Shown here piece by piece: positions 1 through 24,000 of a stretch of 24,000 nucleotides of DNA. The notes beneath the pieces are model-generated. The model did no database searches and was not told where the DNA came from. It saw only the letters and a list, made by a program, of their open reading frames with translations. Made by a program: the position numbers and the translations under genes. Source of the stretch: Kineosporia mesophila (GTDB taxonomy: Bacteria; Actinomycetota; Actinomycetes; Actinomycetales; Kineosporiaceae); the NCBI RefSeq assembly GCF_021129235.1, contig NZ_JAJOMA010000006.1:111580-135579 (forward strand). Direction: 5' to 3'. Position 1 is the first letter of the stretch. The number at the start of each line of letters is the position of its first letter.

Positions 1-26
1 CCGGGGTGTTTCCGGCGAAGCGGGTT

Positions 27-881
27 CTAACGAAGCGGGCGTAGGCCCTCGATCAGGGGCGTCGTCGGACGGCCGATGAGCCCGGACAGGTCGGTGGTGG
101 CCTCGGCAAGGGCGCCCTGGGCAATGTCGGCGTCGAGAGTGGTGACGAACCGAATGAGGTGCGGGTCGAGGCCGGCACCCGTGAGAGCCGCGATGTGGGA
201 TTCCCGGTCGAGCTGCACGAGCTCAACCGGGCGACCCAGCACCTCACCCATCACGGTCGCGAGATCGGCAAAAATCCAGGCCACGTCGCCGGAGAGCTCG
301 TAGACGCGTCCGTCGTGGTCACCACCGGCCAGCACGATCGCGGCGGCCTCGGCGTAGTCCGCGCGGGAGGCCGAGGCGACCCGGCCGGAACCGGCACTGC
401 TGAAAAGCTTTCCGGTCGCCTCCGCGTTCTTCAGGTGGGCCCCGTAGTTCTCGTGGTACCAGTTGTTGCGCAGGATCGAATAGGCCAGACCCGAGGCCCG
501 GATGAGGTTTTCGGTCGCCGCGTGGTCGGGCGCGACCAGGAGCACGGTGTCGTCGGCGTGCGGCGCCGAGGTGTAGGCGATGAAGCCGACCCCGGCCTGC
601 TGCGCCGCGGTGACGACGGAGCCGTGCAGGGCCACGCGTTCGCCGGACTCAGGACCCGAGATCAGGAGAAGCCGGTCGACACCGTCCAGAGCGGTGACCA
701 GGGCGGGAACGTCACCGTAGGAGGCGACGCGCACACCCACGCCCAGGTCAGCGAGTGCCTTGGCGCGATCGGCGTCGCGGACCACGACGACGATGTCGGA
801 CGCGGGTGTGCCCCGGGTGAGGAGGGCGTCGACGACGAGGGAGCCCAGGGCTCCGGTGGCGCCGGTGAGAGCGATGCTCAT
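27..881 (-). CDS. NmrA-like / atypical SDR NAD(P)-binding oxidoreductase
   Basis: Part of ORF 27..920. The Rossmann motif MSIALTGATGALGSLVVDALL begins at ATG 881 (cat at 879-881), giving about 284 aa. It is divergent from an HxlR regulator, which is a common pairing. Confidence 0.8.
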   Translation of the reverse strand: MSIALTGATGALGSLVVDALLTRGTPASDIVVVVRDADRAKALADLGVGVRVASYGDVPALVTALDGVDRLLLISGPESGERVALHGSVVTAAQQAGVGFIAYTSAPHADDTVLLVAPDHAATENLIRASGLAYSILRNNWYHENYGAHLKNAEATGKLFSSAGSGRVASASRADYAEAAAIVLAGGDHDGRVYELSGDVAWIFADLATVMGEVLGRPVELVQLDRESHIAALTGAGLDPHLIRFVTTLDADIAQGALAEATTDLSGLIGRPTTPLIEGLRPLR

Positions 882-940
882 GATGGTCCTTCGGGTTTTC
901 AGAGCCTCCCGGTGAGGCACTGAGAACCACGCTAATAGCC

Positions 941-960
941 TGAGGATATTAGGTTCCTCA
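941..960. promoter_or_regulatory. Inverted repeat TGAGGA-N8-TCCTCA in the NmrA-like/HxlR divergent intergenic region (possible HxlR operator)
   Basis: TGAGGA at 941-946 and TCCTCA at 955-960 were read directly. The repeat sits 17 nt upstream of the HxlR GTG. The operator role is inferred. Confidence 0.3.
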
Positions 961-976
961 AAGATACTATTGGACA

Positions 977-1381
977 GTGACCACGCCTTCGCTCGAGCGC
1001 CCCTTCGGTTCCGGTGCCGACGGGTTCCAGCCCTGCCCGATCACCCCGGTGATCGAGATCCTGTTCAGCCGGTGGACCACTCCGATCCTCTGGTCGCTTC
1101 ACCACGAGGGTCCGTTGCGGTTCAACGAGATCCGGGAGCGGCTGACCGGGGTGACGCCGAAAGTTCTCACGCAGCGGCTCCGCCAGCTCGAACGCGACGG
1201 GCTGATCACCCGCGAGCAGTTCCCGGAGGTGCCGCCGCGGGTCGAGTACTCCATCACCGAGCTGGGTCTGTCGCTCAGCCCGGCGTTCGGCGTCCTCGGG
1301 TCCTGGGCCGACGAGAACCTGTCCCTGGTCGCGCATGCCCGCGAGCGTTACGACGGGTCGGGGCGACCCCGACCCTCGTGA
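977..1381 (+). CDS. HxlR-family winged-helix transcriptional regulator
   Basis: GTG start at 977. The stretch CPITPVIEILFSRWTTPILWSLHHEGPLRFNEIRERLTGVTPKVLTQRLRQLERDGLITRE...PPRVEYSITELG is the typical HxlR signature. Confidence 0.85.
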   Translation: MTTPSLERPFGSGADGFQPCPITPVIEILFSRWTTPILWSLHHEGPLRFNEIRERLTGVTPKVLTQRLRQLERDGLITREQFPEVPPRVEYSITELGLSLSPAFGVLGSWADENLSLVAHARERYDGSGRPRPS

Positions 1382-1423
1382 CGCCCACAGGCGTCCACCA
1401 TTTGACCGATACGCTGCCTTCTC

Positions 1424-2089
1424 GTGACCTTGCGCGTGCTGGTGGCCGACGATCAGGAGCTGGTGAGAACGGGGTACGCGACGATTCTGTCGGCGCAGCC
1501 CGACATGGAGGTCGTGGGGGAGGCCGGCGACGGTCGCGCCGCGGTGAACCTGTCGCTGGAGCTGAAACCGGACGTCGTGGTGATGGATGTGCGGATGCCC
1601 GTGCTCGACGGCATCAGCGCCACCCGCGAGCTGGCCGGGCCCGGCATCGAGAATCCGGCGAAGGTACTGGTCGTGACCACGTTCCAGCTGGATGAGTACG
1701 TCTACGAGGCGTTGCGGGCGGGTGCCAGCGGGTTCCTGCTGAAGGATGCTCCGCCCAGAGAGTTGCTGAACGGTATCCGGGTCATCGCCTCCGGTGAGTC
1801 GCTGCTGGCCCCGGCCATCACGCGGCGGCTGGTGGGGAAGTTCGGCGAGCGCCTGCGGCCGACCACGGCTGTGCCGGCTGTGCTGGGGGCGCTGACCCCG
1901 CGCGAGGTCGAGGTGCTCAAGCTGATCGCCGAGGGCATGTCCAACGTGGAGATCGCCGAGGCCATGGTGGTCAGCCGGGAGACCGTGAAGACGCACGTCT
2001 CGCGCATCCTGACCAAGCTCGACCTGCGCGACCGGGTGCAGGCCGTGGTGTTCGCGCACCGCAATGGTCTGGTGAACGCCGGCTCGTAG
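1424..2089 (+). CDS. NarL/LuxR-family two-component response regulator (no cognate kinase in window)
   Basis: GTG start at 1424. The receiver domain has VLVADDQ, VVVMDVRMPVLDG and FLLKDAPP. The C-terminal GerE/LuxR HTH reads LTPREVEVLKLIAEGMSNVEIAEAMVVSRETVKTHVSRILTKL. Confidence 0.9.
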   Translation: MTLRVLVADDQELVRTGYATILSAQPDMEVVGEAGDGRAAVNLSLELKPDVVVMDVRMPVLDGISATRELAGPGIENPAKVLVVTTFQLDEYVYEALRAGASGFLLKDAPPRELLNGIRVIASGESLLAPAITRRLVGKFGERLRPTTAVPAVLGALTPREVEVLKLIAEGMSNVEIAEAMVVSRETVKTHVSRILTKLDLRDRVQAVVFAHRNGLVNAGS

Positions 2090-2209
2090 GGGTATCCCCC
2101 ACGAGAGCTACTCCAGGTGCGCTCTGTGGCGTGACGACCCAGAAGCTTCCGAAATCTAGATTTTTGATGTGACCAGGAGGCCACAGCAGACACCTAGCAG
2201 GAGGCTCCG

Positions 2210-3061
2210 ATGTTCGCTCAGCAGCTTCGTAAGACCCCGGTCCGACTGGTCGTCCTGGCGGTCGGCTTCCTGGCCGTGAACGCTCTCTTCATCGGTCCGC
2301 TCTCCGCGTTGGTCAAGCAGGGCAACCCGCTCGTGTCGCTGCTGACGCTGGTGCTGGGCGTTGCCGCAGCCTTCGCCGAGGTGTGGCTCTACCGCTGGGT
2401 GATCCGGAAGGTCGAGCACCGCGAGGCCACCGAGCTCGCCTCGGTCGACGTCGCCGCCCTGCGCCGCGGCACCCTGCTCGGCATCGGCATGTTCTCCGTG
2501 GTGATGCTGCTAATCACGATCTTCGGCGGCTATGACTCGCTGAGCTGGGGTTCGTTCTTCTCGGTCTTCGCCACCGCCGGCATGATGGCCGCCGTCGCCG
2601 TGATCGAGGAGATCATCTTCCGCGGCATCCTGTTCCGCCTGCTGGAGCAGATGACCGGCACCCTCGGCGCGATGATCGGCTCGGCCGTGGTCTTCGGTGG
2701 CCTGCACCTGATCAACGACCCAACCGCCTTCTGGGGCGCCCTGGCCATCGCGATCCAGGGTGGTCTGATGCTGGCCGCCTGCTACGCCGTGACCCGCTCG
2801 CTGTGGCTGCCGATCGGTCTGCACTTCGGCTGGAACTTCGCTGAGTCCGGCATCTTCGGCACCACGGTCTCCGGCTCCAGCAACAGCGGTAGCGGCCTCT
2901 TCCACAGCGTGCTCGACGGCCCGACCCTGATCTCCGGTGGTGACTTCGGCCCCGAGGCCACCATCTTCGCAGTCCTGGTCTGCAGCACCCTCACCCTGCA
3001 CTTCGTGCGGAAGATGACGAGCCTCTCGAAGACCGAGGCCCAGGAACTCGCCGTCGCCTGA
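2210..3061 (+). CDS. CPBP-family intramembrane glutamic endopeptidase (CAAX protease / Abi-like)
   Basis: ATG 2210 is preceded by AGGAGG at 2199-2204. The protein is multi-TM with the CPBP motifs EEIIFRGILF, FGGLHL and HFGWNF. Confidence 0.85.
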   Translation: MFAQQLRKTPVRLVVLAVGFLAVNALFIGPLSALVKQGNPLVSLLTLVLGVAAAFAEVWLYRWVIRKVEHREATELASVDVAALRRGTLLGIGMFSVVMLLITIFGGYDSLSWGSFFSVFATAGMMAAVAVIEEIIFRGILFRLLEQMTGTLGAMIGSAVVFGGLHLINDPTAFWGALAIAIQGGLMLAACYAVTRSLWLPIGLHFGWNFAESGIFGTTVSGSSNSGSGLFHSVLDGPTLISGGDFGPEATIFAVLVCSTLTLHFVRKMTSLSKTEAQELAVA

Positions 3062-3084
3062 CCCTCCCGCTCCACACCGCTTAC

Positions 3085-3118
3085 GGTGGCATTAAGGCCT
3101 CAGGGCCGAGATGCCACC
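3085..3118 (+). terminator. Stem-loop between convergent CPBP and MerR genes, followed by GCAGCGTTTTG
   Basis: GGTGGCAT (3085-3092) pairs with ATGCCACC (3111-3118). There is an inner GGCC/GGCC pairing, and a short T-run at 3124-3127. Confidence 0.35.
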
Positions 3119-3130
3119 GCAGCGTTTTGT

Positions 3131-3931
3131 CTACAGGTTCCGCTCCGTGTAAACCCTGAGCGCGTCCCTCACGTACTCCGCATACGGAGTCGCGTCGACT
3201 CCGGGCGGCGCGTAGCTCTTCGCGAAACATGGATCGGCCACGTACATCTCGCCGATCCCGATGACGTAGTCCCGGCTCGGCGCGGCCGTGATCCCCAGCC
3301 ACTCGACCTGCCGGCGGGCAATCTCCTGGGCGACCGCCCCGTCCACTGCTTCCTGATCATCGTGGGCCCGGGCGAAATCCCTGGCGATGTCGCGCATCTG
3401 CTGCCGGAACGGCGCCTTCTGCCCGTCGTCGAGCGACCGCCACCACCGGTCCCCCTTCTCGTAAACCTCCGGCCCCCACTGCTGCGTGACCTCGCCCCGG
3501 TACTGCGTGTGGTCGAACCCGTCGAGCACTTCCTCGGCCATGAGCGCCTCCCCTCCCCCGAGCTTGCGAATGGTCGTGCGGATCGACCGCACCTGCCGCC
3601 CGATGCGATCTTGTTCCTGCGCAAGCATTTCCAGATGCTCACGCAAGGCCGCCACCATGTCGGCCGACTCGTCCAGAGCCTCTTTGATCGCCGGCAGCCC
3701 AACCCCGTGCTCCCGCAGCAACAGAATCCGCTGCAACCGGACCAGCCCCCGCTGGTCGTACCAGCGCTGACCATTGCTCCCGGTCCGGCTGGGCACGAGC
3801 AACCCGACATCGCCGTAGTGCCGCAGGGTGCGACTGGTTGCACCGGTCAGCCGGGCTACCTCCTGGATGGACCATTCCGCCGTCAACGGGAACCGCGGTG
3901 GGAATTGACGTTGCGTCAATGTCAACGCCAC
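3131..3931 (-). CDS. MerR-family regulator with TipAS-like C-terminal antibiotic-recognition domain (TipAL-like)
   Basis: The HTH reads WSIQEVARLTGATSRTLRHYGDVGLLVPSR...RWYDQRGLVRLQRILLLREHGVGLPAIKEAL. The C-terminal domain resembles TipAS (QYRGEVTQQWGPEVYEKGDRWW...). The start is uncertain: GTG 3931 leaves 19 residues before the HTH, whereas in-frame TTG 3886 leaves only 4. Confidence 0.85.
   Translation of the reverse strand: MALTLTQRQFPPRFPLTAEWSIQEVARLTGATSRTLRHYGDVGLLVPSRTGSNGQRWYDQRGLVRLQRILLLREHGVGLPAIKEALDESADMVAALREHLEMLAQEQDRIGRQVRSIRTTIRKLGGGEALMAEEVLDGFDHTQYRGEVTQQWGPEVYEKGDRWWRSLDDGQKAPFRQQMRDIARDFARAHDDQEAVDGAVAQEIARRQVEWLGITAAPSRDYVIGIGEMYVADPCFAKSYAPPGVDATPYAEYVRDALRVYTERNL
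3905..3925 (-). promoter_or_regulatory. Dyad TTGACG-N3-CGTCAA abutting a TTGACA hexamer (minus strand), possible MerR-type operator/-35
   Basis: The dyad at 3905-3919 and TTGACA (minus strand, 3925..3920) were read directly. They lie inside the first 9 codons of the longest MerR ORF. No convincing -10 was found, so function is speculative. Confidence 0.25.
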
Positions 3932-3983
3932 GAACTGATGTCATTTGTGGGTATTTCCCAAATTAGGCACTATATGGATCGTG
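3932..3983 (+). promoter_or_regulatory. AT-rich spacer with a candidate promoter for the two-gene cassette, possibly giving a leaderless mRNA
   Basis: TTGTGG (3945-3950), an 18-20 nt spacer, then CTATAT/TATATG (3970-3976). The hexamer ends 6-8 nt before GTG 3981 / ATG 3984, and there is no clear Shine-Dalgarno. This is one of the most AT-rich stretches in the window. Confidence 0.3.
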
Positions 3984-4529
3984 ATGGTGGGCCGCGCAGG
4001 AGATGCGAACGCACTTCAGGGTGCCTTCGGCGAGCAGTGGCTCTGTATGGCCGCGGCCTCATGGGGCTACCAGTACGGGCGGCCCGCATTTCTGGACCTC
4101 GACAAAACAGATGTCCAGCTCTCCCTCCTCGGCGAACACTGGGGGTGCTACTCACCCACGGTTCAGATCCAGGTCAAGACCGTCAGCGGAGTGTCTGCCT
4201 CCGGAACCGAGATCTCGTACAGTCTCGATGTCCCCACTTACGACGTGCTCAGGCGCACCGACCACAGCATCAGACGCCTGTTGGTGGTCGTCATCGTGAG
4301 AGATGATGACGACCGGGCCCGCCTTCATGAGGATGGCTTGCTGGTATTGGCGCACGGGTACTGGATGTCTCTCGAAAGCCTTCCAGCCACAACGAATACC
4401 TCAACACGAGTGGTGCACGTCCCGACGAAGAACAAGATCGATGAGGAAGGGCTGGAGCGGATGCTACGAGAGAACGCCGCTCCCCGGTCCACGTCCGTTC
4501 CCGATTTCGACCCCTGGGAGATGGCGTGA
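3984..4529 (+). CDS. DUF4365-like PD-(D/E)xK (restriction-endonuclease-fold) protein, about 181 aa
   Basis: Part of ORF 3945..4529; I prefer ATG 3984 (TTG 3945 is the alternative). The motif layout matches my recollection of DUF4365: GAFGEQW (E17), LDLDKTDVQL (D40, D43) and TVQIQVKT (Q63-x-K65). The stop TGA at 4527-4529 overlaps the GTG of the next gene. Codon usage is atypical for this window. Confidence 0.7.
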   Translation: MVGRAGDANALQGAFGEQWLCMAAASWGYQYGRPAFLDLDKTDVQLSLLGEHWGCYSPTVQIQVKTVSGVSASGTEISYSLDVPTYDVLRRTDHSIRRLLVVVIVRDDDDRARLHEDGLLVLAHGYWMSLESLPATTNTSTRVVHVPTKNKIDEEGLERMLRENAAPRSTSVPDFDPWEMA

Positions 4530-5716
4530 ACGCCTCTCCTTCCACCGTGGATGGATTTCCGCCGCACTTCGACTGGCCACCACTCGACGAACTGAAGCAG
4601 TACCTGATCTCGACGAATTGGCAAGAAACGTCCCGCACGGACAAGCTCGTCATCTACCGATCCCCACTGTCCGAGGTGAGCACCGTCGTCCTTCCGGTAC
4701 ATACCGGATTCACCGACGTCGTCCAGCGTGTTTATGAGGCAGTTCGGGTTCTGTCGTGGACCGAGAAGCGCCCTGTCAGACAGGTCGTCGAAGACATTCG
4801 CAACGGTGGTGTGGACGGGGTCCTGGTGCGGACCCACCCGGAGGCCCCGAGCGGCCAGGCACCTCTCGGCTTCATCCGGATAGCCCTGCCGGCGCTGCGG
4901 GATTTTATCGCCGCTTCGGCATCGGCCACGCTACTTCAGATTCCGGCCCTGGTTCTGCCCAACCGGCGGCCGGCCCAGGCAGAATCCTATGCAGACCAGG
5001 TCATGCTCTCCACCGAGCCGGGAAGCTTCGTCTTCTCCCTTTCCCTGCCTCTGCGAGACGAGGCTCTGGAGAGCTCATCAGCATCCGACGGTTTGCTCGA
5101 CCTGGAACCCGTGCCGTTCGGGCGGCGTGTGCAGACCCGGATGGCCCAGGTCGCAGAGCGTGCCTCCGCCCTCGCCGAACAAGTCTCAGCTGGCCATGCC
5201 ACACTCCGCGCGTTCGCCAGGATGGAGCCAGGCGCGCCCAACGCCACTGAACTGGCAGCGATGTCTGCGCTCGGAGGTTCCGAATTTCATACGTACGAGA
5301 TGACATTTACCCGCTCCGCCCGATTCCGCTCACCGGAAACACCTAGTCATCTACGGATCACACCGGGGCAGCAACGCGTTCTGCACGAAGCCGCGGATTT
5401 TCTGCGCACGAAACAGCCACGCTCCAATGTGAAGGTGGTCGGTCTGGTGATCAGACTGTCACACGATACGGGGATGTCTGGCCCCGGTGAAATTACTATC
5501 TATGGCGCAGACGATGACACCGGCGCTCAACGCCGTTATCGCGTGGAGCTTGTCGATTCCGAGTATCAGCGAGCGGTTCTGGCCCATCGCGACGGACGGA
5601 TCGTTTCCATTTCCGGAGATCTTGTGATGCGCGGAAACCAGCGGCGCCTGGTCAAGACCACAGGCTTACAAGTCATGGAGCCGTCAGACGAGGAGTCGGA
5701 CTACTTGTTCGACTGA
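4526..5716 (+). CDS. Hypothetical 396-aa protein with no recognisable family, partner of the DUF4365-like gene
   Basis: GTG 4526 lies in a GTGA overlap with the upstream stop. It is a long uninterrupted ORF with non-low-complexity, structured-looking sequence: an N-terminal alpha/beta-like region, an Ala-rich helical middle and a beta-rich C-terminus (VKVVGLVIRL..GEITIYG..YRVELV..IVSISGDLVMRG). It has many A/T-ending codons, unlike its neighbours. Confidence 0.7.
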   Translation: MNASPSTVDGFPPHFDWPPLDELKQYLISTNWQETSRTDKLVIYRSPLSEVSTVVLPVHTGFTDVVQRVYEAVRVLSWTEKRPVRQVVEDIRNGGVDGVLVRTHPEAPSGQAPLGFIRIALPALRDFIAASASATLLQIPALVLPNRRPAQAESYADQVMLSTEPGSFVFSLSLPLRDEALESSSASDGLLDLEPVPFGRRVQTRMAQVAERASALAEQVSAGHATLRAFARMEPGAPNATELAAMSALGGSEFHTYEMTFTRSARFRSPETPSHLRITPGQQRVLHEAADFLRTKQPRSNVKVVGLVIRLSHDTGMSGPGEITIYGADDDTGAQRRYRVELVDSEYQRAVLAHRDGRIVSISGDLVMRGNQRRLVKTTGLQVMEPSDEESDYLFD

Positions 5717-5776
5717 ACTGCCCTGCCTGACCAGATGGCTTTTCCTATAACAAAACACGCTCGCCAGGACGCAAGG

Positions 5777-6385
5777 TCAGGCGGGGGGCCAGCTCTTCAG
5801 GGCGGCGTCGGCCACCTGCTGCAGTTCTTCGCGGGTGGCGCCGCCCGCAGCCTGGACCGCGATGCCGTTGGCCACGGTCATGACGTAACGGGCCAGCACT
5901 TCGGGGTCGGAGGTCGGGGGTAAGTCACCCTCGTCGACGGACTGCCGGAACCGGTCGAGAAGGGCCGCGCGGCCGCCGTCCCGCCACACCGCCAGCGTGT
6001 CGCGGACAACTCGCCCCGCTTCACCGGTGCTCAGCGCACCCTGCACGCCCATGCAGCCGGCGGGGCCGCCGGGCCAGGTACTCGAGCGGACCGACCCGGC
6101 GAGGAACATGGTGGCCACCTGCCGGGCGGTCGGCTGCCGCAGGGACTCGAAGGAGTAGGCCGCGGGGCCGACCGTATAGCGCTGCAGCGCCTTGAGAAAC
6201 AGCTCTTCCTTGTTCCCGAAGGCCGCGTACATGCTCTTGCGGGTGATGCCCATGGCGGCTTCCAGCTCGGTGAGGCTCGCGCCTTCGTAGCCCTGCTTCC
6301 AGAAGAGCAGCATGGCCTGCTCCAGGGCGTCGTCGGCGTCGAACCCACGCGGCCGACCGATCTGAGCCTTCTGGGGTGCGTCCAC
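5777..6385 (-). CDS. TetR/AcrR-family transcriptional regulator
   Basis: GTG start at 6385. The N-terminal HTH reads GRPRGFDADDALEQAMLLFWKQGYEGASLTELEAAMGITRKSMYAAFGNKEELF. Confidence 0.9.
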   Translation of the reverse strand: MDAPQKAQIGRPRGFDADDALEQAMLLFWKQGYEGASLTELEAAMGITRKSMYAAFGNKEELFLKALQRYTVGPAAYSFESLRQPTARQVATMFLAGSVRSSTWPGGPAGCMGVQGALSTGEAGRVVRDTLAVWRDGGRAALLDRFRQSVDEGDLPPTSDPEVLARYVMTVANGIAVQAAGGATREELQQVADAALKSWPPA

Positions 6386-6407
6386 CGCAGCATTCTAGCT
6401 CTTCGAA

Positions 6408-6455
6408 ACTGATCGGTGCAGAAGTGCTACATTCACGTTCAGCACTGATCGGTGC
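6408..6455. promoter_or_regulatory. Two copies of ACTGATCGGTGC 36 bp apart in the TetR/SDR divergent promoter region (probable TetR operators)
   Basis: Exact 12-mers at 6408-6419 and 6444-6455. The second copy sits in the imperfect palindrome GCACTGATCGGTGC (6442-6455). Confidence 0.35.
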
Positions 6456-6476
6456 CGAAAAAGACGGAGGTCAGAG

Positions 6477-7226
6477 ATGCGCAGGCTCGAAGGCAAGACA
6501 GCAGTTGTGACCGGTGGCGGTACGAAGGGAATCGGTCGGGCCACCGCGGCGAGGCTGGTGGACGAGGGCGCGCACGTTTTCATCTTCGGTCGGCGCAAGA
6601 ACGAGCTGGACGAGGCGGCCGGGCTGATCGGCACCTCGGTCACCGCCGTCCAGGGCGACATCACGAACCACGACGACCTGGACCGGCTGTACGCGGCGGT
6701 CGGCGAGCGCGGTCAGGGGCTGGACGTACTGTTCGCCAACGCGGCCACTGCCTCGTTCGGGACGATCGAGCAGATCACCGAGGAGGCCTATGACCAGGTC
6801 TTCGACGTCAACGTCAAGGGAAGCCTATTCACGGTGCAGAAGGCATTGCCGCTGCTCAATGACGGTGCCTCGGTAATCTTGAATGCTTCCACCGCAGCCG
6901 ATCACGGAGCGGTCGCCTTCGGCGCCTACTCCGCGTCCAAGGCCGCTCTGCGGACCTTCGCACGGGTCTGGGCCCATGAGCTGGCGGGCCGGAACATCCG
7001 TGTCAACGCCGTCTCACCCGGCCCGATCGACACCACCGGCATCAATGAGCTGGTCGGCGAGGAGAACGCGGCCGGCTTCAAGGCGAGCCAGGGTGCTGGT
7101 CTCCCGATCGGGCGCATCGGTCGCCCCGACGAGGTCGCCGCCGCCGTGGCCTTCCTGGCTTCGGCGGACAGCAGCTTCGTGATCGGGTCGAACCTCTACG
7201 TCGACGGCGGCGAGAACCAGATCTGA
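6477..7226 (+). CDS. Classical short-chain dehydrogenase/reductase (SDR)
   Basis: ATG 6477 is preceded by GGAGG. Motifs seen are TGGGTKGIG (cofactor binding), NAAT and YSASKAAL (the catalytic YxxxK). Confidence 0.9.
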   Translation: MRRLEGKTAVVTGGGTKGIGRATAARLVDEGAHVFIFGRRKNELDEAAGLIGTSVTAVQGDITNHDDLDRLYAAVGERGQGLDVLFANAATASFGTIEQITEEAYDQVFDVNVKGSLFTVQKALPLLNDGASVILNASTAADHGAVAFGAYSASKAALRTFARVWAHELAGRNIRVNAVSPGPIDTTGINELVGEENAAGFKASQGAGLPIGRIGRPDEVAAAVAFLASADSSFVIGSNLYVDGGENQI

Positions 7227-7233
7227 GACGCCA

Positions 7234-7259
7234 GGGGCCGTTTCCTTCGAGACGGCCCC
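7234..7259. terminator. GC-rich hairpin between convergent SDR and RTX-repeat genes (bidirectional terminator candidate)
   Basis: GGGGCCGT (7234-7241) pairs with ACGGCCCC (7252-7259). The stem is extendable by three more pairs around a CTTC tetraloop. There is no U-tract. Confidence 0.4.
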
Positions 7260-7266
7260 GGCAATC

Positions 7267-8148
7267 TCAGTTCTTCAGCCTGTTCTTCCCGGCACCGCCG
7301 TTGAGGACGTCTTTACCCAGCCCGCCGTACAGCCAGTCGTTCCCGGCCTGCCCGAACAGCTTGTCCGCACCCGAGTTGCCGTAGAGCTTGTCGTTGCCGC
7401 TGCCACCGTGGATGACGTCATTGCCGGCATCACCGTGCAAGATCTGAGCGCCCACGCCGCCGGTGATGGTGTCGTCGCCCTCATTCCCGCTGGCCGACGT
7501 GCCCTTACCGATCGCCCGCAGGACGTCGTTGCCCTCGCCGCCCTCAAGGATCAGGCCGCTGTGGCCGGTGATGGTGTCTGCACCGGGGCCGCCCCAGACC
7601 GTGGTGGCGAAATACTCGTCGCTACTCTTCGTGCGGAGGGTGTCGTTGCCGTCGCCGAGAACGAACTGATTGATGACGCGCGTGCCGGCCGGGTTCGAGA
7701 AGGTCACCGTGTCGTCCTGGTCGTACAGACGAGCCACCGTGTACGAGATCGGCTCGTCGCGATACAGATTCGCGTCGTAGTCGTCGATCGTGCAGGTGAC
7801 GCGGGTGTGGTCGGTCGTGTCGGGGTAGGCGCAGCCAGGCCCCGCCGAGATCTCCACGCTGTCGTCGTAGGTGTACGTGAAAGTTTTCCCGCCATTGGAC
7901 TTCTCGCTCGCGACAGTGAGGTCGTTCCGCTGACCCGGCGCCGCCTTGTAATCGAGCCGGTAGCCGATCCGCTGAGCTCCGCGGGCGAAGTAGTACACGC
8001 GCGCGGTGGCAGGAGCGGTGGTGGCAACGGTGCTCGCGGGCGCAGCGCCCGCGCTCTCCCCCAGACCGATGGCCGCCATCCCGACTCCCAGTAGCGAGGC
8101 GACAGCCCCGAGGCTCACCAGCTGGCGGGGGCGGCGACGCAGAGCCAT
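7267..8148 (-). CDS. Secreted calcium-binding protein with RTX (hemolysin-type GGxGxD) repeats
   Basis: ATG 8148 is preceded by GGAGAA (ATG 8163 is the alternative). The signal peptide reads MALRRRPRQLVSLGAVASLLGVGMAAIGLGESAGA. The C-terminal tandem nonapeptides read GGEGNDVL..GNEGDDTITGGVGAQILHGDAGNDVIHGGSGNDKLYGNSGADKLFGQAGNDWLYGGLGKDVLNGGAG. Confidence 0.8.
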   Translation of the reverse strand: MALRRRPRQLVSLGAVASLLGVGMAAIGLGESAGAAPASTVATTAPATARVYYFARGAQRIGYRLDYKAAPGQRNDLTVASEKSNGGKTFTYTYDDSVEISAGPGCAYPDTTDHTRVTCTIDDYDANLYRDEPISYTVARLYDQDDTVTFSNPAGTRVINQFVLGDGNDTLRTKSSDEYFATTVWGGPGADTITGHSGLILEGGEGNDVLRAIGKGTSASGNEGDDTITGGVGAQILHGDAGNDVIHGGSGNDKLYGNSGADKLFGQAGNDWLYGGLGKDVLNGGAGKNRLKN

Positions 8149-8332
8149 GTGGGGTTTCTCCATGAGAGCAAGCCGGGAAGGCAGGCAAGAGGGGATTCGC
8201 CGCAACAATATTGGACGAATGCCATCATAGGGTACCGCTTCTGGGAGCTTTTGAGTTCGGTGAACTACTGCTTCCCCAGCACCCGTGAACACCAGAACTC
8301 ATGGCCATCCGCTGACCACCCTGGAGAACCCC

Positions 8333-8932
8333 ATGCCGGATCAACAGCCGCTCACGGTCGAGGAATGGCAGGCCTTCCTCACCGAGTTCAGCCGCAGGGT
8401 GCTGACCTCGCCGGAACAGACCGTCGACCGGTTCGACCCCACCACCGAGCTGGGTTTCGTCACCGTTCCCCGGTTCAGCCCGGAGGTCCTGGAGAAGAGC
8501 TGGCTGGGCAGCGACCCGTGCAGCGAGAGCGACATTGCTGCGGCGGAAGCCCGTCTGGGCCGTGCTCTGCCTTCGCGCTTTCGGAACTTCTACCTGGTCA
8601 GCAACGGCTGGACCGATGCGGGACGGTACGGGGAAGACGTATGGCCCATCGAGAAGATCGACTGGCTACGCAACGCCGACCCCGAACTCGTCGAGGTCTG
8701 GCTCGAGGTCTACGACGAGGACGAGGCCACCATTCTCAAGACCAGCCTGCTCATCGGTTACGCCGACGGGGGCGCCGGCGATTACTGGCTCCTGAAACCG
8801 CCATCCACTGATACCGATTCAGAGTGGACCGCGTATCAATGGGGGCCCGGATCAGCCGGGGACCCGGAACCGTACGAGAACTTCGCCGTGCTCATGTCCG
8901 AGTACTTCGACGAGGTGGTGGTCGAGGGGTGA
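8333..8932 (+). CDS. SMI1/KNR4 (SUKH-1) family protein
   Basis: ATG 8333 is preceded by GGAGAA. The stretch IAAAEARLGRALPSRFRNFYLVSNGW...LLIGYADGGAGDYWLL fits the SMI1/KNR4 pattern. Confidence 0.75.
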   Translation: MPDQQPLTVEEWQAFLTEFSRRVLTSPEQTVDRFDPTTELGFVTVPRFSPEVLEKSWLGSDPCSESDIAAAEARLGRALPSRFRNFYLVSNGWTDAGRYGEDVWPIEKIDWLRNADPELVEVWLEVYDEDEATILKTSLLIGYADGGAGDYWLLKPPSTDTDSEWTAYQWGPGSAGDPEPYENFAVLMSEYFDEVVVEG

Positions 8933-9014
8933 GCGTGGGTCTTCCCAGCCCTCAAGCGAGCTAGTAACCCGTCAAACGTGTCAGGGGTGTCCCGCCGCAG
9001 CGGAACGGACCAGT

Positions 9015-9072
9015 GTGCGATGTGTACACCTGGTACATCCGGTACCGGATGTACCAGGTGTACACATCGCAC
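9015..9072. repeat. Perfect 58-bp palindrome (29-bp arms, no spacer) centred on GGTACC
   Basis: I checked all 29 base pairs by hand: GTGCGATGTGTACACCTGGTACATCCGGTA|TACCGGATGTACCAGGTGTACACATCGCAC. It contains five GTAC cores spaced 9 bp apart. Pairing stops at 9014/9073. Confidence 0.95.
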
Positions 9073-9195
9073 TAGCCCTTCGCCGGCCCCTCCTTGGCCT
9101 TCCCGAAAACCTGATCCAAACGCTGTCGTCGCCACCGACGTCCTCCGCTCAGACCTGCACCTACTCGCCGGGAACAAACGACGCCCCGACTCTCT

Positions 9196-9223
9196 TGTAC
9201 ATACGTACTAGTACAGGCGTACA
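9196..9223. promoter_or_regulatory. Symmetric GTAC array (GTAC-N4-GTAC-TA-GTAC-N4-GTAC) abutting the SMR ribosome-binding site; candidate TetR operator
   Basis: TGTACATACGTACTAGTACAGGCGTACA is a 28-bp imperfect palindrome (20 of 28 positions symmetric) centred on CTAG. AGGAG follows at 9223-9227, then ATG at 9234. Confidence 0.4.
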
Positions 9224-9233
9224 GGAGTTGGCG

Positions 9234-9554
9234 ATGGCGTACATCATGTTGGTCGTGGCGATTGCCCTGGAGGTGGTGGCCACGAGCTTGCTGCCTGTGA
9301 CGCAGGGGTTCTCGCGGCTAGGGCCGAGTGTGGTGTGTCTGGGCACCTACGCGGTGGTGTTCATGCTGTTGGGGCGCATCGTGGAGCAGCTGCCGGTGGG
9401 CGTTGTGTATGCGACCTGGTCGGGTGCGGGGATTGCGGCGATCATGCTGATCGGGGCCACGTTCCTGGGTGAGCCGTTGAGCCTCGCCAAGGTCACGGGG
9501 GCCGCGATGATCATTGGTGGGGTGGTGATCCTTAACGTGGCTGGGGTTCACTGA
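9234..9554 (+). CDS. SMR-family (EmrE/QacE-like) small multidrug efflux transporter, 106 aa
   Basis: ATG 9234 is preceded by AGGAG. There are four hydrophobic segments, with the conserved TM1 glutamate in VVAIALEVVATSLL. The track ORF 9015..9554 has a spurious 5' extension running through the palindrome. Confidence 0.85.
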   Translation: MAYIMLVVAIALEVVATSLLPVTQGFSRLGPSVVCLGTYAVVFMLLGRIVEQLPVGVVYATWSGAGIAAIMLIGATFLGEPLSLAKVTGAAMIIGGVVILNVAGVH

Positions 9555-9560
9555 GTCCTG

Positions 9561-10136
9561 ATGACTAGTTCCCGGGATCCGGAAGGCCGGCGCCGCGCCC
9601 TGCTCGCGGCCACCGTCGAAGTGGTGGCCGAGGTGGGCGTGGCCCGCACGACGCACCGGGCGATCGCGACCCGGGCCGGCGTGCCGCTCGGCGCGACCAC
9701 CTACTACTTCCCCACTCTTAACGACCTCATTGCCGGGGCACTGGAGCAGTCGGGTGATGCCTGGGACGCCGATCTGAAGCGCTGGGAATCGGAACTGCGC
9801 GCTGCTCAAGCCGAGATCGGTGAAGGTGACCACGCAGCAAGGAAACTGAGCGACGTCCTCACGCAATTGATTTTGGGATACCTGGCTGATCAGCCGCGTG
9901 CGCGGCTGGAGTGCGAACTGTATCTCGCTGCGGGACATACGCCGGAGCTGCGGCCCCTGGCCACCCGCTGGTTGCTGGGGCTACGCGAGGTGACGGGGCG
10001 CCTCACCGACAAGAACACCGGTTACGCCCTCGCCACCCTCGTCGACGGGGTGTTCCTGCAGGCCACGGTTACGGGGGAGGCGCCTCCCGCTGAACAGTTG
10101 CGGGCGGCCATCGAGCGACTTTGGGTCACTGCCTGA
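9561..10136 (+). CDS. TetR-family transcriptional regulator (in an operon with the SMR pump)
   Basis: ATG 9561 lies 6 nt after the SMR stop. The HTH reads RRRALLAATVEVVAEVGVARTTHRAIATRAGVPLGATTYYFPTLNDLI. Confidence 0.9.
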   Translation: MTSSRDPEGRRRALLAATVEVVAEVGVARTTHRAIATRAGVPLGATTYYFPTLNDLIAGALEQSGDAWDADLKRWESELRAAQAEIGEGDHAARKLSDVLTQLILGYLADQPRARLECELYLAAGHTPELRPLATRWLLGLREVTGRLTDKNTGYALATLVDGVFLQATVTGEAPPAEQLRAAIERLWVTA

Positions 10137-10167
10137 AGTGCTTGCGGACGTTTGCCAGCCCCCGCTG

Positions 10168-10617
10168 TCACGTTCCCGCCGGTTTCTGGTTACCGAGCAA
10201 CACCGGGAACAGGAGCGCGGTGAGGGTTTGGCGCTGTTCATCGTCCAGAAGCTCGAGGACTTTCGTCTCCACCTCGAGCATCGTGCGCTGGCCGATGTCG
10301 ATGAGTTCCCGGCCGGCGGGGGTGACGACCAGGTCGGCGGTGCGCCCGCGGCCGGGTAGCGTGCGGCGATCGACTGCGCCGAGTTCCTCGAGCTGACGCA
10401 GCGTGGCCTGCATACTCTGTGCGGTCACCCCGGCCCGGCGGCCGAGTTCGCTGTACGAGAGCCCGGGCTCGCGCGACAGATGGCCCAGCGCGGACAGATG
10501 CCTCAGCGACGTTCCGTGTTCGCGTAGCCCGGCCTCGACCTCGGTCCGGATGGTGCGGCCGATGGTCATCAGCAGAAAACCCGGGCTGGGCTGCGGCGAT
10601 CTCGGAGCACCTGTCAC
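10168..10617 (-). CDS. MarR-family transcriptional regulator
   Basis: GTG start at 10617. The wHTH reads LRHLSALGHLSREPGLSYSELGRRAGVTAQSMQATLRQLEELGAVDRRTLPGRGRTADLVVTPAGRE. Confidence 0.85.
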   Translation of the reverse strand: MTGAPRSPQPSPGFLLMTIGRTIRTEVEAGLREHGTSLRHLSALGHLSREPGLSYSELGRRAGVTAQSMQATLRQLEELGAVDRRTLPGRGRTADLVVTPAGRELIDIGQRTMLEVETKVLELLDDEQRQTLTALLFPVLLGNQKPAGT

Positions 10618-10681
10618 CTGCCCATCCTGACACCCGGCACCCCTCTCCGATCAGTTTAAGTCTGGCTGTAACCTGTGGCGC

Positions 10682-11155
10682 GTGAAGGCCTTGCTCCTCG
10701 TCATCCATGTGGTTCTGGCGATCGTGCTCATCGGCCCGCTCACGGCCGCGGCCAGTCTGTTCCCCCGGTACGCCCGTGAGGCCGTCGCGGCCGGCGAAGA
10801 CCACGCCGGGCCGTTCGCCGTGCTCAAGGCCCTGCACCGGATCAGCACGGGATACGCGGTGGCCGGCATCACCGTGCCGGTGTTCGGCATCGCGACGGCC
10901 TCGGCCATGGGCGTACTCGGCGACTACTGGATCTGGATCTCGATGGCGCTGACCGTGGTCGCTGCCGGCCTGCTGGCCTGGGCGGTCGTCCCGGTACAGC
11001 GACGCGTGATGGAACTGCTGCAGAGCCCGGGCGGCACGGATCGGGTGCCCGCCCTTTTGCCGCGGCTGGGCATGGTCACGGGCATCTTCGGCCTGACCTG
11101 GGCGATCGTCGTGATTCTGATGATCGTGCGGCCCGGCTCGTCGACGGGGGTATGA
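10682..11155 (+). CDS. Integral membrane protein (about 4 TM), family uncertain
   Basis: GTG start at 10682, divergent from MarR. The hydrophobic segments are LLLVIHVVLAIVLIGPL, YAVAGITVPVFGIATA, WIWISMALTVVAAGLLAW and GIFGLTWAIVVILMIV. Confidence 0.55.
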   Translation: MKALLLVIHVVLAIVLIGPLTAAASLFPRYAREAVAAGEDHAGPFAVLKALHRISTGYAVAGITVPVFGIATASAMGVLGDYWIWISMALTVVAAGLLAWAVVPVQRRVMELLQSPGGTDRVPALLPRLGMVTGIFGLTWAIVVILMIVRPGSSTGV

Positions 11156-11159
11156 ACCC

Positions 11160-11453
11160 GTGCAGCTACGGACTCTGCGCATCGCCGCCGGGGTGGAGGC
11201 GTGCTCCCTCGTGCTCCTGGTGCTGAATTTGGCGACCGTTCATGTCGGGGCCCTGGCCTCGGCCTTGGGCCCCGTGCACGGCTGCGCTTATCTGGTGGCC
11301 ATCGTGATGACCTGGTCACTGACCAAAGACTCTGCTGCGCGAGCATTTTCGGTCATTCCCGGGTTCGGGGCCATGCTGGCGCTACGGCGCCTGCGGTCCC
11401 CCGAATCCTGGGAGCACAAGTTTCCCCAGGCTGTTGAAAAGCCTTGTGGATAA
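11160..11453 (+). CDS. Small membrane protein, DUF3817-like
   Basis: GTG 11160 lies 4 nt after the previous stop. LRIAAGVEACSLVLLVLNL...GPVHGCAYLVAIVMTW resembles the DUF3817 pattern as I recall it. Confidence 0.5.
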   Translation: MQLRTLRIAAGVEACSLVLLVLNLATVHVGALASALGPVHGCAYLVAIVMTWSLTKDSAARAFSVIPGFGAMLALRRLRSPESWEHKFPQAVEKPCG

Positions 11454-11460
11454 ACGGTGA

Positions 11461-11922
11461 TTAGTCTTCGCTGCGCGGCCGGCGACCCGGCAGGGCGGCG
11501 ATCTTGGCGTAGAAGTGGTCGATCCGGCGCACGACCTCGGTGAGCCCGTCGAGGTTCATGGGCTTGGTGACATAGGCGTTGGCGTGGAGCGAGTAGCTGC
11601 TGAGGATGTCGGTCGGCGCCTGCGAGGTGGTCAGCACCACGATCGGGATACTGCGCAGCTCAGGGTCGTTCTTGATCTCGGCCAGCACCTGACGCCCGTC
11701 CATCCGCGGCATGTTCAGGTCGAGCAGGATGACGTCGGGCCGCGGGGCGTCGTCGTACTCGCCGGTGCGACGGAGGAACGACACCGCCTCTTCGCCGTCA
11801 TTCACCACGTAGACGTTGCGCGGGGCGCCAATCGTTTCCAGTGCCTCTTCGATCATGAGGACGTCGCCCGGGTCGTCGTCCACCAGAAGAACTGCCATGG
11901 CACGGGTAGCGGATGCGAGCAT
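11461..11922 (-). CDS. Single-domain (CheY/Rcp1-like) response regulator, 153 aa
   Basis: ATG 11922 is preceded by GAGGGG. Motifs are VLLVDDDPGDVLMIEEAL, VILLDLNMPRMDG, VVLTTS and ANAYVTKP. The rest of track ORF 11461..12294 is an unsupported 5' extension. Confidence 0.85.
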   Translation of the reverse strand: MLASATRAMAVLLVDDDPGDVLMIEEALETIGAPRNVYVVNDGEEAVSFLRRTGEYDDAPRPDVILLDLNMPRMDGRQVLAEIKNDPELRSIPIVVLTTSQAPTDILSSYSLHANAYVTKPMNLDGLTEVVRRIDHFYAKIAALPGRRPRSED

Positions 11923-12457
11923 AGGAACCCCTCGACGTTGCGTAAGAGCGGCCGAGGAACCACTTCGCGGTCTGAAAAGCTCGCACCTCGGGGGCTGATG
12001 TTCAGACGGCGATCTTAACTGTCCATCGGTGATCTCGGACAGACGCGGGCCGGTGCCCGTGCACCGAACTGCGCGTGACTGATCGCCTACGTCCCGAACC
12101 GGGACGATGGATCTCAGTCGGAGTCGTTCCCAGTAAGCCGAACGTGGGCGTCTTCCCAGCCAGCCGGCAGTTGGCCGACGGGCAGCCGGTAGAAGGTGAA
12201 GGCGGAAGAAGCCATAGCTGGACAGTGTCGTGACATCGCGCTGCGGTGCGGTTCCTGGCGGATCATCGCGTCGATCGAAGCCTGATCGCGGCAAGCGCTC
12301 AGGGTGAAGAACTCGCGGCGTAGCGGATGGGCTTCGGCCAGCCCCCGACCGTCCCCTCGCTACGCGTCACCTGTCGGTGAATCTTCATGGCGTCCAGGAA
12401 GAACCGCGGCACCTGGCTCAGCTTGTGCAGCCGGAAGGGCGAAGCCACGACGATGAC

Positions 12458-12854
12458 CGGACGGGCCTGCTGACCACAGCGGGGGCACAGGGTTTCGAGC
12501 TTCTGGCCGACTCGCCGGAGCAGGCCGAAGACTGTTCCGGCATGAGTCTTCGCTCCATGCGCTTCGCCCTGACGCATCCGGGGCATTTCGCGGTGATGTT
12601 CCGTACAGACATCGTCAACGCAGAGGACGAGGCATTTCAGGAGGCTTCCAGGCGCGCCTACGATTTGTTGCGAGGGTTTGCGTCAGAAGCACTTTCACCG
12701 GCGGACGAGCTCGCGCCGGCTCTCGCCGCCCGGTCGCTGGTACACGGCTTGGCGACCCTTCTGCTCAGCGGTGTGATGAGGCCGGATCCGGGGCAGAGTG
12801 AGGGACGACCTGGCGCGTCTGGTCACGCAGTGGCTGACGGGGCGATCGGCATGA
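12458..12854 (+). pseudogene. TetR-family regulator remnant: the HTH domain is missing and the 3' end is frameshifted
   Basis: TetR-like ligand-domain sequence starts near RTGLLTTAGAQGFELL and runs through RFALTHPGHFAVMF...ARSLVHGLATLLLSG. The expected C-terminus DDLARLVTQWLTGRSA* is in the +1 frame from about 12804 (shift at the G-run 12802-12804), with its stop at 12852-12854. Confidence 0.5.
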
Positions 12855-12938
12855 ACCGGCCAGCCGGGAGTCAGTGATAATCTCGACCTGCTCAAAGGGT
12901 GGCGGAGACGTCGCCCTTCCTGGACGGGGAGGACCCTG

Positions 12939-13052
12939 ATGAAGAAGCTGCTGATGGTCGCGGTTGCCTCGGCAGCTGGCGTCGCTGTGTGGCGCAAGGT
13001 CGGAGCCACCAAGCCCACCCAGCCCTGGGCGATGGTGACCGACAAGATTTGA
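12939..13052 (+). CDS. Small membrane protein (37 aa), DLW-39-family-like
   Basis: ATG 12939 is preceded by GGGGAGGA. MKKLLMVAVASAAGVAVWRKVGATKPTQPWAMVTDKI has one TM plus a short polar tail. It sits directly upstream of tRNA-Ala and is too short for the supplied ORF track. Confidence 0.55.
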   Translation: MKKLLMVAVASAAGVAVWRKVGATKPTQPWAMVTDKI

Positions 13053-13063
13053 TCCTCCCGTCC

Positions 13064-13087
13064 CGTGAGCGATAATGATCGCTCACG
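13064..13087 (+). terminator. Perfect 10-bp stem / 4-nt loop hairpin between the small ORF and the tRNA
   Basis: CGTGAGCGAT aatg ATCGCTCACG. There is no U-tract, so it may be a terminator or a tRNA-precursor processing structure. Confidence 0.3.
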
Positions 13088-13092
13088 AGATA

Positions 13093-13165
13093 CGGGGACG
13101 TGGCGCAATTGGTAGCGCACCTGCTTTGCAAGCAGGGGGTTGTGGGTTCGAGTCCCATCGTCTCC
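13093..13165 (+). tRNA. tRNA-Ala (anticodon UGC)
   Basis: Hand-folded cloverleaf: acceptor GGGGACG/CGTCTCC with G3:U70, D-arm GCGC-AATTGGTA-GCGC, anticodon arm CCTGC-TTTGCAA-GCAGG, T-arm GTGGG-TTCGAGT-CCCAT, discriminator A. No encoded CCA. Confidence 0.85.
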
Positions 13166-13253
13166 ACTCTGGTCAGAAGCCGTTTTCCGGAGTAGTCGGA
13201 GACCGAGTTCTCGCACCTGAATGGCATGAAGTGCGGCTCCTGCCGCCGGTCGG

Positions 13254-13472
13254 CTACAGATCAAGCTCGTCGATCGTCAGGCCGCCATTGTTGAGGATTC
13301 CGCGCAGTGTGCCTTTGGCCAGGTCGCGGTCGGCGTGAACGGGCACCGTGGTTCCCCGCCCGTCTGGATGCCGCATGATGTGGTGGCTGCCAGCGATTCT
13401 CGCGACTTTGAAGCCTTCTCGTTCCAGCGCACGAACGATCCGGGCTCCAGGCTCCGAGGGGAGCGGAGGCAT
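13254..13472 (-). CDS. hicA: HicA-family type II toxin (mRNA interferase)
   Basis: The 72-aa sequence ARIVRALEREGFKVARIAGSHHIMRHPDGRGTTVPVHADRDLAKGTLRGILNNGGL is a typical HicA with the conserved GSH histidine. Its ATG overlaps the hicB stop (ATGA at 13471-13474 on the minus strand). Confidence 0.85.
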   Translation of the reverse strand: MPPLPSEPGARIVRALEREGFKVARIAGSHHIMRHPDGRGTTVPVHADRDLAKGTLRGILNNGGLTIDELDL

Positions 13473-13684
13473 CAGGCGGCGACGGTGATCGACAGCTCCC
13501 GGGGTACCCCGAATTCCTCAATCAGCCCGGTGAGGGCTTCGCGGAGGTCTGCGAGGGCGGCCTCTTCGGTGTCGCCCTCGCCGTGAGCGCCCAGACCAGG
13601 TCGCAGCTGGGCGTGGGCGCACCACACGCCGTCTTCGTCCTGTTCGATGACGATCGGCACGGTTACGGTGCGGGGCTCGGCCAT
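13472..13684 (-). CDS. hicB: HicB-like antitoxin, core domain only (70 aa)
   Basis: VPIVIEQDEDGVWCAHAQLRPGLGAHGEGDTEEAALADLREALTGLIEE matches the HicB/UPF0150 N-terminal fold pattern. No C-terminal DNA-binding domain is present. Confidence 0.8.
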   Translation of the reverse strand: MAEPRTVTVPIVIEQDEDGVWCAHAQLRPGLGAHGEGDTEEAALADLREALTGLIEEFGVPRELSITVAA

Positions 13685-13868
13685 GACTCAACGATAGCCC
13701 CAAGCCGGCCCAGTGACAGGACTCCGATTGGAGCGGTCGGCACTCCTTACTGAGTGACAGTCTGAGTGTCAACGACCCGGAATGGCACCGGGCTACTATG
13801 GACCGTTCTGGACCTGTATAGCAGGTGTGGAATTGCGTCTGACCTGATCTTTTGGTCCTCGGAACCCC

Positions 13869-13911
13869 TTTGCAAACAGGGGGTTGTGGGTTCGAGCTCC
13901 ATCGTCTCTAC
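13869..13911 (+). repeat. Partial tRNA-Ala copy (anticodon loop to 3' end), direct repeat of 13124-13166
   Basis: TTTGCAAaCAGGGGGTTGTGGGTTCGAGctCCATCGTCTCtAC compared with TTTGCAAgCAGGGGGTTGTGGGTTCGAGtcCCATCGTCTCcAC gives 4 mismatches in 43. There is no upstream acceptor 5' strand or D-arm, so it is not a functional tRNA. Confidence 0.85.
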
Positions 13912-14021
13912 CGATTGGCACCAGGAGCTTCGGGTGTCGTGGACCTGGCACTCGTTCCATTGGGGCGGTGCCGATACGGAGGCTCGCCAAATTCTTACTA
14001 TGGGCTGATAGATATCTACCC

Positions 14022-16226
14022 TCAGTCGGTCTTCAACTGCAACACCGCGAGCGCCCGCCCGGCCACGGTCAAAGATTTCTCGGCGTCCACCACCGGCCCG
14101 GGGTCACCAGTGATCACCGGAACCGCTGTCTGAATGCCCTGCACCGGCACGACCGGCGCCGAGATCGGCAGGCGGCCCGGTTCGGTGCTCAGGACCAGTG
14201 CCCAGCTCGCGCCGAAGGCCGCCGGTGGCATGGAGAAGTCGATGGGCTCGTCGTGGGCGTTGTAGCAAAGCACGAAGGAGTCGTCGACGACTCGCTCGCC
14301 GCGGGTGCTGAGGTCGGTGATGCCCTGGCCGTTCAGGTACACGGAGATGGCTCGGCCGAAGCCGGATCCCCAGTCCTGGTCGGTCATCTCGGAGCCGTCG
14401 GGGCGGAACCAGGCGATGTCGGGCTGGGCCTGCGAGCCCTGGGCCCGTACCGGCAGTCCACTGAAGAAGCGGCGCCGGCGGAACACCGGGTGGTTGCGGC
14501 GCAAGGCCGAGGCGGTGCGGGTGAACTCCAGCAGGTCTTCGTCGACGTCGGACCAGTCCACCCAGCTCAGTGGGCCGTCCTGGCAGTAGGCGTTGTTGTT
14601 GCCGTGCTGGGTGCGGCCCAGTTCGTCGCCGTGCGAGATCATCGGCACGCCCTGCGACAGCAGCATGGTGGTGATGAAGTTGCGCTGCTGGCGGGCGCGG
14701 ATCGCCAGGACGGCGGGGTCGTCGGTCGGGCCTTCGGCCCCGGAGTTCCAGGAGCGGTTGTGGCGCTCTCCGTCGTTGTTGTCCTCGCCGTTCGCCTCGT
14801 TGTGTTTCTCGCTGTACGACACCAGGTCTCGTAGCGTGAAGCCGTCGTGGGCGGTGACGAAGTTGACCGAGGCCACGGGGCGACGGGCCGAGTGCTCGTA
14901 GAGGTCGGCGGAGCCGGTGATGCGGGAGGCGAATTCCCCAAGGGTTGCGGGTTCACTGCGCCAGAAGTCCCGCACGGTGTCGCGGTACTTGCCGTTCCAC
15001 TCGGTCCACTGAGGCGGGAAGTTGCCGACCTGATATCCGCCGGGACCGACGTCCCAAGGTTCCGCAATCAGTTTGACCTGGCTGACCGTGGGGTCTTGCT
15101 GCACGAGTTCGAAGAAGCTCGACAGCCGGTCGACATCGTAGAACTCCCGGGCCAGGGTTGACGCCAGGTCGAAACGGAAGCCGTCGACGTGCATCTCGGT
15201 GACCCAGTAGCGCAACGAGTCCATCAGCAACTGCAAGGCGTGGGGGTGCCGCACGTTGAGGGTGTTGCCGGTGCCGGTGTAGTCCATGTAGTAGCGCCGG
15301 TCGTCCTCGACCGTGCGGTAGTAGGCCCGGTTGTCGATGCCCCGCAGCGACAGTGTGGGCCCGAGGTGGTTGCCCTCGGCGGTGTGGTTGTAGACCACAT
15401 CGAGAATGACCTCGATGCCGGCCTCGTGCAGGGCCCGCACCATCGCCTTGAACTCCTGCACCTGACCACCCGGCGAAAGGGTGGACGCGTATTTCGGGTC
15501 GGGTGCGAAGAACCCGATGGTGTTGTAGCCCCAGTAGTTCGACAGACCCTTGCTGATCAGCGTCGAGTCGTTGGCGAAGTGGTGCACCGGCATGAGCTCC
15601 AGCGCGGTGACACCGAGCGAGGTCAGGTGCTCCACGATCGCGGGGTGCGCGATGCCGGAGTAGGTACCGCGCATGGCATCGGGCACGTCCGGGTGGGTCT
15701 GCGTCAGCCCTTTCACGTGGGCCTCGTAGACAACGGTGTCGGCGTACTCACGACTCGGTGGCCGGTCTGTGCCCCAGTCGAAGTACGGGTTGATCACCAC
15801 GCACTTGGGCATGTGCCCGGCCGAGTCCGCGTCGTTCCGGATGTCGGGGTCTCCGAAGGGGTAGCCGAACACCGACTCGTCCCAGTCGAAGACTCCCTCG
15901 ATCGCCTTGGCGTAGGGATCGAGCAGCAGCTTGTTCGGGTTGCAGCGGTGCCCCTGGGCCGGGTCCCACGGCCCGTACACGCGATATCCGTAGCGCTGAC
16001 CAGGCTGAATGCCGGGGAGGAAGACGTGCCAGATGAAGGCGTCGACCTCGGGCAGTTCCACCCTGCTCTCGTTGCCCTGCCCGTCGAACAGGCAGAGCTC
16101 GACCTTCTCGGCCACCTCGCTGAAGATCGCGAAGTTGGTGCCGTAGCCGTCGTAGCTGGCTCCGAGCGGATAGGCCTTACCCGGCCAGACGCCGAGACCG
16201 GTGGGGCTGATGGCCGGATCCGTCAC
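14022..16226 (-). CDS. glgX: Glycogen debranching enzyme GlgX (GH13)
   Basis: Homology begins at VTDPAISPTGLGVWPGKAYPLGASYDGYGTNFAIFSEVAEKVELCLFD (GTG 16226, preceded by TGGGAG). GH13 motifs are VILDVVYNHT, GFRFDLA, EPWD and FVTAHDGFTLRDL. The rest of the 1030-aa track ORF is a spurious extension. Confidence 0.9.
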   Translation of the reverse strand: MTDPAISPTGLGVWPGKAYPLGASYDGYGTNFAIFSEVAEKVELCLFDGQGNESRVELPEVDAFIWHVFLPGIQPGQRYGYRVYGPWDPAQGHRCNPNKLLLDPYAKAIEGVFDWDESVFGYPFGDPDIRNDADSAGHMPKCVVINPYFDWGTDRPPSREYADTVVYEAHVKGLTQTHPDVPDAMRGTYSGIAHPAIVEHLTSLGVTALELMPVHHFANDSTLISKGLSNYWGYNTIGFFAPDPKYASTLSPGGQVQEFKAMVRALHEAGIEVILDVVYNHTAEGNHLGPTLSLRGIDNRAYYRTVEDDRRYYMDYTGTGNTLNVRHPHALQLLMDSLRYWVTEMHVDGFRFDLASTLAREFYDVDRLSSFFELVQQDPTVSQVKLIAEPWDVGPGGYQVGNFPPQWTEWNGKYRDTVRDFWRSEPATLGEFASRITGSADLYEHSARRPVASVNFVTAHDGFTLRDLVSYSEKHNEANGEDNNDGERHNRSWNSGAEGPTDDPAVLAIRARQQRNFITTMLLSQGVPMISHGDELGRTQHGNNNAYCQDGPLSWVDWSDVDEDLLEFTRTASALRRNHPVFRRRRFFSGLPVRAQGSQAQPDIAWFRPDGSEMTDQDWGSGFGRAISVYLNGQGITDLSTRGERVVDDSFVLCYNAHDEPIDFSMPPAAFGASWALVLSTEPGRLPISAPVVPVQGIQTAVPVITGDPGPVVDAEKSLTVAGRALAVLQLKTD

Positions 16227-16373
16227 TGTGGGCTCCCAGAGGTGTCCAAAGATCGATGCGGGTCTCAGCCGACAGAAGCTGAACCATGATCTTTGCCCGG
16301 AATGTACTCTTCCGCACGTTGAGCAACTGATGGCCGAGGTGCTCCTCGTCCACAAACACGAGACCATCACCGG

Positions 16374-17426
16374 GTGCTTCTGGACGTCCGCACCATCTAC
16401 GCCGAACCGGCCGCCCTCGAACTGGAGCGGGGCCGGGAGATCGTGGCGCGCTGGCCGCAGGCCCAGGTCGTGGAGGTCGCGTCGGCGAACCGGATCGACG
16501 CCGTGCACAACGACGAGCAGAACGTGCAGCGCTGGGTGCGGGTGAAGACCGAGGTGCTGGCCCTGGGCGTGCGCAAGACGATGACGGCGCGGGTGAACGG
16601 GCGGTCGGCGGACTGGATCGCCCCGAGCGCCTCCAACGGTTGTGCCATGGCCTGCGCGTATTGCTACGTGCCACGCCACAAGGGGTATGCGAACCCGATC
16701 ACGGTCTACGCCAACATCGAGCAGATGATCGGCTACCTGGGCCGGCACATCGTCCGCCAAGGTCCGAAAACCGAGCCGAATCAGTGTGATCCGCAGGCCT
16801 GGGTGTACGACCTGGGGGAGAACAGTGACGCGTCGGTAGACGCGATGGTGAGTGACAACGTCCTCGATCTGGTCGCTGCTTTCCGGGACTGGCCGACGGC
16901 CAAGGCCTCGTTCGCCACCAAGCAGGTGAACCGTGACCTCCTGGACTACGACCCGCAGGGGCGCACCCGCGTCCGTTTTTCCGTGATGCCCGAACGCACC
17001 GCGAAACTGCTCGACATCCGCACCTCTCCGGTGAGCGAGCGGATCGCCGCGGTGAACGACTTTCTCGAGGCCGGCTACGAGGTGCACCTGAATCTCTCGC
17101 CGGTGGTGGTGCACGAGGAGTGGCTGGCCGACTGGGCCGAACTGCTGGCGCAGCTGAACGACTCGCTGTCACCCGCGGCGAAGGCTCAGGCCCAGGCCGA
17201 GGTCATTTTCCTGACACACAACCAGGGCCTGCACGACGTGAATCTGGGCTGGCACCCCCAGGCCGAGAACCTGTTGTGGCGACCGGACATTCAGGAGTTC
17301 AAGACCTCGCAGAACGGCATGCGCAACGTACGGTACCGGGCGGCCTGGAAGTCGGTGTGGAAGCAGCGTCTGCTGGAGCTGATCACCGAGCAGACGCCCT
17401 GGCTGAAGATTCGATACGCTTTCTGA
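16374..17426 (+). CDS. Spore-photoproduct-lyase-family radical SAM protein
   Basis: GTG start at 16374. The radical SAM cluster motif is CAMACAYCYV (CxxxCxxC). The overall layout, IYAEPAALELERGREIV...RFSVMPE, fits SPL-family proteins. Confidence 0.75.
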   Translation: MLLDVRTIYAEPAALELERGREIVARWPQAQVVEVASANRIDAVHNDEQNVQRWVRVKTEVLALGVRKTMTARVNGRSADWIAPSASNGCAMACAYCYVPRHKGYANPITVYANIEQMIGYLGRHIVRQGPKTEPNQCDPQAWVYDLGENSDASVDAMVSDNVLDLVAAFRDWPTAKASFATKQVNRDLLDYDPQGRTRVRFSVMPERTAKLLDIRTSPVSERIAAVNDFLEAGYEVHLNLSPVVVHEEWLADWAELLAQLNDSLSPAAKAQAQAEVIFLTHNQGLHDVNLGWHPQAENLLWRPDIQEFKTSQNGMRNVRYRAAWKSVWKQRLLELITEQTPWLKIRYAF

Positions 17427-17503
17427 AATGACGGCTTTGGTGGTATTCGCCGACGAGCTGCGGTTCATACTGCCGATCCGACAGATTCTCGAAGAGGCCT
17501 TCC

Positions 17504-19165
17504 CTAAGCCGGGTGCGAGATTCTGAGGGTGTAGGTGCCCTTGCCCTTCACCCGCCCGACGGTCCACCGGTACTTGCCGGGAGCGCCGGTGTAACTGACA
17601 CTTTCGGTCGAGGCCGACCGACTGCCGACTGCGACCGACACCCAGCTGCGCCCGTTCCACTTCGACAGCGTGAGGTTGAAGTTGGTGCCCTTCGGGCCGG
17701 TCAGGCAGCCGCGGTGCAGCCCTGAGGCCTCACTCGTATAAGTGGACGCGGTGATCGCCTTCGTCCTCAGCGTCACCTTGCCCGTCAGGGTGGTCGTGCA
17801 GGTGGGCGCGGGGGTTGTGGGTGTTGGGGTGGGCGTGGGTGCGCTGGTGGGTGTTGTAACTGGGGACGAAGTGGGCACCGCGGTAGTCGGGGTGGCGGTC
17901 GGCGTGGTGGTCACCGGGGTCGGGGTGGGCGTGCTCGTGGCGGATCCCACGTACAGCAGCAGGTTCGGGGTTCCGCTGGGCACCGATGACAGAGCGCCGC
18001 TGGTGGCGTTCCCGGTCAGGGCCGAGGCCACTGAGGCCGGGGTCGCACCGGGATTGGCCTGTAGGTAGAGCGCTGCGGCCCCGGCGACGTGGGGGGAGGC
18101 CATCGAGGTGCCGCTCATCGTGGCCGCGGCCGTGTCGGAGGTGTAGTAGTCCGAGATGATGGCGTCGCCGGGCGCGTACAGGTCCACGCAGGTGCCGTAG
18201 TTGCTGAAGCTCGCGTTCGCATCGGTCTTGGTCGAGGCCGCGACGGTGAGGGCGTCCGCTACGTCGGCGGGGGAGCTGCCGCAGGCGTCCTCGGCGTCGT
18301 TCCCGGCGGCCACCGCATAGGTGACGCCCGATGCGATCGACGCATTGACCGCGCTGTCCAGGGCGGAGTTGCTCGAGCCCCCCAAGCTCATGTTCGCCAC
18401 GGCCGGTTCGATCCGGTTGGCCGTGACCCAGTTGATGCCCGCGATGACGTCGGACGACGTACCCGAGTCCTGGCAGGGCAGGACCCGCACCGGAACGATG
18501 TTCACGGCCGGCGCGACACCGTACTTCGTGCCACCGATCGTGCCGGCCACGTGAGTGCCGTGCCCCTGGCAGTCCTCGGTGCCGTGCCCGTCGGAGATGG
18601 CGGTGTAGCCGGACAGCACCCGCCCGGCCAGGTCGGTGTGGGTGGACCGCACGCCGGTATCGATGACGTACACCGTGACTCCGCTGCCGTTGCCGGCGGT
18701 CGTGAGCTTGTTGTCGAGCCCGGAGCGCGCGTCGATGCGGTCCTGCCCCCACGACGTGACCGTGCGCGAGCCATCGATGCTGACGGCCTGGTCGGCGGTG
18801 ATGTAGGCGATCGCCGGGTCCAGCTGGGCCTTCGCGAGCTCGGCCGCGCTCATCTGCGCGGCATACCCATTCAGCGCGTCGCCGTACTCCTGGGTGACCT
18901 CGGCGCCGCGATCCTCCGCGCGGTCCACAGCCGCGTCCAGCACGGCGCCGTCCTCACCGGCCGGAGGTGCCTTGAGCACGACGATGTACTGCCCCGGGAT
19001 GGCATCGGGCTCGGACGTGCCCAGCACCTGGGCGCGATAGACGCTGCCGATCGAGGCGTCGCTCTGCTCGGCGCTACCGGGCAGAGCGGTGAGCACCGCT
19101 GCCCCCGCCACGGCCGCGATGATGAGCTTGGTGGGCAGATCGAGTTTGATATGGCGTTCGCCCAC
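17504..19165 (-). CDS. Secreted subtilisin-like S8 serine peptidase with propeptide, Thr/Pro linker and C-terminal beta-rich domain
   Basis: GTG start at 19165. The signal peptide is KLIIAAVAGAAVLTALPGSA and the I9-like propeptide includes QYIVVLK. The catalytic triad contexts are VYVIDTGV, HGTHVAGTIGG and GTSMASPHVAG. The TP-rich linker is encoded at about 17790-17940. Confidence 0.9.
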   Translation of the reverse strand: MGERHIKLDLPTKLIIAAVAGAAVLTALPGSAEQSDASIGSVYRAQVLGTSEPDAIPGQYIVVLKAPPAGEDGAVLDAAVDRAEDRGAEVTQEYGDALNGYAAQMSAAELAKAQLDPAIAYITADQAVSIDGSRTVTSWGQDRIDARSGLDNKLTTAGNGSGVTVYVIDTGVRSTHTDLAGRVLSGYTAISDGHGTEDCQGHGTHVAGTIGGTKYGVAPAVNIVPVRVLPCQDSGTSSDVIAGINWVTANRIEPAVANMSLGGSSNSALDSAVNASIASGVTYAVAAGNDAEDACGSSPADVADALTVAASTKTDANASFSNYGTCVDLYAPGDAIISDYYTSDTAAATMSGTSMASPHVAGAAALYLQANPGATPASVASALTGNATSGALSSVPSGTPNLLLYVGSATSTPTPTPVTTTPTATPTTAVPTSSPVTTPTSAPTPTPTPTTPAPTCTTTLTGKVTLRTKAITASTYTSEASGLHRGCLTGPKGTNFNLTLSKWNGRSWVSVAVGSRSASTESVSYTGAPGKYRWTVGRVKGKGTYTLRISHPA

Positions 19166-19294
19166 GTTTGAACCCCGTCCTGGAGACGTACCGTCTCTTG
19201 AGATGACGGAGCGCGCTGCATGGGTATGAGGGGCCGTTCGGGTTTCTGACGCGCCCCTGCATTTGTCCCACCCGGTGCGCCCTTGTAGGACAGG

Positions 19295-20506
19295 GTGATG
19301 GCTTCACAGAACTTGCAAGACCTGGCCGGACGCTGGCTGAGGGGGATCGACGCGTCGCTACCGGCGGCGATCGAGCTGAGGCACGAGCTGCACGCCGCGC
19401 CAGACCTGTCCGGGAAGGAAGACCCCACCTCGCGGCGGGTGCTGAACGCGCTGGGTGATCATGATTTCGAGGTCGAGACGGTCGCGGGCACCGGACGCCT
19501 GCTACGCCTCGGCCCGGCCGGTGAGTCGATCGGGCTGAGGGCCGAGCTCGACGCACTGCCGCTGACGGAGATGACCGGTTCATCCTTCGCCTCGACCGCG
19601 TCGAACCCGCCGGCGATGCACGCATGCGGCCACGACGTCCACCTCGCAGGCCTTTTCGCGGTCCTTCAGGCTGCTCGCGAAGTGGATCTGCCGCTGGGGT
19701 TGGTGGGCCTGCTGCAACCCCGTGAGGAGGTCGGCCCCACCGGCGCCGCCGACGTGGTGGCCGGCAACCACCTGATCGACCACCAGGTGCGAGCGCTCAT
19801 CGCCGCGCACGTCCAGCCGCAGGTGCCCGCCGGTCACGTGTCGTCCGACGGGGGACCGGTGAACGCGGCCGTGGACGAGATCGAGATCGTGGTCTCCGGC
19901 CGTGGAGGTCACGGCGCCTACCCGCACCTGGCCGTCGACCCCGTACCCGCCCTCTGCCGGATCATCCTGGCCCTGCAGGAGACCGCCCGCTCCACGGTGA
20001 ACCCGCTGCACGCGGCAGTCGTCTCGATCACCCAGATGCAGGGAGCGGCCGCCCCGAACGTGATCCCGGGAACGGCCATGGCGGCGGGCACGATCCGGGT
20101 GATGGACGAGACCGACCGCGCCCTGCTGCACGAGCGCCTGGCCCGGACCGTCACGAGCATCGCCGAGGCCCACGGCTGCACGGGCAAGTACGAGATTCGC
20201 CGGGGCGAGCCGGCGCTGGTCAACGACCAGGTGCTGGCCGGCCTCACCCGCACCTGGCTGAGCGATTTCGGAGTCCCCACCAGCCCGTTCGCATCCTGCG
20301 GCTCCGACGACTTCGCCACCTACGGCTCCCAGCTGCCGATCCTCATGCAGTTCGTCGGAACCGGCTACCCCACCGAGCATTCGGCCGCCGGACCGATGCT
20401 GCACGACCCGTCGTTCCTGCCCGGTGACCACGTCGTGCGGGAGGTCGCGGTGGCCATGCTGTCCGGGTGGCTGGGGGCTGCGTCGATCACGCCACCGAGT
20501 ACCTGA
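19295..20506 (+). CDS. M20-family amidohydrolase (N-acyl-amino-acid amidohydrolase / hippurate hydrolase-like)
   Basis: GTG 19295 or ATG 19298. Motifs are ELRHELHAAPDLSGKE, MHACGHDVHLAG and the dimerisation-domain stretch VVSGRGGHGAYPH. Confidence 0.85.
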   Translation: MMASQNLQDLAGRWLRGIDASLPAAIELRHELHAAPDLSGKEDPTSRRVLNALGDHDFEVETVAGTGRLLRLGPAGESIGLRAELDALPLTEMTGSSFASTASNPPAMHACGHDVHLAGLFAVLQAAREVDLPLGLVGLLQPREEVGPTGAADVVAGNHLIDHQVRALIAAHVQPQVPAGHVSSDGGPVNAAVDEIEIVVSGRGGHGAYPHLAVDPVPALCRIILALQETARSTVNPLHAAVVSITQMQGAAAPNVIPGTAMAAGTIRVMDETDRALLHERLARTVTSIAEAHGCTGKYEIRRGEPALVNDQVLAGLTRTWLSDFGVPTSPFASCGSDDFATYGSQLPILMQFVGTGYPTEHSAAGPMLHDPSFLPGDHVVREVAVAMLSGWLGAASITPPST

Positions 20507-20711
20507 GCAACACCAGTCCGCCGGGAGTGCTGCGGCCGTCTTGCCGGCTGAGGCGGCGCAGCGTGACCGGTCGGTCCACCATGAAGAAGGCCGAGCTGGT
20601 GTCGGAGACCAGCTCGGTGCCGCCGTCCTGAACCCTCACGTACTCGTGGTCGACGTCGGCCTGGAGGGTGACCGACCCGTCGTCGTTGCGGATGATCGCG
20701 AATTTCTCCCA
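20487..20711 (-). pseudogene. Start-less 74-codon fragment resembling a beta-trefoil (fascin/ricin-like) repeat
   Basis: Minus-strand frame WEKFAIIRNDDGSVTLQADVDHEYVRVQDGGTELVSDTSSAFFMV... A TAG stop lies three codons upstream of the W (intervening QCL), and there is no ATG/GTG/TTG start before codon 24. It overlaps the M20 3' end by 20 nt. Confidence 0.3.
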
Positions 20712-20770
20712 GAGGCATTGCTAAGACTGGGTTTTCGTTGCCCGGAACGTATTGATCGATCAAACGGTTC

Positions 20771-20806
20771 AGTGGTGCCCACCACAGTCTTCCGGCGGGC
20801 ACCACT
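20771..20806. terminator. 10-bp perfect stem (AGTGGTGCCC/GGGCACCACT) with a 16-nt loop, downstream of the aldo-keto reductase gene
   Basis: The arms at 20771-20780 and 20797-20806 were read directly. The hairpin lies about 70 nt past the reductase stop on the minus strand. T-runs are weak on both sides. Confidence 0.3.
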
Positions 20807-20875
20807 GCGTTTCAATGAGGGACGATCCGACTGGCGAACGCCGTCGGGTCACCTACGGGTCGGGTTGTCGATGCC

Positions 20876-21877
20876 TCAATTGCCGACGCCGAGGTCTTTC
20901 ATGAAGGAGGACGGGTAGCGGTCGCCTCGGGCCGAGCCCACCGGAACCGCGGTCTCGATCGCGGCCAGGTCGTCGGCGGTCAGCTCCAGATCGGCCGCGG
21001 ACAGGGCCTCGGCCAGACGGGTGCGGGTGCGGGCCCCGATCACCGGCACGATCGAGGGGTCCTGGGCCGCGACCCAGGCAATGGCCAGCTGGGCGACGGT
21101 GCAGCCCTTGGCCTCGGCGACCTTGCGCAGCGCCTCGACCAGGGCCAGGTTGTGTTCCACGTTCCCGGCGGCGAAGCGCGGGCTCATCGCGCGGTGATCG
21201 CCCTGGCCCGGCCGGGTGGAACGATCGGCCGTCCAGTGCCCGGAGATCAGGCCCCGGCTGAGCACGCCGTACGCGGTCATCCCGATGCCGAGCTCTCTCA
21301 GCGTGGGCAGCACCTCGGCCTCCACCGCGCGGGAGATCAGCGAGTACTCGATCTGCAGGTCGGTGATCGGGTACACGGCGTGGGCGCGGCGAATGGTCTC
21401 GGCGTTCATCTCCGACAGGCCGACGTACCGCACGTAGCCGGCCTCGACGAGTTCCTTGATCGCGCCGACCGTCTCCTCGATCGGCACGGCGGGGTCGAGC
21501 CGGGCCGGGCGGTAGATGTCGATGTAGTCGGTGCCCAGACGGGTCAGGGAGTAGGTGACCGAGTTCTTGATCGTCTCGGGGCGGCCGTCCTGACCGGCGG
21601 GAAGTCCACCGATCCCGACGACCATCCCGGTCTTGACGCTCAGCCGGTAGCTCTCCCGTGGGCGGTCCCGCAGCGCCTCGGCCAGCAGCAGCTCGTTGTG
21701 ACCGGTGGCGTAGAAGTCGGCGGTGTCGATCAGGGTCACGCCGGCGTCGAGGGCCGCGTGCACCGTGGCGATGCTCTCGTCGCGGTCGGCGTCACCGTAG
21801 GCGCCGGACATGCTCATCCCACCCAGGCCGATCGCCGAGACCGCCGGGCCGTTCTTGCCGAGGGTGCGTGTCCGCAT
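20876..21877 (-). CDS. Aldo/keto reductase family oxidoreductase
   Basis: ATG start at 21877. Sequence reads MRTRTLGKNGPAVSAIGLGGMSMSGAYG...LIDTADFYATGHNELLLAEAL...YVGLSE. Confidence 0.9.
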   Translation of the reverse strand: MRTRTLGKNGPAVSAIGLGGMSMSGAYGDADRDESIATVHAALDAGVTLIDTADFYATGHNELLLAEALRDRPRESYRLSVKTGMVVGIGGLPAGQDGRPETIKNSVTYSLTRLGTDYIDIYRPARLDPAVPIEETVGAIKELVEAGYVRYVGLSEMNAETIRRAHAVYPITDLQIEYSLISRAVEAEVLPTLRELGIGMTAYGVLSRGLISGHWTADRSTRPGQGDHRAMSPRFAAGNVEHNLALVEALRKVAEAKGCTVAQLAIAWVAAQDPSIVPVIGARTRTRLAEALSAADLELTADDLAAIETAVPVGSARGDRYPSSFMKDLGVGN

Positions 21878-22012
21878 GGCTTGCTCCTTCGTCCATTGCT
21901 CGTGCTTCTGTTCTTCGAGACTGGGACGGCGGACGCGGTGGCGGGAGAGGAGGCTTCATCGTGGGAGAGCCGCTCCCTGGCTCCGGCGCCCTTCCGGACG
22001 CAGGATGAAGAC

Positions 22013-22861
22013 ATGCAGAGGGACGAGCTGGCCGACTTCCTGCGTCGCCGACGCGAGGCGATCCGCCCTGGTGAGGTGGGTATTGCCGACGGCCCGCGGC
22101 GTCGCACCGCCGGCCTGCGACGGGAGGAGGTCGCCATGCTCGCCGGTATGTCGGTCGACTACGTGGTGCGCCTGGAGCAGGGCCGCAGCAGTCAGCCGTC
22201 GATCCAGTTGCTCGGTGCTCTGGCCCGGGCCCTGCGCCTGACCGACGACGAGCGTGACTACCTGTTCCACCTGGCCGGGCACCAGCCGCCGACCTCGGAG
22301 GGCGCGTCCCAGCTGGCCCGCGCCGGGCTGGTGCGCATGCTCGACCTGCTGGAGGGCGCCTCCGCGATGGTGATCTCGGACCTGGGACAGGTGCTCGCCC
22401 AGAACCGGATGTCCATGCTGCTCGCGGGCAATCTGATGAATGAGACCGGTGACCACCGCTACCTCATCTACCGGTGGTTCACCGACCCTCTCGCCTGGGG
22501 CGTCCAGCCGCCGGAGGATCGTGAGCACCAGGCCCGTCAGCTGGTCGCCGATCTGCGCGCCGTGTTCGGCCGGCGCGCCGGGGACCCGGAAGTGGTCCGC
22601 CTGGTCGAGCGGCTTCAGGCCTCCAGCAAGGAATTTGGCCGGTACTGGGCCGAGCACGAGGTGAAGGTGCGCCGGGCCGACCGCAAGACGCTGATGCATC
22701 CGCAGGTCGGACCCTTGCTCATGGATTGCGAGACGCTGATGACCCCCGACCTTCGGCAGCACCTGGTGGTGCTCACAGCGGCCGATGCCGAGACCCGCGA
22801 GCGCCTGGATCTGGTGCGGGTGCTGGGCCTGCAGGAGTTCCCAGCCGCGCCGTTGGGCTGA
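22013..22861 (+). CDS. MmyB-like XRE-family HTH transcriptional regulator
   Basis: ATG 22013 is preceded by AGGA. LADFLRRRREAIRPGEVGI..RRRTAGLRREEVAMLAGMSVDYVVRLEQGRSSQPS..LARALRLTDDERDYLFHLAG is the typical MmyB N-terminus. The track ORF start at 21152 is an antisense extension through the reductase gene. Confidence 0.85.
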   Translation: MQRDELADFLRRRREAIRPGEVGIADGPRRRTAGLRREEVAMLAGMSVDYVVRLEQGRSSQPSIQLLGALARALRLTDDERDYLFHLAGHQPPTSEGASQLARAGLVRMLDLLEGASAMVISDLGQVLAQNRMSMLLAGNLMNETGDHRYLIYRWFTDPLAWGVQPPEDREHQARQLVADLRAVFGRRAGDPEVVRLVERLQASSKEFGRYWAEHEVKVRRADRKTLMHPQVGPLLMDCETLMTPDLRQHLVVLTAADAETRERLDLVRVLGLQEFPAAPLG

Positions 22862-22920
22862 ACGGGTGCCCACAGAGCAAACATCCTACATTTGGACGTT
22901 TGTGTGTTAGCGTCGCCGGC

Positions 22921-23619
22921 ATGCCCCGAGTCACCCCCAAGCTGAACCTCTCCGACCAGGTGGCCGACCAACTGCGCCGTCGCCTGGCCGCCGGCGAGTT
23001 CCCGGTCGGTGCACGCATTCCCACCGAGACCGAGCTGATGACCGAGATGGGCGTCAGCCGCAACAGCCTGCGCGAAGCCGTCCGGTCGCTGGTGCATGCC
23101 GGGCTGCTGCGAGCCCAGGCCGGTTCGGGCACCTACGTGGTGGCGACGAGTGACCTGGCCCCCACCCTCGCCCGCCGCGTTCCGTTCGATCGTCCGAACG
23201 ACACCGCGGAGGTGCGGCTGCTGCTGGAACGGGAGGCAACCCGTCTGGCCGCGTCCCGGGCCACGGCCGACGAGGTCGAGAAACTGCGCACCCTGCTGGC
23301 CCAGCGGGACGCCGCCACCCAGGCGCAGCAGCACGCGACCGCCGACGCGGCCTTCCACCACCAGCTCGTGGCCCTGGCCGGCAACGAGCTGCTGGCCGAG
23401 TTGTACCGGGGGATCGGCGGAGTTGAGGAAGCCCACCGCCGATCCGGCACGTTCGACCCGGACTTCGACCGCTTCCACCCGGGTCTCCGGGAGATCGACG
23501 CCGCGCACGGCGCCATCGTCGACGCAGTGGCCGCCGGAGATCCGGACGCGGCCGCAGCCGCGGTGGAGCACAACGTCCGGCTCGTCGAAGCGCAGGTCGA
23601 CAGCAGGCTGAACCCGTGA
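22921..23619 (+). CDS. GntR-family (FadR/FCD subfamily) transcriptional regulator
   Basis: ATG start at 22921. The wHTH reads SDQVADQLRRRLAAGEFPVGARIPTETELMTEMGVSRNSLREAVRSLVHAGLLRAQAGSGTYV, followed by a helical FCD-like C-terminus. Confidence 0.85.
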   Translation: MPRVTPKLNLSDQVADQLRRRLAAGEFPVGARIPTETELMTEMGVSRNSLREAVRSLVHAGLLRAQAGSGTYVVATSDLAPTLARRVPFDRPNDTAEVRLLLEREATRLAASRATADEVEKLRTLLAQRDAATQAQQHATADAAFHHQLVALAGNELLAELYRGIGGVEEAHRRSGTFDPDFDRFHPGLREIDAAHGAIVDAVAAGDPDAAAAAVEHNVRLVEAQVDSRLNP

Positions 23620-24000
23620 GCACCGCCAAGACGCTCGCACCCCCAGCCGCGCCGAGCCCCGCGCTGGTGCTCACCGGCCTGCTCCTCGTAGCCGGCAATC
23701 TCCGCGCCGGAATCACCACCGTCGGGCCCGTTCTCGACGATGTAAAGACCGACATCGACATCTCCTCGCTGGAGGCGTCGGTCCTCATCAGCCTCCCGCT
23801 GCTGGCCTTCGCCCTGGTCTCCCCCTTCGCGCCCACCCTCGCGCGCCGCCTTGGCCTGGAACGCACCCTGGCCGCAGCGCTCGCCACCCTGGCCGTCGGG
23901 CTGATGGTGCGCTCCCTGCCCGGCTCGGTGCTGCTGTGGGCCGGCACTGCGCTGCTCGGCGTGGCCATCGCCACCCTCAACGTGGTGCTGCCCGCCTTGG
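23616..24000 (+). CDS. MFS transporter, CynX/NimT-like (partial; continues past the window end)
   Basis: GTG 23616 overlaps the GntR stop (GTGA). LVLTGLLLVAGNLRAGITTVGPVLDDVKTDIDISSLEASVLISLPLLAFALVSPFAPTLARRLGLER is a typical CynX-type N-terminus. Confidence 0.75.
   Translation, partial: MSTAKTLAPPAAPSPALVLTGLLLVAGNLRAGITTVGPVLDDVKTDIDISSLEASVLISLPLLAFALVSPFAPTLARRLGLERTLAAALATLAVGLMVRSLPGSVLLWAGTALLGVAIATLNVVLPAL

Follow-up and report, generated by a model that had tools for sequence, protein, structure and literature searches.

The genome of Kineosporia mesophila carries an inserted two-gene cassette that, judged by its protein profiles, is a new member of PDC-M02, a candidate family already catalogued in PADLOC. 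The cassette encodes a predicted nuclease (ORF1) and, overlapping it downstream, a larger partner protein (ORF2). We put the chance at about even that the pair is a horizontally moving two-gene immunity module in which the ORF1 effector is gated by the ORF2 sensor.

An exact insertion in Kineosporia mesophila

We analysed a 24,000-nucleotide stretch of K. mesophila DNA (the window; contig NZ_JAJOMA010000006.1, positions 111,580 to 135,579). ORF1 and ORF2 are co-directional on its forward strand at 3984–5716, with ORF1 upstream, and regulator genes flank the pair on both sides. The features of the locus are as follows.

3131–3931, minus strand: MerR/TipAS gene, the left neighbour of the cassette
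3927–5775, no strand: inserted segment, comprising the whole cassette and both spacers (blastn against the sister genome)
3927–3983, plus strand: left spacer, AT-rich, the likely promoter region of the cassette
3984–4529, plus strand: ORF1 (PDC-M02A), predicted DUF4365 (DREN-type PD-(D/E)xK) nuclease of 181 aa (Pfam and PADLOC)
4516–4529, plus strand: coupling signal, a Shine–Dalgarno-like GGGAG followed by a GTGA start/stop overlap (read from the sequence)
4526–5413, plus strand: residues 1–296 of ORF2 (PDC-M02B), modelled alpha/beta and helical region (AF2 model)
5414–5716, plus strand: residues 297–396 of ORF2, putative OB-fold domain and acidic tail (AF2 model and Foldseek)
5717–5775, no strand: right spacer with a terminator-like hairpin (5775–5760 plus a T-run, minus strand; terminator scan)
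5777–6385, minus strand: TetR gene, converging on ORF2

To define the insertion, we used the nearest relative, Kineosporia sp. NBRC 101731, as the reference. Blastn showed that this sister genome has three base pairs (TAC) where the window has 1849 bp (3927–5775), and that its flanks are 90.2% identical to the window over 10–3926 and 93.7% identical over 5776–6203. Because the insertion is exact and the flanks are 90–94% identical, the two genes and their short spacers constitute the whole mobile unit. An earlier sequence-only reading had delimited the cassette as 3932–5716 plus two spacers, in close agreement with the boundaries fixed independently by the sister genome, and had proposed that it was acquired horizontally. 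The exact indel bears this out, and we regard horizontal acquisition of 3927–5775 as close to proven. The pair was absent from three further Kineosporia genomes, making four with NBRC 101731. Neither a target-site duplication nor terminal inverted repeats turned up when we inspected the ends of the insert. The 24-kb window contains no integrase or transposase gene, and its sole tRNA lies about 7 kb from the insert.

Consistent with the foreign composition that had been claimed, the insert has a GC content of 60.5%, compared with 67.0% for the rest of the window, and GC3 is 0.73 in ORF1 and 0.68 in ORF2, compared with 0.85–0.92 in the five nearest flanking genes; the contrast is smaller than the original hand counts implied. 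GC3 values of 0.66–0.77 also occur in a few other genes of the window. Both spacers had been named among the most AT-rich stretches, which is true of the left one: 3932–3983 has 40% GC, only 0.08% of equal-size windows are as low, and the overlapping 52-mer at 3933–3984 (38.5% GC) is the most AT-rich of the window. By contrast, the right spacer (5717–5776) is only moderately AT-rich, since its 55% GC falls in the lowest 5.6% of windows. Just upstream of the ORF1 start, the left spacer contains GGCACTATAT, which resembles GGCACAATC, an element that precedes the ORF1 start by 6–7 nt in loci of the Actinomadura type. The left spacer is likely to be the promoter region of the cassette. A sigma-70 promoter scan of 3700–6000 gave no consensus match; such scans often find nothing in actinomycetes. 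The hairpin in the right spacer immediately follows the stop codon of the TetR gene, still within the insert, and may serve as a terminator.

A predicted nuclease coupled to a larger partner protein

The ORF1 product is identical to NCBI protein GCM10022223_26110. As had been proposed from its motifs, it belongs to DUF4365: it matched Pfam PF14280 above the gathering cut-off (E=7.8e-11; 42.6 bits against a cut-off of 24.3) over profile positions 27–137 of 139. Because a word-indexed homolog search gave only 3 relatives, we drew the ORF1 alignment from genomic loci (14 homologs). Eight residues were invariant in this alignment (E17, D38, K41, D43, Q63, V64, K65 and T66). The proposed motif thus stands at E17, D43 and Q63-V-K65; its D40 is not conserved, being Q or E in relatives, whereas D38 and K41 are. 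Searches of the PDB with ORF1, by sequence and by family profile, returned no match and did not reach the SPARDA chains. By these sequence criteria, ORF1 is a predicted nuclease of about 20 kDa of the DUF4365/DREN type, with its D43...Q63-x-K65 motif intact.

ORF2 (4526–5716, plus strand) encodes 396 aa and is identical to NCBI protein GCM10022223_26100. It had been described as matching no recognisable family, and we found no Pfam match at E<=1 and no NCBIfam match; Pfam likewise gave nothing for 22 diverse members of the ORF2 family, and in the PDB neither a sequence nor a profile search gave a match. No Walker A motif or P-loop was found, and the protein lacks a conserved catalytic-looking residue set. 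An ATPase or helicase identity was rejected on the absence of a P-loop and of a Pfam match. The full-length AF2 model had a pLDDT of 88.6. For residues 1–296 (pLDDT 87.3, pTM 0.85), Foldseek found no fold relative in the PDB, the best match having E=0.22 and a TM-score of at most 0.18.

The C terminus of ORF2 had been read as OB-like, and the model agrees. A segment of about 90–100 residues (approximately 297–385) aligns with OB folds from SSB, RPA32 and Stn1 with a Foldseek probability of about 1.0 and a target-normalised TM-score of up to 0.62, at E-values of only 6e-3 to 5e-2; no OB match in the PDB reached E<=1e-3. The modelled region therefore resembles an OB fold, weakly by E-value. Residues conserved across the family in this part are G306, L311, L342, A350, A353, H354 and G364; overall, the conserved positions of the OB region are mostly glycine and hydrophobic, together with H354 and some arginines. 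Family-conserved arginines are numerous in ORF2 as a whole, including R82, R148 and R200. The OB region itself is acidic (pI 5.3), which is not what a plain single-stranded DNA binder would show.

The two genes share the 4-nt GTGA overlap that had been pointed out, at the coordinates claimed, with the GTG start of ORF2 at 4526–4528 and the TGA stop of ORF1 at 4527–4529. This arrangement is a property of the family: of 24 intact homologous loci, 21 retain GGGAG or GGGGG followed by a 4-nt overlap (ATGA, GTGA or TTGA), and in the remaining three the genes overlap by 1 nt or are separated by 2 nt. The proposed linkage of ORF2 homologs to DUF4365 genes is also conserved: in 27 of 34 actinobacterial loci, the gene immediately preceding the ORF2 homolog is a homolog of ORF1. 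Where the pair has decayed, the affected gene is ORF1, which is frameshifted at two loci, absent from two and replaced by an IS fragment at one. No locus combined an intact ORF1 with a broken ORF2, an asymmetry that is biased because the loci were ascertained through ORF2.

A catalogued candidate family and its neighbourhoods

The pair had been taken to be undescribed. This claim fails, because PADLOC already lists the pair as PDC-M02, and both proteins match its models (PADLOC-DB v2) essentially end to end. ORF1 matched PDLC04281 (PDC-M02A) with E=1.5e-98 and 325.9 bits, residues 1–181 aligning to model positions 1–181 of 181, and 24 further PDC-M02A models also matched it. ORF2 matched PDLC04299 (PDC-M02B) with E=6.7e-188 and 622.3 bits, residues 17–389 aligning to model positions 5–377 of 378. 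Gene order, adjacency and strand are as in PDC-M02, with A upstream of B on the same strand; we found no structural difference between the family and the K. mesophila locus, which is one of its members.

PDC-M02 is a "guilt-by-embedding" candidate of Payne, Hughes, Fineran & Jackson 2024 (bioRxiv 10.1101/2024.01.29.577857), listed as cassette CAS_00021 (FAM_01850>>FAM_00842) with a count of 894 in Table S8; it was nominated from examples in which the two genes lie within BREX, DISARM or type I RM loci. The K. mesophila copy differs from those loci in being a lone insertion between two regulator genes, not embedded in RM or BREX. In 2024, candidates of this class were reported to be untested (Payne et al. 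2024), and in 2026 most were described as unvalidated. We found no mention of 'PDC-M02' in the main texts of the searchable literature and no assay of the system, and DUF4365 appeared there only in connection with SPARDA, Divona or incidental annotations.

The PDC-M02B family comprises 3,832 clusters at 50% identity. The pair has a lower GC content than its flanks in all 24 loci compared. It is carried on plasmids of Spirochaetota, Pseudomonadota and Bacillota and at the att-proximal end of Mycobacterium abscessus MabE1 prophages. On an Entomospira plasmid, it lies in a defence island among three DUF262 genes, HicA, an Abi gene and a recombinase, and on a Gluconobacter plasmid it adjoins Fic and RelE/ParE genes. 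The expectation that homologs would sit in defence islands was not borne out in the actinobacterial clade: none of 25 actinobacterial loci had such a context, and ordinary regulators, kinases and transporters make up most of the 147 proteins encoded nearby. Matches to PD-T4-6, mad and MkoA near these loci were dismissed as a few generic kinase-like or ATPase-like proteins. Of the 34 actinobacterial loci, most are on chromosomal contigs, among ordinary genes. Motif patterns from ORF2, scanned against the viral contigs of IMG/VR, picked up no relative.

How the pair may work

Given its positions at the att-proximal end of M. abscessus prophages and within a defence island on a plasmid, the pair is most reasonably read as a module for defence or abortive infection, or as one resembling a toxin-antitoxin system. 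The closest precedent for its effector is SPARDA, whose effector domain is DUF4365 (DREN), the same domain and size (about 20 kDa) as ORF1. The QxK motif occupies the same position in both, with Q63/K65 in ORF1 corresponding to Q62/K64 in the SPARDA nuclease TmuRE; the TmuRE active site was predicted from an alignment, and a Q62A/K64A mutant is inactive. SPARDA (TmuRE-Ago, NbaSPARDA) and the present pair are both two-gene operons with the nuclease gene first. However, the SPARDA nuclease is fused to APAZ, whereas the 181 aa of ORF1 are covered by DUF4365 alone, and the SPARDA partner is a short Argonaute (MID-PIWI), whereas ORF2 has no Pfam match, Piwi or other. Neither an Argonaute nor an APAZ structure was among the Foldseek PDB matches listed for the full-length or the N-terminal ORF2 model, and the idea that ORF2 is a divergent form of either was rejected on these grounds. 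Since ORF1 lacks APAZ and ORF2 is not an Argonaute, sensing through a guide RNA is excluded and the trigger must differ. The isolated 20-kDa nuclease domain of SPARDA is monomeric and inactive, and works only once assembled into tetramers. By analogy, ORF1 may also be activated by oligomerisation; the shared domain thus provides a concrete hypothesis for activation without an Argonaute.

Other systems resemble the pair in part. Hachiman places a small PD-(D/E)xK effector (HamA, DUF1837) beside a larger sensor (HamB) that holds it in check, a logic of small nuclease and larger restraining sensor to which the proposed working of the pair can be likened. HamB is, however, a superfamily-2 helicase, whereas ORF2 has no helicase, ATPase or Walker A signature, and ORF1 matches only DUF4365, not DUF1837. 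Divona, reported from experiments to be an anti-phage protein of Vibrio integron cassettes, consists of a DUF4365 and RecB/Mrr-like nuclease fused to a crr6 domain; it contains DUF4365 like ORF1, but is a single fused gene with no PDC-M02B-like partner.

In the explanation to which we give about an even chance, ORF1 would be the effector, a nuclease of the DUF4365/DREN type, and ORF2 its non-enzymatic partner. Translational coupling should yield the two proteins in matched amounts, and for that reason they probably form a complex, in which ORF2 would keep the nuclease silent in uninfected cells. With its C-terminal OB fold and its N-terminal domains, ORF2 would act as a sensor or scaffold that, on meeting a phage cue (single-stranded or replicating DNA, or a phage protein), releases or assembles ORF1. 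The nuclease would then degrade nucleic acid, probably without sequence preference, stopping the phage and possibly the cell. We infer the complex, the silencing and sensing roles of ORF2 and the anti-phage outcome from several observations counted in favour of this explanation: the PDC-M02A/B matches, the invariant ORF1 motif, the SPARDA precedent, the linkage and mobility of the pair, its carriage on plasmids and prophages, an ORF2 without a catalytic residue set and decay biased towards ORF1. Counted against it are the non-defence neighbours in actinobacteria, the regulator genes that flank the pair in this window, the weak match of an acidic OB region, the ascertainment bias behind the asymmetric decay and the absence of any viral contig from the IMG/VR motif scan.

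Three other explanations were weighed against the gated-nuclease module. One is a two-subunit, type IV-style restriction-like enzyme, in which ORF2 recognises invading DNA and guides ORF1 to cut it; its OB/beta-barrel would read single-stranded DNA, modified DNA or unusual structures, with neither suicide nor an oligomerisation switch. DUF4365 looks like a classic endonuclease of the PD-(D/E)xK fold, on which restriction endonucleases are built (PMC10810196), and the embedding of PDC-M02 in RM and BREX loci, the likeness of the OB fold to nucleic-acid binders and the many conserved arginines of ORF2 all fit such an enzyme. However, Foldseek detected no known modified-base reader fold in the ORF2 models, the OB part is acidic and the only DUF4365 nucleases studied are collateral and non-specific. 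The preferential loss of ORF1 is also easier to reconcile with an effector that harms its own cell than with a targeted one, and we consider a restriction-like enzyme unlikely. That same loss, with ORF2 persisting, would suit an addiction module in which ORF1 is a nuclease toxin, ORF2 its protein antitoxin and any anti-phage effect incidental. Like type II toxin-antitoxin systems, the pair is a compact, overlapping, mobile operon from which a potentially toxic nuclease gene is preferentially lost; it moves as an autonomous cassette, and on plasmids and prophages it lies beside toxin-antitoxin genes such as HicA and RelE/ParE. By contrast with those systems, its partner, at 396 aa, has over twice the length of the putative toxin, no HTH, ribbon-helix-helix, AbrB or other autoregulatory DNA-binding antitoxin domain was detected in it, and the operon begins with the putative toxin gene, an order that is less usual. 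The chromosomal setting of most actinobacterial loci would also leave little for addiction to stabilise, and we judge this explanation quite improbable.

In the last, the pair would assist DNA repair or recombination as an accessory factor, combining a nuclease with an SSB-like OB protein, and would play no part in conflict with mobile elements. PD-(D/E)xK nucleases and OB-fold proteins do cooperate in repair, SSB, RPA and Stn1 are the best structural matches of the ORF2 C terminus, and the actinomycete neighbours are not defence genes. A repair factor is nevertheless hard to reconcile with the patchy distribution of the pair (including its absence from four other Kineosporia genomes), its foreign composition, its carriage on prophages and plasmids, its frequent decay and its nomination from RM and BREX loci, and we regard it as highly improbable.

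As a member of PDC-M02, the locus is a useful entry point into an abundant but uncharacterised candidate system. To what has been catalogued, it adds a natural before-and-after comparison between K. mesophila and NBRC 101731, a confident model, with no fold relative in the PDB, for two-thirds of the B protein, and an activation hypothesis drawn from the domain shared with SPARDA. Our more tentative suggestion, which we think possible though doubtful, is that PDC-M02 is a mechanistically new immune system, in which a sensor with an OB domain at its C terminus and a fold not seen so far would turn on a DREN nuclease with neither an Argonaute nor a guide RNA. If so, PDC-M02 would represent a second and independent means of regulating the SPARDA effector, encoded by a family without a Pfam entry that numbers at least 3,800 sequence clusters and is dispersed as a bare cassette of 1.8 kb. 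Confirmation would widen the set of ways in which bacteria are seen to arm a collateral nuclease and might provide a compact sensor–nuclease pair for engineering.

Insertion of the pair beside a MerR gene

ORF1 and ORF2 encode products that match annotated hypothetical proteins of Kineosporia mesophila at 100%, and the MerR and TetR genes that the sequence-only reading placed on either side of the cassette are present. The features of the region are as follows:

3131-3931, minus strand: MerR/TipAS regulator gene, left neighbour
3984-4529, plus strand: ORF1, 181 aa, DUF4365
4516-4520, plus strand: SD-like GGGAG ahead of ORF2, read from the sequence
4526-5716, plus strand: ORF2, 396 aa
5777-6385, minus strand: TetR regulator gene, right neighbour
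7267-8292, minus strand: gene for a calcium-binding RTX-like (HemolysinCabind) protein
8285-8932, plus strand: SMI1/KNR4 gene

As proposed, the two reading frames share a GTGA overlap, in which the GTG of ORF2 (4526-4528) overlaps the TGA of ORF1 (4527-4529). The claim of foreign composition held in its direction. The cassette had a GC content of 60.5%, compared with 67.0% for the remaining window, and GC3 was 0.73 in ORF1 and 0.68 in ORF2, compared with 0.85-0.92 in the five nearest flanking genes, although values of 0.66-0.77 also occurred in a few of the other window genes. The left spacer (3932-3983) was 40% GC, and the overlapping 52-mer at 3933-3984 (38.5% GC) was the most AT-rich across the 24 kb; the right spacer was less extreme than claimed, its 55% GC ranking within the lowest 5.6% of windows of that size.

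Kineosporia sp. NBRC 101731, the nearest relative compared, has the most similar ortholog of MerR, at 90% identity. This sister strain shares the NmrA-HxlR-response regulator-CPBP-MerR block and, on the other side of the locus, the HemolysinCabind and SMI1_KNR4 genes; its corresponding locus contained neither a DUF4365 gene nor an ORF2 homolog. At the DNA level, positions 10-3926 aligned at 90.2% and 5776-6203 at 93.7% identity, with 3927-5775 (1849 bp) represented in the sister strain by three bases (TAC). This insert demonstrates horizontal acquisition, beyond suggestion, and strongly confirms what had been proposed. Its limits equal the interval of the sequence-only reading plus both spacers, so the two genes with short flanks form the complete unit. 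The pair was also missing from K. succinea, K. babensis and K. rhizophila, which keep the MerR-CPBP-regulator block and each carry different DNA upstream of MerR, marking this as a variable spot. The differences across all Kineosporia genomes examined suggest a hotspot of recurrent integration or rearrangement upstream of the MerR block. Upstream of the MerR-CPBP-response regulator block in the comparison loci (L038-L042), we observed a TetR fragment, DUF4232, an isoamylase or a hypothetical gene. The nearest homolog of ORF2 anywhere had just 51% identity. The insert ends showed neither a target-site duplication nor a terminal inverted repeat, and the window contained no integrase or transposase.

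Several further features lie near the insert. A putative MerR/TipA operator, the perfect palindrome TTGACG-TTG-CGTCAA (3905-3919), stops 7 bp short of the insertion boundary. Only about 3 bp separate this element from the TetR stop codon in the sister strain, so the insertion broke up a compact TetR-then-MerR arrangement and may have altered MerR expression. The sister TetR is only a 91-aa C-terminal fragment. A second indel near the cassette, 6204-6928 (725 bp, without counterpart in the sister strain), spans the 5' parts of the TetR gene and of an SDR gene (6477-7226). A terminator-like minus-strand hairpin with a T-run at 5760-5775 sits directly past the TetR stop, within the inserted DNA; the cassette may carry its own insulator against antisense read-through. 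In Actinomadura-type loci among L001-L032, a conserved GGCACAATC element lies 6-7 nt ahead of the GTG of the nuclease gene (the ORF1 homolog), consistent with a candidate -10 box for a leaderless transcript, and GGCACTATAT in the window resembles it. Elsewhere, the HemolysinCabind and SMI1/KNR4 genes stand back to back (7267-8932), as they do in the sister strain; SMI1/KNR4 proteins are frequent as polymorphic-toxin immunity proteins. The sole RNA gene in the window is tRNA-Ala (TGC) at 13094-13167, and 13123-13913 matches the HicA/HicB toxin-antitoxin region of the sister strain in inverted orientation, which indicates a rearrangement beside the tRNA.

Membership in PDC-M02 and spread of the pair

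The pair had been taken as undescribed, and this proved wrong, as both proteins match PADLOC-DB v2 models: ORF1 matches PDC-M02A (PDLC04281, E=1.5e-98, 181/181 positions) and ORF2 matches PDC-M02B (PDLC04299, E=6.7e-188). Because all three PADLOC criteria for PDC-M02 were found at the locus (3/3), it is, judged by sequence, a member of that system. PDC systems are 145 "phage defence candidates", nominated because their genes occur inside BREX, DISARM or type I RM loci, and their authors left them untested (Payne et al. 2024, bioRxiv 10.1101/2024.01.29.577857). Supplementary Table S8 of that work lists CAS_00021 (FAM_01850>>FAM_00842), count 894, with the remark "Assign as candidate PDC-M02". 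Most PDCs were still called unvalidated in a 2026 survey. Our literature search found PDC-M02 in no article's text, and none of the literature found mentioning DUF4365 described the two-gene arrangement. A defence function of the pair is plausible.

With a profile of ORF2 homologs we retrieved 3,832 representatives of clusters at 50% identity when the cut-off was E<=1e-3, and 2,120 when it was E<=1e-10; almost every one was 370-400 aa in length. Among 34 loci sampled from reference genomes, mainly of Streptosporangiales, an ORF1 homolog stood directly upstream of the ORF2 homolog in 27, bearing out the predicted linkage. Of 24 intact pairs, 21 had an ATGA, GTGA or TTGA overlap with a conserved GGGAG or GGGGG ahead of it. 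The GC of the pair fell below that of its flanks in all 24 intact loci (mean difference 7.1 points), which points to repeated transfer.

The expectation that homologs sit in defence islands failed for the actinobacterial loci, whose 147 neighbouring proteins showed no such enrichment and were heterogeneous (regulators, kinases, transporters and oxidoreductases). Prophages and plasmids give a more informative context. The pair makes up genes 1 and 2 of Mycobacterium abscessus MabE1 prophages (gene 1 is DUF4365, E=3e-14, with a 4-nt overlap with gene 2), beside a polymorphic-toxin cassette at the att-proximal end, where mycobacteriophages carry defence genes. Plasmid p28 of Entomospira culicis carries the pair surrounded by HicA, a recombinase, an Abi gene and three DUF262 genes, and on a Gluconobacter conjugative plasmid the pair adjoins Fic and RelE/ParE genes; a Pusillibacter megaplasmid carries a DUF4365 gene and B gene with a 4-nt overlap. 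The ORF2 model also had a full-length match in a protein of Leptospira phage LE1 (E=2.5e-22, TM 0.52), and small PHROGs families of unknown function exist for both ORF1 and ORF2.

The two proteins and a proposed mode of action

ORF1 matched DUF4365 in Pfam above threshold (E=7.8e-11), as had been proposed. In SPARDA, a short prokaryotic Argonaute system with a DREN-APAZ nuclease, this domain is called DREN and serves as the nuclease. In a 14-homolog alignment E17, D38, K41, D43, Q63, V64, K65 and T66 were invariant, so the proposed motif stood at E17, K41, D43 and Q63-V64-K65, whereas D40 varied. Residues Q63 and K65 correspond to Q62 and K64 of the SPARDA nuclease TmuRE, the predicted active site that was mutated for an inactive control. 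PDB sequence searches with ORF1 found nothing; the Pfam assignment and published SPARDA work support a predicted PD-(D/E)xK fold.

Consistent with its description as an orphan, ORF2 had no Pfam or NCBIfam match, nor did 22 diverse relatives. Its full-length AlphaFold2 model (39 homologs) was confident (pLDDT 88.6, pTM 0.83). In Foldseek searches against PDB, only the last 90-100 residues matched, to OB folds of SSB, RPA32 and Stn1, which supports the proposed OB-like C-terminus as a model-based assignment (probability about 1.0, but no E-value <1e-3). ORF2 has no Walker A motif, and positions conserved across the broad family are mainly glycine, proline and hydrophobics, together with R82, D97, S167, R200 and H354, a pattern that a scaffold or sensor would fit better than an enzyme. 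One reading, which we consider rather unlikely, makes ORF2 the DNA reader of a restriction-like complex that would act directly on invading DNA. The OB region is acidic (pI 5.3), which disfavours a simple SSB-like ssDNA clamp; the domain may contact a protein instead. That the pair is an accessory repair factor seems very improbable.

Decayed copies bear on how the partners depend on each other. ORF1 was frameshifted beside an intact ORF2 at two loci (L006 and L027), missing upstream of an intact ORF2 at two others (L022 and L023), and replaced by an IS fragment on a Pigmentibacter plasmid; no locus with intact ORF1 and broken ORF2 occurred among the loci examined, all found through ORF2. Since ORF2 is more than twice as long as ORF1, neutral decay would give the opposite of this preferential loss. 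The skew, seen among loci found via ORF2, suggests harm from ORF1 when its partner is missing. One reading to set beside these losses is a toxin-antitoxin or addiction module, which we hold to be a little less likely even than the restriction-like complex; the pair resembles both Hachiman and type II toxin-antitoxin modules in logic only. Separately, extra DNA of about 1.1 kb, perhaps an IS, splits the ORF1 homolog of L034 (6122-7764), and L029-L031 retain only fragments of the cassette.

The best reading, to which we would give about an even chance, is a sensor-effector pair. ORF2 would bind ORF1 and hold it off until an infection cue led ORF2 to free ORF1 or to assemble an active oligomer, which would then break down nucleic acid. 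What the data show are the components, their coupling and linkage, and the mobility of the pair; the remainder of this reading is inferred. The closest working likeness at the effector end is SPARDA, which shares the domain and the position of the QxK motif; there, the 20-kDa DREN domain on its own is an inactive monomer, and becomes a collateral nuclease only once partner proteins assemble tetramers. Unlike SPARDA, the pair has neither an APAZ domain nor an Argonaute, judged by Pfam and by the Foldseek PDB matches listed for ORF2, and so is not a SPARDA system.

For a specialist the find would be unsurprising. The candidate is nevertheless clean, minimal and widespread, the fold of its larger protein is mostly unassigned, and the activation hypothesis is obvious and testable.
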